This document shows, in pieces, positions 1 through 64,000 of a stretch of 64,000 nucleotides of DNA (positions within the stretch are counted from its first letter, which is position 1; every line of letters starts with the position of its first letter). Both the position numbers and the translations under genes were made by a program. Under the pieces are notes generated by a model. The model was not told where the DNA came from. It did no database searches and saw nothing but the letters and a program-made list of their open reading frames with translations. The stretch is taken from positions 1,024,001-1,088,000 of the forward strand of contig CAWFOU010000001.1 of assembly GCA_963817525.1 (NCBI GenBank), in the 5' to 3' direction. The stretch comes from an uncultured archaeon. Lineage in GTDB: Archaea; Thermoproteota; Nitrososphaeria; Nitrososphaerales; Gagatemarchaeaceae.

Positions 1-2
1 AC

Positions 3-1775
3 AACGTGCAGAACCTGCAGCTGCGCTGGCTCTACCAGATAGCAGTCAACCCCTTCAACATCCCTGGCGCCCCGCCGGCCTTGGGAATAGAGACACAGCC
101 GATAGTCTCGCAGGGCATCATATACATCGCGACTCCTTACAACGACGTGATCGCGCTGAACTCCGCGACCGGATCCTTGCTTTGGTCGGACCAGTTCAAC
201 ATGACGTCGTTCATCGGGGAAAAATGGTGGTCGGGGGCGTACGTGATAAGCGGCCTCTCATTGTACAACCAGACGCTCTACGCGATGGCCTCTGACACCA
301 CTGTCTATGCCATGAACGCGATAACAGGGACCATCGAGTGGACGATTCCAGCCGTGGCAGCGAACATACAGGGGAACACGGGAACCTACTACGGGGAAAA
401 GGCACCCATCATCGTGGGCGACAACATCATAGTGAGGGCCTCGACGACGGACTACGGAGGCAGGGGGTTCGTCGCGGCCTATAACCTCCAGTCCAGGCAG
501 CTTTCCTGGATCTGGTACTCGACGCCTCCCTCGACGGGACCCATTGATACGAACTGGGACATGCAGGACATGGTGACCCTCGGGAACGGCTCCACGGTGG
601 ATTACGGACAGCCGCCGGGGAACATACCTGCGTACCCTGGCGACTGGGGAACGACCACCCAGGACCAGTTCTTGGCGGGGGGCGGAGCCGCGTGGGGGCT
701 GATAGCGGTCAACAACGCGACAGGCGTGATCTACTTCTCGACTGGACACCCGTCTGATGCGTACAACGCGGCCCTCAGGCCGGGCCCCAACCTATACACT
801 GACTGCGTCATAGCGCTGAACACCACCGACGGGAAGATGCTCTGGTATTACCAGATGACGTCTCACGACATCACCGAGCACGAAGGAGGGTGGAGCGTGG
901 GTCTCTCAACCGTTACCATCAATGGGACGGCGGTCCAGGTGGTCACCCAGGCCTCAAAGAACAACGAGATCTACGTGCTCAACGCCCAGACGGGCAAACC
1001 TGTCTACACGCCGATAAAGGTCGGGCCGCCATCGAAGAACGACTTGAACGACGGCCTGACCAGCGACTCCACCCCGCCGGCCAACCTGAACGCCTCCCAG
1101 ACCCTTTTGGGCATCGACCAGGAGATTTGCCCGGGGACCGACGGCGGGATAGAGATGGCGCCGGCGATAGACGGGAACATGCTCTACGCGGTGACCCAGA
1201 ACGCGTGCGGAGAGATGACGCCAGGACCATACACCTACAAGGGGGAGACGCTGAGCGGGTTCCTCTATACGGGGGACCAGTCGGCCGAGCAGAACGCCAC
1301 CCTTTACGCGATAAACCTCTCCACCGGGCAGTCGGTGTGGCATGACAACCTCCCGAACAGGTATCAGGGGTCGTCGGCGGTGGTCAGCGGGGGCGTGATT
1401 TACGTGATTGACAGGGCCGGGATACTGTACGAGTTCAACCAGCAGACGGGAAAGGAGATCAACAGCGTGGGACTCAATGGCGTCGGCGCCGCCGGGGTCG
1501 CCATCGGGGAGGACAGCGCGGGCAACATGATGGTCTTCGCCCCTGCTGGAGGAGGAAGCGATCCGGAGCCGACCTCGGGAGTGCTCGTCGCCTACTGGCT
1601 AGGCCAGACTACTACGACTAGCTCTGGCACCGGCACATCGTCCGGCACGGCCGTGGGGCTGGGTGGCCTAGAGCAGCCGATCATCATAGTCCTGGGCGTC
1701 GCGGTAGTAGTGCTCGCTATGTACGTGCTGGTGAAGAGACGGGCGCCTCAGCGACCTGCGGCCGGGACTCAGTAG
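3..1775 (+). CDS. PQQ-binding beta-propeller dehydrogenase with C-terminal membrane anchor (5' end lies outside the window)
   Basis: Repeated ALN..TG...W blades, GRGFVAAY, RPGPNLYTDCVIAL and WYYQ motifs. A Thr/Ser linker precedes a TM helix and basic tail. The frame is open from the window start and NVQNLQL matches an internal segment of the paralogue at 3378. Confidence 0.9.
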   Translation, partial: NVQNLQLRWLYQIAVNPFNIPGAPPALGIETQPIVSQGIIYIATPYNDVIALNSATGSLLWSDQFNMTSFIGEKWWSGAYVISGLSLYNQTLYAMASDTTVYAMNAITGTIEWTIPAVAANIQGNTGTYYGEKAPIIVGDNIIVRASTTDYGGRGFVAAYNLQSRQLSWIWYSTPPSTGPIDTNWDMQDMVTLGNGSTVDYGQPPGNIPAYPGDWGTTTQDQFLAGGGAAWGLIAVNNATGVIYFSTGHPSDAYNAALRPGPNLYTDCVIALNTTDGKMLWYYQMTSHDITEHEGGWSVGLSTVTINGTAVQVVTQASKNNEIYVLNAQTGKPVYTPIKVGPPSKNDLNDGLTSDSTPPANLNASQTLLGIDQEICPGTDGGIEMAPAIDGNMLYAVTQNACGEMTPGPYTYKGETLSGFLYTGDQSAEQNATLYAINLSTGQSVWHDNLPNRYQGSSAVVSGGVIYVIDRAGILYEFNQQTGKEINSVGLNGVGAAGVAIGEDSAGNMMVFAPAGGGSDPEPTSGVLVAYWLGQTTTTSSGTGTSSGTAVGLGGLEQPIIIVLGVAVVVLAMYVLVKRRAPQRPAAGTQ

Positions 1776-3237
1776 GCTCTCGGCCCCTCCAAGCAAAGTA
1801 CACCGCGATGGCCGCGAGACCGGCTCCGACCAGGAAGAAGAGGTCCGTAGCGCCTATGTATTTCCCGGGCGTGATAGTCCCGCCGGTCTTGTCTAGACCG
1901 AAGAGGTAGAGCCCGATGAGGATGCTCCCGATGGCGAGGCTGATGCTCTGCCCGGTCGACCGCATCATTCCGAGTATACCGTTTGCGGATGCCCGGTCAC
2001 CGGGAGGGACGGAGGCGAGGTTGGCGTTAGTGTTGGTGGGAGCGAATATCCCCACGCCCGACCCGAGCATCGCAAGGAGGAATCCTATGAGGTAAATCGA
2101 AGAGGTCTCGGCGAGGGTGCTAAGCAAGAGGAGGGCCACGGTCACTATGACACACCCGGCGACCGAAGGGTCGCGGCTGGATGTCCTGCTGGCGATCCAT
2201 CCTCCGAAGAGCGCGAAGACGGTGACCGAGAGGGGTTCGACGGTGAGGAGGAAGCCGGCGCTGAGAGGGCTGACCCCTCGGATTAGTTCGAGATAGAAGG
2301 AAAGCAGGATGAGCGTTCCATAGTGCGCCATGTAGACGAAGAGGGCCGAGAAGTTGGTTGACGCGAACATGGAGTTGGTCCTGAACGTCTCGAAGTTTAT
2401 GACGGGCTGCGAGGTGGTCCTCTCTCTGGCGACGAAGAGTACGGTGGAGACCACCGCAACAGAGCCTATCAGCCACAGGGGTATCGATATCTCCACGTTG
2501 GGGTAGAAGTAGAAGGAGAGGAACTGCAGCTGCTGGATGTACATGTTGATCGGGATCGTCCCGTTCGAGGAGTATGAGGTGAGGGCGACCAGCGCCGACC
2601 CGAGCGCCCCCGTGAAGAAGATGGCGCCGAGCCAGTCCGTCTTGACCTTGAGGTTCTTCGGGCTCTCCCTTATCGCGAAGAGGGAGATGGGTATCGCGAT
2701 GGCAGCTATCGCCGACCCGGCATAGAAGACGTACCTCCAGCCCAGCGACGAGGTCACGTCGACTATCGTGCCGGTCAGCGCGACCCCGACGGTCATCCCG
2801 ATGTAGATGACCGAAATGTGGGTCCCGAGCGCGAAGCCCCTCTCCTTGGGTGGGAACGCGTCGACGATGAGCGCCCTCCCGTTGGAGAGGATGAAGGCGC
2901 CGCCGAGGGCTTGGATGACCCTGTAGATCAGCAGGTCGTAGATGGTGAGGGAGTTCCCCGAGAGGTACGCGCCGATGGAGAATAGTGCGAGGCCCAAGAT
3001 GAAGTAGCGCTTGCGCCCGTGCCGGTCCGAGAACTTGCCGAAGATCGGCATGAAGGCGGCGGTGATGATGAGCGACTCTAGGGGGACCCACAGGACCAGC
3101 TGGACGGGGGCCTTCAGGTTCAGGGCGATGGTGGGAAGTATCAGCGACATTATCCCGGTGTCTAGCGGCGGGACGAAGTTGCCGATGTTCACCGCTGCGA
3201 GGGAGAACCACTTGCGCCGCTTCGCGAGCGCTTGCAC
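1717..3237 (-). CDS. MFS transporter, DHA2 (EmrB/QacA-like)
   Basis: GKFSDRHGRKR motif A, RVIQALGG, and about 14 hydrophobic segments. Confidence 0.9.
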   Translation of the reverse strand: MQALAKRRKWFSLAAVNIGNFVPPLDTGIMSLILPTIALNLKAPVQLVLWVPLESLIITAAFMPIFGKFSDRHGRKRYFILGLALFSIGAYLSGNSLTIYDLLIYRVIQALGGAFILSNGRALIVDAFPPKERGFALGTHISVIYIGMTVGVALTGTIVDVTSSLGWRYVFYAGSAIAAIAIPISLFAIRESPKNLKVKTDWLGAIFFTGALGSALVALTSYSSNGTIPINMYIQQLQFLSFYFYPNVEISIPLWLIGSVAVVSTVLFVARERTTSQPVINFETFRTNSMFASTNFSALFVYMAHYGTLILLSFYLELIRGVSPLSAGFLLTVEPLSVTVFALFGGWIASRTSSRDPSVAGCVIVTVALLLLSTLAETSSIYLIGFLLAMLGSGVGIFAPTNTNANLASVPPGDRASANGILGMMRSTGQSISLAIGSILIGLYLFGLDKTGGTITPGKYIGATDLFFLVGAGLAAIAVYFAWRGREPTESRPQVAEAPVSSPART

Positions 3238-3377
3238 GTCACGCGGCGCGCGGATGGCGTCCTTTAAGACCGTTCCGAGGGCTCGCTAGCCGGCTCTGAG
3301 AACGGAGGACGAAAGAGGTGGGCGTCAGGCAATCCAACCTTAAAGAGGCCCCGCCGACGGGACGGGCGAGAAGGCCC

Positions 3378-5312
3378 ATGGCGGATTCTCGGAGGTGGAG
3401 GTCTCTTTCGGCCGGGCTCCTGCTCTTCCTCTTGCTCTGGCTCGCGCTCCCGGTAGCCCCCGCCGAGTCGAAGCCTGCAGCCGCATCGGGCTCCTCGGCC
3501 CAGTGGACCACGATGAACGCGAACTCCAACCACACCAACTACGTCCCCCAGAGTCAGATCGGGGCCTCCAACGTACAGGACCTGCAGCTCGCTTGGACCT
3601 TCCCGTTCCCCGCGGTCACGAGCGTGCCGGGCCTCAGCGTCACGGGGCAGGGCGCGATAGCGCCGCCGCTGGTGGTCAACGGCACGGTATACGTCGTGAC
3701 CAACTACCTCACCGTCTACGCGATAGACGCCGAGACGGGAGGCGTCCTGTGGTCTTATCAGGCGGTGCTCAACGAGACGGGGCTCCCACTGGGGCCTCTG
3801 GACGGCCATATGCACGGGATCAACTATTACCGCGGTGACATATGGGTGAGCTGGCCTGACTGCTCGGTGGACGCCCTGAACGCCATCACGGGGACAGTCG
3901 ACATGCAGATTTCTGACATCTGCAAGGACATCCCGGGGAATGCTGGCTACTACGACGGGGTGGGGGTGCCCTCAGTCTTCGACGGAGACACGATGATCTG
4001 GACCAGCTCGGTCTCAGAGGGGACCAACGTGGGGAGGGGGTTCGTGGCGGCCTACAACATCACGAGTGGTGAGCTGCTTTGGAGGTGGTACGTCGCCCCG
4101 CCCGCTGGAGGGGACCCCGACTGGGACACGGACTCTTGCTCGACCAATTCCACCTCGACGTGCCACGGGAACGTCGCCCCCTACCCCGGAGACTGGGGGA
4201 CCTTGACCCTCGACAACCCCGGCCTCACCGGTCCCCTGGCCGGGGCGGGGCCAGGCTTCGGCGACCCCTTGGTGGACACGCAGCACGGGATAGTCTTCGT
4301 CTCGACCTCACAGGCGTCCCCCGACTGGAACGGGACATACAGGCCGGGGCCCGACCTCTACGCCGACTCCGTCATCGCGCTGAACGCCACCAACGGCGAC
4401 ATGATCTGGTTCTACCAGACAACCCCCCACGACCTATACGACTTCGACTGCGGCTGGAACACCGTGCTCGGGAGCGTCACGCAGGGAGGCAGCACTCAGG
4501 AAGCGATCTTCAAGGCGTGCAAGAACGGGTATCTCTACGCCATCAACGCCCTGACCGGGAAACTCCTCTGGTACTTCGACCCCCCCACCGTGTCGAGGCT
4601 CGGCACGGGGAACGCCAACTACGTGGTGACTGGGAACTACTCAGCTACCCTCCCTTGGATAAACTACCCGTCAACACAGGAGTTCGAGCAGTGCCCCGGG
4701 GAGAACGGGGCAGTGGAATCGGATATCGCCTACTCCAACTCCCTGATATACGTCGCCACGATGAACTTCTGCAGCTTCGGGGAGGTGGCGCCGGTCGGGA
4801 TCGAGGGGGCGGAGTACTGGGGGGTCGGGAACATCACCCCTGACTACTCGCAGGCCAACACCACCATCTACGCCGTCCACGCCTCCAACGGCTCGGTGGC
4901 CTGGAGCTACAACATGGCCTCGATCCCCTACCGGGGCTGGCTCACGGCGAGCAATGGGCTGCTTTTCGCAGGGGCCCTCGATGGCAGCATCCACATCCTC
5001 AACGCCGCCACGGGGAAGCAGGTCTACGACCTCTACGTCGGGCCTCCGCTCTACGAGAGCCCGACGCTGGGCGCGGGCATCGACGGACAGGTCTACCTCT
5101 ACCAGCTCACCGGGGACGCGGCGTACGGCTCCCTGGGCGGGGGGACGCCGGGGGACATCATCGCCTTCACCCTCCAGGCCCCTCCTCCTCCCTCGTGGGA
5201 GAGCTACGTCCCCGCGGTCGCCGTAGGGCTCCTCGCGGCTGTCGTTGTAGTCCTGCTCGTGGACAACAGGTCGCTGAGGAACGCCGCGAGGCGGTCGCCG
5301 CCGCCGGCCTAG
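3378..5312 (+). CDS. PQQ-binding beta-propeller dehydrogenase, signal peptide plus C-terminal TM anchor
   Basis: Signal MADSRRWRSLSAGLLLFLLLWLALPVAPA; RPGPDLYADSVIAL; WFYQTTPHDLYDFDCG; CPGENGAVES; C-terminal TM. Start placed at ATG 3378. Confidence 0.92.
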   Translation: MADSRRWRSLSAGLLLFLLLWLALPVAPAESKPAAASGSSAQWTTMNANSNHTNYVPQSQIGASNVQDLQLAWTFPFPAVTSVPGLSVTGQGAIAPPLVVNGTVYVVTNYLTVYAIDAETGGVLWSYQAVLNETGLPLGPLDGHMHGINYYRGDIWVSWPDCSVDALNAITGTVDMQISDICKDIPGNAGYYDGVGVPSVFDGDTMIWTSSVSEGTNVGRGFVAAYNITSGELLWRWYVAPPAGGDPDWDTDSCSTNSTSTCHGNVAPYPGDWGTLTLDNPGLTGPLAGAGPGFGDPLVDTQHGIVFVSTSQASPDWNGTYRPGPDLYADSVIALNATNGDMIWFYQTTPHDLYDFDCGWNTVLGSVTQGGSTQEAIFKACKNGYLYAINALTGKLLWYFDPPTVSRLGTGNANYVVTGNYSATLPWINYPSTQEFEQCPGENGAVESDIAYSNSLIYVATMNFCSFGEVAPVGIEGAEYWGVGNITPDYSQANTTIYAVHASNGSVAWSYNMASIPYRGWLTASNGLLFAGALDGSIHILNAATGKQVYDLYVGPPLYESPTLGAGIDGQVYLYQLTGDAAYGSLGGGTPGDIIAFTLQAPPPPSWESYVPAVAVGLLAAVVVVLLVDNRSLRNAARRSPPPA

Positions 5313-6109
5313 CTTGCGAGCGAGTCCGCGAGCGGCCAGTCCTGGACGACATAGGCAACGAAGATCGCGTCGTGGAGGCTCCAGTAGATGTCCGCCATCG
5401 ACTCGGCAGCCCTGATCGCGCGCAGCTGCGCCTCCCTGGTCTGGCAGTATCGCAGCACGATGCGAAGGGTCGTCTCGTTGGCCTCGTCAAGCTGCCCAAG
5501 CCTCGACATGAAGAATCTGTAGCCTTCGGGCTCTATCCACGGATAGTGGCGCTTGAAGGCCTCGATCCTCTTGACCAGCTCCCCCTTTGCGAAGTATTCT
5601 ATCAGCGAGGCGGCGACGCCCTCCGTCCAGTCAGCCCTCCTCGCGAAGTTCACGTACCCGTCCACGGCGAACCTCACCCCGGGAAGGCAGGTCGCCCTTA
5701 GGATGTCGTCCCTCGCGACTCCCGCCGATTCCGCGAAGCCCACCCACCCCTCCACGTCGCCGATGCTCCCGCCCAGCCCCTCGCGCTTCAGGATCCTGCC
5801 GATCCATAGCCGCCTCACGTCGGTCTCCGGGCAGTTCGAGAGGATGGCCGCGTCCTTGATGGGGATGTTCTTCTGGAGGTAGAACCTGTTGATGATCCAG
5901 GCCCTGACCTGTTTCGGCGTGAGCTTCCCCTGGTAGAGCATGACCATGAGGGGGTGCTTGTCCTGGTTCTTCACCCTGAGCTTCCCTTCGAGGAGGGTGA
6001 GGAACTCTGCCCTCGCGAGCGGCGTCCCCTCCACTACAGCCTTGGGCCTCGCGGCCTGGCTCGCGGCGCGGGAGGCCTTGGCCCTCGTCGCCGTCACCCG
6101 CTTGCTCAC
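5309..6109 (-). CDS. PqqC-like protein (heme-oxygenase-like fold), catalytic residues substituted
   Basis: NRFYLQKNIPIKDAAILSNCP, LPGVRFAVDGYVNFAR and HYPWIEPEGYRFF are PqqC signatures. The GTG start at 6109 overlaps the TGA of the upstream regulator (GTGA). Confidence 0.88.
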   Translation of the reverse strand: MSKRVTATRAKASRAASQAARPKAVVEGTPLARAEFLTLLEGKLRVKNQDKHPLMVMLYQGKLTPKQVRAWIINRFYLQKNIPIKDAAILSNCPETDVRRLWIGRILKREGLGGSIGDVEGWVGFAESAGVARDDILRATCLPGVRFAVDGYVNFARRADWTEGVAASLIEYFAKGELVKRIEAFKRHYPWIEPEGYRFFMSRLGQLDEANETTLRIVLRYCQTREAQLRAIRAAESMADIYWSLHDAIFVAYVVQDWPLADSLAS

Positions 6110-6876
6110 GGCTTGAAACCCCTCCTCTTGACGGCGTAGACGCAGCCGGGCGACCCGGCCTTCGGGTTCAACCTCTCTAGGCGCAAGGTCCCTCCGTCTC
6201 TCGCCTTGATCGCTCCCGTGAGCATGCCCTTTGTGAATGAGCAGACGAGGCTGCCGTACTCCTTGTTCTCGAAGCACTCTGTGCAGGTCAGCCTCGGCTC
6301 CTCTCCCCTCCTGACCGAGGCGGTGACCTTAGCGAAGCCCTCCGCCGCGAGGTACTCCGAGAGCTCTCCCAGCCCGCTCCGCACGGTGGCGAACTTCAGG
6401 GAGGAGGCTATGAGCCCGTCGCCGACGCGCCGGCCAAAGTCCTCGAAGATGCCGTCGTCCATTGAGTCGGACTCCGCCAGGAGCCTGAAGAGGTGATAGA
6501 GGAATATCTCCATCTCGTCCGCCGCCTTCCTCTTGGGCTCGAGGTGCAGGCTCATCAGCAGCCTCTCGAACCACTCGTCCAGCTTGGTGAGGGAACCCGC
6601 CCGGTCGTCCTTCCGCCTGGCTAGGGTCAGGGCTCCCTGCTTGAGCGCGTAGGTCTTGCTGTAGATCCCTCCCCGGATGCTGGTGATGTCTGTGATCTCT
6701 ATCATGTCGCGCCGGATGAGAGCCTTGGTGTGGTAGGAGACGGTGGCCTTGGACACGCCGAGGGCCTTTGCGATCTCCGTCGCTGTCCCCGGGCGTCGGG
6801 CCAAGAACGACAGGATGCCGTCCCTCACCCAGCCCTTCGAGGGGGAGCCCCCGCCGTCCACAAGAAGCTGGTTCAA
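6106..6876 (-). CDS. ArsR-like winged-helix transcriptional regulator with C-terminal V4R domain
   Basis: TATEIAKALGVSKATVSYH HTH; C-terminal CTECFE...CSFTKGMLTG...C V4R pattern. Confidence 0.85.
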   Translation of the reverse strand: MNQLLVDGGGSPSKGWVRDGILSFLARRPGTATEIAKALGVSKATVSYHTKALIRRDMIEITDITSIRGGIYSKTYALKQGALTLARRKDDRAGSLTKLDEWFERLLMSLHLEPKRKAADEMEIFLYHLFRLLAESDSMDDGIFEDFGRRVGDGLIASSLKFATVRSGLGELSEYLAAEGFAKVTASVRRGEEPRLTCTECFENKEYGSLVCSFTKGMLTGAIKARDGGTLRLERLNPKAGSPGCVYAVKRRGFKP

Positions 6877-6959
6877 GCGCCCGGCCTGCCTCTCAATCTT
6901 CTGGTTCAGATAATTCTAACTGAGACACCTCTATAAAGGCTCGGCCGCGAAGCGCTCGA
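6877..6959. promoter_or_regulatory. Divergent promoter region (regulator-pqqC-like operon / SET gene)
   Basis: AT-rich gap in GC-rich DNA. CTATAAA at 6931-6937 lies ~25 nt upstream of GTG 6960, consistent with an archaeal TATA box and a leaderless mRNA. Confidence 0.5.
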
Positions 6960-7511
6960 GTGGGTTTGGCCGGGGACGAGGGCGGCGCCGGACGGATGCT
7001 CCGCATCGGCGACGCGGGGCCCAAGGGGAAGGGCGTCTTCGCGGCGAGACGGATAGAGGTTGGCGAGCTCGTCTGGGACTATGCTGGAGAGGAGAGATGG
7101 ATAAGCGACATCCCGAAGAGGCTCTGGAGGTTCTGCTTCCAGGTCGACTACGACAGGTACGTCGTCCCGGAGAATGGATCGGCGGGCTGGTTCATGAACC
7201 ACTCGTGCGAGCCGAATTGCGTGATAATGGGGAGGACCAGGGTGGTCGCCCTCCGGCGGATAGAGGCGGGGGAGGAGGTCACCTTCGACTACTCCACCAA
7301 CGTCGGGTGGGCGGGCTTCGCGATGAGGTGCAAGTGCGGCTCGAAGGCATGCAGGAAGGTCGTGAGGAGCTACGCGTTTCTGCCCGCCGAGCTCAAGGGG
7401 CACTACGGGGCGTGCGTCTCGGCGTTCCTTCTGGGTCCGCGCCCAAAGGCGGCGGGCCGCGGTCCACGGAAGGGCGTCGCGAGCAGGCCTACCCGGTCGT
7501 CGCGAGGCTGA
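6960..7511 (+). CDS. SET-domain protein-lysine methyltransferase with post-SET Zn motif
   Basis: GKGVFA, FMNHSCEPN, GEEVTFDY and post-SET CKCGSKACR. Confidence 0.92.
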   Translation: MGLAGDEGGAGRMLRIGDAGPKGKGVFAARRIEVGELVWDYAGEERWISDIPKRLWRFCFQVDYDRYVVPENGSAGWFMNHSCEPNCVIMGRTRVVALRRIEAGEEVTFDYSTNVGWAGFAMRCKCGSKACRKVVRSYAFLPAELKGHYGACVSAFLLGPRPKAAGRGPRKGVASRPTRSSRG

Positions 7512-8382
7512 AGCCCTTCGCCAGGTAGCGGCGCACCAGAAGGATCAGCGCGAAGGCCGGGACGAAGGCCAGCGAGCCGGCCGCGTTGATCGCGTCCCAG
7601 TCGGCCGACTGGATGCCGCCGAACGCCTCCCCGACGCCCGACCACACCCCGAGGCTCACGGTCTTCGTGGCTGCCCCGGTCAGGAGGCTGGCCATGAGGA
7701 ACTCGTTCCAGATGAGGACGAAGGCGAAGATGACCGTCGCCGCTATCCCCACGGCCACCGATGGGAGGGCGATCCTCCAGAAGATCTGCCTCTCGGACGC
7801 GCCGGAGGTCTCGGCCGCCTCATAGACGCTCGCGGGGATCTCCCTGAAGAACCCGCTCAGCATCCAGACGACGACAGGGACGTCTATCACGAGGTAAGCC
7901 AGGCTCATCCCGAGGTAGGTGTCGAAGAGCCCTATCCGGATGTAGGTCAGGTAGAGGGGCAGCACGATGGCGAAGGGCGAGACGGTCCGGAGAGCCAGGA
8001 GGAGGAACCCCATGGCGCTCATCCCCCTCAGCTTCGACCTCGCGAGCGCGTACCCGGCGGGGACTCCCGCGGCAAGCGCGATGGCGATGCTCAGGAACGC
8101 GATCGTGCTCGAGTTGAAGACGAGCCTGGGAAAGTTCCCCCATTCCAGGGCGTCGCGGATGTTGGCGAGGGTCGGGAAGAAGCCGCCGCTGTAGTAGGGG
8201 ACGCCCGACACAAAGTCGATCCCCTTCCCCGACCAGAGCGGCCCGAGGTCGATGTCGAGGCCCTCGAAGGCCATCGTCATTATCGGCCAGAACGAGAAGA
8301 GCGTGGCGAGGAGGAGGCCCAAGTACACCGGAAGCCGGCGGAGGACCCACGGCCTGCGCTTGGGAGCCCAGCCTTGGGTCAT
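7489..8382 (-). CDS. Carbohydrate ABC transporter permease (MalG-like)
   Basis: EAA loop (YEAAETSGAS), WNEFL, PAGYALAR. ATG 8382 overlaps the stop of the upstream permease (ATGA). Confidence 0.9.
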   Translation of the reverse strand: MTQGWAPKRRPWVLRRLPVYLGLLLATLFSFWPIMTMAFEGLDIDLGPLWSGKGIDFVSGVPYYSGGFFPTLANIRDALEWGNFPRLVFNSSTIAFLSIAIALAAGVPAGYALARSKLRGMSAMGFLLLALRTVSPFAIVLPLYLTYIRIGLFDTYLGMSLAYLVIDVPVVVWMLSGFFREIPASVYEAAETSGASERQIFWRIALPSVAVGIAATVIFAFVLIWNEFLMASLLTGAATKTVSLGVWSGVGEAFGGIQSADWDAINAAGSLAFVPAFALILLVRRYLAKGFSLATTG

Positions 8383-9251
8383 ATCTTCCTCAGCTCCCTC
8401 ATCACGCGGAAGAGGAGGATGGCGGCCAGCAGGGTCACGACCAGGAGGACGAGGGCCGCGGCGGAGATGAGCGGTATGGGTATCACCCCCGACGGAGGCT
8501 CCAGGAGGAGCTTGAACAGGTAGAGGCTGAGCGTGTCGGTCGGCGCCCCGGGATACAGGTATCCGAGCCACCCCGACCAGGCGAAGGGGATCTCGAACGC
8601 CCGCATCGCGTCGACGAAGCGGATGATTATCATGAAGTGCATGACCGGAGAGTTCAGGATCGCCGGGAGGCCGATGGTCCTGAAGGTCCTCCATTTCGAC
8701 GCCCCGAAGACCTCGGAGGCCTCGTTAATCTGCTTCGGCACCGAGGCGAGGATGCTCAGCGCGACGAGCATCATCATGGGCCCCCACTCCCACGAGTCGG
8801 AGAGGACCATGATGAAGAAGTAGAGGTGGTTGCTCGCGACGTTGAAGTAGGGTTGGTGCAAGATGTAGTGCCAGAAGGTGTTGATGTCGTCCCAAAAGCC
8901 GCTAGGGGCGAAGGCGACGCCCGCGATGATAGGGGCCGCGGCGAGGGGCATCAGGAAGACTGCCTCGAAGAACCCGCGGCCCCTCCTGACCAGGGTCAGG
9001 AGGTAGGCGAAGAGGACGCCGAGGACAATCGAGAGGATGGTGCTCCCGGCGGAGTAGAGGACGGAGGTCGAGAGCGCGTCCCAAAAGTCGGCCTGCGAGA
9101 AGAGCTGTTCGTAGTTCGAGAGGCCCACGAACGCGCCTCCGAGGCTGTAGTCGGTGACGCTGAGGTAGACGCTGTAGGCCAGCGGGTAGACCTCGACGAG
9201 GCCGAGCACTGCGATGAGCGGGACGATCAGGAAGTATGCGTTTCTATCCAG
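8379..9251 (-). CDS. Carbohydrate ABC transporter permease (MalF-like); start uncertain
   Basis: YPLAYSVYLS, FVGLSNY, EASEVFGAS and TDTLSLY. The first TM (DRNAYFLIVPLIAV) extends upstream of GTG 9209 to a CTG at 9251. Confidence 0.85.
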   Translation of the reverse strand: MDRNAYFLIVPLIAVLGLVEVYPLAYSVYLSVTDYSLGGAFVGLSNYEQLFSQADFWDALSTSVLYSAGSTILSIVLGVLFAYLLTLVRRGRGFFEAVFLMPLAAAPIIAGVAFAPSGFWDDINTFWHYILHQPYFNVASNHLYFFIMVLSDSWEWGPMMMLVALSILASVPKQINEASEVFGASKWRTFRTIGLPAILNSPVMHFMIIIRFVDAMRAFEIPFAWSGWLGYLYPGAPTDTLSLYLFKLLLEPPSGVIPIPLISAAALVLLVVTLLAAILLFRVMRELRKI

Positions 9252-9536
9252 GAACGAGCGACCTCATGGGGCCTGCGCCGGTGCGAGCCCCCTTGTCAGA
9301 GAGGCGACAGGCCTTTCGAGGCTCGCGCGGCTGGACGACCCGCGCGGTTGGAGAACGGGAAAGCGCAACTGCGGAAGGCCCAACGATGCATCCCCCACTG
9401 CCGACGATTTCTGCGCCCCTTAAAACCATCTGGGTGCACCGGCGAGTTGGTGGGAGACTGACGGCGGCACGGGAACGCGACTTAAATGTCGGCTGTTGCT
9501 CGCAGGCCCGAAGGGCAGCCTTCTGGTGAGAGCGAG

Positions 9537-10226
9537 TTGGGACGAGCCACGGTAGGCATTCAGGGATCGACGCGTACGCGGGCTAAGGTATTCGTCTGCG
9601 TCCTCGCGGCGCTCTTCGTCTTGGGGACGACGTCAAGGGCGTTCGGCGAGGTCACGGACTCCTCTGGAAACGTGGTCTACGTGTTCGGGTCGAACGTCTC
9701 CGAGAACCAGAGCAACTACACCCTGTATTATACGACGCCGACCGTCATCCGGGCGGGCGTGAGCACCAACATGACGTTCTTCGTCTACGTCACCGAGCTC
9801 TCCGGGTGGAAGATACAGAGCCAGACGCAGATACTGGAGATCACTATCAACACCCCGACTACGCAGGTGATAACCGAGAAGGCGCAGAACGCCGTGACCC
9901 TCTACCAGGGAGGCCGATGGGGGCCTTTCAACATGACCTTTGACCTCAACGACAGCCAGATCGGGCTCCGTCCTGGGCAGTCAACCAACGCGACGATCTA
10001 CGCAAATCTGGTGGTCTACGAGGCATACGACAACCCGGCGTCCCCGTTCGTCTCGCCCAGCGGCTACACCCTGACGCTGGCCAACGTGCAGGTCTACTCG
10101 ACGCCCTCCGGCCAAGTTCCAACATCAGACCGCCTGCTCGCGTCTTTAGGGGTGGGAGCGGGCGTCGTGGCGGCGCTGGTCGGGGTCGCCGTGATGACCA
10201 GGAAGAAGGAAGTTCAGGTGTCCTGA
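9537..10226 (+). CDS. Secreted beta-rich hypothetical protein with C-terminal TM anchor
   Basis: Hydrophobic N-terminal signal, several N-x-S/T sequons, C-terminal TM followed by RKK. Start uncertain (TTG 9537 or ATG 9486). Confidence 0.7.
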   Translation: MGRATVGIQGSTRTRAKVFVCVLAALFVLGTTSRAFGEVTDSSGNVVYVFGSNVSENQSNYTLYYTTPTVIRAGVSTNMTFFVYVTELSGWKIQSQTQILEITINTPTTQVITEKAQNAVTLYQGGRWGPFNMTFDLNDSQIGLRPGQSTNATIYANLVVYEAYDNPASPFVSPSGYTLTLANVQVYSTPSGQVPTSDRLLASLGVGAGVVAALVGVAVMTRKKEVQVS

Positions 10227-10265
10227 CCGACCCTTGCGGCGGTCGGCTCCGGGCCCTTGTCTCGG

Positions 10266-10736
10266 CTAGCCGCCCTGGTTGTATCCGCCCGCGATGACCT
10301 GGCACGCAGAGGCGGGTGAGGAGCACTGGTGCGTGTACGGGTCGCAGCTGTTGTCACCGCTACAGCCCGCGTCGAACACGCAGTTGTAGCAGGTCTTCCA
10401 CGGCTCTTGCGTCGGGCCGACTCCGTTACCGCAGGTCTCCTGGAGGAGCGTGCAAAGGGAGGGGCTCGTCCCCGTGGGGCACGCAAAGCTGGGGGCGTTC
10501 GACCCCTTCGCGGGGACCGAGTAGCTGGTCCCGTTGTATACGACGGTGACGCGGTTCTCGCCCAGGACCTGGTTCGCTATGACCTGTCCCTGCCCGCCGG
10601 CGCCGGAGGTGTTCGTCGTCCCAGCCTTCAAGGTGGGGGGGAGCGTGTAAAAGTACACCGCCAATCCGCCGACGATGACCAACGCTATTACTAACGCAAC
10701 TAGTGACGCCTTGAGAATCGCGGCGGTTCTCTTCAT
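10266..10736 (-). CDS. N-terminally anchored Cys-rich small exported protein
   Basis: MKRTAA plus a TM helix, then a T/S/G linker and 9 Cys in the last ~70 aa. Confidence 0.75.
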   Translation of the reverse strand: MKRTAAILKASLVALVIALVIVGGLAVYFYTLPPTLKAGTTNTSGAGGQGQVIANQVLGENRVTVVYNGTSYSVPAKGSNAPSFACPTGTSPSLCTLLQETCGNGVGPTQEPWKTCYNCVFDAGCSGDNSCDPYTHQCSSPASACQVIAGGYNQGG

Positions 10737-10938
10737 GCCGGAACCCGTAGGGTCTTCGCGCCCACGCCCGTATTAGAACTTTGAGTCGCCCCCTGGGCAA
10801 TCCGGCGTTGGGGGGAGGCTAGCGGCACGCGGGTCGTCCTCCCGAGAGAGGTCTTAAATCGGACCCGGTCTCGCCCAGTTCTAGTGACGAGTGGGAGGCG
10901 ACGAATCTCCCGGTGGCTCTCAACAAAACGGTGGACAC

Positions 10939-12417
10939 ATGAATAGACGCGACTTTCTGAGGACGGGTGCCATCTTGGGCGCCGGCGCTGCTGCCGCGGC
11001 GGTGGCCTACGTGGGCTTGAGCCCCAGGGGGAGGACGGGCATCCTCAGTTCGATCGGGTCTAACGCCACCTCGCAGCTGGGGATCCAAGGGCGCCTTAGC
11101 GACCCCTCAGTCCCCACCGAATACAAGGAGCTCCTCACCTGGCTGCAGTCCGTCTCCGGGCCCTACAAGGGGGTCAAGGTCGAGATAAACCTCCAGGACG
11201 AGCCTGATTATCGGGCTCTGCAGGGCCTCGACGTCGACTTCTTCTCAGCGTCGGGGATAAACTCCCAGTACAATCTCAATCCCTACATCCTCAACCTCGA
11301 GCAGACGAGGCTCGCCGTCCAGACCGCGTCGCCGGCCATAGACATCATCGACTTCGACGCCATCGACATACCCTCGTTCGACCAATACCTCCTCTCTCCG
11401 AAGGTCCTGGCGGAGACGTACCCCGACGTCACCTATCCGGGACTGGACCTGGACGACTTCATGCAGACGCCCATGAACCTCATCGCCACGTACCCGCCCG
11501 TCCTCCCTGACGCGCCCACGCCCCCTGGCGAGCTGTTCTGCCTCCCCTTCAACACGCCCGTGATGATAAGATATTACCGGACCGACGTCTACGGCTCGCT
11601 AAACCTGCCCCAACCCGTAACGTGGGACGACTACTTCAGCCAGGTGCAGACCATCGGGACGTCCACCGACATCTACGGCATTGTGAGCCAGGCGTCGACC
11701 AGCACCCCCATCTTCCACGAGTTCACCAACCACCTCTACAGCTTCGGGGGGAGCTTCTGGGACATCGACGGCGAAAGCATCACCCCGACGGTCAACTCCC
11801 CCGCGAACGTCGAGGCCCTGGAGAACTTTGCCCGATTCTACCCCTACACCCTTCCGTCGTCGATAACCTTCACGTGGGACGACTGCGTCGAGGCGATGGC
11901 CCACGGCCAGGCCGCGAACGCCATAACCTTCGAGGACGACTCGGTCTTGATATACGACCCCCTAAGGTCGATCGAGCAGAACAACACGTCCTATTCTGTG
12001 AACCCTGCCGGCCCCAGCGGGGCGTACTCCACCTACATAGGCGACGGGATCGGGATCTCCAAGTTCTCGAGGAACCCCGAAGCCGCATGGCTCTGGCTCC
12101 AGTGGGCGACGGCCGCGGGGACGCAGATGATGCTCGTCGCGGACAACGAGACGAGGTACGTCCCGAGCCGCACGTCCGTTACCAATTCGTCGTTCGTCCA
12201 GGGGATAATCGCCGCGCCGGACTACTACCCCGTCCGTCTCTCGCAGCAGATACTCGCCTCTGGGCAGATAGGGCACATCCCGGCGTTCAAGGGCTCGGAC
12301 GACGCCGCGGACACGATAGCCGCGCAGCTCTTCAACGCCTACACGGGCGCGTCGTCCGCCCAGGCCGCCCTCGACGCCGCCCAGGCTCAGCTCGAGGCCA
12401 ACATCTACACCTTCTAG
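10939..12417 (+). CDS. Sugar ABC transporter substrate-binding protein (SBP_bac_1 type), Tat signal
   Basis: MNRRDFLR twin-arginine motif; LPFNTPVMIRYYRTD, PVTWDDY and EAAWLWLQW. Confidence 0.88.
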   Translation: MNRRDFLRTGAILGAGAAAAAVAYVGLSPRGRTGILSSIGSNATSQLGIQGRLSDPSVPTEYKELLTWLQSVSGPYKGVKVEINLQDEPDYRALQGLDVDFFSASGINSQYNLNPYILNLEQTRLAVQTASPAIDIIDFDAIDIPSFDQYLLSPKVLAETYPDVTYPGLDLDDFMQTPMNLIATYPPVLPDAPTPPGELFCLPFNTPVMIRYYRTDVYGSLNLPQPVTWDDYFSQVQTIGTSTDIYGIVSQASTSTPIFHEFTNHLYSFGGSFWDIDGESITPTVNSPANVEALENFARFYPYTLPSSITFTWDDCVEAMAHGQAANAITFEDDSVLIYDPLRSIEQNNTSYSVNPAGPSGAYSTYIGDGIGISKFSRNPEAAWLWLQWATAAGTQMMLVADNETRYVPSRTSVTNSSFVQGIIAAPDYYPVRLSQQILASGQIGHIPAFKGSDDAADTIAAQLFNAYTGASSAQAALDAAQAQLEANIYTF

Positions 12418-12518
12418 TCGGGCGAGCCCGACGCCCAACAAGTATAGAAAACTCTTGAATGCGTCGGTTTGCAGGGCTCGAGACAGCCATTGAGTAGATA
12501 TCGTGGGGCGAGGGTCTG

Positions 12519-13460
12519 ATGGTGGGCACCCACCTCGCCGAGACGACCTCGAAGGTCACAGGGTACATGATGGGAGCCGTCAAGAGAATCGTCCCGGCTT
12601 CGGCCCAGCCCGGGGCGGCGAGGGTCTTCGACCGGACAACCAACCTCTTCGAGAGCGCTGTGGGCTGGAGGGAAGAGCTCACCCCACCGCTCAGGATCCG
12701 CCTCCACATCGGCCCGTTCCTCGACCCGCGGCTCTACAGATTCGCGGGGGAGAGGAACGTCGCAGGCTTCAGGGAGCTGGCTGGCCTCAAGCCAGACGCC
12801 GCGTTCCTCGACATCGCCTGCGGGTGCGGCAGGGTGGCGCGCGCCCTCACCGAGTACTTCGGCCCAGGCGCCAAGTACGAGGGGTTCGACGCAGCCAAGA
12901 AGCCCGTGGCGTGGGCGCAGAGCGTCATCACCCCGAAGTTCCCGAACTTCCACTTCAGGACCATCGACACCTTCAACAAGAGGTACAACCCCTCCGGCAA
13001 GACCGGCGCGGCCGACCTGATCTTCCCCTACGAGGATAACGCCTTCGACTTTGCGTTCGCCGGCTCGCTCTACACGCATATGCTCCCGGAGGAGGTCGCG
13101 AACTTCGTCGCGGAGACGAAGCGGGTCCTGAAGCCCGGAGGGACCACCTTCGCCACCTACTGCCTCCTCAACGAGAGGACGCTCCCCATAGCGGACGAGG
13201 GAAGGAGCATGCCCCGCCTGGTCTACAAGTATGGGGACTGCAGGGTGAGGAGCCTAAAGGACCCGGCCCACTTCATCGCGCACCCAGAGGCCTGGGTGAG
13301 GGACCTTTACGCCAAGGCCGGCCTCTCGATCGTGGAGCCCATCGAGAGGGGCACATGGGCGGAGACGACCCAGTCCTCGAGCGAGCTCGAGAAGTATCGC
13401 CTCGGAGGAAGCCCCAGCAAGAAGGCGAGCCAAGACGCTGTCATAGCGGTCAAGCGCTGA
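12519..13460 (+). CDS. Class I SAM-dependent methyltransferase
   Basis: FLDIACGCGR motif I, FPYEDNAFD, RVLKPGG. Confidence 0.9.
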   Translation: MVGTHLAETTSKVTGYMMGAVKRIVPASAQPGAARVFDRTTNLFESAVGWREELTPPLRIRLHIGPFLDPRLYRFAGERNVAGFRELAGLKPDAAFLDIACGCGRVARALTEYFGPGAKYEGFDAAKKPVAWAQSVITPKFPNFHFRTIDTFNKRYNPSGKTGAADLIFPYEDNAFDFAFAGSLYTHMLPEEVANFVAETKRVLKPGGTTFATYCLLNERTLPIADEGRSMPRLVYKYGDCRVRSLKDPAHFIAHPEAWVRDLYAKAGLSIVEPIERGTWAETTQSSSELEKYRLGGSPSKKASQDAVIAVKR

Positions 13461-13470
13461 AGGCGAGCCG

Positions 13471-14337
13471 ATGGAGACCCGCGCCACCCAGATGATGACG
13501 AAACAGTTCGGCAAGACGGGAAGGGCCGTGACCGAGATAGGCATGGGGACCTACTACGACAAGCCGTGGATACGGGTGGCTAAGCATGGGGTCGCGCTCG
13601 GAGCCTCCAGGAAGATCAAAGCGATTCGCGCCGGCCTGGAGAGAGGGATTAACCTCATCGACACCGCGGAGGCGTATTTCTCCGAGCCCTTCGTCGCCAA
13701 GGCCATCAAGGGGAGAAAGAGGGACGAGCTTTTCATCGCGACAAAGGTCTGGCTGGACCACCTCCATCGCGACGACCTCGTGATGGCCCTCGACAGGAGC
13801 CTCCGGAGGATGGAGCTCACCTACGTCGACCTCTACCAGATACACTTCCCGAACAGCAGCGTCCCGATCGCCGAGACGATGGGTGCGATGGAGGAAATGA
13901 TTGAGAAGGGGAAGATACGCGCCATCGGCGTGAGCAACTTCTCGCTCGCGCAGATGACAGAGGCGAACTCTGCGCTGAGAAAGTCGCAGCTGGCGGCGAG
14001 CCAGGTCAATTACAGCCTGGTCCACAGGAAGGTGGAGAGGGACATCATCCCCTACTGCCAGCAGAACGGGCTCGCAGTGCTCGCATACTACCCCCTAGGC
14101 CACGGGACCCTGGCGAAGCCGAGCCCCAAGTTGGACGCCATCTGCCGGAGGAACTCCAAGACAGCGGCGCAGGTCGCTCTGAACTGGCTGGTCTCAAAGC
14201 CCAACGTCTTCGCGATACCTCGCGCCTCGCGCTCCAACCACGTGGTGGAGGACCTCGGCGGCAGCGGCTGGCGGCTCAGCGAGGGCGAGATTGCGGAACT
14301 CGAAACTGCGTTCCCCATAGATGGAACAGGTCAGTAG
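13471..14337 (+). CDS. Aldo/keto reductase
   Basis: IDTAEAY, FIATK, DLYQIHFP, GKIRAIGVSNF, AQVALNWL. Confidence 0.95.
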   Translation: METRATQMMTKQFGKTGRAVTEIGMGTYYDKPWIRVAKHGVALGASRKIKAIRAGLERGINLIDTAEAYFSEPFVAKAIKGRKRDELFIATKVWLDHLHRDDLVMALDRSLRRMELTYVDLYQIHFPNSSVPIAETMGAMEEMIEKGKIRAIGVSNFSLAQMTEANSALRKSQLAASQVNYSLVHRKVERDIIPYCQQNGLAVLAYYPLGHGTLAKPSPKLDAICRRNSKTAAQVALNWLVSKPNVFAIPRASRSNHVVEDLGGSGWRLSEGEIAELETAFPIDGTGQ

Positions 14338-14380
14338 GCCCCAGCCCCGCGAGCCGTTCCTAATCTCTTTGCGCTAGCCG

Positions 14381-16657
14381 TTATCCGGCCTTGCGGCCGC
14401 GACGGATTACCACGTTGGCCACCGTCACTATAATGGCGAACGTGACCGCGGCGTAGGCGATGTCGTTCAGCGGCAGGTTGGATGACACCGCCACCACGCT
14501 CGTGGAGACGGAAGTCGTGCCGTTGCCTATCCCCGTTCCGAGTGTGAACGCCATCAAGGCACCCGGCTGGGTCTGGGACCCTCCGACATCGCCATCATAC
14601 AGCCACCTCCCTCCTCCGATTATCTGGTAGAGATACCATTCACCGTTGGCTGCCTGACCTATGGTCGGGTCGACAAAGAGGGGGGAGCCGATGTAGAGCT
14701 TGTGAATCGTCTTGCCGGTGGCAGCGTTGAGGAAGAGCTCCGTCCCGTTACCCGTGGGAACTATGAGCATGCCGTTGGTGTAGGTCATCCCCCCCCTGAA
14801 CACCGTGTTAGGGATGAAGACGCTCCACTCCGGCTTGCCGGTGTTCGCGTTGATTGCGGCAATCGTGGTATTGTCAGGCCAGTTTAGCGTCCTCAGGGCG
14901 TTTGCGTACTGCGTGCTGTTGTCGATGTCGTAGACGATCGGAGCGCTGTTGAACCAGGCCCCGAAGATGGTGTTTCCGTTGTAGGCGATGTCGCTCTCGA
15001 GCGCGCCACCTAGGCCCGGTGACTGAATCCACGAAGCGTTGGGGTAGTCAGGCCACGGCGTCATCATCTGGGTCGCGTTCGTAGGATCGTAAGGCAGCGA
15101 GCCCGGCTCGTACTTTACTGCGGGGTTGATGTAGACCCAGTTGGGGGCTCCGGTCGCCGCGTTGAGGGAGAAGAGTAGACCTTCCTTGTCCGCCTTGAAT
15201 ATCGCGGTCGTCCCGTTAACGTTGCCGATCACGGAGTTCCACGACGCGTCCTGGTCGTTCAGGCCGTGCGGGAGCATCTGGAACCACCAAACGATCTTGC
15301 CTGTGCTCAAATCCACGGCCATCTCGGTCGACGAATAGAGGTTCAGGCCTGGCCTTTCGTTGGGGTTGGCTGGGCAGGTGGACCCGTAGCAGTACTCGAA
15401 CGGCCCTGCCTCGCCGGTCCCAAAGTACATGATGCCCGTCTTGTTATCGATAGCATACTGTCCCCAAGAAGTGGAGACTCCGGAGGCCGCGGCCTTCGGT
15501 ACACCCCAATCTCCGCCCGGATTGGTCGCGGTCGCGCCTATATCGGTCACGCTCTTCGGAATGGATGTGCACGGAATCGCCTTCGTGCCGTTGGCGACAT
15601 AGGCCGGGTAGTCGAACACCCATCCGACGCTGCACGCCTCGTTGTCCCAGTTGGAGTCCCCCGTGCTGGGCGGCTGCAGGAACACCTGCCACATCACCCC
15701 TTGGCCAGGCGTCTCGGGGGCGCACGTCCCCTCCAAGGTCCCCACCGTGTAGCTCTCGGAGTTGCCGGGGGCGCAGGCGGCGTTGAAGCCCTTCGCTCCA
15801 GCGGCGAGCACGGCCGACGCGTTGAAAGCGGTCAGGAAGGTCCTCCCTCCCATGTCCGTGTATCCTCCCATCACATAGACCAGCAGGCCATTGTAGTATT
15901 CAGGCGGGTCGGAAGTGTATGTCGCCGGATAAGCGCCTCCACCGTTGCCGGGGACGTTCACGCAGATGTTTGTGATGTGGTAGGCGACGTCGCCTGTGTC
16001 AGCGTTAAAGCCCCAGACCTCGCAGTCGAAGCCTGTGACGCTGATTATCCCTTGGTCGCCTATCGTAAAGTAGTTGATCCCGTGCTTGTGTTCGACGGGC
16101 GAGGCGCAGTCCGCAACAGGGTTGTTGTTTGCGGCGCACCAGAACGTGTCGTTGTAGCTGCATTCTGTTGCTGCGCAGGGGGTGATGTTCCCGTGCGAGA
16201 CCTGCGACTCGATGATCGGGACGTTGGCCAGGGCCGACTGGAAGTTCGTGGTTATCGCCTGGCTCCACACTTGTACTCCGTTCTCCGCGTTTAACGCGTA
16301 GACGACACCTTGGTTTGTGACGAAGTAAGCTATTCCCTGTACGATTATGGGAGGAGAGTCCGCACCAGGCTCGACCGCCCACTGTGCGCCGGGCGCCTGC
16401 GCCCAACTGGGGTCAGTCGCGGGCATCGGGATGGTCCAGTTCATGACTAGACTGCCCACGTTGCTGGGGCTGAAAGCAGTCTGCGGCGAGTCGTTCGTGC
16501 CGTTGAGATTGTAGTTTATCGTCTCCCAGTTCGCCCCCGCCGGGGAGGAGGACGCCTGCGCGTTCGCGGGGGTGGGAACCGCGAATACTCCCAGGATGCC
16601 TGAGATGACTAATATCGGCATTATGAATATCGCAGCGGAGCGATAACGTCCCAACAT
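14381..16657 (-). CDS. PQQ-binding beta-propeller dehydrogenase with Cys-rich inserts and C-terminal TM anchor
   Basis: Signal peptide, VYALNAENGVQVW blades, RPGLNLYSS, WWFQMLPHGLNDQD, ESDIAY, C-terminal TM plus RRGRK. Confidence 0.9.
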   Translation of the reverse strand: MLGRYRSAAIFIMPILVISGILGVFAVPTPANAQASSSPAGANWETINYNLNGTNDSPQTAFSPSNVGSLVMNWTIPMPATDPSWAQAPGAQWAVEPGADSPPIIVQGIAYFVTNQGVVYALNAENGVQVWSQAITTNFQSALANVPIIESQVSHGNITPCAATECSYNDTFWCAANNNPVADCASPVEHKHGINYFTIGDQGIISVTGFDCEVWGFNADTGDVAYHITNICVNVPGNGGGAYPATYTSDPPEYYNGLLVYVMGGYTDMGGRTFLTAFNASAVLAAGAKGFNAACAPGNSESYTVGTLEGTCAPETPGQGVMWQVFLQPPSTGDSNWDNEACSVGWVFDYPAYVANGTKAIPCTSIPKSVTDIGATATNPGGDWGVPKAAASGVSTSWGQYAIDNKTGIMYFGTGEAGPFEYCYGSTCPANPNERPGLNLYSSTEMAVDLSTGKIVWWFQMLPHGLNDQDASWNSVIGNVNGTTAIFKADKEGLLFSLNAATGAPNWVYINPAVKYEPGSLPYDPTNATQMMTPWPDYPNASWIQSPGLGGALESDIAYNGNTIFGAWFNSAPIVYDIDNSTQYANALRTLNWPDNTTIAAINANTGKPEWSVFIPNTVFRGGMTYTNGMLIVPTGNGTELFLNAATGKTIHKLYIGSPLFVDPTIGQAANGEWYLYQIIGGGRWLYDGDVGGSQTQPGALMAFTLGTGIGNGTTSVSTSVVAVSSNLPLNDIAYAAVTFAIIVTVANVVIRRGRKAG

Positions 16658-16879
16658 CTTCGGTTTGATTTTTCCGCATTATATAGTTTCTTTGAGGTCC
16701 GAGTTTCACACGCGTCGGCGAAAGATGAATCGCGGCGAGTTTTGGCCTCGAGAGATCAGGTCATCACCGCCGAAGGCCCGGAGCTCTTCTCCAGAATGGA
16801 CGGGCTACGGAGCCTCCAGACTTTCTGAACTACTTGCCCTCTGGGCCGCCGATGCACCGGCTGGGGGAAGTCCGTCCGC

Positions 16880-17683
16880 TCAGGAGTGGGGCCGTTTCCT
16901 GATCTTTATGACGCCGAAGGCGAGGATCCCGAACAGGAACGCGTAGACTGAGGCGGCTACGTATGGCCCTGCGTGCCACTCGAAGCTCTTCTCAGAGACC
17001 AGGTTCGGGTTCTGTCCTTCCTTCATCGCCGTCCACTGGGGGAAGGTCGTGGCCGAGACGGGGTATTGTTCGGTGAACGCCACGTAATTCCAGTTCTCCT
17101 TGACAATCTGCCACTGCCCGCCCACGTAGTTCCAGACCTGGTTCGCGTCGACGGTGATGGCTAGATTACCCACCACCGTGCTGACCCCCTTTTGGAATAG
17201 TGTAAGAGTGACGTTGTACGCGTCGGGGCTCAGCTCCTTGGCGACCACGTTCGATATAGACGCGTTCAGAGACGTTGTCTTGCCTATAGTAGATCCATAG
17301 AGGATCCTGATGTTTCCCTGGCCGTTGTAGGTTCCGGCGAGGCCCGACGCAGACGACCCGGCCCAGACGACTGCCGCGTCCTGCGAATAGAAATTGCCTA
17401 GAGCAGCCACGTTACGGTCGTTAAAGTCGGCCACCCATTGAGTGACTGCTGCCGAAACGTTGGTCGACGGCGTGACGCAGCTGGACGAGGGAGTAGAGCA
17501 GTATATCGTGGAAGACGCGCCTGACGCCACACTGGTTGTTGCGCCTGAGGACGATGACGCCTTCGGCAGGAAGACCAGTTCGACTGCGACGCCGATCGCG
17601 ACGAACACCACGACCGCTATCGCGAGGGCCGATATGGCGAGGCGTCCGCCAGGGGTGCGCACGGAGCGGGTAAAGTTGGTCAT
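16880..17683 (-). CDS. NTF2/SnoaL-like domain protein with N- and C-terminal TM helices
   Basis: WVADFNDRNVAALGNFYSQDA...GTYNG...GQWQIVKENW is a typical NTF2-like pattern. Confidence 0.75.
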   Translation of the reverse strand: MTNFTRSVRTPGGRLAISALAIAVVVFVAIGVAVELVFLPKASSSSGATTSVASGASSTIYCSTPSSSCVTPSTNVSAAVTQWVADFNDRNVAALGNFYSQDAAVVWAGSSASGLAGTYNGQGNIRILYGSTIGKTTSLNASISNVVAKELSPDAYNVTLTLFQKGVSTVVGNLAITVDANQVWNYVGGQWQIVKENWNYVAFTEQYPVSATTFPQWTAMKEGQNPNLVSEKSFEWHAGPYVAASVYAFLFGILAFGVIKIRKRPHS

Positions 17684-17756
17684 GTGTGCGATACCTCTCC
17701 AAAAGGTAAAACGGGCAGTATTAACCCTTGCTTCCGTATGTCGAGGCCTCTCATGG

Positions 17757-18353
17757 TTATGCGCTTCCCGAGGATTTTGAGTTGACGTAGTTCAGTACGC
17801 CCAATAGGATGCTTAGGAGCGCGATGACTATGAAGGCCGCCTCGATGACGACGGGCATGTCGTTGAAGACCGATGTGGAGCTGTTGGAGAGAGGCGGGAA
17901 GATGTCGACGGAAATCGCTTCCGCGGCAACAGCCGCTCCTCCGCCTGTTGCAATCACGCCTCCTCCGACGTAGCCAACCGCCGCCATGCAGGCAGTCGCG
18001 CCCAGTACGCCGACTTCGAACAGGAGGATTTGTGCTCGGGAGAAGAAGCTGTTGATCTCGGTCTTTCCGCGCAGCATGTCGCCCAGATAGAAGAGCGCAG
18101 CCCATCCGAACGAGCCGAGTACCCCCACGATGAGCCAAGTGAAGTATCCTATGAAGAGCCAGGTGCCCGGCCAGCTTGTGACCATGTTGTCGTGGCAGCC
18201 GAACATTCCAGGTGAGACGGAGACGCAGAGGTACGGGTCGAGGATGATTGCCGAAAAGATAACAGAAAGGACGACGTTGAAGGTCCCGAGAGCGAGGAAC
18301 CTTTTTGCCAGGTCGGTTGTCTTCATCGTCCCAGATAGGAAGGGAATTTTCAT
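17757..18353 (-). CDS. 4-TM membrane protein, WPGTW family (paralogue of 18490-19212)
   Basis: WPGTWLFIGYFTWLIVGVLG and GYVGG are shared with the neighbouring gene. Confidence 0.8.
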   Translation of the reverse strand: MKIPFLSGTMKTTDLAKRFLALGTFNVVLSVIFSAIILDPYLCVSVSPGMFGCHDNMVTSWPGTWLFIGYFTWLIVGVLGSFGWAALFYLGDMLRGKTEINSFFSRAQILLFEVGVLGATACMAAVGYVGGGVIATGGGAAVAAEAISVDIFPPLSNSSTSVFNDMPVVIEAAFIVIALLSILLGVLNYVNSKSSGSA

Positions 18354-18489
18354 GTTCGGAGTCTCCGTTCAAAACAGTTCAAAGGAAAGCTACTTTCCAA
18401 TTGCTTAGAGCTACGCTTCGATGTCAAATTATTAAAGCATTACCTAAATTCGGCGCACGACGAGCTTCCTAAGTTATCTGGGGGGGCCG

Positions 18490-19212
18490 GTGGGACTCTT
18501 GCGGGAAACCGAGACTCGACGTGGCGAGTATGCCGTTAAATACGCCGTTCCATCGGCGAACGACGTGGCTTCGCTCAGCTTGGACAAGCTGGTCAGGTAC
18601 TTCGTCTACCTGACGATATTCAATGTATGCGCGGCTATCGCGTTCACCACGCCTGTGATCATCCCCCAGCTGGCGTTCCCCCTCAAGCTCACGGTCTGGC
18701 CGGGAACGTGGATGTTCATCGCTTACTTCGTCTTCCTCATCGTCGGCGTCCTAGGTACCCTGGGGTGGGCGGTGTTGCTCGACCTCATCAGGCGGATTAC
18801 GGGGGCCAAGTCCTGCGACAAGTTCCTCGCCATCACCAGCATCGTGCTCATCGAGGTCCCCGTCTACACGCAGACTAGCCTGATGTTCACCGCGGGGTAC
18901 GTAGGCGGGACCTACGCCTTCGCCACGCAGGTCGGGTCGGCCCTCATCACATACATCATAGGCCCCCTTGTCATCCCGATAGGCGTGTCCATCTTCATCT
19001 ATTGCATCGGCACGCTCCTCGGCCTCATGAACGTCGTGTTCATCTTCACAGACGGTTCGAGGTCCTCAGCCGCGGACGCTGCGGCTGTCTCCGGGACGGC
19101 CCCTTCGCCGCCTAGCCAGGGCGGCCCGCACATGCTGACGGAGATCGGCCAGAACCTGAATGTGGCGTCCGCCAGGATGCGAGGCCTCGGCAGAATCCTA
19201 AAAAAGGTCTGA
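18490..19212 (+). CDS. 4-TM membrane protein, WPGTW family (paralogue of 17757-18353)
   Basis: WPGTWMFIAYFVFLIVGVLG and GYVGG. Confidence 0.8.
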   Translation: MGLLRETETRRGEYAVKYAVPSANDVASLSLDKLVRYFVYLTIFNVCAAIAFTTPVIIPQLAFPLKLTVWPGTWMFIAYFVFLIVGVLGTLGWAVLLDLIRRITGAKSCDKFLAITSIVLIEVPVYTQTSLMFTAGYVGGTYAFATQVGSALITYIIGPLVIPIGVSIFIYCIGTLLGLMNVVFIFTDGSRSSAADAAAVSGTAPSPPSQGGPHMLTEIGQNLNVASARMRGLGRILKKV

Positions 19213-19227
19213 CGGAGGTTCTAGAGT

Positions 19228-19440
19228 GTGTCATCGACCTCCGTGTTTCGGAACCCAGCCCTGTATTGGGCTATCTCGGCTGGGACCCTTCTGGCGGGGT
19301 CGAGCTTCATCTACGTGTCTATCAAGGCCCCCTTCTTCTGGGGAGGAATCTACGTTCCCGGCATAATCCTGCTCAACGTGTGGGCGCTGAGCACGATCGC
19401 CGGGGCCTGGGTATACCTAAGGCGCAAGCAAGGGAACTAA
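19228..19440 (+). CDS. Small 2-TM membrane protein
   Basis: 70 aa with two hydrophobic segments and a basic C-terminus. GGAGG lies upstream and the gene starts 15 nt after the previous one ends. Confidence 0.65.
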   Translation: MSSTSVFRNPALYWAISAGTLLAGSSFIYVSIKAPFFWGGIYVPGIILLNVWALSTIAGAWVYLRRKQGN

Positions 19441-19488
19441 GAACCGCGCCGGCCCAAACAAAGTCCGTCTCCCCATGGGAGATCTAGG

Positions 19489-20253
19489 TCAGCCCGACAC
19501 TGTGATCTGGGCGGTCATCGAGGACCCCTGCTGGGCGCTCTCATACTGGACAGTCCCTGTGGTGGTGAAGGTATACCCCCAAATGTCGTACTGCCCGAGG
19601 TCGCCCGTGCCTGAGGAGAACGAGTGATTCAGCGCGGTGACGTCGTGCATGTCGGGGCCGAGGTCTGGGCTCGACGACGGGTCGAGGTCGATCCAGTACA
19701 CCTTGGTACCCGTTGACACCGTTAGGGAGTTCGGATGGAACGCGTTGCCCTGGATGAGGACGAGGGCCGGGACGCTCATGATGGGGAAGGACTGCGGGAA
19801 GACGCTCGTGCCCGCCGTCGCCACGACATCAATCGTCCCGTTGACGACGGCTGCACTGCTGGCAGCGCTCAAGGTCACCGTGACGGAGCTGGAAAGCTGG
19901 CTTGGGAAATCGACCGAGCTCGGAGAGAAGGTCGCCGAGACCCCTGTTGGGAGGCCCGACGCCGATAGAGTGTAATTGCCCGAGACCGTTCCTATCGCTG
20001 CAAACTGCAACGTGACGCTCGCGTTCACGTCAGGCGCGACAATGAGAGGCTGCGCGATCTTGAGCGTGAGAGTCCCCGTGGAGGGCGGCGCGCTCGTGGA
20101 ACTCGACGCGGTAGTGGAGCTTGAGGTAAGTATCGAGGAGGTCGTCGACGACTTTGAGACTGCCGGTATCTCGACATAGAACGCCGCCGCGATGACGAGG
20201 ACCACGACAACAAGGACTATCTGTCCGCTGACGCCTCGCCGCTGCCGCTTCAA
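19489..20253 (-). CDS. Anchored Ig-like plus cupredoxin (plastocyanin-like) domain protein with degenerate Cu site
   Basis: FHPNSLTVSTGTKVYWID, MHDVT and YTFTTTGTVQY are cupredoxin strands; LSASGLPTGVSATFSP is an Ig-like repeat. Start placed at TTG 20253. Confidence 0.8.
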   Translation of the reverse strand: MKRQRRGVSGQIVLVVVVLVIAAAFYVEIPAVSKSSTTSSILTSSSTTASSSTSAPPSTGTLTLKIAQPLIVAPDVNASVTLQFAAIGTVSGNYTLSASGLPTGVSATFSPSSVDFPSQLSSSVTVTLSAASSAAVVNGTIDVVATAGTSVFPQSFPIMSVPALVLIQGNAFHPNSLTVSTGTKVYWIDLDPSSSPDLGPDMHDVTALNHSFSSGTGDLGQYDIWGYTFTTTGTVQYESAQQGSSMTAQITVSG

Positions 20254-20361
20254 ACAGCAACACCCTCGGTCCGCAGAATTTATCTCTTTCCCGAAGACAG
20301 CGGAGTTTAGGCCGGGAGCCGGTCTGACGCTTGCCGCGACCTCTTCGCGCATTTCGTTTGG

Positions 20362-20805
20362 CTAGCCGCCCGCGGTGGCAGGCACTAGGTCGACCACGTC
20401 CCCGTCCTTCATGGGGGTGGCAGGGCGCCCTGGGACTCCGTTCACCGACATTATCATGGTGGGGATCATCGCCGAGATGACTGGGTGCTTCTCGACCACG
20501 TCGTCGAGTAGGTCCTTGAAGTAAGCGGGGCTCTCGAGGACGAAGAGGTCCTGCTTGGTGCTTGTGACGGCCAAGGGCATTCCGAAGTATACCACCTTGA
20601 CCGTGACCGAGCCGCCGGGGAGGGTGGTCGATGCCCCGCCGGAAGCCGAGGACGTCTTTGGGGCGTTCGCGGCCGGCGAGCCCGAGGGATTGCCCCTGGC
20701 CAGCCTTTCGGCCCCAAGAATCGCGGCCACACCAAGGACAGAGAAAAGCAACCCTGACCGCAACATTCGACGCCTGGAAGCGGCCTTCTCCGCCTCGGAA
20801 GACAA
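20362..20805 (-). CDS. MoaD/ThiS/SAMP ubiquitin-like protein with N-terminal twin-arginine-like TM segment
   Basis: VKVVYFG...VNG...MKDGDVVDLVPATAGG beta-grasp ending in GG; N-terminal SRRRMLR plus a hydrophobic helix. Confidence 0.85.
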   Translation of the reverse strand: MSSEAEKAASRRRMLRSGLLFSVLGVAAILGAERLARGNPSGSPAANAPKTSSASGGASTTLPGGSVTVKVVYFGMPLAVTSTKQDLFVLESPAYFKDLLDDVVEKHPVISAMIPTMIMSVNGVPGRPATPMKDGDVVDLVPATAGG

Positions 20806-20830
20806 CGACGCTTAGACGGCTTTCAGGGCA

Positions 20831-21760
20831 TTAAGGATTGCGGGCTGACGCGAGGATCGCCTTGTCGGGAACTGGCGCTACCGGTGGGCTCCCCGCGTCG
20901 TCCGAATACAGCGACCTCGCGTTCCAGAACGCCAATATCACCACGACGAGAAAGACGATGAGGACCCCGATGACGTATCCGGGGTTGTATTCCTCCAGCG
21001 TCGGGTTTCCGGGCGGGATCTTTGGGCCGATGCTGAGGAAGAAGTTGGCGACCTCAGAGGAGGCGTGGGTCAGCGCGATGAGGAAGACCCCGAGCGATAT
21101 TATCAGGAGACCGGTCGCGTTCGCGTCTTTCCTGCTCCCGCCTGGACCGGCGAGCGTTGGTGAGCCCTGCTCCGCCCGTTTTCGGCCGGTCAAGCTCAAG
21201 ACCAAGAGCGCCACGCCCCCAGCGAGAAGCCCGTCCCCCACGGCACTTCCGACGACGCGAAGTACGAAGTCCGAGACGATGAAGGAGGTGGGATACAGGT
21301 AGAGGCCGTGGGTGAACCAAACCACGGGATACCAGAACATGGCGCACGCGATTCCGGCGAGGCCCACCGTCGGGAGGTCGTACCTCCTGTATCGGAAGGA
21401 CGCGAACACGATGTCCGCTCCGAGGCCTGGGATTCCGTAGAGGAGGTGAGGGTCGTGAGTGCCGTTCGCAAAGACCTGGCAGAGGCCGTTTATCGTCAGG
21501 GCTATTGTTCCCGCGGCAGGCTTCCTCACGAGGAAGGCCGCGAGGACCGCCCCGTACTCTAGCCAGGTCTCCAGTAGGTCGCCGAACACTGGCCCGCCGG
21601 TCTTGAAGGCGAGATAGTCGTTGAGCAGCACCAGCGTGCGGTTGTGCGCGACGACCGCGAATTCCAGAGTCTCCACCCTGCCGTCGAGGAGGCCGGTGAC
21701 GAGCCCCACGGCGACGATTATTGCGAACTCCTTTGTGGAGAAGAAGAGGATTCTCCGCAA
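20831..21760 (-). CDS. ECF transporter S component (YkoE-like) with extra C-terminal TM helices
   Basis: AAFLVRKPAAG, GLGADIVFASFRYRRY and a 6-TM core. Start uncertain. Confidence 0.7.
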   Translation of the reverse strand: MRRILFFSTKEFAIIVAVGLVTGLLDGRVETLEFAVVAHNRTLVLLNDYLAFKTGGPVFGDLLETWLEYGAVLAAFLVRKPAAGTIALTINGLCQVFANGTHDPHLLYGIPGLGADIVFASFRYRRYDLPTVGLAGIACAMFWYPVVWFTHGLYLYPTSFIVSDFVLRVVGSAVGDGLLAGGVALLVLSLTGRKRAEQGSPTLAGPGGSRKDANATGLLIISLGVFLIALTHASSEVANFFLSIGPKIPPGNPTLEEYNPGYVIGVLIVFLVVVILAFWNARSLYSDDAGSPPVAPVPDKAILASARNP

Positions 21761-21951
21761 CTGTCTCGACCTGCTCCTCCAGCATGGTCGTCCGGTCTCC
21801 GCCAATATGAGGCTTCTCGCAAACTGGACGTGCTCGCTCCAAGGTGCTGTCTCGCGAGGCAAGGAAAGGGAGGGGCCATTTCTGAACAGCGAACGCGGGA
21901 ATCAGCGGGGAAATCTTGGTACTGAGCTTCTTTGGCTGGGACGGGTGGTCC

Positions 21952-23139
21952 TCACCTGGTCGACTTGCTGCGCCTGAACCGGAGAAGCCCCAGTCCGATC
22001 AGTCCAGCGAGGATTGCTGCGTCGATGAAGACGAAGGCAATCTCAGTGGGGTTGCCCGGCACGCTTGGGGAGATGGTCGTCCTGGTCTCGGATGACGCGC
22101 TGGCAGTTGAGGAGGTCGCGGCGGCAAGAGGCGGAGGCTCGATGACCGAGACGGTCCCGTCGTCGACGTTTGAGACGAAGATCTGATTCGTAGACGCGTC
22201 GAATGCGATCCCAAACGGGCCGGCCCCTGTCACAATGTTTGCCACGGTGGCATTCGCCGTGTCGGAGATCACGGAGAGCGCGTCGCTCCCAGAGTCAGCC
22301 ACGAAGACCTCGCCGGATGGGTCATACGCCGCAGAGACCGGATCTATCCCTAGGCCAGCGGAGACTACATCGAGGACGGAGTCGGTTGCGTCGGAGATTA
22401 CGTCGACGCCGTCGGACAGGTCATTGACCACGAAGACCTCATCCTTTGATGAATCGTAGGCCAGCCCTGCTGGCCCGTCGCCGACGCTCACCGTTGCTAC
22501 CACCGAATCGTTGGTGTCGGAGATCACAGAGACGCTTTCGTTCCCGAAATTGGCTACGAACACCTCGCCTTTGGCAGAATCATAGGCGAGGCCCTGGGGG
22601 TCTGCCCCGACGCTGACCTTCGCGACGACCGAGTCATTGGAATCCGATATAACGGAGACCATGGAGGCGTCTCTATCCGAAACGAAGACCTCCCCTTTCG
22701 ACTGATCGTAGGCAAGGCCGTAGGCTCCGGGTAGGGCGTCCACAGTCGCGACCACTGCGTCCTTGGAGTCGGAGATGACCGAGATTGAGTTGCCGAGATG
22801 GTCGGCGACGAAGACCTGGCTAGTGGAGGGGTCGTAGACCAGGCCGAGGGGGTCCTGCCCCACTTGCACGGTCGAGACTACCGAGTCATTCGTATCAGAG
22901 ATGACAGATACAGAGTTGTTCGCACCGTTTGCCACGAAGACCTCTCCCCTGGAAGGATCGTATGCCAGCCCTGTCGGGCTGCCCTCCACGGTCACGGTAG
23001 CGGTCGTCGTCTGGCCGCGCACATGAGTTGGGACGAGGGTCATCTGGATAACGGCCACCGCAAGCAGGACGAGCGTGGCCGCCGCGAGATTGCTGCGAAG
23101 CCTCCGCATTCTGAACGGACCCAATTTCCACCGAGGCAT
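21952..23139 (-). CDS. YncE/YVTN beta-propeller repeat surface protein
   Basis: About seven repeats of P.GLAYD....EVFV.......VSVISD....VVATV, with a signal peptide and a C-terminal TM. Confidence 0.9.
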   Translation of the reverse strand: MPRWKLGPFRMRRLRSNLAAATLVLLAVAVIQMTLVPTHVRGQTTTATVTVEGSPTGLAYDPSRGEVFVANGANNSVSVISDTNDSVVSTVQVGQDPLGLVYDPSTSQVFVADHLGNSISVISDSKDAVVATVDALPGAYGLAYDQSKGEVFVSDRDASMVSVISDSNDSVVAKVSVGADPQGLAYDSAKGEVFVANFGNESVSVISDTNDSVVATVSVGDGPAGLAYDSSKDEVFVVNDLSDGVDVISDATDSVLDVVSAGLGIDPVSAAYDPSGEVFVADSGSDALSVISDTANATVANIVTGAGPFGIAFDASTNQIFVSNVDDGTVSVIEPPPLAAATSSTASASSETRTTISPSVPGNPTEIAFVFIDAAILAGLIGLGLLRFRRSKSTR

Positions 23140-23400
23140 ATATCTTGTCCGAGGTTGCGCGCACCCAGACGAGGCTTGAGGAGGCGTCAGGGTCGGACGG
23201 GGGAGCGAGGTTCGTCCTTACCGACGGAAAAATCGAAGTACCAAGGGCCGCTCCGAGAACCCGCTCGACCCTGTTTGGGAAAAGGGCCGTCCTTTGTCCG
23301 AAAGCAGGGTGCAATAGCGGGAGTTTTCGCGGCCCTCGTCTGCTTCGCTATCGCCGGTGAGTTCGACATTCGAGTGACGGCCACTCAGCTGGGCACGCGG

Positions 23401-24528
23401 TTACGAGGGCTCACCAACGCCACCTGCTGGTGATGGTGTGGCCGCGCTCGCGGCTCTCGCTCTGTTGGATGGGGTGTTGCTGAAGGCTGGAATCTTCCGC
23501 AGGGTCGCGCGGAGGCCCCTTAGACGGAAATGAATAAGTTGCTCTAGATTCTGTACGCAAAAAAATACTGAGAAAGCATTCTGGCTATGGTTCTCGCCAA
23601 CCGACGGTAACCCGGGCGTTGAATCTGGGGGAGGCGTGTTGAGCAATCTCTCAGCCTTGTCATCGGCCAGCTGCACCCTGAATTTTAGAGCCGTGCTGAT
23701 GACCCTGACCAAAATGTAGAGCCCGAAGGCTTCTGCGGTTATGTAGAAGCTGACTGGATATGGCGTATAGAAGGAAATGAAGATGCCTGACCACGTCACG
23801 GCCAGCGCAATCGCGATGGCTATCAGTATCGCGCGCTGCGGTTTCCTGGAAAGATACGCCGCCGTCGCGGCTGGAGTGACCATCAGAGAGAAGATCAGCA
23901 GCACCCCGGTCACCTGGATCGAAAAGGATACAGCGACTGCCAGTAGGATCATGAAGGCCGTGCCAAGGAAGAGCATCGGCAAGCCCTTGGCCTCAGCGAC
24001 GTCTTCGTCCAGCGATGCAAAGAGTAGCGGCCTGTAAAGAAAGGCCAGTGCGGCGAAGACCAGGATGCAGCCATAAATCGTCACGTATAGAGCGCCGGTG
24101 CTGATGGTCAAGATTTCTCCGAAGAGTATCGAGTATGCTTCGGTGATATTTGCGGTGTAGAGGCTGTTGAAGAGCAGCCCGAGAGCCAGCGCAAAAGCTA
24201 GCACGATGCCGATCTGAGTATCGCGGTTCGAGGCGCGGCGACCAAGGGCAGCTATCGCTAGTGCGGCCAAGGCGGTGCCGCCCAGGAGGCCATCGAGAGG
24301 GGGTTGGGACACGAGTACAATACCCGCAGCGCCGGCGAAGCCGATGTCAGAGAAGGCGTGCGCGACGAAGGCCGACCGCCGGAGCACGACAAAATAGCCG
24401 GTGACTCCGGCGAGAATTGCGATCAGCGTACCCGCTTCGAACGCATGCTGCATGAACTGATACTGCCACATCGCCTGCAGGTCGGTGATCGGATTGAGGT
24501 GAAAGACGAAAGATGATGCAATATTCAT
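23401..24528 (-). CDS. Metal (Zn/Mn) ABC transporter permease, copy 2, with long C-terminal tail
   Basis: GYFVVLRRSAF.AHAFS, SLDEDVAEAKG and GVLLIFSLMVTPAA. Start placed at ATG 24528. Confidence 0.9.
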   Translation of the reverse strand: MNIASSFVFHLNPITDLQAMWQYQFMQHAFEAGTLIAILAGVTGYFVVLRRSAFVAHAFSDIGFAGAAGIVLVSQPPLDGLLGGTALAALAIAALGRRASNRDTQIGIVLAFALALGLLFNSLYTANITEAYSILFGEILTISTGALYVTIYGCILVFAALAFLYRPLLFASLDEDVAEAKGLPMLFLGTAFMILLAVAVSFSIQVTGVLLIFSLMVTPAATAAYLSRKPQRAILIAIAIALAVTWSGIFISFYTPYPVSFYITAEAFGLYILVRVISTALKFRVQLADDKAERLLNTPPPDSTPGLPSVGENHSQNAFSVFFCVQNLEQLIHFRLRGLRATLRKIPAFSNTPSNRARAASAATPSPAGGVGEPS

Positions 24529-25022
24529 ACTAAACGCCGCCACTAGCGGGATACCGGTCCTCCACACCCACAAAGAAGCATCGCGCCAATGTTTTCACTT
24601 CATCGACACGGCGATGGGCGCGGTGGCTGGGGTGGTACGAGAATTACGCACCCGATACTTTAACACGCCACTGGTAAACCTAACGATTAGGTAGAGCCCG
24701 AAGGCTTCTGCGGCTATGAAGAAACTCGTCGGATACGGGGTAAAGAACGAGATAAAGAGACCCGACCACGTCACGGCCAGCGCAATCGCGATGGCTATCA
24801 CTATCGCGCGCTGCGGTTTCCTGGAAAGATACGCCGCCGTCGCGGCTGGAGTGACCATCAGAGAGAAGATCAGCAGCACCCCGGTCACCTCGACCGAAAA
24901 AGCCACAGCGACCCCCACGACGACCGTGAACGCCGTGCCAAGGAAGAGCATCGGCAAGCCCTTGGCCTCAGCGACGTCTTCGTCCAGCGATGCAAAGAGT
25001 AGCGGCCTGTAAAGAAAGGCCA
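23827..25022. repeat. Identical DNA blocks shared by the two permease genes (offset 975 nt)
   Basis: 23827-23915 matches 24802-24890 and 23957-24047 matches 24932-25022 on direct comparison. Confidence 0.9.
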
Positions 25023-25509
25023 TTACTGCGAAGACCAAGATGCAGGCCTCGAGGATCAGGTATACCTCTCCGGTGCTGATGCCCACGATGTCTCCGAAGA
25101 GTATCGAGTATGCTGTTTCCGCGTACCCGGCGTAGAGGTTGATGAAGAGCAGCCCGAGCCCCAGCGAAAAAGCCAGCACTATGCCTATCTGAGTGTCGCG
25201 GTTCGAGGCGCGGCGACCAAGGGCAGCCATCGCTAGTGCGGCCAAGACGGAGCCTCCTAAGAGGCCGTCAATCGGCGCTGCGGCCAGAACTAATGCACCC
25301 GCAGCGCCGGCGAAGCCGATTTCAGAGAAGGCGTGCGCCATGAAGGCCGACCGGCGGAGCACGACAAAATAGCCGGTGACTCCGGCGAGAATTGCGATCA
25401 CCGTACCCGCTTCGAACCCATGCTGAAAGAACTTGTATTGCCACATCGTCTGCAGGTCGACAATTGGGTTTGGGTTGATGCCGTAAAACGATAATGACTC
25501 AAGAACCAT
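24595..25509 (-). CDS. Metal (Zn/Mn) ABC transporter permease, copy 1
   Basis: Same ZnuB/MntB motifs. ATG 25509 lies immediately after the ATPase stop. Confidence 0.92.
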   Translation of the reverse strand: MVLESLSFYGINPNPIVDLQTMWQYKFFQHGFEAGTVIAILAGVTGYFVVLRRSAFMAHAFSEIGFAGAAGALVLAAAPIDGLLGGSVLAALAMAALGRRASNRDTQIGIVLAFSLGLGLLFINLYAGYAETAYSILFGDIVGISTGEVYLILEACILVFAVMAFLYRPLLFASLDEDVAEAKGLPMLFLGTAFTVVVGVAVAFSVEVTGVLLIFSLMVTPAATAAYLSRKPQRAIVIAIAIALAVTWSGLFISFFTPYPTSFFIAAEAFGLYLIVRFTSGVLKYRVRNSRTTPATAPIAVSMK

Positions 25510-25510
25510 G

Positions 25511-26341
25511 CTAAACGCCGAGGCCGGTGCCGTGGTGCTCCTCCACACCTATTATAGCTACGTTTCCATGCGGATCGCGGAGCACCTCGACCTGGATCCC
25601 ATACAGCGCAGTGAGGCTCTCCGAGGTAAGAACCTGAGCCGGTGTCCCCGTTGCCACCTTCCCGTTGGCTATGTACATCACCTTGTCGAGATGAGGAAGC
25701 AGAGGATTGATGTTGTGGGCAATCAAGAGCGCGGTCACACCCCGAGTCCGGACAACATCATCGACGAGGTGGAGCAGCTCCGTCTCGCGTCTGATGTCTA
25801 GGTTCGACAGCGGCTCATCGAGAAGTAGGACGTCCGGATTGCTCACCAATGCCTCCGCGAGGAACACCCTCTGAAGTTCTCCCCCTGAGAGGACCCCAAG
25901 CGGACGATGAGCGATTTCTGTCGCGCCGACCGACTCCAGTGCTTTCGTGGCGGCGTCGCGGTCCCAGTGGGAGAAGGGGTTTACGCCCCAACGCTTTCCT
26001 GAGAGACCGAGCCGCACCAGCTCCTGGGACTCGACATTCGTGTCCGAGTCAATCGTGTGACGCTGGGGCACATACCCAATCCGGGTGTTCCCCCGTTTTG
26101 GTTCCGCTCCCAGAATCTTGAGGGTACCAGACAAAGCTGGCTGTAAGCCCAGTAGCATCCGCATCAGGGTCGTCTTCCCAGCGCCATTTGGCCCGATTAT
26201 GGCCACGAACTCGCCTCGGCCAAACGAGAAACTCGCGTCCTTCCAGACGATTTTCTCGCGGTATCCTGCCGTGACGTTTTGCCCGACTATGAGGTCCGAA
26301 GCCACGCCGACACGCTCGGTCGCGGTCTCCGTTATAGTCAT
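25511..26341 (-). CDS. Metal ABC transporter ATP-binding protein (ZnuC-like)
   Basis: GPNGAGKT, GYVPQR, LSGGELQR, LLLDEP. Start placed at ATG 26341. Confidence 0.95.
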   Translation of the reverse strand: MTITETATERVGVASDLIVGQNVTAGYREKIVWKDASFSFGRGEFVAIIGPNGAGKTTLMRMLLGLQPALSGTLKILGAEPKRGNTRIGYVPQRHTIDSDTNVESQELVRLGLSGKRWGVNPFSHWDRDAATKALESVGATEIAHRPLGVLSGGELQRVFLAEALVSNPDVLLLDEPLSNLDIRRETELLHLVDDVVRTRGVTALLIAHNINPLLPHLDKVMYIANGKVATGTPAQVLTSESLTALYGIQVEVLRDPHGNVAIIGVEEHHGTGLGV

Positions 26342-26358
26342 TGTTCCAATTTCCGGGG

Positions 26359-27555
26359 TTATTGCAGGCGTGTTGCCCAGGGCCAGGCGATTGGGGCCTG
26401 GTACTGGGATGCGATGGATTCCGATTGCAAGACTGCTGTGGCTGACTGGAGGTGCGGAGGCAGGTTGCCCAGCGCTACTGAGTTGAGGCAATTTTGGAGC
26501 TGAGCCACTTCCCCTGCCTGCCATTCCTGGAATGTGAATCCCGGCGGCTGGAGGGTCTCCGACACATCCGCGATTGGGACTTCGTATTGGGTGGCGACCT
26601 GCTTTATTGTCTGCGTGACGGGCATGACCGTCTGGATGTTGTACTCCAGGCAGCCTATTCCGCCCGGATTGCTAGAGTTCCCGGCTGTGAGCTGTTGCTC
26701 GAACGTGGCAATGTCAGCGGGCGAAGGGTCGTTCCCTTCGGCGACAGCGAACATGAAGGCCACGGGCGTCAGGATGTTCAGACCGGTCGCGTTCGCAAAG
26801 AACTGGACAATGCTTTCGGTCGCTTCTATATTAGTGGGCGTGCCGTTCGGGCCTGCGTACTGCCGAAGTACCTCTTGGGTGACTGTGGAAGGTCCGCCAT
26901 ACTGCGCCCTCATTGCATCTTCTTTGCTCATGTAGGTGCTGTATAGCGACGCGTTCAAGGTGGCATAGTTGGCGGTGAAGTAGGCCTTATCTTGTGAGTC
27001 CATGCTCACAAGAGCGTTGTACATCGCGTGCACGGTGTCGTTCACGTACCAAGGACTGTACCAGAGGTGAGGGTTGACGTTGGCGTACGTTGCTGGAACG
27101 TCCTTAAGGCCCACTATGTTCTGGGCAGTCAAGACCACCTGTCCGGGCGTGGCGCTCGAGTTGACGAGTTGTGACGCCCAGGTGTCGTATTGCATCCCGT
27201 TGAGTATGACCATCTTTGCGTTCGCGATTAGCTTCGCATCAGCTGGATTCGATGCATACTGGTGAGGATCCGTGTTCGGGTCTGATACTATACTTGTGAC
27301 GTTGCCATGGACTCCTGCAAGCTGAGTGACAAGGTTTCCCCAGAAGTTCTCAGCCGCAACAATCGGAATCACTGTGTTTGAGCCCGTATTGACGGACGAA
27401 GATCCAGACCCTCCGTTCGATACCGTCGATGTGACGGTCGTAGTTGACGACGAACCTTTCGAGAGATAGAGGCCCGCGGCCACTGCGACGAGAATGAGTA
27501 TGACTACTACCGCAGCGGGCAGTATTAACTTGTTGCCACCCTTTGATGTCTCCAT
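26359..27555 (-). CDS. Metal ABC transporter substrate-binding protein (ZnuA/TroA family)
   Basis: VAAENFWG, DPHQY, NG..YD.W and NPHLWYSP, with an N-terminal TM anchor. Confidence 0.92.
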   Translation of the reverse strand: METSKGGNKLILPAAVVVILILVAVAAGLYLSKGSSSTTTVTSTVSNGGSGSSSVNTGSNTVIPIVAAENFWGNLVTQLAGVHGNVTSIVSDPNTDPHQYASNPADAKLIANAKMVILNGMQYDTWASQLVNSSATPGQVVLTAQNIVGLKDVPATYANVNPHLWYSPWYVNDTVHAMYNALVSMDSQDKAYFTANYATLNASLYSTYMSKEDAMRAQYGGPSTVTQEVLRQYAGPNGTPTNIEATESIVQFFANATGLNILTPVAFMFAVAEGNDPSPADIATFEQQLTAGNSSNPGGIGCLEYNIQTVMPVTQTIKQVATQYEVPIADVSETLQPPGFTFQEWQAGEVAQLQNCLNSVALGNLPPHLQSATAVLQSESIASQYQAPIAWPWATRLQ

Positions 27556-27577
27556 GTCATAACCTTTGGCCATGAGC

Positions 27578-27610
27578 TTAATAAATATTACCACACTTTA
27601 CAGCAATATT
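27578..27610 (-). promoter_or_regulatory. TATA box of the metal-ABC operon with adjacent inverted repeat (candidate NikR-family operator)
   Basis: TTTATTAA (minus strand) lies ~25 nt before ATG 27555; AATATT-N15-AATATT at 27584-27610. Confidence 0.55.
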
Positions 27611-27709
27611 GCCAGCATAAATATGAACAAGTTCTGGTATTGCTAATAGCATGCCCTCCTGAGTTCAATGACTGCTAGGGGTGCGATCGAGGATACGCCC
27701 TGGAGGCGG

Positions 27710-27817
27710 CTAACTTGTAGCGAAATATGTCATCAAGAGCATTAGCAAAATCAAGACACCGGCGAGGACGGCGCCCCAGGCCAGATATCTGTTGACGACA
27801 ACGCTCCCGTCGTGCAT
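27710..27817 (-). CDS. 35-aa single-TM micropeptide (not in ORF track)
   Basis: MHDGSVVVNRYLAWGAVLAGVLILLMLLMTYFATS*, with its own TATA-like TTTAATA ~25 nt upstream. Confidence 0.55.
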   Translation of the reverse strand: MHDGSVVVNRYLAWGAVLAGVLILLMLLMTYFATS

Positions 27818-28043
27818 ATGTAGGAGCGCAGCTACGGTGTTATTAAATATTTGGTCATTTATAGTATGATATTCATATCTTCCTAGATGTCACGTAATAA
27901 TCTCCCAGCAAACCGAGCTTCTTCCTGGAGAGCGCTCGCCCTGCTGGATTCCTATAGCGCACTCGTAGAAGCAGAAGAGCAGGTCACAAACTACTCACTC
28001 CGGTGAGTCGCAGGTTCAAGGGAGCCGAAGGCGCTGAGAGGTC

Positions 28044-28427
28044 TCAGATGGGGATGAGTTTCGTGCTCTTCATCTTGTCTTCGGCTTGGAAGGACTTTGT
28101 CATCGAATTGATCTTCTTGGCGTCTCCCTGCACCACAAAGAGTTCGATGCACATCGATGTCTTTGTCTTGTTGTGGACGTGAGTCGTGATGATGTCCTCG
28201 TATTGATGCTTGAGCTTCGTCACCGGCGCCTCTTGTTCTTCGTCGTGCGTGACGATGAGCAACCCGTTCATCTCTCCAACAGCCGCCTCCCTCTCCCTCG
28301 AGTCTTCGAGCATCATGCGTATGGCCGCCCGCACCAGCTCAGAACGTCCCGTGAACCCAGAGCCCTTCTGCACCTCGTCCATCTCTTTGAGCATGGTCTC
28401 CGGAAACGAAAGGCTGACTACGGTCAT
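28044..28427 (-). CDS. nikR: NikR/CopG-family ribbon-helix-helix metal-responsive regulator
   Basis: VVSLSFP...GRSELVRAAIR RHH domain; ACT domain with H...HxH...C (LKHQY...THVHN...MCIELF). Confidence 0.85.
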   Translation of the reverse strand: MTVVSLSFPETMLKEMDEVQKGSGFTGRSELVRAAIRMMLEDSREREAAVGEMNGLLIVTHDEEQEAPVTKLKHQYEDIITTHVHNKTKTSMCIELFVVQGDAKKINSMTKSFQAEDKMKSTKLIPI

Positions 28428-28515
28428 CGAACTTCGAGCATACATGGCGAGACGCGGGTTATTTAACTTATGTTTTTATTAATAACTTCGGCGACACATC
28501 AAAACCGTCTGCCTG

Positions 28516-29019
28516 TTAGGTCTTGACTGGCTTGATCGTAAGGCTCACATCGGACCGTCCGAGGCTGGGCGCGGGTTCCTTAGCCTCATAAGGAAAAAGG
28601 CGGGAGAGAAAATCGTGTTTGAAAGGCAACATCAGAGATCGAGCTGCATTGGCCAGATCGAGGCTCCATGTGGTGGAAACCGCGAAAATCCCGGTTGGAA
28701 GCTGCTTCAGACCAGGAGCTCCCGGCAGGGAGGCTTGCTGGCGTTGCTGCTCGGTCGATATCATCCTTGGCGATGGTAGCCGGAATACCAACGCGCTCAA
28801 GAGAAGGCTCGAGACCGCGACGATTGGCAGGATGAGGGAGACCATTCTTCCGGTGCTAGTGAGCGAGACGAGGGTGGATGCGACCGGTGAGGGGAAGTAA
28901 AAGAGCTCGTACCTGTATTGAGAGCCCCAACCAGAGAGGAAGAATCCAATCGTGAAGGCGAGGTAAATAGAGCCCAGCAGAAGCGTCAGCATCGCTATCG
29001 CCAGGAATCTCCAGTTCAA
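28516..29019 (-). CDS. Hypothetical membrane protein
   Basis: Two hydrophobic segments. TTG 29019 is ~26 nt downstream of TTTATAT. Coding signal is weak in the C-terminal half. Confidence 0.45.
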   Translation of the reverse strand: MNWRFLAIAMLTLLLGSIYLAFTIGFFLSGWGSQYRYELFYFPSPVASTLVSLTSTGRMVSLILPIVAVSSLLLSALVFRLPSPRMISTEQQRQQASLPGAPGLKQLPTGIFAVSTTWSLDLANAARSLMLPFKHDFLSRLFPYEAKEPAPSLGRSDVSLTIKPVKT

Positions 29020-29169
29020 ACTAAGAAGATATACGCCCGGTGCCATATAAAGCTTAATAATAATATGTGCCCATATCATAACCCACTGATATGATTGGAG
29101 GAAAGCATAATACATCGACAATCGCAGATTTCATTAAGTGGGGAACTAGAGCGAGACGGTGGGGTCGCC

Positions 29170-29934
29170 TTGAGTAGTCTCACGCGCGAGAAGTTTGGCG
29201 TTCACGAACTGAGCCATACCTCATCTGTCAGGGTCGCAGCTTGGGTTCGGACATGGGGTTGGCGCGGGGCGCTCTGCGCCGGCATGGGCTGTCTCGCCGT
29301 TGCTGTGTTCTATTACACGGAGTTTCTGGCGGCGCCACCCTCACAGCACATCTACGGGATCTATTACGGTCTTCGCGACAGCGGGGACCTGTTCGCGGAG
29401 TACGCGTTCGTCTCGCTGCTCGTCGCAGGGTGGATGCGCAAGTTCAGCACAAGGTTGGTGCTCGCAACTGGAGTGGCGGTGGCCCTCCTCGTGTTAAACG
29501 TCGCGTTCGCATGGACGAGCGGGGTCCTGGGCTATGTGCTTGTGCTCCTCCCAACCTGGCTACCCCAAGGGCTCCTCGTCGACTACCTGGCTATCGTTCA
29601 ATTTCCCGCCGTCCGCTCGACACTGGACTTTTACTATCTTGCGTGGCTCGGGGGGCTCTTCCTGCTCTCGATTGCCTTCTTCAAGTCGGGGTTCGCGAAG
29701 AGGCTCGTCCGTTCTCTTGAATTTGTCTTTCTTGCCTTGCTCGCCCTTCCCCTCGAGGTCTATCTTTTCGACAGGCACGAGTTCGGCCTTCACGTCCTGG
29801 ACGCGCAGGTCGGGACATCCATTCATTGGTTCACCAACGCCGACCTGCTCGCTTCCCTCGTGGTCGTGATCTCGGCTCTTGCGATAGTGGACGGCTTGGT
29901 CTTGAAGCAGGGGAAAATCCGCATCCGATTCTAA
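29170..29934 (+). CDS. Multi-pass membrane protein (DR...LH...WFTN family)
   Basis: About 6 TM; C-terminal LPLEVYLFDRHEFGLH...WFTNADLL is shared with the next gene. Start uncertain. Confidence 0.75.
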   Translation: MSSLTREKFGVHELSHTSSVRVAAWVRTWGWRGALCAGMGCLAVAVFYYTEFLAAPPSQHIYGIYYGLRDSGDLFAEYAFVSLLVAGWMRKFSTRLVLATGVAVALLVLNVAFAWTSGVLGYVLVLLPTWLPQGLLVDYLAIVQFPAVRSTLDFYYLAWLGGLFLLSIAFFKSGFAKRLVRSLEFVFLALLALPLEVYLFDRHEFGLHVLDAQVGTSIHWFTNADLLASLVVVISALAIVDGLVLKQGKIRIRF

Positions 29935-29941
29935 AGAAGGG

Positions 29942-29955
29942 TTTGAGCGGGCCCG
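29942..29955 (-). repeat. 14-bp copy of the tRNA-Lys 3' end (att-like direct repeat)
   Basis: TTTGAGCGGGCCCG occurs at 29942-29955 and 31180-31193. Confidence 0.7.
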
Positions 29956-30274
29956 AAGAGACCCGCCCCCCTGAACGGGCTCTAAAGGCGGATTCTGGCA
30001 AGACGCGCAGGTTGAAGACCTTCGAGGCAGTTGACTCGTCTATCGCGAACTGCACGACGGCAGCCCGAGAGCGGCTAAGATTCCAGACCCCCGCTTTGTC
30101 GGCTTGATATGCCTCGATGACTACCGAGCATGGAATCATGCCCTTGGTCCAATAAAGCCAAAATACCCACAAGGTGCCCGATTCCATCGGCGAACCCTTC
30201 TGCCAAACGGCCCACTCGAAGAGAGACCTACCGGTGGAGCTCGCCGAAATTTCGCTTCTTGGGCGAAATTTGAT

Positions 30275-31006
30275 GTGACGAATCTCCGCGGGCTCCTGTT
30301 TTACTTCTTCGTGGTGAGCGCAATCGTCTTGGACGTCATCGCCTATACGATACCGCCAGAGATTCCAATAACGCTCGTGAAAGCGAGCCCTTTTCTCCTC
30401 TTTGCTCATCCGTTCCCCGATCCCTTCGGCGTCTACTCGCATTTGCCATCAGGTTGTTGCTGGGACCAGATCATCTACTACAACGGGTTTTGGATACCGC
30501 CGCTGAGCGTTTGGTGTGTCATACTCGCCGTGTGCACGAAGCTGTCGACAAAGTGGTCAGCGAGGCGAATGCTGGCAATTTCTGCTTTGATCTTTGAGCT
30601 TGAGATTGGCTTCTGGGTTCTAGTGGTTCAAATGGGCACGCACTTATCCAGCATCTTACCTATCGCGCCTCTCTACGTCATGGTTTTTGAGTCGCCGGCC
30701 ACATTTTTCGGCTCTCGTGAGCTCGTCTGCTTTGCATTGCTCATTTTCGTAGCCGCTTGCTCATATCTGGTGTTCAGGAAAATTCCAAGAGTGGTCCAGA
30801 CGGTGACTGCCGCTCTCATTCCTCTCCCGTTGATGGTTTGGGTATGGGACCGGCCTGACTGGACCCTGCACTTCACAACTCCCATCGTGGCCGCTTTCAT
30901 CCCTTGGTTCACCAACGAGGTCTTGTTCTACGCATGCGTCGTCGTCTTCTCGCTTGCAACTATCTACGACATGTTTTGGCCTAGACATCTCAATCATGTC
31001 AGGTAG
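30275..31006 (+). CDS. Multi-pass membrane protein (DR...LH...WFTN family)
   Basis: LPLMVWVWDRPDWTLH...WFTNEVLF, in lower-GC DNA. Start uncertain. Confidence 0.7.
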   Translation: MTNLRGLLFYFFVVSAIVLDVIAYTIPPEIPITLVKASPFLLFAHPFPDPFGVYSHLPSGCCWDQIIYYNGFWIPPLSVWCVILAVCTKLSTKWSARRMLAISALIFELEIGFWVLVVQMGTHLSSILPIAPLYVMVFESPATFFGSRELVCFALLIFVAACSYLVFRKIPRVVQTVTAALIPLPLMVWVWDRPDWTLHFTTPIVAAFIPWFTNEVLFYACVVVFSLATIYDMFWPRHLNHVR

Positions 31007-31185
31007 AAGCCGCCCTCGGCAGTCCTGTTTCCGCCCAGCGCATACCTCCGTTGATGAGGCGAGTAACATCCTAACGACCCATCACCAATGCGGGACCCAG
31101 TCTTGCGGGCGAGGTCGGGGTCATCTATTGAGGGACATCGCACACAAACGATTTAGCGAAATGAGTACTTCAAGACCAATTTGAG

Positions 31186-31299
31186 CGGGCCCGGTGGGAT
31201 TTGAATTCGTGGACGCTTTTGGCGCCTCCCACGACATGCTGGTATCTCCCAAGAGCTAGCTAAGAGCCAGCCGCTCTGACCTGGCTGAGCCACGGGCCC
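31186..31299 (-). tRNA. tRNA-Lys(CUU) with two BHB introns (37/38: 31244-31260; 53/54: 31206-31227)
   Basis: Acceptor GGGCCCG/CGGGCCC, D-arm GCTC/GAGC, anticodon stem GCTGG/CCAGC with CTT, and T-arm GTGGG-TTCAAAT-CCCAC after intron removal. Both introns form bulge-helix-bulge motifs. CCA is not encoded. Confidence 0.93.
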
Positions 31300-31388
31300 G
31301 CGAACAACCCGGCCCGGACGTCGGATATTTACTTTCCACTCTACCGTCGAGTATTATTAGGGAGGCCGCGGCCCGGCACGCTGAGATC

Positions 31389-32429
31389 TTGGGGGAACTG
31401 GTCTTCGTTGGCCTCGGACTGGGAGAGAGAGGGACAAGCTTGGCTGGAGTGGACGCGATAAGGGCGTCTGACCTCGCCTACTTCGAGAGGTACACCTCTC
31501 CGCCGTCACCGACCCTAGTCGAGGGCTTGGAAGAAGCCGCGGGCAAGAAAGTGCTGATGGTGGGGAGGGAGTTCGTGGAAGACGGGCGGGAGATTCTCCA
31601 GCGGGCCGCCACTTCGAAGGTGGTCCTCGCCGTGCAGGGCGACCCGATGATAGCGACGACCCACAACGACCTGCGGGTGCGGGCTGCCACCCGCGGGATA
31701 CGCACCAGCGTCGTCCACGGCGCCGCCATCCCCGCGGCGGCGGCCAGCGAGAGCGGGCTGCACTACTACAAGTTCGGGGGGACGATCACGTTCACGCTCA
31801 AGAGCGCGACCCACCACCAGGACGTCTACCAGCGGATCCACCGCAACCTCTTGGAGGGCCTCCACAGCCTCCTCCTCCTCGAGTACGACGTGGAGGGAAA
31901 GACGGGCGTGGAGCCGGCGTTCCTGTTAGAGAGGCTTCTCGACGCGGAGAAGAACTTCAAGCGGGGCGTCCTCTCGGAAGGGACGCTCGCGGTCGTCCTC
32001 GAAAGGGTGGGGATGAGCGACGAGGCGGCGATGGGCGGCTCGATGGGGGCCTTGAAGGCTCGGTCGTTCGGCCCTCCGCCCCACTGTGTAATCATCCCCG
32101 GCCGGTTGCACTTTACAGAGGAGGAGGCGCTGGCGGCCATCCTCAAGGTCGACAAGAAGGACATTGTCGACAACTCGGCGGGCGTGAAGCGCACAGCACA
32201 GGTGCTCGTGCCTCGCTACGTTGAAAAAGCCAGGCGGGCGCTCGAGGAGGCGAGGGCGGCCTTGAAGGACAAGCACAAGGAGCTGCTGGATAACGCGGAG
32301 CTCTATCTCAAGGACTCGGAGAATTTCCTGGCGAACGACCAGGACGAGCTCGCCATGCTCAGCGTGGGGTATGCGGAGGGGCTCGTCGACGCCCTCTCCT
32401 TCACCGGCGAGGTGAAGCTGACCTGGTGA
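31389..32429 (+). CDS. dph5: Diphthine synthase with C-terminal DUF357-like domain
   Basis: LVFVGLGL, ERYTS, GDPMIATTH, GLHYYKFG, GPPPHCVIIPG; C-terminal YLKDS...LSVGYAEGLVDAL. Confidence 0.93.
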   Translation: MGELVFVGLGLGERGTSLAGVDAIRASDLAYFERYTSPPSPTLVEGLEEAAGKKVLMVGREFVEDGREILQRAATSKVVLAVQGDPMIATTHNDLRVRAATRGIRTSVVHGAAIPAAAASESGLHYYKFGGTITFTLKSATHHQDVYQRIHRNLLEGLHSLLLLEYDVEGKTGVEPAFLLERLLDAEKNFKRGVLSEGTLAVVLERVGMSDEAAMGGSMGALKARSFGPPPHCVIIPGRLHFTEEEALAAILKVDKKDIVDNSAGVKRTAQVLVPRYVEKARRALEEARAALKDKHKELLDNAELYLKDSENFLANDQDELAMLSVGYAEGLVDALSFTGEVKLTW

Positions 32430-33052
32430 GCAGGGCTGAGGGCGGTGGCCGGGTCGCCCCCTTGGACATCGTGAGGGCGGTCTACGTCGCCAGCCTGAGG
32501 GACGGGGCGGCACGTGCGGGGGCGATAGGAGAGGCGCTTGGAGTGCCGCTCTCCTCGGTCCGTGCGGCGCTGCGCGAGGCGGCGGCGAGGGGGTTCGTAA
32601 AGGCGAGGGGAGGGTCGGTGGAGCTCACCCCCGGTGGGCGGAGAAGGCTCAAGGTCGTGATGCTCGGCGGCGCGTTCGAGATAATCCACCCTGGCCACGT
32701 CCACGCCCTTTCGGAGGCGAGAGGGCTCGGTAACACGCTCGTGGTCGTGGTGGCGACGGACGAGAGCGTCGAGCGAAACAAGGGCAGGCCGCCGGCGACC
32801 GACCAGGCCCTGAGGATGGCGCTGGTCTCTTCCCTCAGACAGGTCGACCTGACGGTCGCAGGGAACAAGGGGAGCATCTACGACATACTGGTCAAGATAA
32901 GGCCCGACGTAGTGGCCATCGGCTACGACCAACGTCACAACGGGGACGAGATAGTCCGCGAGGCCGCGAGGAGGGGCGTGATCGTGTCGACGGCTCGACT
33001 CGGGTCGCCGAACCCCGAGCTGAAGACCTCGAAGATCCTGATGTCCTTCTAG
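32426..33052 (+). CDS. ribL: FAD synthase (cytidylyltransferase family) with N-terminal winged helix
   Basis: GGAFEIIHPGH, LVVVVATD, PDVVAIGYDQ, KTSKI. Confidence 0.8.
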   Translation: MSRAEGGGRVAPLDIVRAVYVASLRDGAARAGAIGEALGVPLSSVRAALREAAARGFVKARGGSVELTPGGRRRLKVVMLGGAFEIIHPGHVHALSEARGLGNTLVVVVATDESVERNKGRPPATDQALRMALVSSLRQVDLTVAGNKGSIYDILVKIRPDVVAIGYDQRHNGDEIVREAARRGVIVSTARLGSPNPELKTSKILMSF

Positions 33053-33057
33053 GCGGT

Positions 33058-33744
33058 TCAGCTAGGCAGGACGTCCAGCTCAAGGGCCTCGCCGCTCTTC
33101 AATCCCAGGGCGCCGCGTAGGTACTCCGGCGAGATTATCTCCAGGACGCTGTCGTCGTAGTGGGTCCGGTCGATCACAAGGACTGCGCCTGGCAGACGCT
33201 TCTTGCCTATGGTGGCCCGGTAGCACCTGGCCCCGCCATAGGTCCTCCCGTCGCGCTGGAACCCCTCAATCCGCAGGCCGTCGAACCCCCTAAGCTCCTT
33301 CTTGAGCTCGACCTGGTCCGGGCTCTCGAGCTTCACGTTCAAAGTCCCCGCGTATGGCACGAATCCACAGGCCTTGGCCAGCTGGGTCTTGTAGGCCTCC
33401 AGGCCTATGTAGTACGCCCCCTCTCCCAGCCCCTGGAAGACCTTGCCGACGAAGGCCATCTTCCGCCTCGGCTTGCGCTCCAGGGCGGCCTTCAGGCTGG
33501 AGTAGTATGCGCGGACGATTTCTTGCCCCGCCTCGGTCATCCTCACCGAGAACTTCGCCCCTGACCGCCGCCTCTCGACGTACCCCAGCGACTCGAGCTG
33601 CTGCAAGTGCTTGGAAGCCGACTGCTGGCTCTGGCCGAGCTTCTCTGCTAGCTCCTCGGTCGAGAGGGGGACGAACCCCAGGTGGGCTTTGAGCTTCGCG
33701 AGCTCGACAAGCGTCGGGATGAGGACGGGTTTGATCTTCTCCAA
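33058..33744 (-). CDS. ribK: CTP-dependent riboflavin kinase with N-terminal HTH (RbkR type)
   Basis: SQQSASKHL HTH; GLGEGAYY, PYAGTLNV, RTHY...LEIISP..LR. Confidence 0.93.
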   Translation of the reverse strand: MEKIKPVLIPTLVELAKLKAHLGFVPLSTEELAEKLGQSQQSASKHLQQLESLGYVERRRSGAKFSVRMTEAGQEIVRAYYSSLKAALERKPRRKMAFVGKVFQGLGEGAYYIGLEAYKTQLAKACGFVPYAGTLNVKLESPDQVELKKELRGFDGLRIEGFQRDGRTYGGARCYRATIGKKRLPGAVLVIDRTHYDDSVLEIISPEYLRGALGLKSGEALELDVLPS

Positions 33745-33873
33745 CTTTATCGTACTCTTTTCTTGCGCGGACGAGCGGGCGAGCCGCTCCGGCCCGGATA
33801 TAAGTCCGCAGGGTCGGTCGCACCGCATCGCCTTTAATAGCCTGCCCCCGCGCCGGGCCCAGGTAGTCGCGCC

Positions 33874-34602
33874 TTGCAGGACAACTCTTCACGAGAAGCG
33901 ATGCTCGCACAGGAGCAGGCAGTCATCCGCCGCGGGCCCGGCCTCCGCAAGGGGGTGGAGGCGGCTTTCGGGGCGGGCGGAGAGAGCGAGGGCACGCTGG
34001 TCCTCACTGACCAGAGGCTGGTCTACGTCCACGGCAACGAAAAGGAGGAAGACCTCCGGATCGGCAGCTGGAGCGCAAAGCGCCTCTACTTCTCCGACGT
34101 GGATGACCTCGACTCGATGTCCCTCGACTCTGAGAGCCTGGAGATTCCGCTCAAGAGTGTGGTGAAGGTGACCGGCCACCGCGTGGAGGCGATGGCGCCC
34201 AAGCTAGTCGTGGACTGGACCGACGGAGGGGGAAAGCAGTCGACCGAGTTCGTCCAGCAGATAACGGGTGGCTCGCGGAGCAAGAACCTCAACGACTGGG
34301 CGAAGGTGATCGAGATGCTAAAGGCGAACCAGCTTGAGATAAGGCCTCTGCCGCCGGCGCCGAGCACCGAAACCCTCGATGGGAAGGTACTGGCCGTGCT
34401 CGGGGACATGCAGGAGAAAGGCCCGATGGTGATCGAGGAAGAGGTGGAGGAGCACTACAAGCTCGACCTCGACCCGGACGATGTAGAAGCGGCCTGCAAC
34501 AGGCTCGTCGCGGCTGGCCTGGCGCGAAAGGCTGCGCCCTCCGGCGAGGACCCGTACTACAGGAAGGTCTCCTCGCTAGGGGACTATGACCTCAGCGGCT
34601 GA
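33874..34602 (+). CDS. PH/GRAM-like domain plus C-terminal winged-helix protein
   Basis: EGTLVLTDQRLVY...LEIPLKSV is a PH-like signature; C-terminal DVEAACNRLVAAGLARK wHTH. Confidence 0.7.
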   Translation: MQDNSSREAMLAQEQAVIRRGPGLRKGVEAAFGAGGESEGTLVLTDQRLVYVHGNEKEEDLRIGSWSAKRLYFSDVDDLDSMSLDSESLEIPLKSVVKVTGHRVEAMAPKLVVDWTDGGGKQSTEFVQQITGGSRSKNLNDWAKVIEMLKANQLEIRPLPPAPSTETLDGKVLAVLGDMQEKGPMVIEEEVEEHYKLDLDPDDVEAACNRLVAAGLARKAAPSGEDPYYRKVSSLGDYDLSG

Positions 34603-34612
34603 CCGTCAGGGA

Positions 34613-35311
34613 TCAGGACCTGCTAGGTTTCTTCTTCGCCTTTGAGGCGCTCCGCTCGAGCGAGGCCTGGAGGCCTTGGATCGAGGAGACTATCAGCGAC
34701 CTCCTGGCCTCCTCCGCCATCACCCCCCGGACGTCCTCCGTGAGCATCCTGTCGACGTCGATCTTCCTTCGCACGCCGTTGGCGACGTGGTCGTAGACCG
34801 CGAAGGGGGAGAGGGTGGAGTAGAGGGCCTCCATGAGCTCGAAGTACCTCCTTGCCTTGTCTATCTCCGACCGCATTACGGAGTCAAGCAGTAGCCTCTT
34901 CGCCTCGCCGACAGTGTCGAGGAGGCCCATCAGGTAGCCCTCCCCCGAGACGCCCAGGTCCTTGGCCGTCGGGATCGGCTTCCCCAGCACGATGGCTTCG
35001 ACGGAGGACGCCTCGACGAACTCCGCCTCCGGAGAGGGCAAGTACCTCGAGAGCCCCCCCACCGTGGCCTCCTTCCTCATCCCCTTCAGGACCTTCTCCG
35101 CCTCCTTGATCTCCCTGTGGGCCTCCTCGTGCCTCCCCGTGTGGATGTGCACGATGGCCTTCGAGCAGAACGAGATGCAGTCCCTCGAGGTCTTGAGGAT
35201 CCTCTCCCTCCTGGCGAGGACTTCCTGCAGGTTTGCCTCGATCTCCTTCAGCGAATCTTCGACTCCAAGTTCCAAAGTGGTCTTCGACATCTGAGGGAAC
35301 GACGGAGACAT
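34613..35311 (-). CDS. Translin/TRAX family RNA-binding protein
   Basis: RERILKTSR, EFVEA, YLMGLLDTVGEAKR, RRKID. Confidence 0.88.
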   Translation of the reverse strand: MSPSFPQMSKTTLELGVEDSLKEIEANLQEVLARRERILKTSRDCISFCSKAIVHIHTGRHEEAHREIKEAEKVLKGMRKEATVGGLSRYLPSPEAEFVEASSVEAIVLGKPIPTAKDLGVSGEGYLMGLLDTVGEAKRLLLDSVMRSEIDKARRYFELMEALYSTLSPFAVYDHVANGVRRKIDVDRMLTEDVRGVMAEEARRSLIVSSIQGLQASLERSASKAKKKPSRS

Positions 35312-35448
35312 AAGTCTGCCCCCTGGGGAGCGATGTCTCTATAACTGACTCGAGGGCGGTGCCCCCGTTTGGTGTCCTGGTATCAAGAAGAAAAACCATT
35401 CTTCTGCAAGTTATGCGGGAAGCCGTTCAAGGGGCGAGCTCCGAGAAG

Positions 35449-35745
35449 TTGCCTAACCTGAATTATAACAAGGGCCGATCAAAAGAATATCGGGTGATGG
35501 AGTTGCTGAGGGAAGACGGATGGGTGGTCGCGAGGACCGCGGGCTCTCACAGCCCCGTCGACGTGTTCGCGGCAAAGCTCGGCGCGACCCTGCTGGTCCA
35601 GGTTAAGAACGGCAAGGCTAGGATGAAGGCCCAGGAGGCCAAGGAATTGGTTAAATGGGCAGAGGCGTTCAACGCCGACGCAGAGATTTGGCACTTCAAA
35701 GGCCGGGGTCACCTGGAGAAGAGGCGCCTCCGCGCACGGAAGTGA
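35449..35745 (+). CDS. hjc: Hjc-like Holliday-junction resolvase (PD-(D/E)XK)
   Basis: G...E.RV...L...GW.V.R.AGS.SPVDVFA...LLVQVK. Confidence 0.75.
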   Translation: MPNLNYNKGRSKEYRVMELLREDGWVVARTAGSHSPVDVFAAKLGATLLVQVKNGKARMKAQEAKELVKWAEAFNADAEIWHFKGRGHLEKRRLRARK

Positions 35746-35752
35746 GACCTCC

Positions 35753-35902
35753 TTGGAACTGAAGTGCTACCTTTGCGACTCCGCACTCAAGGCGGACGCC
35801 AAGCCCTTCAAGATCGGCACGAAGGAGGAGTACATCTGCGTCTCGTGCTTCACGAAGACCGTGAACAGGCGCGCCGCACTCGATAAGGAAAAGACCGGCT
35901 AG
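35753..35902 (+). CDS. 49-aa CxxC..CxxC zinc-finger microprotein (not in ORF track)
   Basis: TTG start; MELKCYLCDSALKADAKPFKIGTKEEYICVSCFTKTVNRRAALDKEKTG*, with GC3-rich codons. Confidence 0.7.
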   Translation: MELKCYLCDSALKADAKPFKIGTKEEYICVSCFTKTVNRRAALDKEKTG

Positions 35903-35903
35903 C

Positions 35904-36257
35904 CTAGGAGGCGACGAAGCACTTGTTGAGCTGCTCGATCACCGAAGTGCATAGCTCGACCTTCTCTTCGTCTTCGCACATCGAATAGTACAGGCGGGCC
36001 TTTTCATATTCCGGGAGGGCTCGGATGGCGTTCGCGACGTCGCTGCTCGTCTCCCCGAGCGAGAGGAGACCGCTCATCTCATACCACTCGGCTGCGCTCG
36101 CGTACTCGCCGAGGCCCTCGAAGCAGGCTGCGATCCACCTGCACAGGTTGACCCTCTGCTCCGGAGACTGGAGCTTGCCGAACTCCTCCTTCAGGAGGAT
36201 CGCGGCCACGTCCCTCTGCCCCAACTTCGCCATGTGCAGGACGTCGGAGAAGCTCAT
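35904..36257 (-). CDS. Helical TPR-like hypothetical protein
   Basis: IAACFEGLGEYASAAEWY and ALPEYEKARLYY resemble TPR helices. Confidence 0.65.
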   Translation of the reverse strand: MSFSDVLHMAKLGQRDVAAILLKEEFGKLQSPEQRVNLCRWIAACFEGLGEYASAAEWYEMSGLLSLGETSSDVANAIRALPEYEKARLYYSMCEDEEKVELCTSVIEQLNKCFVAS

Positions 36258-36324
36258 CGGTGGTGGGTTCCCACGGCAGAGTTAACTCGTAGGAACTCTA
36301 TATTGTTTGAACTCTTTATCAAAC

Positions 36325-36813
36325 CTATTGCTTCCTCTGGGCGAGAGCCGCCTGCCTCATCTTCCTCCTGGCGAGCGCCTCTCGATACCTCCTCCTCTCG
36401 GCGGCCGTCTGCGGGATGACCGGCTCGACCAGGCTGGGCTTGCCGTTCCCGTCGAGGGCGACGAAGGTGAGGTAGCAGGAGCCCGTGTGCGCGGTCGCGC
36501 CGGTGAGGGGGTCCTCGGCCTCAATCCGGACTCCGACCTCCATGGAGGTCTTGCCGACGTAGTTGACCGCGGCCTTCAGTATCAAGAGGTTCCCCACGTA
36601 GACGGGCGCGTAGAAGTCCATCCTGTCGATTGAGGCGGTGACGACGTTCTTCCTCGCGTGGTGGAAGGCCACGATCCCCGCGACCTCGTCCATGTACCTC
36701 ATTATCGCCCCACCGAAGACGTTGCCCAGGACGTTCCCGTCGGTCGGCATCATCAGCCTCACCGTCGTCATCTGGGACACAGAGACGTGCTTACCTCCGG
36801 CGTTGCGGCTCAT
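36325..36813 (-). CDS. Acyl-CoA thioesterase (hotdog fold)
   Basis: DGNVLGNVFGGAIMRYMD, VVTASID, GKTSMEVGV, TFVALD. Confidence 0.95.
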   Translation of the reverse strand: MSRNAGGKHVSVSQMTTVRLMMPTDGNVLGNVFGGAIMRYMDEVAGIVAFHHARKNVVTASIDRMDFYAPVYVGNLLILKAAVNYVGKTSMEVGVRIEAEDPLTGATAHTGSCYLTFVALDGNGKPSLVEPVIPQTAAERRRYREALARRKMRQAALAQRKQ

Positions 36814-36875
36814 GGCTGGCTGTGGAATGCGCAATGCTTGATAAAGCTGATTCGTCCCTTCGATAGTGGAAGCCC

Positions 36876-37526
36876 TTGGAGTATATCACGCCCGAAGAGA
36901 TGAGCGAGCTCGAGAGGGGCGCCGCCGGGTACGGCCTGAGCGTCAAGGAGCTCATGGAGAATGCGGGCGGGGGCGTAGCGGATTTCGTCCTGTCCAGGTT
37001 CGGCTCGGCGGGGCGAGTCTGCGTGGTGTGCGGGGGAGGGAACAACGGCGGGGACGGGTTCGTGGCCGCCAGACACCTCGCATCGCGCTGCGTCGTCGAC
37101 GTCGTCCTACTAACGCCGCCTGACAAGATCAGGATGGAGGAGGCCAGGGAGAACTGGAGGGCGCTCGAGGGGACGGGGGCGAGTCTCCACCTGGCGGAAG
37201 ACGTGGCGGCCCTTGAGCAGGAGGCGGGCCTTTTCACCTCCGCTGGGCTGATAGTCGTGGCTATATTCGGGACTGGCGTAAAGGGTGGGGTCGTGAAGGA
37301 GCCCTACGCATCTGCCATATCGATGGTGAACGCCGCGAGGGCAGTCAAGGTGGCGGTCGACCTCCCCTCCGGGATTGACCCTGCGACCGGGGCCGCGAGC
37401 GACCCGACGGTGAGGGCCGACTATACCGTCGCGCTGCACCTTCCGAAGGTAGGCCTCAGAGGGCGGGAGGAGTTCACGGGAGAGGTGGTCGTGGTGCCCA
37501 TCGGGATCAGGGGAACGCGGGCTTGA
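36876..37526 (+). CDS. nnrE: NAD(P)H-hydrate epimerase (YjeF N-terminal)
   Basis: LMENAG, CGGGNNGGDG, IFGTG, AVDLPSG. Confidence 0.93.
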   Translation: MEYITPEEMSELERGAAGYGLSVKELMENAGGGVADFVLSRFGSAGRVCVVCGGGNNGGDGFVAARHLASRCVVDVVLLTPPDKIRMEEARENWRALEGTGASLHLAEDVAALEQEAGLFTSAGLIVVAIFGTGVKGGVVKEPYASAISMVNAARAVKVAVDLPSGIDPATGAASDPTVRADYTVALHLPKVGLRGREEFTGEVVVVPIGIRGTRA

Positions 37527-38134
37527 AGGTGTTCCAGATTCCCGTCGGTCCGATGCAGAACTTCGTCTACTTGGTGGAGGACGAGGAGAGCAGGGAGGCC
37601 ATAGCGATCGACTCGGGGTGGGAGACCCAGCCCATCGCCAAGGTCGCCGCCGCGGAGGGGATGAAGGTGAAGTATGTCGCGGCCACCCACGGGCATTTTG
37701 ACCACGTGAAGACACTGGGCCAGCTCGCCGCGGAGCTCGGGGCGGAGACGGTGGCCTTCGAGGGCTCCGAGGTCGACGCGAAGATAAAGGTCCGCGACGG
37801 TGAGGTCCTGAAGCTCGGCGAGAAAGGCGTGAAGGTCATCCACACGCCGGGGCACACCGAGGACAGCGTCTGCTACTACACCGGGAGCGACCTCTTCACG
37901 GGGGACACGCTCTTCATCGAGGCGTGGGGGCGCACCGACCTGCCCGGAGGCTCCCCCGAGAAGCTGTATTCGAGCCTGCACGGTGTGATAATGCGCTTGC
38001 CCGCGACGACGATGATCTACCCCGGGCACGACTATGGCGACGTCCGCTTCAGGACTCTCGCGGACGAGGCGGTCAAGAACAAGGCGCTGCGCGCGAAGAC
38101 CTTAGACCAGTTCAAGAAGCTGGTGCAGGCCTGA
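37523..38134 (+). CDS. Metallo-beta-lactamase fold hydrolase (glyoxalase II-like)
   Basis: THGHFDH, TPGHT, FTGDTLF, GRTDLPG, YPGHDYG. Confidence 0.93.
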   Translation: MKVFQIPVGPMQNFVYLVEDEESREAIAIDSGWETQPIAKVAAAEGMKVKYVAATHGHFDHVKTLGQLAAELGAETVAFEGSEVDAKIKVRDGEVLKLGEKGVKVIHTPGHTEDSVCYYTGSDLFTGDTLFIEAWGRTDLPGGSPEKLYSSLHGVIMRLPATTMIYPGHDYGDVRFRTLADEAVKNKALRAKTLDQFKKLVQA

Positions 38135-38141
38135 CGGCGAG

Positions 38142-39167
38142 CTAGCCGAACCACTTCTCGAGGGTCTCGCTCTTGGAGCTCTCGAGCCCGACCACCCTCT
38201 TTACAGCGGCGTCTACACGGTCAGGGGAGAAGGAGTGCTCGTCGACCAAAAAGGCCCTTACCGCGTCGGGCTTCATCTCTCCCCAGGAGGGGACGATGCC
38301 CTTCTTGGCGGGCGGGTGGAGGAAGAGGTTCCTTATCGCTTGGTAGTCGATCTTCGCGACCTCGTCCTTCAGCGGCTCGATCTTGTCTAAGGAGTGGTAG
38401 GTCTTGAGCAGCTTCATCCCCTTCACCGGGCCTATGCCCTTGAACCCGTCGGGGTTGAAGTCCGTCCCCATCAGTATGCCAAAGTCGATCAGCTGCTCCC
38501 TGGTCATGTCGAGCACCTTCAGGGTCTCCTCGAGGCTGATGGTCTCCGGCTCTACCTCGATGAATATCCCCTTGCTGGGGAGCCTCCTCCTCCCGGAGAT
38601 GGTGATGTTCCTCGCGAGGAGCGGCGCCCCGAATAGGAGCGAGTCGTGGTCCTGCGAGCCGACCGCGTCGACGGTCCCCTCCGTGGCCATCACGGCGGCC
38701 TGGGCTTCGCCCTCGGAGGGGGCGTCCACCCACGGGATGCCCATGGCTTCGAGGAGCTGCTTGGATTCGACCACCATGTCCTGCCGGAGGGAGGTGGAGG
38801 CCTCCGCGTACTTCCTAGCGGCGGGCAGGTCGCCCGCTTCCACCGCAACGACGTACTGACGCTTGGCCTCGTCCCGCCTCTCTCTTCGCCTCTCGATCTC
38901 CGTGGTCTTGAGCTCGGGCGGGGCCCCGTCGAAGACGTAGACGAGCTTCATGTTGAGCTCTAGCAGGTTGATGTTCCTGTAGAAGAGCCCGCTGAGGTGG
39001 CTGGTCACCCTCCCACGAGAGTCCTTGAGATGCTCTCCGCCCACGCCCCGGATAATCGCAAGGAACTGGTATAGGGTGTTGTAGGCGTCGATGGCTATCT
39101 TCTTGTTGCTGAGGGCCTCGAGGGGGACCTTCTTCCTCGGCAGGACGTCACCGAGGTCTACGCCCAA
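38142..39167 (-). CDS. fen: Flap endonuclease 1
   Basis: IDAYNTLYQFL, TSHLSGLFYR, APSEGEAQAA, GTDFN; C-terminal PIP-like TLEKWF. Confidence 0.98.
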   Translation of the reverse strand: MGVDLGDVLPRKKVPLEALSNKKIAIDAYNTLYQFLAIIRGVGGEHLKDSRGRVTSHLSGLFYRNINLLELNMKLVYVFDGAPPELKTTEIERRRERRDEAKRQYVVAVEAGDLPAARKYAEASTSLRQDMVVESKQLLEAMGIPWVDAPSEGEAQAAVMATEGTVDAVGSQDHDSLLFGAPLLARNITISGRRRLPSKGIFIEVEPETISLEETLKVLDMTREQLIDFGILMGTDFNPDGFKGIGPVKGMKLLKTYHSLDKIEPLKDEVAKIDYQAIRNLFLHPPAKKGIVPSWGEMKPDAVRAFLVDEHSFSPDRVDAAVKRVVGLESSKSETLEKWFG

Positions 39168-39248
39168 CTGACGAGCTTCACCCGACCGCTGGCCATCTTT
39201 GCAGATTCCCCTGCCGGAGCGCGCTCCCGCGGGCTAAAAAAAGTAGTC

Positions 39249-39485
39249 TCACTCTGCGTATCTGACGGGGGCCGCGGCGGCCTCCACGAACTCGATCCTC
39301 CGCTTCTCCTTGGCCACCCACCTCACCGTTATCGAGCCCTGGATCTCGAGGTCGAGGAGCGCCTTGTTCAGCTCGTGGACGGAGTAGCCGCCGGACTTTT
39401 CGAGGATTGTGAGCAGCTCTTCGTCCGTCGCGTGCTTCTTCTCCTTGACCAACTCGTAGACGGCAAAACGCAGCGGGGGCTTCAA
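39249..39485 (-). CDS. Small conserved winged-helix protein
   Basis: ELNKALLDLEIQGSITVRW; position upstream of fen. Confidence 0.8.
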   Translation of the reverse strand: MKPPLRFAVYELVKEKKHATDEELLTILEKSGGYSVHELNKALLDLEIQGSITVRWVAKEKRRIEFVEAAAAPVRYAE

Positions 39486-39571
39486 ATCTCTAACAACACT
39501 CTATGCGGGCTGATACCTTAGGACGACCTCCGGGACTCTGGCCCGGGTTATAAAGCTTCGAGGCCGTTGGT

Positions 39572-39816
39572 GTGCGTCTTCGGGAGATGACGCGGATTGG
39601 CGCTTTTATCATGAACCAAGCCACTCTCCCATGCGAGTGACTCGCATCGGAGGCCGCCGAGGTTCGTCGGTTTCCGTCCTTCTACCCTGTGGAGGTGACT
39701 CTTCATGGTAGAGGCGAGGAAGGGCTTGCAGGTGAAGCAATGGTACAGGAACGGGTCTGGTAGCCCTAATCCTGAAAGTCGATGCAAGCAAGGAGCGCCG
39801 TCTCCTGATGACGCGC
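39572..39816 (+). ncRNA. Candidate structured ncRNA (~245 nt), family unassigned
   Basis: Ends pair (39572-39588 with 39800-39816) and stack on 39599-39607/39791-39799. There are at least five internal helices, G-U wobbles, and a GUGA tetraloop on the + strand. TTATAAA at 39548-39554. No credible CDS. Confidence 0.65.
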
Positions 39817-39834
39817 CAGAACCGAGGCCTTGTG

Positions 39835-40119
39835 TCAGACCTTGAGTTGGCTCGACATCCTGCTCACGCCCATCAGGTCTGACTGGGTCACGAGAGGAGC
39901 CTTTGCGACCGCCTGCTCCACCTTGTCGACCATGCCATCTTCCTCTGGGGCGATGATGTCTATTATGAGCGCGTACAACCCGAAGGCGATCGGGTCGACC
40001 TTGCTGCCCTTCAGCTGCATCTCCTTCCCGAGGACACTCTTCACAGAATCTAGAAGGCTGTCTGACGGGATCTCGGGGCCCGACGGCATCACTTTCACGC
40101 GAACTACGTAGGATCCCAT
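39835..40119 (-). CDS. ef1b: Translation elongation factor 1-beta
   Basis: VKVMPSGPE...PIAFGLYAL. Start placed at ATG 40119. Confidence 0.93.
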   Translation of the reverse strand: MGSYVVRVKVMPSGPEIPSDSLLDSVKSVLGKEMQLKGSKVDPIAFGLYALIIDIIAPEEDGMVDKVEQAVAKAPLVTQSDLMGVSRMSSQLKV

Positions 40120-40121
40120 CG

Positions 40122-40304
40122 CTATGGTCCCTCGAACCCGCAGTTGACGCACTTGTATCTCCTTGAGAACTTGCGGCACTTTTCGCATCGCCAGACTAAG
40201 AGCTGGCTGCAGCTGGGGCAGCGGAACTTCGAGGCCTTCTCCCCAGGCATGATGGGCCGGTTGCAAGAGGTGCAGACCGGGAGCGCGACCGACCTTTGCG
40301 ACAA
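40122..40304 (-). CDS. DUF1610 zinc-ribbon protein
   Basis: CTSC...FRCPSC...RCEKCR...YKCVNCGFEGP; conserved position before EF-1beta. Confidence 0.92.
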   Translation of the reverse strand: MSQRSVALPVCTSCNRPIMPGEKASKFRCPSCSQLLVWRCEKCRKFSRRYKCVNCGFEGP

Positions 40305-40358
40305 GCTGGAAAGGCCCCGCCGAGGCTAGGAATTATACCTTCCGAGGCCCGCCATGGC

Positions 40359-41564
40359 TCATTCTCCGGTCGAGCCAGACGACCGCACGAGGGAGGCCAC
40401 CGCCTGCTTCGCCTCGGAGGATACGAGGACCCCCGCGAGCTGCAGGACGCCCTTTACCCCCAACGCTGAGAGGGCCGCGCTGGCATGGAAGTCGAAAGAG
40501 CCGGAGGCGAGCTTCGCGGCGACCTTGGGCCGCTCAAGGGTCGCGACCAGCTTGTCGAGGTCCTTGTTCGAGAGGTTCTCGTAGATGTGCCTCAGCCTGA
40601 TCATGAGCCGATACTCCTTGGCGTACGTGTCCGACCAGTCAGGCTGGTATCGCGACAGGAGCGAAGGGTCCTTGAGGTTGACGGCGTCCGAGACCCAGCG
40701 GGCGGCGACGACCCCTCCCGCGACGGAGCTCGGGATCCCGCCCGCGGTTGTAGGCTTCACCTGCCCGGCGGACTCGCCGACGTAGACGGTGCGCCCTGAG
40801 ACGAACTGCTCTATCGGGCCTCCCACGTATATCGTGCAGGCGACCTTGCTGACTATCTTCGAGTCGCGCTCCGCGAGGAAGGCCTCCAGGGCCTTTGCCG
40901 CGTTTATCCCAAAGCCCGCCGCGCCGACCTTCGCTATCCCCGGTCCGCGGGGGATGACCCAGGCGAAGAACCCCGGGTACTTCTCCTGGTCGGTATAGAC
41001 CTCGACGACCCCGTCCGTGAACCAGTCTCCCTCCACCTCGTACTTGGCGGTGGGGACGAGCCCTTCCCTCCTGAACTTCATCACCCCGGTCGGCCCTGTC
41101 GCGTCGACGTAGTATGACCCAAGGTAGACGTCCGGGCCCGCGCCTACCTTGACCCCGTCGCCCCGGTCCTCGACGCCGGTGACCCGGGTCCCCAGCTTGA
41201 CCTCGGCGCCCCAGGCCTCCGCGTTCCCAGCGAGCTGCTTGTCGAAGGCGCTCCGATCGATCACCACGACGTTGAGGCGCGACGCGTCGAGCGAGGCTTT
41301 CCTCCCCGAGGGCGAGTAGACCACGCCCTTTGTGACTCGGCTCTGGATGCAGGACTTCTCGGGAGTCGCGTAGCGCCTCAGCTCTTCGAGGCTCACTAGG
41401 CCGTCGCACTTCTCGGGCTCGCCGATCTCCTTGTCCTCCTCGAGCACGAGGACGCTCAGCCCCCTCCTGCAGGCCTCCGCCGCGAACGTAAGGCCCGCGA
41501 CGCTCCCACCCCCGACCACGACGTCGTAGCGGCGAGAGGAGGATGTTTCTGAAGGGTTTGGCAT
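40359..41564 (-). CDS. Geranylgeranyl reductase family FAD-dependent oxidoreductase
   Basis: DVVVGGGSVAG, IGEPEKCDG, DRSAFDK, PGFFAWVIP, GESAGQVKPTTAGGI. Confidence 0.9.
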   Translation of the reverse strand: MPNPSETSSSRRYDVVVGGGSVAGLTFAAEACRRGLSVLVLEEDKEIGEPEKCDGLVSLEELRRYATPEKSCIQSRVTKGVVYSPSGRKASLDASRLNVVVIDRSAFDKQLAGNAEAWGAEVKLGTRVTGVEDRGDGVKVGAGPDVYLGSYYVDATGPTGVMKFRREGLVPTAKYEVEGDWFTDGVVEVYTDQEKYPGFFAWVIPRGPGIAKVGAAGFGINAAKALEAFLAERDSKIVSKVACTIYVGGPIEQFVSGRTVYVGESAGQVKPTTAGGIPSSVAGGVVAARWVSDAVNLKDPSLLSRYQPDWSDTYAKEYRLMIRLRHIYENLSNKDLDKLVATLERPKVAAKLASGSFDFHASAALSALGVKGVLQLAGVLVSSEAKQAVASLVRSSGSTGE

Positions 41565-41637
41565 GCGATCGACCGGGTCCGAAGCCGAAGCAAGCCTTAA
41601 CCCGGCGCGTAATAACCCTTCGAATCCGGTGGCCGGG

Positions 41638-41997
41638 GTGTCCGAGATAAAGCAGGTCATAGTGGTCCGGTCTGACCTTGGCATGGGCAAGGGGAAGGTG
41701 GCCGCGCAGGTGGCGCACGCGGCCGTCGACGGTGCGGAGACGGCGAGGCAGAAGAATCCCAAATGGTACGACTCGTGGATGGGGCAGGGGCAAGCAAAGG
41801 TGGTGCTCAAGACGGATGGAGGCGAAGCGGCGCTCGTGGATCTCCAGAAGCAGGCGAGGAGCCTCGGCTTGCCGGTTGCGCTTATCCAGGACAGAGGCCT
41901 GACCCAGGTCGAGCCGGGGACGACGACGTGCCTAGGGATAGGGCCCGGGCCGGCCGGCGAGATCGACAAGGTCACCGGCAAGCTGAAGCTCCTTTGA
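41638..41997 (+). CDS. pth2: Peptidyl-tRNA hydrolase Pth2
   Basis: KQVIVVRSDLGMGKGKVAAQVAHAA, DRGLTQV, TGKLKLL. Confidence 0.97.
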   Translation: MSEIKQVIVVRSDLGMGKGKVAAQVAHAAVDGAETARQKNPKWYDSWMGQGQAKVVLKTDGGEAALVDLQKQARSLGLPVALIQDRGLTQVEPGTTTCLGIGPGPAGEIDKVTGKLKLL

Positions 41998-43259
41998 CGT
42001 GCGTCCTGCCTCCCGACGCGGACGTCGACTCAGGCCTGGTCGTTTACTCTACCCCGGGCGGCCGCCACGAGGGGAGGCTGCGCACGAGCTTCCAGGACTT
42101 CCAGGTCCAGGAGCTGATCTCGCTCAAGGACGTCGTGGAGGCAAGGGGGCCTGGGCTCGTCCCAATCTACAGGGTGACCAAGGCGGGGGTCGACACCCCT
42201 CACGTCGCGCGGGAGATAGCCGCGATGATAAAGAGCGAGGTGAACTTCGCGGGTCTCAAGGACAAGAACGCGACCGTCGTCCAGTACCTCAGCGCGAGGA
42301 GCAGCAGGGCGCTGGCCCCTCCGGAGCTCCGAGGGAGCAGGTTCGAGGCGAAGCTGGTCGGGTTCTCAAGGCCGGTGACTCGCGCGCTCCTGACCGGGAA
42401 CAGGTTCAGGATCCTCGTGGAGACTTCGGAGGACATCGGGGGCGACATCGAGGCGTGCTTCAGGGCCTGCGGCGAGAGGCACGTGGCGAACTTCTACGGC
42501 TATCAGAGGTTCGGGCTGAAGGGAGGAGTGAACAGGAGGGTGGGGAAGGCGGTGGTGTCGAAGGACTTTCAGGGGGCCGTGAGACTGTTGCTCGCCGAGC
42601 CGAGGGAGGGGGAGGATGAAGACACCAAGGAGGCGAGGAGGCTCTGCGGGGAGGGGAGGTACGCGGAGGCGGTGTCCCTCTTCTCGCCTCACCAAGACCT
42701 GGAGAAGAGCGTCGCGTCGAGCCTGGCCCAGAAGCCGGGGGACCACGTGGGGGCGCTCAGGAGGATACCCATCCCGATAAGGCGGCTCCTCGTGAACTCA
42801 TACCAGTCGTATCTCTTCAACCTCGCGCTGAGCCGCGCCGTCGCTGAGGGGGTCGACATATCGAAGGCGAGGGCCGGAGACAACTGGGCCGCCGTGAAGG
42901 AGGGGGGCCTCGCGATGGGGAGGGTGCACGGGGTCAAGGAGGCCCCGGAGGGCGACGCCGTTCCGCTCCTGCAGATCGTGGGGTACGCGCACAGAGACTA
43001 TGGGTCGAGGCTCGACGGCGTGCTCTCCGAGGTCATGAAGGAGGAGGGCGTCGACCCGGGCTCGTTCTACGTCAAGGAGGCCGAGGAGGTGAGCAACGAA
43101 GGGGGCTTCAGGTCCGCGCCACTCCTTGCCGTGGACCTCTCTTCAGGGATGGAGGAGAGGGGTTTCGTGCTGGAGTTCTCGTTGGCGAAGGGCGAGTATG
43201 CGACCGTGCTCTTGAGGGAGCTGTTAAAGCCGGAGCAACCTAGGCTGGCGGGCTTTTAG
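41994..43259 (+). CDS. truD: tRNA pseudouridine(13) synthase
   Basis: DFQVQE, AGLKDKNATVVQ, GNRFRI, NFYGYQRFG, YQSYLFN, GEYATVLLREL. TTG overlaps the pth2 stop. Confidence 0.95.
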   Translation: MTCVLPPDADVDSGLVVYSTPGGRHEGRLRTSFQDFQVQELISLKDVVEARGPGLVPIYRVTKAGVDTPHVAREIAAMIKSEVNFAGLKDKNATVVQYLSARSSRALAPPELRGSRFEAKLVGFSRPVTRALLTGNRFRILVETSEDIGGDIEACFRACGERHVANFYGYQRFGLKGGVNRRVGKAVVSKDFQGAVRLLLAEPREGEDEDTKEARRLCGEGRYAEAVSLFSPHQDLEKSVASSLAQKPGDHVGALRRIPIPIRRLLVNSYQSYLFNLALSRAVAEGVDISKARAGDNWAAVKEGGLAMGRVHGVKEAPEGDAVPLLQIVGYAHRDYGSRLDGVLSEVMKEEGVDPGSFYVKEAEEVSNEGGFRSAPLLAVDLSSGMEERGFVLEFSLAKGEYATVLLRELLKPEQPRLAGF

Positions 43260-43261
43260 GG

Positions 43262-43717
43262 CTAGGATACGATGCCCAGCCTGCGGCGATAGTCGTAGTC
43301 CTTCTTTATCGCGGGGTGCGAAGGATCGACGAGGATGCACTCATACCACCTGTGCTTGCCGTCCACCCAGAGCTCGTAGGAGCCAAGGAGCTTCAGGTTC
43401 GTGTGCTTCTCCTTGACGCGCCTCTCCGCTACCTTCTGGACGGGCTCGTCCGACTTCATCCTGAGGACGCCCAGGTGCTTCGGCCTGCGGCCAGAGGTGG
43501 GGCGCGGCCTCCTCATCCCTCCTGCGGCGACCTTTATCCTGACCACGACGACGCCTTCCTTGGCCTTGTAGCCGTACATCCTCGCCTTGTTCAGGCGCGA
43601 GGGGCGCTCGATGCGCTCCATGGTCGGCCCTCTCCGGAGCTCGACCGCCCTCTGGAGGATGTCGCCGGACTTGTCCTTGAAGACCTTCTGCCAGGTCTCC
43701 CCTATCTGCCTATACAA
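43262..43717 (-). CDS. rpl15e: 50S ribosomal protein L15e (short form)
   Basis: RPSRLNKARMYGYKAKEG, GRRPK, YECILVDPSHPAI. Confidence 0.96.
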   Translation of the reverse strand: MYRQIGETWQKVFKDKSGDILQRAVELRRGPTMERIERPSRLNKARMYGYKAKEGVVVVRIKVAAGGMRRPRPTSGRRPKHLGVLRMKSDEPVQKVAERRVKEKHTNLKLLGSYELWVDGKHRWYECILVDPSHPAIKKDYDYRRRLGIVS

Positions 43718-43877
43718 ATCGAACGTTGCCCCGCTTCAAAAGAGGAAGATAAGTCTTCGGGTTTCGGGTTCTGGCGCGTCTTAGGGAATGAGGTTTTTCG
43801 AGGTAGGGGTGGTGCAAGTCGGGAGATGCTCACGCCACGTCCCCAAAAAATCACGCAGCATTATTGAAACGACCACC

Positions 43878-44384
43878 CTAACCCATGAAGGGGTGCGGAA
43901 ACCACGGTCCTATTCCGACAGGAAGAGGATTCGACGGAGAGAAATCTACCTGGCCGAACACCGCCGGGGCGGGGACGGAAGAGGCGACTATCTCGTAAGA
44001 ATAGACACCATAAGGCACAAGGAAGGTTATAGTGGACAGACTCTGATTGTTTGCGTGGGAAACTTCGTCCTCGGGCCATGGAAGAATCGTTGCGTTCGGG
44101 GGATTTGATTCGGTCAAGTTCCCTACGGCGCCGTTCGAGAGCCTGATGCTCCAAGGGACCCAACCCAATGTGTAGTGACCCCCCCAGAGGTCTTCTTGGA
44201 TGAAAGTCAATTCATGTAACCCCGCAGCGGAACTTGAACTTGCCGTTCGAGAGTAGGTGGTTGTTGTCGTTGTCTCCGTCCTTGACAGGTCGGTGGATGC
44301 GGAAGTCAGCGAGCCGAGCAGCAGGAAGGTAGACAGGAAGGTGAAGCTGACAGTCAGGATGCTCATGGTCCTTGAACGCATCAC
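43878..44384 (-). CDS. Secreted hypothetical protein with thermopsin-type surface repeat
   Basis: Signal plus T/S linker; LTF.Q...W.I.L...ITFLVPYGVYSY pattern; lower GC. Confidence 0.55.
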   Translation of the reverse strand: MMRSRTMSILTVSFTFLSTFLLLGSLTSASTDLSRTETTTTTTYSRTASSSSAAGLHELTFIQEDLWGGHYTLGWVPWSIRLSNGAVGNLTESNPPNATILPWPEDEVSHANNQSLSTITFLVPYGVYSYEIVASSVPAPAVFGQVDFSPSNPLPVGIGPWFPHPFMG

Positions 44385-44449
44385 AGTCCTACCGGATTCT
44401 TGGCAACTGCCTGCTTAATTAGGGCATTCCATCTGATTCCCTCGAGGCC

Positions 44450-44545
44450 CAAGTCCGACCCCTCAATTTAAGGGGAGTCTTCCCATCTAGGCCTATGTGA
44501 GGCCTCAGAAGTTGTAGGTTGACCTGATTCCGTCGGAAGTGATTT
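44450..44545 (-). pseudogene. DDE transposase C-terminal remnant (IS6/integrase-core-like)
   Basis: With one frameshift the DNA reads SDGIRSTYNF/LRPHIGLDGKTP, matching the YNxxRPHxxLxGxTP motif. Confidence 0.6.
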
Positions 44546-44582
44546 TTTGAGCCGAGCGGTCGTTGTCTGTCCCTCTGGATTG

Positions 44583-45503
44583 CTATTGTCTTGCGGCGAA
44601 GAACTGGTTTATCTTGGCCCCGACTATCGTGACAGCCGTATCCTGGGCGTCCTTGGTCTGCCCTCCAATGTGCGGAGTGGTGATGATGTTCGAGGCTGAC
44701 ACTATCTCTGGCCCGGGGGGCTCGTGCTCGAAGACGTCGAGGGCGGCCCCGCCTATCTCCCCGGCCTCCAGCGCCTTCACCAGTGCGGCCTCGTCGATGA
44801 CCTCCCCGCGGGAGGTGTTGATGATGACGGCGCTCCGCTTCATCAGGGAGATACGCCTCGTGTCGACCATGTGCCTCGTCTCGGATGTCAGGGGGACGTG
44901 GAGCGTGATGAAGTCGGAGGACGCGAAAAGGGAGTCCAGGTCGACCATCCTGCACCCCAGCGCCGCCAGCGTCTCCTGCGGCACCTCGATTACGTCGTAG
45001 CCAAGGAGTGAGAGGCCCAGCGCCCTGGCGATCTCCGCGACCCTTCTCCCGATGCGCCCGAGCCCCGCGATGCCGAGCGTCTTCCCCTTGAGCTCCGTCC
45101 CTACGAACCGCTGCTTGTCCCAGACGCCGGACTTCATCGAGGCGTCGGCTGCGGGGATGCTCCTCGCGACGGCGAGCATGAGTCCGACCACGTGCTCGGC
45201 TACCGCCTCGACGAGGGCCTCGGGGCTGTTCACCACTTCGACCCCCCTGGCGTTGGCCGCTCTCAGGTCTATGTTGTCGAGCCCCGTCCCGGGCCTCGCT
45301 ATGATCCTCAGGCGCGTGGCGCGCGCTATGACCTCCGCGTCCACCTTGGTGCGGCTGCGGACGACCACCGCGTCGTAGCCCTCCACTTTGGCGAGCAGGT
45401 CTTCCTTGGTGATGCTAGGCTCATAGTCTACCTCGAACGCGTCGGTGAGGCCAAGGGTCGCGACGTCCAACGTGTCGCAGACCAGGACTCTGCGCTTCGC
45501 CAA
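44583..45503 (-). CDS. D-3-phosphoglycerate / D-2-hydroxyacid dehydrogenase
   Basis: VRSRTKV, GTGLDNID, GLGRIG, NTSRG, LDVFEHEP, TPHIGG. Confidence 0.92.
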   Translation of the reverse strand: MAKRRVLVCDTLDVATLGLTDAFEVDYEPSITKEDLLAKVEGYDAVVVRSRTKVDAEVIARATRLRIIARPGTGLDNIDLRAANARGVEVVNSPEALVEAVAEHVVGLMLAVARSIPAADASMKSGVWDKQRFVGTELKGKTLGIAGLGRIGRRVAEIARALGLSLLGYDVIEVPQETLAALGCRMVDLDSLFASSDFITLHVPLTSETRHMVDTRRISLMKRSAVIINTSRGEVIDEAALVKALEAGEIGGAALDVFEHEPPGPEIVSASNIITTPHIGGQTKDAQDTAVTIVGAKINQFFAARQ

Positions 45504-45504
45504 T

Positions 45505-46812
45505 TCAGGCTCCTTCTAGCTTGGGTATTTTTCCTGCTGTTAAGGCTATTGGAGAGACCTCGTACCCGAAGCCGGGAGAGTAAGGGGACTCCACCTGCTG
45601 GAGCTGCTCCACGGTGGCGCCGAGTGAGACCACCATGGAGGCGGCACTGGAAAGCGAGGATGCGCGCCACCCCGCGACCTGGACCCCGTAGACTCGGTGC
45701 GTCCCCGCGTCGTAGACGATGGAGACGAAGGTCTGCCTCTTGGCGCCCCTCTCGAAGTTGGACACGCTTCCCATCTCCGTGGAGGCCTCCAACCCGATGG
45801 CTGAGGCCTCCTCCCCGCTCAGCCCGGCGGCGCAGAACTCCAGCCCGAAGTACGTCTGCTCGAAGGCCCAGGAGGGGGTCGCGAAGGCATTCCCTCCCGC
45901 GGAGTTGGTCCCGGCCACCTCTCCTCCCATCCGACTCGTCGAGTACAGCCTGGCGGCGACCGAGCCGGACTTGAAACTGATCTCCGCCGAGTCGCCCGCC
46001 GCGAACACCCCCTGCTGGGTCGTCGCCATCCTCGAGTCGACCAGGAGTCCGCCGTCCCGCCCCTTCTCGCAGTCGACGAGGGGAACCGAGGGGGCGCTCC
46101 TGGGAACGACCACCACGGCGTCGCAGGTGCTCACCTTCCCTCCAGAGACCACTGCCTCCGCCTTGGAGACCCCTAGGATCGAGTCCAAGGAGCCGTCGAT
46201 GATGACCGCGCGCTCGGCCTCGGGACCTGAAGCGGCGGCGCGCCGTATGGCGGCCGCGACTAAAGTGGAGAACTGCCTCTCGAGGCCGTCCCTCCCGCAG
46301 TAGACCCTCGCAGTCTTGCCCCGCCTCGCGAGCGCCTCTCCGAGCCTGAGCGCCAGCGGCACCGGTCCCGAGACGGCCACCACGGCCAGAGAGTCCATCG
46401 CCCGGGAGAGAGCCAAAAAGTCCGCGACCTCACTCATGACGAAGACGTTCTTCTTCGAGAGCCCTCTGAGCGGCGGCGGTTGGGCCGCTGAGCCCGTGCA
46501 CACCACGACAGAGTCGAAAACCAGGCCCGCCGCCCTCCCTGAGGTCTCCAGGAGCAGGCCTCCGCCCCTCCGCCTGACGGCGGCGACACCCTCCCCGGTC
46601 CATGCCAGGACCCCCGCCCCGGCGAGTCTCCCCGCCTGGGGGAGGACGAGGTCTTCCTCCGTCCACCCATCCGAGAGCAGCAGGGGCATCAGCGCCTTGG
46701 ACACCCCCACCTTCCTCGAGGACTCTACCAGGGTGGTCTCCGCGCCCTGAGAGGAAGCCGCTAGCGCGGCGGAGAGACCCGCGACGCCGCCTCCGATGAC
46801 CGCGACCTTCAT
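45505..46812 (-). CDS. NADH oxidase/CoA-disulfide reductase-family flavoprotein, degenerate
   Basis: IGGGVAGLSAA, CTGS, GVFAAGD and the dimerisation-domain YSP are present. The redox Cys and the NAD-binding GxGxxG are absent. Confidence 0.75.
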   Translation of the reverse strand: MKVAVIGGGVAGLSAALAASSQGAETTLVESSRKVGVSKALMPLLLSDGWTEEDLVLPQAGRLAGAGVLAWTGEGVAAVRRRGGGLLLETSGRAAGLVFDSVVVCTGSAAQPPPLRGLSKKNVFVMSEVADFLALSRAMDSLAVVAVSGPVPLALRLGEALARRGKTARVYCGRDGLERQFSTLVAAAIRRAAASGPEAERAVIIDGSLDSILGVSKAEAVVSGGKVSTCDAVVVVPRSAPSVPLVDCEKGRDGGLLVDSRMATTQQGVFAAGDSAEISFKSGSVAARLYSTSRMGGEVAGTNSAGGNAFATPSWAFEQTYFGLEFCAAGLSGEEASAIGLEASTEMGSVSNFERGAKRQTFVSIVYDAGTHRVYGVQVAGWRASSLSSAASMVVSLGATVEQLQQVESPYSPGFGYEVSPIALTAGKIPKLEGA

Positions 46813-46897
46813 CCTCCACCGGCAGGGGCGTTTCCGTGAAAAAGCTTCGTCCCGGATGGCTTTTTACCACCTGCAAGAGGAAGCGCAGAATGGCGCG

Positions 46898-47473
46898 ATG
46901 TCTTCCACCCTGGGGTACGTCTTCTGGCACAGACCCCGCTCCGGGGTCTCTCTCAGAGCGTACGAGAAGAAGCTCTCTGACTTTCAGGCATCGTTGAAGG
47001 CCCACCCGCCCAACGGACTCATCGACGCTTTGAGCTTCAGGGAGAGCACCTCGGCTTGGTCGAAATCCCGGTCGACGACCTACGAGGACTGGTATCTGGT
47101 GCGGGACTACAAGTCGCTCGGAGCTCTCAACCAATCTGCCGTCGCGGACTCGAACGCGAGGCCGCACAACGAGATCGCGAAGGAGGCGGACGACGGCGTC
47201 GGGGGGCTGTATCGTATGAGGCGGGGCGGCCTCAGCCTGCGAGACGCGCGCTTCGCGACCTGGCTGGGGAAACCGGCGCGGACTCCTTATCAGAGCTTCC
47301 TGGATGGCCTGTCCATGTTGACGGAAGACCGAGCGACAGATCTTTGGCAGCGGCAGATGGTCCTGGGTCCGGCACCCGAGTTCTGCGTCCACAGCAAGGG
47401 CCCGCTCGGGCTTCCTAAGGACTGCAGGCCCTTGACGGTGCGCGTACGGCTGGTCGCGGAGACCGCACAATGA
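46898..47473 (+). CDS. Hypothetical protein (possible dimeric alpha-beta barrel)
   Basis: GYVFWH...YEDWYLV...LWQRQMVLGPAPEFC; its stop overlaps the ychF start. Confidence 0.65.
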   Translation: MSSTLGYVFWHRPRSGVSLRAYEKKLSDFQASLKAHPPNGLIDALSFRESTSAWSKSRSTTYEDWYLVRDYKSLGALNQSAVADSNARPHNEIAKEADDGVGGLYRMRRGGLSLRDARFATWLGKPARTPYQSFLDGLSMLTEDRATDLWQRQMVLGPAPEFCVHSKGPLGLPKDCRPLTVRVRLVAETAQ

Positions 47474-48672
47474 TAGTCGGGATCCTGGGGAAGCCCAACG
47501 TAGGCAAGTCGACTTTCTTCGTCGCAGCCACCCTAAAGAGCGTCCCCATCGCGGATTTTCCGTTCACCACGATAAAGGCGAACGTCGGGATGGCGTACCT
47601 CAGGACCAAGTGCGTCCACGAGGAGATGGGTGTCGTCGACAAGCCGAAGAACTCGGTCTGCGCGAACGGCATCAGGCTCATCCCGGTGAAGCTGATCGAC
47701 GTGGCCGGGCTCGTCTCCGGAGCGTCGAGCGGCCGGGGCCTCGGGAACCAATTCTTGGAGGACATCATGCAGGCCGACGCCATCATACACGTGGTCGACG
47801 CGTCGGGGTCGACCGACCTCGAGGGGCAGAAGACCACCCCCGGCAGCCAGGACCCGATAAAGGACGTGGAGATGGTGGAGAACGAGGTAGACCTCTGGCT
47901 CTTAGGGATCATAAAGCGCGACTGGGAGAAGGCCTCGAAGCTGGCGGAGCAGCTCAAGACCAGCATCGCGCCCGCCCTGGCCCAGAGGCTCACAGGGATA
48001 GGGATCAGCGAGGCCATGGTTGAGGAGACCCTCCTGAGGCTCCACCTCAAGGCCGACAGACCCCTGAGCTGGGGGCCGGGCTCCCTCGAGTCCCTCGTCA
48101 GGGCGCTCAGGGAGAGGAACAAGCCCAGCCTGATAGCGGCAAACAAGGCGGACCTCCCGACCGCGTCGGATAAGCTGCCCGCGCTCAAGGCCTCCGGGAA
48201 GACGGTGATCCCCTGCGCCGCGGAGGCGGAGCTCCTCCTCAGGAAGGCCGCGGAGGCAGGAGTGGTCGCCTACACCCCGGGAGACCCGGCCTTCAGCGTC
48301 ACGAAGGAGGGCCTCACCCCGGCCCAGGTCAGGGCGCTCGAGCTGGTCAAGGAGAAGGTGCTCTCGGTCTACGGCGCCACGGGCGTCCAGCAGGCCATAG
48401 ACCAAGCCTACTTCGGGCTCCTCAAGGCTGTGGTCGTTTACCCCGTCGAGGACGAGACCAAGCTTTGCAACAGGGACGGGGACGTGCTGCCCGACGCGTA
48501 CGTGATGAACGGGGGGTCCACGGCCGTCGACCTGGCTAGGAGGATACACAGCGACCTCGCCGCCACGTTCCTCTACGCCATCGACGCGAGGACGGGGATG
48601 CGGCTCTCTTCGGACTATGTCTTGAAGGACAGGGATATCGTGAAGATCATTTCAAGCGGCCGGCGCGGCTAG
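47470..48672 (+). CDS. ychF: OBG-family ATPase/GTPase YchF
   Basis: GKPNVGKST, FPFTTI, DVAGLV, GLGNQFL, ANKAD, C-terminal TGS domain. Confidence 0.95.
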   Translation: MIVGILGKPNVGKSTFFVAATLKSVPIADFPFTTIKANVGMAYLRTKCVHEEMGVVDKPKNSVCANGIRLIPVKLIDVAGLVSGASSGRGLGNQFLEDIMQADAIIHVVDASGSTDLEGQKTTPGSQDPIKDVEMVENEVDLWLLGIIKRDWEKASKLAEQLKTSIAPALAQRLTGIGISEAMVEETLLRLHLKADRPLSWGPGSLESLVRALRERNKPSLIAANKADLPTASDKLPALKASGKTVIPCAAEAELLLRKAAEAGVVAYTPGDPAFSVTKEGLTPAQVRALELVKEKVLSVYGATGVQQAIDQAYFGLLKAVVVYPVEDETKLCNRDGDVLPDAYVMNGGSTAVDLARRIHSDLAATFLYAIDARTGMRLSSDYVLKDRDIVKIISSGRRG

Positions 48673-49290
48673 CTCTTCGACCTGGACTTCAACAGCCCCG
48701 GGCTGTGGCCTGCCGATGAGCTTGGTCTTCCTGACGCCGACGTGCCTCAGCCTTGTGACCTTCCTCGCCTCGTTGTAGACGTCGGAGGCGAGCTTCTGGA
48801 GGACGGTCTCCTGGACGAACTGGTCGTAGGTCAAAGAGGCGGCCCTCTCCTCCATTATCTTGTCGATTATCATGCGGATCTCGTGCTTCTTCGAGGAGTT
48901 CATCCTCCCCTGCGAGAGCGCGATGGTGTAGACCCTGACGGTGTATCCGTCCTTGGTCTTGTAGTCCTTGATGAAGTCGGACATCGACGAGCCCCTCCTG
49001 ATGAGGCTGCGGAGGTACTCCCTCGAGAACTCGTGCCCCTTCAGGATGGTGTAGGCCGTGTCGCCTTCCACCTTGTCTATCTGGAAGTATAGCTTGAAGC
49101 TGTAGTGCTGAGGGTCCTGCTTGAGGATGTCATAGAGGGTGGTCTCAACGACGCGCCCGGCCGGCTTCTCCACGTCTGTGATGGGGACCCTTCCGATGGG
49201 CGCGTTTCCGAACGATGGGGAGGCGAGCACCGTGACCCATTGCTTCAGCTTCCACTTGTCACGGACCTTCCCGGAGACCTTCTTAGGCAA
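48652..49290 (-). CDS. rps3ae: 30S ribosomal protein S3Ae (eS1)
   Basis: VRDKWKLKQW, GRVVETTLYD, YLRSLIRRGSS. Confidence 0.97.
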   Translation of the reverse strand: MPKKVSGKVRDKWKLKQWVTVLASPSFGNAPIGRVPITDVEKPAGRVVETTLYDILKQDPQHYSFKLYFQIDKVEGDTAYTILKGHEFSREYLRSLIRRGSSMSDFIKDYKTKDGYTVRVYTIALSQGRMNSSKKHEIRMIIDKIMEERAASLTYDQFVQETVLQKLASDVYNEARKVTRLRHVGVRKTKLIGRPQPGAVEVQVEELAAPAA

Positions 49291-49334
49291 CTAGCTTGCC
49301 GCCCTGATTTCTCTGGCTTAAAAACATCAAGCCC

Positions 49335-50609
49335 CTAGCCGATTCTCTCGCGCCCTCCCATATACTGCACGAGCGGCTTTGGGATGGCTATCGAGCCGTC
49401 CTTCTGCTGGAAGTTCTCCACCACGGCGACCAGCGCCCGGGTTGTGACCGCCGTCGAGTTGAGCGTGTGCACCAGGGTGGGCTCGGCGCTCTGCTTCTCC
49501 TTGTACCTGATCATCAGGCGCCTGGCCTGATAGTCGGTCACGTTGCTGCACGAGACCATCTCCCTGAACCTCTGCTGGGTGGGCATCCAGGCCTCGAGGT
49601 CGTACTTCTTCGCGGCGACAGTCCCGATGTCGCCTGTGCAGATGTTGACGACGCGGTAGTGCAGGCCCAGGCTCTGGAAGATGGACTCGGAGTTCGCGAT
49701 GAGCTCCTCGTGGAGCTTCCAGCTCTGGTCTGGCTTGGAGAAGACCACCTGCTCGACCTTGTAGAACTGGTGGGTCCGGAAGATCCCCTTGGTGTCTTTC
49801 CCGTGCGCCCCGGCCTCGACCCGGAAGTTGGGGCTGAAGCCGCAGTACTTGAGCGGGAGGGAGTCGCCCGCCATTATCTCGTCCATGTGCATGGCCACGA
49901 GCGGGTGCTCCGAGGTGGCGATGAGGTAGAGGTCGTCGCCTTCGACCTTGTAGATGACCGAGCCAAAATCAGCGAGGTCGACGACGCCCGCGTAGGCCTC
50001 TTTGCGCATCATCAGCGGCGGCCCTACGGCCGTGAAGCCCCTGTCCGAGAGGAAATCCACGGCGTACCTCATTATGGACTGCTCCAGCCTGAGGGCGTCC
50101 CCCTTCAGGAAAAAGAAGCGCGACCCGGAGATCTTCGCCGCCCTCTCCATGTCGAGGAGGCCCAGCTCGCCCAGGAGGTCCTGGTGGTCCTTGGGGGTAA
50201 AGTCGAACTTCCTCGGCTCGCCCCACCTTCTCACCGTCACGTTGCCGCTGTCGTCCGGACCAACGGGGACGGATTCGTCGAGGATGTTGGGGAGCGACAT
50301 GAGTATCTCCCTGACCCGCGCCTGGAGCTCCTGCGTCCTCTTGTCCAGTCCGGCGATCTCCTCGGGGATCCCTTTCACCTCCTTGAGCTTGTCCGTCGCG
50401 TCCTTCCCCGACTTTTTCAACGCCGCCACCTCCGCGGTGAGCTTGTTCTGCGCGTGCCTCAGGTCGTCTACGCGCTTCTTCGCCTGCCGCCACTCCGCGT
50501 CGGCGGCTGCCGCTTCGTCCACGAGGGGGAGCTTGTCCAGCCAGCCTCGCTTCCTGAGGTCTCGCCGGATCACGTCAGGGTTTTCGCGCAGAAGCTTTAC
50601 GTCTAGCAT
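49335..50609 (-). CDS. serS: Serine--tRNA ligase
   Basis: LIATSEHP, FRVEAG, GIFRTHQF, KYDLEAW, SCSN.TDYQARR, HTLNST. Confidence 0.98.
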   Translation of the reverse strand: MLDVKLLRENPDVIRRDLRKRGWLDKLPLVDEAAAADAEWRQAKKRVDDLRHAQNKLTAEVAALKKSGKDATDKLKEVKGIPEEIAGLDKRTQELQARVREILMSLPNILDESVPVGPDDSGNVTVRRWGEPRKFDFTPKDHQDLLGELGLLDMERAAKISGSRFFFLKGDALRLEQSIMRYAVDFLSDRGFTAVGPPLMMRKEAYAGVVDLADFGSVIYKVEGDDLYLIATSEHPLVAMHMDEIMAGDSLPLKYCGFSPNFRVEAGAHGKDTKGIFRTHQFYKVEQVVFSKPDQSWKLHEELIANSESIFQSLGLHYRVVNICTGDIGTVAAKKYDLEAWMPTQQRFREMVSCSNVTDYQARRLMIRYKEKQSAEPTLVHTLNSTAVTTRALVAVVENFQQKDGSIAIPKPLVQYMGGRERIG

Positions 50610-50685
50610 GGTTCTCCTCTCTCGTTCTCCGGCCTTGCCCTACCCCACGCTCCGCCGTGAGATAATCGTTGCAGGGCTCGCGGCG

Positions 50686-50985
50686 TCATTGGAGGGCGCT
50701 CCCGAGCCCTCGGGTCTTGGCCTCGACCCAGACGTCCCGGAACAGCCTCGCGTCCGAGACGATGCTCGTCACCGTGCTCAGCGCGGGCCTAGCCCGGGGG
50801 GACGCCACGCTGAAGCGGACGAGGGCGCCCTTCCTCGACGCGTCGAATCGCTGGTCCTTTGGAAAGTAGCGGTTGTCGGGCATCAGCGCTTCGTTGAGGG
50901 CCTCTGCGACGGCCTCGTCTCTGCACTCTATCGAGAGCTCGATCGTCATCGCCGTCTCTGGCCTCTTGCCTTTGCCCGCGCTCAT
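50686..50985 (-). CDS. pcc1: KEOPS complex subunit Pcc1
   Basis: AEALNEALMPDN motif, size, and position between the DHH gene and serS. Confidence 0.75.
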   Translation of the reverse strand: MSAGKGKRPETAMTIELSIECRDEAVAEALNEALMPDNRYFPKDQRFDASRKGALVRFSVASPRARPALSTVTSIVSDARLFRDVWVEAKTRGLGSALQ

Positions 50986-52430
50986 CCCCCCGCGACCTTC
51001 TCGAGGACTAGCCTCGTAAATTCGTCCCGCCTCGAGAACGGGATCTTGGCGCCCGCGGCCATGCTGTGGCCTCCCCCAACTCCCCCGACGCTCACGGCCG
51101 CGTCCCGCATCACCTCTCCAAGGTTGACCTTCCCGGGATACGAGTCCCCGATGCGCGACGAGTACTTCAGCTCCGAGTCGCCCGACCTCGCCCTCACCAG
51201 GACGAGCTTGTCACGGAAGCGGTCGGAGGAGGCGAGGAGCGACGAGACCGAGCCAGTCATCCTCTCCTCGATGAACTCCTCGCCCATCACGAGCATGACG
51301 TCCCCCTTTGTGGCGACCTTGTCGGTCTCGAGCTGGAGCTTCTGGATGGCCTTGTTCAGTTTGGTCCGGTATTCGGACATCAGCGCCAGGGCCAGGCGCA
51401 GCGCCTCCTCCCTGTCGCCGAGGCAGATCGCAATCCCCAGGTCGGTCCTGTCCATCCGTCCGCAGGCGTTCAGGACGCTGACGAACTCCCGCGCGTCCCT
51501 CAGCGGTGTGAGGGGGTCCTCGAACTCGAAGGTGTAGACGGTCCCCACTAGGTCCTTGAGGATGTCGGACCCCTGCCCCGCGGAGGCGATGAACCCGGAG
51601 ATGACCTCGATGACCTTCTGCTTCTCGTCGTTGCTGAGCTCGCCGAGGGTGCGCCACCTCCCTCCCTCCTTGAGCTTGAACCCCGCGTTCGAGAGCGCGG
51701 CGAGCGCTGCGTCCTTCGCCCCCGATAGGCCCGAGATGAAGGGGTTGTAGCTCATGGCGATGGCCTCATGCACGGGCCGCGTCTCCCTCCCGTAGAATAG
51801 GAGGTCGTTGGAGACGGCCACCAGCCCCTTCGAGACGGCATCGTCCACGGCCATCTTGTTGAGGCCCCCCAGCGACCTGCCCTCCCCCTTGTCCTGCCGG
51901 TCGCCGAGCGCGCCCACCATGGCGAGAGCAGAGAGGTCGAGGTTCTCCCGCTCGTCGAACGCCTTCGCGAACGCGTACGCCATGGTGGATGAGCACGCCT
52001 CGACTCCTCCGTCGTAGCCGTAGTTCCAGGCGTTGATCAGGCGGGGATGAGAGGAGTCGGCCTCGGGCACCTGGTGGTGGTCGACGACCGCGAACCTCTC
52101 GCCGAAGGCGCCCGAGAGCGCGCCCAAGAGCCCCGAGCCTAGGTCCGTGAACAGGTAAAAGTCGAACTTGTCGGCCTTCAGTCTGTCGATGGCGCGCGGG
52201 TCGAGGTCAGGGATGGCCCTCACCGAGACGGCGAAGTTCTTCCTCGCGAGCGCCGTGAACGCGATCGTCCCGCTGGAGAGGCCGTCGGCGTCTATGTGGG
52301 TGACGACGAGGAACCTCGCGCCGCGACTAGATAGGCCGGATAGGTGCTCCGCCTCCCTCTTGGCCCGGCCCATCAGCGCCCCGAGGTCTTGGCGGAGAGT
52401 CTCGGTCGTAGCAGCCTCGCTCGCTACCAC
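50982..52430 (-). CDS. DHH/DHHA1 phosphoesterase (RecJ/Cdc45-like)
   Basis: HIDADG, DLGSG, VDHH, GALGDRQD, NACGR, GGGHSMAAG. Confidence 0.93.
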   Translation of the reverse strand: MVASEAATTETLRQDLGALMGRAKREAEHLSGLSSRGARFLVVTHIDADGLSSGTIAFTALARKNFAVSVRAIPDLDPRAIDRLKADKFDFYLFTDLGSGLLGALSGAFGERFAVVDHHQVPEADSSHPRLINAWNYGYDGGVEACSSTMAYAFAKAFDERENLDLSALAMVGALGDRQDKGEGRSLGGLNKMAVDDAVSKGLVAVSNDLLFYGRETRPVHEAIAMSYNPFISGLSGAKDAALAALSNAGFKLKEGGRWRTLGELSNDEKQKVIEVISGFIASAGQGSDILKDLVGTVYTFEFEDPLTPLRDAREFVSVLNACGRMDRTDLGIAICLGDREEALRLALALMSEYRTKLNKAIQKLQLETDKVATKGDVMLVMGEEFIEERMTGSVSSLLASSDRFRDKLVLVRARSGDSELKYSSRIGDSYPGKVNLGEVMRDAAVSVGGVGGGHSMAAGAKIPFSRRDEFTRLVLEKVAGG

Positions 52431-52452
52431 TCCGAGATCGCACCCTTCTATT

Positions 52453-52902
52453 CTAGCTTAGCTGGGCCACTATGGCGCTGTACTTGAAGTCCTGCGGGAG
52501 GACCCCTATCTCCTTGTAGTACTTTGAGAGCCTGTAGATCTTTGCCTCTATGAGCTCGAGAGAGCGGACGTTCTTCCTGTCCGCTTTGTAGGCGTCGAGG
52601 TGAGATTGGACCCTCCTCGCCGAGTCGAGGAGGTTCTGTAGGTCCTCCGGGATGGCTGGCGCGAGCTTGTTCTCCCTGAGCAGCGCCATGACCGACTTGC
52701 CGATTATCGGCTTTACCAGCGGGATCCCATAGTCGTCCCTAAGCCTCACGCCTATGGAGCTGGGGGTGACGCCTTCCTTTGCGAGCTTGATGACCATCGC
52801 CGCGACCTCGTCGGCGCTGTAGGTGAGCCAGCTGGGGGCCCGCTTGCTCGTGGGCCTGGTCTGGTGGCTCTTCCCGTGCCGATGCGAATGAATCCTAGCC
52901 AA
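52453..52902 (-). CDS. rps15: 30S ribosomal protein S15 (uS15)
   Basis: MARIHSHRHGKS, IGVRLRDDYGIP, IPEDL, EAKIYRLSKYYK. Confidence 0.97.
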   Translation of the reverse strand: MARIHSHRHGKSHQTRPTSKRAPSWLTYSADEVAAMVIKLAKEGVTPSSIGVRLRDDYGIPLVKPIIGKSVMALLRENKLAPAIPEDLQNLLDSARRVQSHLDAYKADRKNVRSLELIEAKIYRLSKYYKEIGVLPQDFKYSAIVAQLS

Positions 52903-52950
52903 GCGAAACGATGCGACTCGATTTCCCCCGGTTTAAAACCATTGCCGGCC

Positions 52951-53526
52951 TCAGCACCGGTCTCGCGATAGATACCACTTTGCGAACTTCTTCATCGAGG
53001 CCGCCCTGTGGGAGACGCGGCACTTCTCCTCGACCGTGAGCTCGCCGAAGGTCTTTGGGCCGCCCAGGGGGAGGAATATCGGGTCGAACCCGAATCCTCT
53101 CTTGCCCCTCGGCTTGGCCGTGATAGACCCCAGCGCGGTGCCCTCGAACTGGGTCGGCTCGCCTCCGGGCTCGCAGTAGGCGAGGGAGCTCACGAACCTC
53201 GCACCCCTCCTGGCGGAGGGTCGTAGGAGGGCGACGACCCCTGCGACCCCGATGGTCTTGAACGCGTACGCGGAGTAGGGGCCTGGGAACCCGCCCAGGG
53301 AGTCGACGTACAGGCCCGCGTCCTCCACGAGGACGGGCATCCCAGCCGCGGCCGCCGCACCCTTCGACGAGTAGGCGGCGATCTCCGCCGTGGTCTCCGC
53401 CTGGATCTCGACACCCTTGCCGTCGAACTGCTCGACCCTGAGTTTGAAGGGGGCGAGGATGGCCCGTGCCTCCTCGAGCTTCCCGCGGTTGGAGGTGGCG
53501 AAGACGACCCTACTCGACCCTGGCAT
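52951..53526 (-). CDS. rdgB: Non-canonical purine NTP pyrophosphatase (Ham1/RdgB)
   Basis: ATSNRGK, EDAGL, GFPGPYS, GFGFDPIF, SHR. Confidence 0.95.
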   Translation of the reverse strand: MPGSSRVVFATSNRGKLEEARAILAPFKLRVEQFDGKGVEIQAETTAEIAAYSSKGAAAAAGMPVLVEDAGLYVDSLGGFPGPYSAYAFKTIGVAGVVALLRPSARRGARFVSSLAYCEPGGEPTQFEGTALGSITAKPRGKRGFGFDPIFLPLGGPKTFGELTVEEKCRVSHRAASMKKFAKWYLSRDRC

Positions 53527-54148
53527 ATCTCCCTCTCCTCTCTATCTCGGTGAGCTTCCTTGTTGCGGCCCCCGCCCTCTCCTTGCCCAGGACAGAGGAG
53601 TACCCCGAAAGGAGCGCCTGCATGAACGGCTTTGAGACGGCATGGTGCGCGCCCGTCAGCGTCTCCTTGATCAGCCTCAGGTCCACGGCCTGGTCCTCGA
53701 GCCTCTCGGAGTGCACGGCCAGCCCGAAGTCGATGAGGGAGAAGGCGTCGCCGTCCACCAAGACGTTCGACGTGGTGAGGTCCCCGTGCATGATCCCCGC
53801 GGCGTGGAGCCTGGCGATGCTCTGTCCGAGCTCCTCGCCGAGCGCCTCGACCTTCTCCCTCGTCATCCCCTCCTCGAGCAGGAGCGTCTTGAGCCTCTCG
53901 CCGTCGACATACTCCATGACCAGCAGAGCCTCTGGAGGCGAGAGGTAGTAGAGGTGGGGAGTGGACACGCCCGCGAGCTTGGAGAGGTGGAGCATCTGCG
54001 CCTCGTGCACGGTCCTCTGGGTCCGGATCTGCTTGTCCAGTTCAGGGAGCCGGTAGGGAAGCGGCTTGCGCAGCTTGTAGACGGCGGGCTCCCCGCACCA
54101 GTCGCCCTTGAAGACGTCGGCCTCGGCGCCTCGGTAGAGCAGCCTCAA
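53510..54148 (-). CDS. bud32: KEOPS kinase Bud32
   Basis: GAEA, HGDLTTSN, IDFGL, AVDL, C-terminal RGRY. Confidence 0.96.
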   Translation of the reverse strand: MRLLYRGAEADVFKGDWCGEPAVYKLRKPLPYRLPELDKQIRTQRTVHEAQMLHLSKLAGVSTPHLYYLSPPEALLVMEYVDGERLKTLLLEEGMTREKVEALGEELGQSIARLHAAGIMHGDLTTSNVLVDGDAFSLIDFGLAVHSERLEDQAVDLRLIKETLTGAHHAVSKPFMQALLSGYSSVLGKERAGAATRKLTEIERRGRYARVE

Positions 54149-54152
54149 GGGG

Positions 54153-55163
54153 TCAGCTCCTCCAGGGCGTTGGGACGGTGTCGAGGCGCCAGGACTGCCT
54201 CACCACGCTGTCGGCAACCTTCGGGAGGAACTCGCCGGCCCGGAACGCCAGCAGCCCCGTCCAGGCTATCTGCGCGCCGCAGTCCCCGCTGAACTTGGGA
54301 GGGACGACCTTGACGGAGGCCCCGTGCCTCTTCGCCATGGTCTCGAGCATGTCCGAGAGCCTTTGGTTTGCGGCCACTCCGCCCACCACAAGCAGCTCCT
54401 GGGCGCCGGTGAAGGCCAGTGCGCGCTCTGTCACCTCGGTCGTTATCGCGAAAGCGGTCTCCTGGACCGAGTAGCAAACGTCCTCGAACGACGCCCCGCC
54501 GTCCACGAGCCTCTTCGCGGCGGTGAGGACCCCGGAGAAGGAGACGTCGTTCCCCTTCACGGTGTAGGGGAGCTTCAGATACCTGGTCGATTTTGCGGCC
54601 GCCACCTCTATCCTCCTTCCGCACGGCGAGGCGAACCCGACATGCCGGCCTATCTGGTCGAGGAGCTGGCCCAGCGTCAGGTCGAGGGTCTCCCCCAGGA
54701 CCCGCCACACCCCGTCGGAGTGCGCGACCACCATCGTGTGCCCCCCTGAGATGAGCAGCACCAGCGGGGTCTTCGCGCCGGTCAGGAGGCAGCCGAGCTC
54801 GATGTGCCCGACCGCGTGGTTTACGGCGACGAGCGGCTTACCCGTCGAGAGCGCGAGCGTCCTCGCGGTGACCGCCCCGACCCTGAGGCACGGGCCGAGC
54901 CCGGGCCCCATCGCGTAGGCGATCGCGTCCACGTTCCCAATGTCGGTCTCGCGCTCGCCCCTCCTCTCGAGCGCCTCGTGCACGACCCTCGTCGCGACCT
55001 CGAGGTGGTGGTCGGCGGCCTCGCCCGGATGTATCCCGCTCCCCTCCGGAGGCATGTAGACGTCCTTGGTGTTCGTGAGCACCCCGTCCCGCTCCGTTAC
55101 GACGGAGGCGGAGAACGTGTGGGCCGTGCTCTCGATCCCCAGGACCTTCAAGTTGCCGCGCAT
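54153..55163 (-). CDS. kae1: tRNA N6-adenosine threonylcarbamoyltransferase Kae1
   Basis: LGIESTAHT, GPGLGPCL, VNHAVGHIE, SGGHT, GETLD, GGVAAN. Confidence 0.96.
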   Translation of the reverse strand: MRGNLKVLGIESTAHTFSASVVTERDGVLTNTKDVYMPPEGSGIHPGEAADHHLEVATRVVHEALERRGERETDIGNVDAIAYAMGPGLGPCLRVGAVTARTLALSTGKPLVAVNHAVGHIELGCLLTGAKTPLVLLISGGHTMVVAHSDGVWRVLGETLDLTLGQLLDQIGRHVGFASPCGRRIEVAAAKSTRYLKLPYTVKGNDVSFSGVLTAAKRLVDGGASFEDVCYSVQETAFAITTEVTERALAFTGAQELLVVGGVAANQRLSDMLETMAKRHGASVKVVPPKFSGDCGAQIAWTGLLAFRAGEFLPKVADSVVRQSWRLDTVPTPWRS

Positions 55164-55233
55164 CTCAGAGCTCTTCTGAGAGGTTTCAGCCCGCGAGACT
55201 TGATAAACTTATTTCGGCGCAGAGGGCCGCGCA

Positions 55234-55674
55234 GTGAGCTCGTCAGTCCAGTCGCTCGAGGTCTCCTATTTCATCCAGATGACAGAGGACGAGGAGAGGG
55301 TGAGGAAGGCCGTCGCGCAGCTCCTGGGCGGGGAGTTCCCCGAGGAGCGCCAGGAGGCGGATGGGCATTTCGGAAACGCCATCGTGTGGGTAAGAATACA
55401 CCTCACTGGCGACGAGGCGGAGACCGCCCTCCGACTGCTCATCTCGCGGATGGACCGGGAGGACAGGAAGGCGGTCCTTGCCGACCTGGGAGGGACGGTG
55501 GACGAGCACGGCGCGCTTTACATAAGGCTCAGCAAGCAGGTGCTACTGATGAAGGGGAGCGCGGTCCTTGCGAGCTCGGACCCCGTGAGGGTGAAGGTGA
55601 AGCCCCGCTCATACGTCATGAAGCGAGACCCCGAGGGGTTCTACACCCGGCTCTTCGAGGGACCGGCCGATTGA
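55234..55674 (+). CDS. DUF54-type RNA-binding protein (exosome/RNase P neighbourhood)
   Basis: TEDEERVRKA, GHFGNAI, LYIRLSKQ. Confidence 0.85.
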   Translation: MSSSVQSLEVSYFIQMTEDEERVRKAVAQLLGGEFPEERQEADGHFGNAIVWVRIHLTGDEAETALRLLISRMDREDRKAVLADLGGTVDEHGALYIRLSKQVLLMKGSAVLASSDPVRVKVKPRSYVMKRDPEGFYTRLFEGPAD

Positions 55675-55946
55675 GAGGGCCCCGGCACAAGAGGTACCTG
55701 ATGCTGGCCAGCGAGGCCCCCATCGACGACGAGACGAAGAGGGAACTAACCCACCGGATCGCGAAGATATCGCCCACCATGGCCAAGAAGGCGGTCTGGT
55801 TCGAGCGCGCAGTCATAGTCAAGACCGACAACGTCGACCTCCCTATGGTGAAGGACGCCCTGGAGATGAGCGTGGGAGGGGTCGTCCTCAGGTCGATGCT
55901 CGTCTCGGGCTCGATAGGTAAGCTCAAAAAAGCCGTCCCGGGGTAG
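55671..55946 (+). CDS. Divergent Rpp14/Pop5-like protein
   Basis: RHKRYL...VIVKT...VSGSIGKLK resembles Pop5 motifs. TTG overlaps the upstream stop. Confidence 0.6.
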   Translation: MRGPRHKRYLMLASEAPIDDETKRELTHRIAKISPTMAKKAVWFERAVIVKTDNVDLPMVKDALEMSVGGVVLRSMLVSGSIGKLKKAVPG

Positions 55947-55956
55947 CTGGTCGCGA

Positions 55957-56340
55957 ATGGTAACGCTCTTCTCGCCCGAGTTCTACGCTCAGCTCCAGGA
56001 CAACCTCTCCAACGACCCGAAATGGCAGGAGAGCACGAAGGGGCTCAAGACCAGCATCAAGCTCACTTCAAGCAGCCAGGGGGTCTCCTCGACCTACCTC
56101 CTCAAGGTGGAGGACGGGAAGACGACCATCGCCCAGTCCGAGCCCGCGGCGCAGGCGGAGTTCTCCTTCGACGGGACCTACGAGACCTGGGCGAAGGTAG
56201 CGAAGGGGGAGCTGGACTTCCAGTCCGCCGTCCTGAAAGGTGTCCTCAAGTTCAAGGGGTCCATCACCAAGATCCTGTTCTACAAGGACAGGTTCATGAG
56301 GATCGCAGAGGTCATGCGGTCCATCCCCGTCGAAGTCTAG
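55957..56340 (+). CDS. SCP2 sterol/lipid-binding domain protein
   Basis: TWAKVAKGELDFQSAVLKGVLKFKG; adjacent to beta-oxidation genes. Confidence 0.88.
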   Translation: MVTLFSPEFYAQLQDNLSNDPKWQESTKGLKTSIKLTSSSQGVSSTYLLKVEDGKTTIAQSEPAAQAEFSFDGTYETWAKVAKGELDFQSAVLKGVLKFKGSITKILFYKDRFMRIAEVMRSIPVEV

Positions 56341-56346
56341 GGACCT

Positions 56347-56787
56347 TCAGCGCGCCACGAAGACGTAGTAAGGGCTGCCTTCCGAGTCCTTCCTGGGCTC
56401 GAGCCTGAGCTTCGCTCCAGGGCTGAGCTTCATGTGGTCGACCCCTTCCAGCCACGCAAGGACGTTCACCCCGTCCTCCAACCTCCCGATGCCGACAACG
56501 TAGGGGTCGTGGTCGACGAAGCTCGTCGGGGTCACCTGGACGTAGGTGAAGGTGAGTAGCTCCGCGTCGGTCCCCAGCTCCACCCACTCCGCGTTCCCGC
56601 TCATGCAGTTCGGGCAGTCGGCCTGCGGGGGGAAGGTGAGCCTCCCGCAGTCCTTGCATTTCGTCGTGACGAACTTGCCCTCGCCCAGCGCCTCCCAGAA
56701 CCTCTGGGTTTTCGTGATCGGGATGTTGAACCTAAGGGTGAGGCTCCTCTTCGAGCGGAGCGTCGGGGGCGGGTTCTCGTCTGGCAG
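56347..56787 (-). CDS. Zn-ribbon/OB-fold (DUF35) thiolase partner; CTG start or readthrough
   Basis: FWEALGEGK...KCKDCG...PPQADCPNC continues in frame upstream of the listed ATG, up to the thiolase TAG. Confidence 0.88.
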   Translation of the reverse strand: MPDENPPPTLRSKRSLTLRFNIPITKTQRFWEALGEGKFVTTKCKDCGRLTFPPQADCPNCMSGNAEWVELGTDAELLTFTYVQVTPTSFVDHDPYVVGIGRLEDGVNVLAWLEGVDHMKLSPGAKLRLEPRKDSEGSPYYVFVAR

Positions 56788-57951
56788 CTATTTCGACCTC
56801 GAGAGCACCGTGACGTAGCAATAGTGGCCGGTCCCGCCGACGTTGTGGACCAGCCCGATTCCGTTCTTTATCTGGGCCTGCCTGCTTCCGGCCTCGCCCC
56901 TGAGCTGCTTAGAGACCTCGACCATCATCGAGACGCCGGTCGCCCCGATCGGGTGGCCCTTTGCCTTGAGGCCGCCGTCGACGTTGACGGGGATCCTTCC
57001 CCCTACCTCCGTCTGCCCCTCGCGGATGAGCTTCCCCCCTTCCCCCTTGGCGCAGAACCCAAGGTCCTCGTAGGCCATCAGTTCCGCGATGGTGAAGCAG
57101 TCGTGGCAGGTGGCGACGTCCACGTCGCCCGGCCCGACCTTCGCCGCCGAGTAGGCCTTCCTGGAGGCGTCGACGGTTGCCCTGAGCCCCACGAAATCGG
57201 CCCTCTTGCTGAGGTTGGCCGAGTCGGACGAGAACCCCATCCCCTTGATCCAGACCGGGGTGTCGGTGAGGCGCCTGGCCGCCTCCTCGCTCGCGAGCAC
57301 GACGGCGGCCGAGCCGTCGGCGATGGGGCAGGCGTCGTAGAGCTTCAGCGGCCAGGCGATGACCTGCGAGGCGAGCGCCTTCTCCAGGGTGATCTCCTTC
57401 TGGAACTGGGCGAGCGGGTTCATGGAGGCGTAGTGGTGGGCCTTCACGGCGACCCGCGCCATGTCCTCCTCGGTCGTCCCGTATCTGTTCATGTGCGCCA
57501 CGGCGTAGAGGGCATAGTAGGCAGGGAAGGTCATCCCATAGTTCTCGAACTCCCAGAGATAGGAGCCCGACCTCCCCATCAGTTCGACAGAGGTAAGGGT
57601 GTCCACCTCGGTCATCTTCTCGACCCCGACCGCCATGGCGACCTCCGACTCCCCGCTCGCGACGCTGAGGTAGGCGCTCCTGACCGCCGCGCTCCCGCTC
57701 GCGCATGCGGCCTCTACCCTCATCGTCCCCACGTCCTCGAACCCTGCGTATTCGTTGACCAGGACCGCGGGGAGGGACTCCTCATACCACCCGCCCGCGC
57801 TCCCGAGCGTGACGTTGTGGATCTCCTTTTTGTCGACCCCGGAGTCCTCCATCGCCCCCTTGATGGACTCGAATGCCAGCTCAGCCACGTCGACGTCGGT
57901 CCGCCTGCCGAACTTCGAGTGGCCTATCCCGACGATCGCTACGTCTCTCAA
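56788..57951 (-). CDS. Thiolase (SCP-x type acetyl-CoA C-acyltransferase)
   Basis: EAACASG, GVEKM, DGSAA, HDCFT, GHPIGATG, HNVGG. Confidence 0.95.
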   Translation of the reverse strand: MRDVAIVGIGHSKFGRRTDVDVAELAFESIKGAMEDSGVDKKEIHNVTLGSAGGWYEESLPAVLVNEYAGFEDVGTMRVEAACASGSAAVRSAYLSVASGESEVAMAVGVEKMTEVDTLTSVELMGRSGSYLWEFENYGMTFPAYYALYAVAHMNRYGTTEEDMARVAVKAHHYASMNPLAQFQKEITLEKALASQVIAWPLKLYDACPIADGSAAVVLASEEAARRLTDTPVWIKGMGFSSDSANLSKRADFVGLRATVDASRKAYSAAKVGPGDVDVATCHDCFTIAELMAYEDLGFCAKGEGGKLIREGQTEVGGRIPVNVDGGLKAKGHPIGATGVSMMVEVSKQLRGEAGSRQAQIKNGIGLVHNVGGTGHYCYVTVLSRSK

Positions 57952-57958
57952 TGCCCGC

Positions 57959-59119
57959 TCAGTCCTGCAGGACCTCCCTTGAGAGAATCCAGCGCTGGAC
58001 CTCCGAGGTTCCTTCGACGATGTCGAGAATCTTCGCGTCCCTGAGGTAGCGCTCCAAGGGGAGGAGCTTGCTCAGGCCTATCCCCCCGTGGATCTGGATG
58101 GCCCGCTCACAGACCCAGACCGCGGTCTCCGTGGAGAAGACCTTGGCCATCGAGGCCTCCTTGACGAACTCTTCGCCCTGGTCCCTCAGGTAGGCCGCCC
58201 TGTAGGTGAGGAGGCGGGCCGCCTCGATCCTGGTCACCATGTCAGCGATGAGGAACCTTATCGACTCGAACTTCCCGAGCTGTCTGTCGAAGAGCACCCT
58301 CTTCTTGGAATAGGCTATTGACGCCTCCAGGGCGGCGCTCGCAACCCCCAGCGCCCCCCCTGCCGCCCCCACGCGGCCCTGGTTCAGGACCGCCATCGCG
58401 ATGAGGAACCCGTCGCCCAGGGAGCCCAGCATGTTGGACGCGGGCACGTTGCAGTCGTTGAACACCAGCTCGGCCGTCCCCGTCCCCCTTATCCCGATCA
58501 CCTCCAGCTTGCCCCCCACCCTGAACCCGGGCGTGCCCTTGTCCACGAGGAAAGCGGTCATGCCTGCCGCCCCGTCGGCGACGCTCCCCGTCCTCGTGAA
58601 AAGGACCACGACGTCCGCAAGAAGCCCCTGGGATATCCAGATCTTCGAGCCGTTGATCTTGTACTCGCCCGTGGGGGTCTTCTCTGCCTTGGTCTGGATG
58701 TTGGCGGCGTCGGACCCGGCCCCCGGCTCGGTGAGGCCGTAGGAGCCGATGATCCCCCCCTTTGCGAGGCCGGGGAGGTACTTCTCCTTCTGCTCCTTGG
58801 TCCCGAACTGGGAGATCGGGTAGGCGACGAGGGCGTTCTGCACCCCGATGATCAGCCCAGCGGAGAGGCTCACCTTGGCGATCTCCTCTGCGACCAACAC
58901 CGAGGAGGTCAGATCGAGGCCGAGGCCCCCGTACTCGGTGGGCGTGCCCATCCCGAGGAGGCCGTAGTCCCCCATCTTCCTGGCGAGGTCTCGAGGGTAC
59001 TCGTCCGTCCTGTCGATCTTCTCCGCGATCGGGGCGATCTCCCTCGTGGCAAAGTCCTTCGCCCATGAGCGGAGCTGCTCGTGCTCAGGAGTGAAGCAGA
59101 TCGCGGGAAGGCTTGTCAA
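57959..59119 (-). CDS. Acyl-CoA dehydrogenase
   Basis: LTEPGAGSD, NGSKIWIS, QIHGG.G, IVEGTSEVQR. Confidence 0.96.
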   Translation of the reverse strand: MTSLPAICFTPEHEQLRSWAKDFATREIAPIAEKIDRTDEYPRDLARKMGDYGLLGMGTPTEYGGLGLDLTSSVLVAEEIAKVSLSAGLIIGVQNALVAYPISQFGTKEQKEKYLPGLAKGGIIGSYGLTEPGAGSDAANIQTKAEKTPTGEYKINGSKIWISQGLLADVVVLFTRTGSVADGAAGMTAFLVDKGTPGFRVGGKLEVIGIRGTGTAELVFNDCNVPASNMLGSLGDGFLIAMAVLNQGRVGAAGGALGVASAALEASIAYSKKRVLFDRQLGKFESIRFLIADMVTRIEAARLLTYRAAYLRDQGEEFVKEASMAKVFSTETAVWVCERAIQIHGGIGLSKLLPLERYLRDAKILDIVEGTSEVQRWILSREVLQD

Positions 59120-59158
59120 TCTTTCTGAAAAAAGGCACGTCCGACTCTATTTATCGTT

Positions 59159-61153
59159 TCATTGACCCTTGAAGTCCGGCTCCTTCTTGGAGAGGAAGGA
59201 GCTGATGCCCTCAGAGGCGTCCTGGGTCGAGACGGCGAGGCCGAAGCCGCCGGCCTCGAAGAGCTGCCCTGCGTCCGCCGACGAGCCTTGCTGGGCTAGG
59301 TTGATGGCGCTCTTCGAGAGCCTCAGGGCGATGGGGGCGCGCTTTGCGAGCTTCATCGCGAAACTCTCCACCTCCGCCTGGAAACTCTCGTTTGCAAAGA
59401 CCCTGTCGAGGAGCCCCAGCTTGAGCGCCTCCTGCGCCTGGAGCCGCTCCCCGAAGTATATCATCTCCTTCGCCTTGCTCAGCCCGACCAGGCGCAGAAG
59501 CCTCTGTGTCCCGCCCGCCCCCGGAATGATCCCGAGGCTGGTCTCCGTGAGGCCGATCTGGCTCGACTCCGAGGCAAGCCGGAAGTCGCACGCCAGGGCG
59601 AGCTCGCAGCCCCCGCCGAACGCGTAGCCGTTTATCGCCGCGACCACGGGCTTTGGCATCTTCTCGAAGAGGGTGAAGACCTCGAACATCCTCCTCGCCG
59701 ACTCGAACGCCTTCAGGGGGGATGTGAACTCGAACGCGGTCAAGTCCGCCCCGGCGCAAAACGCCTTCCCTCCCTCCCCTGAGATCACGACCACCCTTAT
59801 CGTCCCGTCCTTGGCGAGATCGTTCGCGACGGCCTCGAGTTCGTCCATCATCTTCGGGGTGACGGTGTTGTGCCGATGCGGGCGGTTGAGCGTGACCCAC
59901 CCGAGCGGGGGCGCCTTCCTGAGGACGACCTCTTCCAACCTGGTCTCTTTCGAGCCGTATTCATAAAAACCTCTTCCCGTGGGCGAGCCAAGTTCGCCCC
60001 GCGCCACCATCTGGACGAGCAGAGGGTCGGGGGCGTAGGCCTGCCCGTGGGCGGCCTGCTTTCGCCGGAGGGCCGCGACCGCCCGGTCGATCCCCCACCC
60101 GTCCGCCATCCGGAGTATGCCTTCAGGGAAGCCGAGCCCTAGCTTCACGGATGCGTCTAGGTCGTCCCTCGAGCAGACCCCGTTCCGCAGGAGCCATGCC
60201 GCCGCGTTTATCCCGACGGAGAAGACCTCGAGCGGGTCGAGTGCCTCGCCCTCGGCGCGGGCGTACGACGCCCCGCCCGCCGAGTATTCGTAAAAGCCCG
60301 CGCCGCTCTTCCGCCCGAGCTTGCCCGCCTTTACCATCGCGCCGAGCGCGGGGGCGACGGGCAGCGATGAGGCGTCCCTGGCCTTCATCGTCTGCGAGGC
60401 CGCATAGATGATGTCGATCCCCGTGTAGTCCGCGAGCTCGAAGAGGCCCATCGGGAGGCCCACCTTGTAGACGCAGCACGAGTCTACCTCCCTCACCGTC
60501 GCCTCTCCCCTCTCCACGACCCACGCGGCCTCGTTGATCATCGGGCCGATTATCCTGTTGACGATGAACCCGGGGACGTCCTTCTCGCAGACCACGACCT
60601 GCTTTCCCAGCCCCTTGCAGAAGGCGACAGCCCTCTCGACCGAGCCTGCGCTGGTACTCTCGCCCTTGACGACCTCGACGAGCGGCATCATAACGGGCGG
60701 GTTGAAGAAGTGGATTCCCACGACGTCTCCTGGCCTGCTCGTCGCCGCGGCGATCTCGGAGATGGGGATGCTGCTGGTGTTGGTGGCGAGCAGCGACCGT
60801 TGCGTCAGCGCGTCCAGCCGGGCGAATAGTGCCCTCTTCAGTTCGAGGTTCTCGGGAGCGGCCTCCACGACGAGGTCGCACCGGGCGGCGTCCTCCAGGG
60901 AGGTGGTCGCGGTGATGGCCGCGCCGGCCTCCTCCGCCTTCTTGCTCGTGATGGCGCCCTTCTCCGCGAGCTTGTTGAGGCTCCACCTGATCTTCTCCAT
61001 CCCTGCGCCCACGAAGCGCGCCTCCACATCGTAGAGGACGACGCTGTGCCCAGCTAGCGCCGCCACCTCGGCTATCCCGTGGCCCATCGTTCCCGCGCCG
61101 AGGACCGCGACCGAACGGATGGAAGTGGTTTCACGCGGTGCGCTCACGGTCAA
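59159..61153 (-). CDS. 3-hydroxyacyl-CoA dehydrogenase / enoyl-CoA hydratase fusion
   Basis: GAGTMGHGIA, TNTSS, HFFNP, PGFIVNR; crotonase motifs FCAGADL, GGGCEL, PGAGGTQRL. Confidence 0.96.
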   Translation of the reverse strand: MTVSAPRETTSIRSVAVLGAGTMGHGIAEVAALAGHSVVLYDVEARFVGAGMEKIRWSLNKLAEKGAITSKKAEEAGAAITATTSLEDAARCDLVVEAAPENLELKRALFARLDALTQRSLLATNTSSIPISEIAAATSRPGDVVGIHFFNPPVMMPLVEVVKGESTSAGSVERAVAFCKGLGKQVVVCEKDVPGFIVNRIIGPMINEAAWVVERGEATVREVDSCCVYKVGLPMGLFELADYTGIDIIYAASQTMKARDASSLPVAPALGAMVKAGKLGRKSGAGFYEYSAGGASYARAEGEALDPLEVFSVGINAAAWLLRNGVCSRDDLDASVKLGLGFPEGILRMADGWGIDRAVAALRRKQAAHGQAYAPDPLLVQMVARGELGSPTGRGFYEYGSKETRLEEVVLRKAPPLGWVTLNRPHRHNTVTPKMMDELEAVANDLAKDGTIRVVVISGEGGKAFCAGADLTAFEFTSPLKAFESARRMFEVFTLFEKMPKPVVAAINGYAFGGGCELALACDFRLASESSQIGLTETSLGIIPGAGGTQRLLRLVGLSKAKEMIYFGERLQAQEALKLGLLDRVFANESFQAEVESFAMKLAKRAPIALRLSKSAINLAQQGSSADAGQLFEAGGFGLAVSTQDASEGISSFLSKKEPDFKGQ

Positions 61154-61209
61154 GTTATCCTGTGGAGGCGGCGGGCCGCCTTCGTAAAAGACTTGCTTGG
61201 CGACCCAGC

Positions 61210-61440
61210 TCAGCCGGGAGGCGGAGAGATCATGATTATGTTGTCTCCCCTGACGATCAGCGTCCCTAGGGAGCTCGACTTGCCATCCGCGGAGATGTCC
61301 TCTGCCTTTTCGAGCGAGAGGTTCATGTGCTGGTCGAAGCCCTGCAGGGAGCCCCGGATCACCTTGCCCCCCTTCAGCTTGATGAGGACCACTTTGCCGA
61401 CGCTCGTCTCGAGAGCCTTTATCGCCATGTCCGCGGACAT
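61210..61440 (-). CDS. Sm-like (LSm/SmAP) protein
   Basis: GSLQGFDQHMNLSL (Sm1) and IVRGDNI (Sm2). Confidence 0.95.
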   Translation of the reverse strand: MSADMAIKALETSVGKVVLIKLKGGKVIRGSLQGFDQHMNLSLEKAEDISADGKSSSLGTLIVRGDNIIMISPPPG

Positions 61441-61519
61441 TGTGTCTAATTGCACCGGTTGAGATTGGGCGTCGCAGGCTGGCTTTATTAAATTGACGTA
61501 TTCGGCGTCCCTCTGAGAA

Positions 61520-62008
61520 TTGAAGAGACAGGTTGTGTCAAAGCACGACTCGAGGGAGCTCATCGCCGAGATCGAGCGCTCCACGGGCGTCCATCTGGAG
61601 GTCCCCCGATCGGCCCAGGTCGAGATCCTGGAGCCCGACGAGCAGACCAAGTTCGTGATAATCGACGGCAGGTTCACCTTCGTCAGCGGAGGCCCGGGAG
61701 GTGGGTACCTCCCCTACGTAGGGTCGGCGGACGCTGTCGGACTCTTCCCCTCGGTCTCGATAGATGAGGGCGCGGTGAAGTACATCATCAAGGGGGCCGA
61801 CGTGATGCGCCCCGGGATCTCAAAGTACGACGACTGGGGGGACGCAGGGAAGCTGGTGGTGGTGAGGGAGGACCAGAAGGGAAGGGCAGCCGCGGTGGGG
61901 AGGACCGCAGTCGCCAGCTCCGAGATGGCCGAGCTCAAGAAGGGGAACTGCGTCAAGAACCTTCACCACGCGGGTGACAAGTTCTGGAACTCGTACAAGA
62001 AGATTTGA
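61520..62008 (+). CDS. PUA-domain RNA-binding protein (DUF1947/MCT-1-like)
   Basis: IDEGAVKYIIKGADVMRPGI...HHAGDKFW. Confidence 0.93.
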   Translation: MKRQVVSKHDSRELIAEIERSTGVHLEVPRSAQVEILEPDEQTKFVIIDGRFTFVSGGPGGGYLPYVGSADAVGLFPSVSIDEGAVKYIIKGADVMRPGISKYDDWGDAGKLVVVREDQKGRAAAVGRTAVASSEMAELKKGNCVKNLHHAGDKFWNSYKKI

Positions 62009-62077
62009 CCTCACGTTCTATATATCGGATTTATGTTTAAAAGCCGGGGCAATCTCTCGAAGGGTGATAAGATCAGT

Positions 62078-62392
62078 TTGGAATCGAGCTTGACAACCGA
62101 GGAGTCTGGAGAGGCCGGCGCGCAGGAAGGAGGGGGCATGCTGCTGAAGGCTCTGCAGCTCAGGAGCGCTGACGACCTCCAGGCGATACAGGATGACGTG
62201 GCGAAGAGGACCATCGTGATATTGCGGGTCACCCCATTGGCTCAGAAGAGCGTCGAGGACCTGAAGGCCGTGGTCGAGCAGCTCTACGAGTTCGCGACCT
62301 CCATAGGCGGGGACATCGCGAGGCTTGGCGAGGAGAGGATCGTCATAACGCCTCCCGGCGTCCGCATCTGGAGAGGCTCGCTCTCCGGCTAG
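62078..62392 (+). CDS. sepF: SepF-like protein (DUF552)
   Basis: GGDIARLGEERIVITPPGVRIW. Start uncertain. Confidence 0.85.
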   Translation: MESSLTTEESGEAGAQEGGGMLLKALQLRSADDLQAIQDDVAKRTIVILRVTPLAQKSVEDLKAVVEQLYEFATSIGGDIARLGEERIVITPPGVRIWRGSLSG

Positions 62393-64000
62393 AATACGCG
62401 GATCGCTTCTTGGACGGCCGGCCTGAGCGCCGGCACCCTGTATATGCGCTGTATCACGTAGGCCAGGTTCTCGATCTTCCTCTTGTCCCCGTGCTGGACG
62501 ATCACCTGCTGGAGCTTCGGGCGCATCTTCCCGATGAATCGGATTATCTGGTTGTAGTCGCTGTGGCCGCTGAACCCGTCGACCTTCTCGGTGCTGGCGT
62601 TCACGTCCACGATCTTGATCTTGCCGTTGTCGCCGAGGAGGCTCGCCTGGTGTGTGCCGTCAAGGACGCGCCTGCCCAGAGTCCCCTGCACCTGGTAGGA
62701 GACGAAGAGTATCTTGTTCCTCTCTGACGGGGCGATGTGCTCGAAGTACTGGAGCACCGGGCCGCCCTCGAGCATCCCCGAGGTCGCCATGATCACCGCG
62801 GGACCTTCCCTGAGGGCCTCGTCCCTGTTGGAGGGGTGCTCGATGGAGGTGAAGTACTCGCTCACGAAGGGGTTGACACCCTGCTCGAGTATCTTGCTCC
62901 GTAGCTCCCTTGAGAGGTAGTCCGCGTAGGAGACGTGTATAGCGGTCGCCTCGGAAATCATCCCCTCGAGGAAGACGGGCGCCTCGGTCAAGACCTTGTT
63001 CCTCATGTAGTGGTCGAGCACGAGGATTATCTCCTGCGCCCTCCCCACCGCCGGTATCGGGATGAGGACCTTCCCGCCGCTCGCGAGGGTGCTGTTGATC
63101 GCCCTGACGAAGTTCATCTCCACCTCCTCTCGGGCCGGCATTATGTCCTCCTTGTTCCCGTAGGTGGCCTCGGTGATCAGCGTCTCCACGCGCGGGTAGT
63201 TCCAGCTCGCGGAGTCGAAGAGTTGCGTCCTGCCGTACTTGTAGTCGCCCGTGTAGACTATGTTATGGACCCCCTCCCCTATGTGGAGGTGCACGGTCGC
63301 GGAGCCCAAGATGTGGCCAGCGTTGTTGAGGACGAGCTTGATGTCTGGAGAGATGTCGGTGACGGTCCCGTACTGGAGCGTGATGGTGTGCTGTATGAGG
63401 TCCCTGATGTCCTTCTGGTCGTAGAGGACCCTCCCCCCTTCCATCTGGGCGATCTTGATGAAGTCGTTCTGGAGGAGGGTCATCAGGGGCAGGGTGGGCT
63501 CCGTGCAGTAGACGGGGCCTTCGTAGCCGAACTTGTAGAGCGCCGGGAGGAAGCCCATGTGGTCGAGGTGCGCGTGGCTCAGGACGACCGCGTCGAGCTC
63601 GTTGAGGTTGACGTCCGCCCAGTCCAGCCTGGGGTAGGCGTCCCAGCTGTTCTTCGCGCCTGGGGATATGCCCGCGTCCATGAGGACCTTGCTCTCGGAG
63701 GTCTCGACCAGCCAGCAGGACCTCCCCACCTCCTGCCCGGCCCCGAGGCACTTTATCGTGACCTGCTCGGCGGACGTGTACCTAGGCCTGAAGATGGTCT
63801 CGCCGAGCTCCCTGTAGAACTTCTCCCTCACGTCGCTCCCCGTCCTCAACGCATAGTACATGCTCTGGATCGCCGAGGACGCGATGTGCGGCGCCTTCCG
63901 CACCTTGATCTTCCACCCGGTCTGCCCCATGAGATCCCCCAGGTCGTATCCGACGTCGGCTGAGAGGACTCGGGGGTTGCTCGCCTCGACCGTGACCTCG
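62389..64000 (-). CDS. Beta-CASP ribonuclease aCPSF1/FttA (5' end lies outside the window)
   Basis: EVGRSC, SHAHLDH, NAGHILGS, YTGD, GFSGHSD; the KH-domain part runs off the window end. Confidence 0.96.
   Translation of the reverse strand, partial: EVTVEASNPRVLSADVGYDLGDLMGQTGWKIKVRKAPHIASSAIQSMYYALRTGSDVREKFYRELGETIFRPRYTSAEQVTIKCLGAGQEVGRSCWLVETSESKVLMDAGISPGAKNSWDAYPRLDWADVNLNELDAVVLSHAHLDHMGFLPALYKFGYEGPVYCTEPTLPLMTLLQNDFIKIAQMEGGRVLYDQKDIRDLIQHTITLQYGTVTDISPDIKLVLNNAGHILGSATVHLHIGEGVHNIVYTGDYKYGRTQLFDSASWNYPRVETLITEATYGNKEDIMPAREEVEMNFVRAINSTLASGGKVLIPIPAVGRAQEIILVLDHYMRNKVLTEAPVFLEGMISEATAIHVSYADYLSRELRSKILEQGVNPFVSEYFTSIEHPSNRDEALREGPAVIMATSGMLEGGPVLQYFEHIAPSERNKILFVSYQVQGTLGRRVLDGTHQASLLGDNGKIKIVDVNASTEKVDGFSGHSDYNQIIRFIGKMRPKLQQVIVQHGDKRKIENLAYVIQRIYRVPALRPAVQEAIRVF

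Follow-up and report, generated by a model that had tools for sequence, protein, structure and literature searches.

The window, by which we mean the whole stretch of 64,000 nt that was analyzed, encodes an MsvR-like regulator and a PqqC-like protein beside two PQQ-type dehydrogenases and a transporter (Table 1). The GTG of the PqqC-like gene (6109 to 6107) overlaps the TGA of the regulator gene (6108 to 6106), and the palindrome CTAG at 5309 to 5312 is common to the stop codons of the PqqC-like gene and of dehydrogenase B, the open reading frame of which spans 3318 to 5312 on the forward strand, with a likely ATG at 3378 downstream of a conserved TATA-like CTTAAAG. These coordinates agree with the layout described in an earlier sequence-only reading of this DNA, i.e., a start codon placed over the stop codon of the regulator and convergence with a PQQ dehydrogenase. 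Dehydrogenase B carries a signal peptide and a C-terminal membrane anchor, and its best solved relative is XoxF (6DAM; E = 6e-34). It and the PqqC-like gene converged in 17 of the 20 loci carrying this PqqC variant; in L128, L131, and L155, the contig ended first. The MFS gene is divergent from dehydrogenase B, its position beside dehydrogenase A/B is kept in three families' worth of loci (relative G049 included), and dehydrogenase A is syntenic in relatives. The locus also encodes a sugar-type ABC importer, an aldo/keto reductase, and a methyltransferase.

Table 1. Positions in the window of the genes and sequence elements discussed
Feature	Positions	Strand	Remarks
PqqC-like protein, variant clade ("PqqC-V")	5309..6109	-	266 aa, GTG start
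wHTH-V4R regulator, MsvR-like	6106..6876	-	256 aa, TTG start
PQQ-type beta-propeller dehydrogenase B	3378..5312	+	PF01011, 182.6 bits
DHA2-family MFS transporter	1717..3237	-	MFS_1, 181.5 bits; TIGR00711, 145.8 bits
PQQ-type dehydrogenase A	1..1775	+	PF01011, 158.3 bits; 5' end before window
Putative operator, imperfect inverted repeat GTTAG-N7-TGAAC	6904..6920	-	Between TATA box and regulator start
TATA box (TTTATA), regulator/PqqC-like operon	6932..6937	-	
N-terminal basic tail of PqqC-like protein, ~30 residues	6020..6109	-	Low model confidence

Family, fold, and residues of the PqqC-like protein

The proposed membership of the PqqC family was borne out by Pfam PF03070 (112 bits), by an HMMER alignment to Klebsiella PqqC (1OTV/1OTW; 42% identity, E = 4e-59), and by the NCBIfam PqqC equivalog model TIGR02111, with a score (220.4 bits) just below the curated equivalog cutoff of 240 bits. 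Members of the variant clade scored 214.8 (L036) to 230.7 (L037) bits against TIGR02111, the operon PqqC of L057 scored 327.2 bits, and G049a scored 275.5 bits. The top Foldseek match of the AF2 model (pLDDT, 92.7) was PQQ-bound 1OTW (TM, 0.81/0.85; rmsd, 2.0 Å; 232 columns), and the model was nearer to this closed structure than to open 1OTV (rmsd, 2.9 Å); by AF2 and Foldseek, the seven-helix PqqC fold with its closed cavity is present. The N-terminal tail (pLDDT of about 60 over residues 1 to 20) is rich in K, R, S, and P and poorly conserved in relatives; it occurs in the members nearest to the window and is absent from L036 and from the 238-aa clade members, most of the more distant members being 238 to 243 aa long without it.

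Residues were mapped through the HMMER alignment to 1OTV/1OTW, in which chain numbering equals canonical numbering. The window protein keeps R50, K60, R80, R157, and R179, as had been read by eye; we take these to be the ligand contacts that hold the carboxylates of AHQQ and PQQ. It carries Y53L, D83K, H84R, D85E, T146I, H154L, Y175F, and K214M, and positions 23 and 24 are N and Q. In a survey of the context of 174 loci (147 with the canonical signature and 24 variant rows, representing 21 distinct loci), Y53, T146, Y175, and K214 were invariant in all 147 canonical-signature loci, and these positions together with position 84 were changed in all 24 variant rows (L, I, F, and M, and R at 84, in the window). 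Position 84 was H or Q in canonical-signature loci (Q in 7/147), and position 154 was M in 98, H in 43, and I in 6 of them, nearly all beside pqqB/D/E. Two of the three residues that had been named as catalytic (H84 and H154, next to Y175) are thus not strict requirements: all three replacements were found again, but H154L is uninformative as evidence of lost function, since the position naturally holds M, H, or I. Likewise, the reported loss of Y23/H24 and K214 is seen in the window protein, but most variant-clade proteins still have Tyr at position 23. The PDB titles "Y175F in complex with PQQ" (3HLX) and "H154S in complex with PQQ" (3HML) indicate that PQQ binding tolerates changes at Y175 and H154.

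Conservation and origin of the variant clade

In a MAFFT alignment of the query with 120 matches (60 archaeal clusters and 60 bacterial), R50, K60, R80, R157, and R179 were kept in 61/61 variant members, and E147 was kept in 60/60 archaeal clusters. The replacements were as strongly conserved and do not show the random scatter of decay: R84 was present in 61/61 and F175 in 59/61 variant members (I in the other 2), and L154 was present in 60/60 archaeal clusters. Position 53 was L, M, F, or I in the archaeal clusters, position 146 was I, F, or Y in 59/60, and position 214 was M or L in 55/60 (A, V, or Y in others, with one gap). Y53, T146, Y175, R179, and K214 were kept in 60/60 bacterial matches. 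An unbiased scan of the alignment returned 19 clade-specific positions and 50 conserved positions common to both groups. Against five same-genus orthologues, dN/dS of the PqqC-like gene was 0.115 to 0.166; the variant is a conserved clade under purifying selection, not a product of decay. In the tree, the variant clade (SH-aLRT, 98) was nested in an archaeal clade (97), the earliest branch of which, G049a, still has the canonical residues. The best explanation, to which we give about even weight, is that the variant subfamily arose within an archaeal (Thaumarchaeota) PqqC lineage and then changed function. The same substitutions were not found in the PqqC of L057, an archaeal-labeled contig with a full pqqBCDE operon and the only such case found, which keeps the canonical residues.

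Genomic context and co-occurrence with PQQ dehydrogenases

Canonical-signature loci had neighboring genes for PqqE (136/147), PqqB (138/147), and PqqD (139/147); PqqB, PqqD, and PqqE were found near the variant gene in 0/24 variant rows (21 distinct loci). None of pqqB, pqqD, and pqqE was found in the window, and none was found above the curated cutoffs in the organism's own genome (95% complete) or in its relatives G018, G009, G012, G027, and G049. The claim that pqqA, pqqB, pqqD, and pqqE are missing from the window therefore holds for the last three; the PqqA search was uninformative, its control having matched nowhere. The organism itself, a soil archaeon, has many PQQ-type dehydrogenases, with Sec-like signals and C-terminal anchors, one PqqC relative, and no synthesis pathway that we could find. 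Among 61 related genomes, the variant gene was present in 14 of the 15 rich in PF01011 matches (at least 6) and in 0 of the 46 poor in them (0 to 3). PqqC-family genes were absent from the related genome G054 (95% complete; 31 PF01011 matches), so the variant gene is dispensable for such enzymes. G049 has three different PqqC-family paralogues, of which one is CADD-like.

The regulator and its putative operator

The N terminus of the regulator matched HTH_5, MarR_2, and HTH_20 (ArsR/MarR-type winged HTH), and the NCBIfam MsvR model NF053755 matched residues 16 to 233 of 256 with 59.3 bits (cutoff, 220). The Pfam V4R model did not match the regulator at an E value of 0.01. Even so, the V4R domain assigned earlier stands as a V4R-like, four-Cys C-terminal domain, on the basis of conserved cysteines (among 78 homologues, C201 and C212 were invariant and C198 and C245 were present in at least 90%) and of Foldseek, by which the nearest structures were the sensor domains of PoxR/MopR/DmpR (5FRU and 5KBE) and the V4R protein MJ1460 (2OSD) (E = 9e-5 to 6e-4). 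These best matches differ from the regulator in being sigma-54 activators or stand-alone domains and are of low similarity to it (TM, 0.34 to 0.38 on the query and 0.42 to 0.54 on the target; 14 to 21% identity). PoxR, MopR, and DmpR are phenol-responsive sigma-54 activators, and the matched folds bind small aromatic ligands. Conservation of the regulator-PqqC-like pair was confirmed in 19/20 loci, the regulator lying directly upstream of the variant gene in 10/10 genome loci of the family and 9/10 metagenome loci; the pair was kept down to 32 to 35% regulator identity, with an NTGA start/stop overlap in 7/11 loci.

An operator-like element was found at the same place, just downstream of the TATA box, in 11/11 loci. 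The pattern GTT[AC]G-N7-[CT]GAAC matched 9/11 loci, L036 and L037 having diverged; the half-sites were TTAG-N7-(C/T)GAA in the 9 same-genus loci, TCG-N7-CGAA in L036, and GAG-N7-CGAA in L037. Upstream of the putative operator lies the conserved block GCCTTTATAGAGG or a close variant of it (partly N-masked in L032). The element occurred once per locus, at the promoter of the regulator, and was absent from the MFS/dehydrogenase B intergenic region; its exact 17-mer is single copy in the genome, and sites with at most 3 mismatches numbered 3 genome-wide versus 0 to 4 in ten shuffles. In PMC3729527, MsvR is a V4R-domain redox regulator of methanogens (Methanothermobacter and Methanosarcina), called unique to them, with the box TTCGN7-9CGAA, which the putative operator resembles. 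The regulator is like MsvR in its N-terminal wHTH, C-terminal V4R-like domain, and conserved cysteines; the inverted repeat at the promoter of the regulator may be related to the TTCG-N7-CGAA box, which would imply autorepression. The regulator differs in its score (59 bits versus the cutoff of 220), its host (Thaumarchaeota, not a methanogen), the left half-site TTAG in this genus, its four conserved Cys (including a CxxC), and its putative target operon, which encodes the PqqC-like protein and not oxidative-stress genes.

Interpretation

PqqC, pyrroloquinoline-quinone synthase, catalyzes the eight-electron oxidation of AHQQ (AHQQ + 3 O2 -> PQQ; EC 1.3.3.11). The PqqC-like protein shares with Klebsiella PqqC (1OTV, 1OTW, 3HLX, 3HML, and 3HNH) its fold (TM, 0.85), 42% of residues, R50, K60, R80, E147, R157, and R179, and the 50 conserved positions, but it differs at Y53L, D83K, H84R, D85E, T146I, Y175F, and K214M and, in the variant as a whole, at 12 further clade-specific positions, scores below the TIGR02111 cutoff, and has the regulator and PQQ dehydrogenases as partners instead of pqqB/D/E. 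Judged by its sequence, it is not a standard PQQ synthase. The earlier description as catalytically dead goes further and stays conjectural, since position 154 is variable and the Y175F and H154S mutants hold PQQ.

The reading that we favor, with confidence and doubt roughly in balance, is that of a neofunctionalized PqqC that would bind PQQ, or a tricarboxylate close to it, in the cytoplasm and would hold, sense, or salvage the cofactor for the many outward-facing PQQ dehydrogenases, without performing the eight-electron oxidation of AHQQ to PQQ. The subfamily has retained the fold of PqqC together with five basic residues expected to clamp the carboxylates of PQQ/AHQQ, and polar residues that do not vary in operon PqqCs (Y53, H/Q84, T146, Y175, and K214, plus D83 and D85) have given way to a fixed, mostly hydrophobic or basic pattern. 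What the sequences show is a distinct subfamily with conserved replacements, set apart from the pathway genes, inherited together with PQQ dehydrogenases, and paired with a regulator and an operator-like element; which ligand it binds, whether oxidase activity is lost, and what it does for the cell are matters that we infer. PQQ binding is predicted only from the retained basic residues, and the loss of K214 could weaken it. As Q84 and M/I154 are natural in canonical loci, there is room for an altered but working oxidase. Moreover, exogenous PQQ could load outward-facing dehydrogenases extracellularly, so that a cytoplasmic PQQ binder meets no obvious need. DHA2-type MFS proteins form an exporter family, and the neighboring one would be consistent with the cell exporting a cofactor of its own making, which speaks against the favored reading. 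In the two-gene operon, the PqqC-like protein would be translationally coupled to an MsvR-like wHTH-V4R(4-Cys) repressor, which most likely autoregulates the operon through the putative operator, located downstream of the TATA box and ahead of the start codon of the regulator, where the transcription start would be expected.

A bolder form of the favored reading, which we put forward as speculation, is that PqqC, an enzyme that binds its product tightly, has turned into a cytoplasmic PQQ receptor in these non-ammonia-oxidizing Thaumarchaeota, which would lack the bacterial PQQ route. Produced jointly with an MsvR-like repressor that senses redox state or a ligand, the receptor would signal how much cofactor is available or what the redox state is, or it would keep scavenged cofactor for a large set of outward-facing quinoproteins. 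If true, this would be the first protein known to be dedicated to handling PQQ other than in its synthesis, and PQQ would be a traded "vitamin," setting a limit to the heterotrophic growth of archaea in acid soils and in the dark ocean.

The conservation of the remodeled pocket, fixed and not relaxed, would also suit an enzyme that carries out some other reaction, its substrate being a PQQ-related compound taken up from outside, e.g., salvage of an adduct or precursor or the last step to a modified quinone cofactor, with the V4R domain of the regulator sensing the compound and switching the operon on. It is common for a regulator gene to sit directly before the gene of the enzyme that it controls, with translation of the two coupled, and the resemblance of its C-terminal domain to the small-aromatic sensor domains of PoxR/MopR fits. 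Import feeding a PqqC-type protein is suggested by G049, in which a near-canonical orphan PqqC (275.5 bits) shares its direction with genes for a solute-binding protein and an ABC ATPase, and by an ABC importer that lies close to the module both in the window and in L036, although ABC transporters are common and proximity is therefore weak evidence. However, polar or ionizable side chains have been lost at five invariant positions, which are now mostly hydrophobic, a poor start for an enzyme without a cofactor to acquire new acid-base or O2 chemistry, and there is no candidate substrate; we regard this alternative as possible but doubtful. It is unlikely, in our estimate, that the protein is still a PQQ synthase that converts AHQQ with other catalytic residues, the AHQQ being either scavenged or supplied through some archaeal upstream pathway not known so far. 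The strict co-occurrence with expanded sets of PQQ dehydrogenases, the neighboring DHA2 MFS as a possible exporter of the product, and the tolerance at two "catalytic" positions shown by natural Q84 and M/I154 in operon PqqCs would fit, as would the reading of the gene as a PQQ synthase in two genome papers (PMC10640624 and PMC7300363). Against it stand Y53, T146, Y175, and K214 (invariant in 147/147 canonical-signature loci and all changed here), the failure to find PqqB, PqqD, and PqqE in six genomes, the score under the curated equivalog cutoff, and the canonical residues of the archaeal-labeled pqqBCDE contig. Where the literature assigns a "PQQ synthase" to these archaea, the assignment needs re-examination.

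The sequence-only reading had proposed a repurposed enzyme, a PQQ/AHQQ-binding sensor, store, or inactive partner subunit, that signals to the regulator of the PQQ dehydrogenase genes; in its specific form, the dead PqqC would sense PQQ/AHQQ as a subunit bound to the wHTH-V4R regulator and would control the PQQ dehydrogenase genes through it. Conservation of the pair across genera while the regulator diverges to 32 to 35% identity, translational coupling, which would fix stoichiometry, and the basic disordered N-terminal tail in this genus are in its favor. The proposed signaling to a regulator of the dehydrogenase genes found no support, however: the putative operator lies only at the regulator's own promoter and not in the MFS/dehydrogenase B intergenic region, near matches genome-wide stayed within the range of the shuffles, and a separate sensor subunit is not needed, as the regulator itself contains a domain for ligand or redox sensing. 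A fused regulator-PqqC protein was searched for and not found, which is weak evidence. We hold this model to be improbable. That the protein binds or acts on another polyanionic metabolite, its nearness to quinoproteins reflecting a shared sugar/alcohol oxidation island, seems very unlikely given the five carboxylate-clamping residues and 50 shared conserved positions that are kept and a phyletic link specifically with PQQ dehydrogenase-rich genomes (14/15 versus 0/46), even though the PF03070 family has changed function repeatedly (TenA, CADD, and UndA), G049 carries its three paralogues, and the locus encodes the sugar-type importer, aldo/keto reductase, and methyltransferase.

CADD and the heme-oxygenase-like di-metal oxidases (TIGR04305; Chlamydia CT610, 1RCW/8VA9) belong to the same superfamily and have the same fold. 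Assignment of the PqqC-like protein to the CADD type was rejected (TIGR04305, 54.8 bits versus a cutoff of 200); at the two positions compared, the window protein has R84 and R179, whereas the CADD-like paralogue of G049 has Glu and His.

Organization of the PqqC-like gene and its neighbors

The PqqC-like gene and the regulator gene upstream of it overlap by the bases GTGA, shared by the regulator stop (TGA) and the PqqC-like start (GTG). Dehydrogenase B and the PqqC-like gene are convergent, each ending in TAG on its own strand, and the two stops overlap in the palindrome CTAG, so that no space is left for terminators between the two genes; to the left of dehydrogenase B lie a transporter gene and then a second PQQ dehydrogenase. 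The layout put forward in the sequence-only reading (a PqqC sequence, a GTG/TGA overlap, and convergence on a PQQ dehydrogenase) was borne out by the ORFs and profile matches. Klebsiella PqqC and the window protein were 42% identical (E = 4e-59), and the latter scored 220.4 bits against the PqqC equivalog TIGR02111 (cut-off, 240). Its N-terminal tail of about 30 residues, also seen at the related loci L030 to L035, is rich in K, R, S, and P and was modeled with low confidence; within the genus its character is conserved and its sequence is not, and it is missing from the 238-amino-acid members of other genera. At locus L037, the in-frame stretch just 5' of the PqqC-like start is extremely basic (an R/K run) and lacks a start codon. 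Among longer proteins at an E value of 1e-20 no fused regulator-PqqC form was found, which counts as weak evidence. Of the 11 sequencing runs listed for this DNA, none is given as RNA; they are DNA or of unknown type and come from soil or peat metagenomes, one of them lacking an organism label.

Features of the PqqC-like module and its surroundings in the window
Feature	Coordinates	Strand	Description
Dehydrogenase A	1-1775	+	PQQ dehydrogenase
MFS transporter	1717-3237	-	DHA2 type
MFS/dehydrogenase B intergenic region	3238-3377		divergent; conserved blocks
Dehydrogenase B	3378-5312	+	PQQ beta-propeller
HDLYDFD motif of dehydrogenase B	4400-4440	+	residues about 370-377
Shared stop palindrome (CTAG)	5309-5312		
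PqqC-like protein	5309-6109	-	266 aa; GTG start; PF03070, 112 bits
N-terminal tail of PqqC-like protein	6020-6109	-	
Regulator	6106-6876	-	256 aa; TTG start; HTH_5, MarR_2, and HTH_20 matches
Operator-like inverted repeat	6904-6920		GTTAG-N7-(C/T)GAAC
SET-domain protein	6960-7511	+	PF00856, 60 bits
Sugar-type ABC importer	7489-12417		two BPD_transp_1 permeases; 492-aa SBP_bac_1 protein
Permease ORF	7489-8694		overlaps 8379-9209
SBP_bac_1 start	10939		ATG

Active-site residues of the archaeal subfamily

In PqqC, H84, Y175, R179, and K214 have roles in catalysis. As the chain numbering of 1OTV is the canonical numbering, the HMMER alignment to this structure yields residue assignments directly. 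The window protein keeps R50, K60, R80, Y128, E147, R157, and R179 and carries the changes Y53L, H84R, T146I, H154L, Y175F, and K214M, with N and Q at positions 23 and 24. The query was aligned with its best 120 database matches, of which the first 60 (51 to 95% identity) were archaeal where the source was named (Nitrososphaerales, Geothermarchaeales) and the next 60 bacterial where named. All 60 archaeal sequences had R84 and L154 and retained the five basic residues (R50, K60, R80, R157, and R179); position 175 was F in 58 and I in 2, position 214 was M or L in 55, position 146 was I, F, or Y in 59, and position 53 was L, M, F, or I. Y23, H24, Y53, T146, Y175, R179, and K214 were retained in 60/60 bacterial sequences, with H (56) or Q (4) at position 84 and H, M, or V at position 154. 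An unbiased scan for positions conserved in at least 90% of the bacterial set and shared by at most 10% of the archaeal set returned 19 clade-specific positions, including the whole D83-H84-D85 motif (replaced by K/R-R-E); the two sets have another 50 conserved positions in common. Same-genus comparisons of the PqqC-like gene gave dN/dS values of 0.115 to 0.166. Judged from these sequences, the remodeling of the active site is fixed and selected and does not reflect decay.

Residue signatures were tabulated against nearby PqqB, PqqD, and PqqE for 174 loci, made up of 80 genome and 80 metagenome loci that encode relatives of the protein, 13 from related genomes, and the locus in the window. The canonical signature (Y53, T146, Y175, R179, and K214) was found in 147 rows, with PqqE nearby in 136, PqqB in 138, and PqqD in 139. 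None of the three was near any of the 24 rows with the variant signature (21 distinct, three contigs having been fetched twice) or the three remaining rows, which are copies from the related genome G049. Y53, T146, Y175, and K214 were invariant across the 147 canonical loci. Position 154 was M in 98 of these, H in 43, and I in 6, so that H154L carries no weight, and Q at position 84 in 7 canonical loci means that H84 is not absolute. In the tblastn alignments, 36 canonical rows showed variation at position 24, which we weighted little because it is at the margin of the aligned block. For the window protein, the sequence-only reading was right about the five retained basic residues and about the loss of Y23/H24 and K214, and its catalytic replacements H84R, H154L, and Y175F are all real.

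A pqqB-C-D-E block on a 4.6-kb contig labeled Nitrososphaerales archaeon TH1177 (L057), which also served as the positive control for detecting partner genes, encodes a PqqC with canonical residues (327 bits). If the binning is right, an operon-borne archaeal PqqC does not share the substitutions, and some Nitrososphaerales have the bacterial PQQ pathway; the contig could be a misbinned bacterial fragment.

Absence of pathway partners and link to quinoproteins

The genome of the window (2.82 Mb, 95% complete, 8.75% contaminated) holds one regulator copy and one PqqC-like copy, of the variant type. PqqB and PqqD had no match in this genome, and PqqE was not found (best match, a generic radical-SAM protein with 74.7 bits versus a cut-off of 381); in the PqqA search the positive control itself was unmatched. 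Five relatives carrying the PqqC-like gene likewise had no PqqB, PqqD, or PqqE, and the absence of pqqB/D/E first noted in the window therefore holds beyond it.

The same genome has about 17 PQQ-dehydrogenase paralogues, nearly all with Sec-like signal peptides; C-terminal anchors are present in every full-length paralogue except two. Among 61 related genomes compared, the variant gene was present in 14/15 with at least six PF01011 matches and in 0/46 with zero to three; these genomes are kin, and the counts are thus no statistical test. In G054 (95% complete, 31 PF01011 matches) a PqqC-family gene was not found. Inheritance of the variant gene thus closely follows expansion of the quinoproteins, but the gene is not indispensable. 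Cytoplasmic cofactor loading via Tat, under which a PQQ holder in the cytoplasm would make sense, was rejected, as the paralogues have Sec-like signals without twin arginine; a Tat reading of dehydrogenase B was also dropped, its SRRWRSL not being conserved in orthologues.

Dehydrogenase B can be aligned with XoxF and other quinoprotein alcohol dehydrogenases. Its HDLYDFD stretch has D-F-D versus D-Y-D of the lanthanide-dependent XoxF 6DAM (HMMER), and it is without the vicinal Cys-Cys of methanol/ethanol dehydrogenases. The second Asp is a marker of lanthanide-dependent quinoproteins. Several paralogues on small contigs match copies on contig C7 exactly or almost exactly in their N-terminal regions (loci concerned: C7:39475-41490, C10:14185-16194, C14:9663-11679, and C8:147118-148068); they may be assembly redundancy, the genome being rated 8.75% contaminated, or very recent duplications.

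Regulator pairing and candidate operator

The regulator lies directly 5' of the variant gene in 10/10 genome loci of the family and in 9/10 metagenome loci (the tenth contig has just 369 bases upstream), with regulator identity down to 32 to 35% in the most distant pairs; the pair is thus conserved. The four-base start/stop overlap NTGA was found in 7/11 loci; of the other four, two show a short gap or overlap, one reads CTG at this position, and in one the regulator frame is broken. With 107 database matches the regulator family is small, and four cysteines, including a CxxC, are conserved in it. The N-terminal part of the regulator is a winged helix-turn-helix of ArsR/MarR type. The match of the whole protein to the methanogen regulator MsvR (NF053755) is full length but weak (59 bits; cut-off, 220), and in the model (pLDDT, 83) the C-terminal domain best resembles PoxR/MopR phenol-sensor domains and the V4R protein MJ1460.

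A TATA-type block upstream of the regulator is common to 11/11 loci (partly masked by N in L032), followed after about ten bases by an operator-like imperfect inverted repeat, which has diverged in L036 and L037. The repeat resembles the MsvR box, given as TTCGN7-9CGAA in a passage of PMC3729527. From its place between TATA box and start codon the element should repress, and the arrangement supports a two-gene operon autoregulated via this candidate operator. In exact form the 17-mer occurs once in the genome, and three sites with at most three mismatches were found, compared with 0 to 4 in ten shuffled genomes. A wider regulon was rejected: two 3-mismatch sites lie 5' of solute-binding-protein genes conserved in 0/5 and 1/5 (37% identity) relatives, and with a site count within the shuffled range both are chance. 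A second degenerate match, at window position 11048, is inside the coding region of a solute-binding protein and was likewise attributed to chance.

Control of the dehydrogenase genes by the regulator, as originally proposed, is not supported by this evidence; the MFS/dehydrogenase B intergenic region has no such operator-like element and has its own conserved TATA-like blocks. In the window and in orthologous regions, the two strongly conserved blocks read CCCTTTA(A/T)GACCGTTCCGAG and TCCAA(C/G)CTTAAAG; the first, which is well longer than a TATA box, may include the operator of another regulator.

Origin and possible function

A quick maximum-likelihood tree of 53 rows, with the root placed on CADD-like sequences, nested the variant clade (20 rows; SH-aLRT, 98) in an archaeal clade (SH-aLRT, 97). 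The first lineage to branch off in the latter is an orphan, near-canonical PqqC (TIGR02111, 275.5 bits) of G049, a genome from another family of the order; this protein retains H24, Y53, H84, Y175, R179, and K214, and no pqqB/D/E was found in that genome. The simplest history is one PqqC acquisition by Thaumarchaeota, followed by divergence. G049 has two further PqqC-family paralogues, one of a third type and one CADD-like.

It is established that the variant is a distinct subfamily without the pathway partners PqqB/D/E and that its ligand cradle is kept while polar residues invariant in real synthases are replaced. In the favored reading, the variant protein would still bind PQQ or a close tricarboxylate and would no longer carry out AHQQ oxidation, a combined proposal for which we regard the balance as even. 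Two of the changes are compatible with binding, as the Y175F and H154S mutants have PDB entries titled "in complex with PQQ". The main weakness is that the dehydrogenases face outward, so that external PQQ could load them without entering the cell. The sensor model of the sequence-only reading, in which such a protein signals to the regulator, is a special case of PQQ binding; the conserved pairing fits it, and we consider it very unlikely. A co-fold of the two proteins gave ipSAE values of 0.01 and 0.03 versus a mark of 0.32 and speaks neither for nor against it.

Catalysis might have been altered and not lost, with an imported PQQ-related compound as substrate. At L038 (G049:C1:260560-277261), the gene for the near-canonical PqqC shares its direction with those of an SBP_bac_6 binding protein and an ABC ATPase and is surrounded by PQQ dehydrogenases, MFS, and cupredoxin genes, which hints at import feeding a PqqC; we rate this account as unlikely. 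A still-working PQQ synthase fed by an unknown route sits poorly with residues invariant in canonical loci being replaced and appears distinctly improbable. Given the kept cradle and the co-inheritance with quinoproteins, a ligand unrelated to PQQ is the least credible for the variant. At L040 (G049:C1:745622-762272), the gene of the CADD-like paralogue (E84, H179, Haem_oxygenas_2 match) comes after two binding-protein genes and one for a fused double permease and before pterin-4a-carbinolamine dehydratase; this paralogue is probably folate/pterin related rather than PQQ related.

According to passages of PMC10640624, PMC7300363, and PMC13374868, PQQ-dependent dehydrogenases are of importance to heterotrophic Thaumarchaeota of soil and sea, and the marine members express them highly. 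The ancestor of mesophilic Thaumarchaeota "gained the PQQ synthase, pqqC" according to Sheridan et al. 2023 (PMC10640624), and the gene is taken there and in PMC7300363 as proof of own PQQ synthesis; the PQQ-synthase passages of both are silent on missing partner genes and altered residues. With a separate orphan subfamily, invariant synthase residues absent, and partner genes absent, that inference is unsafe, and these organisms may depend on bacterially made PQQ or on an unknown route. No description of the remodeled active site or of the regulator pairing was found in literature searches aimed at archaeal PqqC. The variant is a real, conserved, previously misannotated form within a known enzyme family, and its genomic partnership is new; it offers a clean, testable example of an enzyme that has become something else and has retained its ligand cradle, and MsvR-like V4R regulators are extended beyond methanogens. 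An AmoA search gave no match, nor did its control, and the term non-ammonia-oxidizer thus rests on the names of relatives and on passages of the cited paper.

Neighboring genes

The SET-domain gene, divergent from the regulator promoter region, keeps its place in 9/9 genome loci of the genus, counting the window, and in five from metagenomes. The ABC importer adjoins the module; its longer permease ORF was probably called too long, and from its real start the SBP_bac_1 protein has a clear twin-arginine signal (NRRDFLR). Permease homologues are also near the module at L036.
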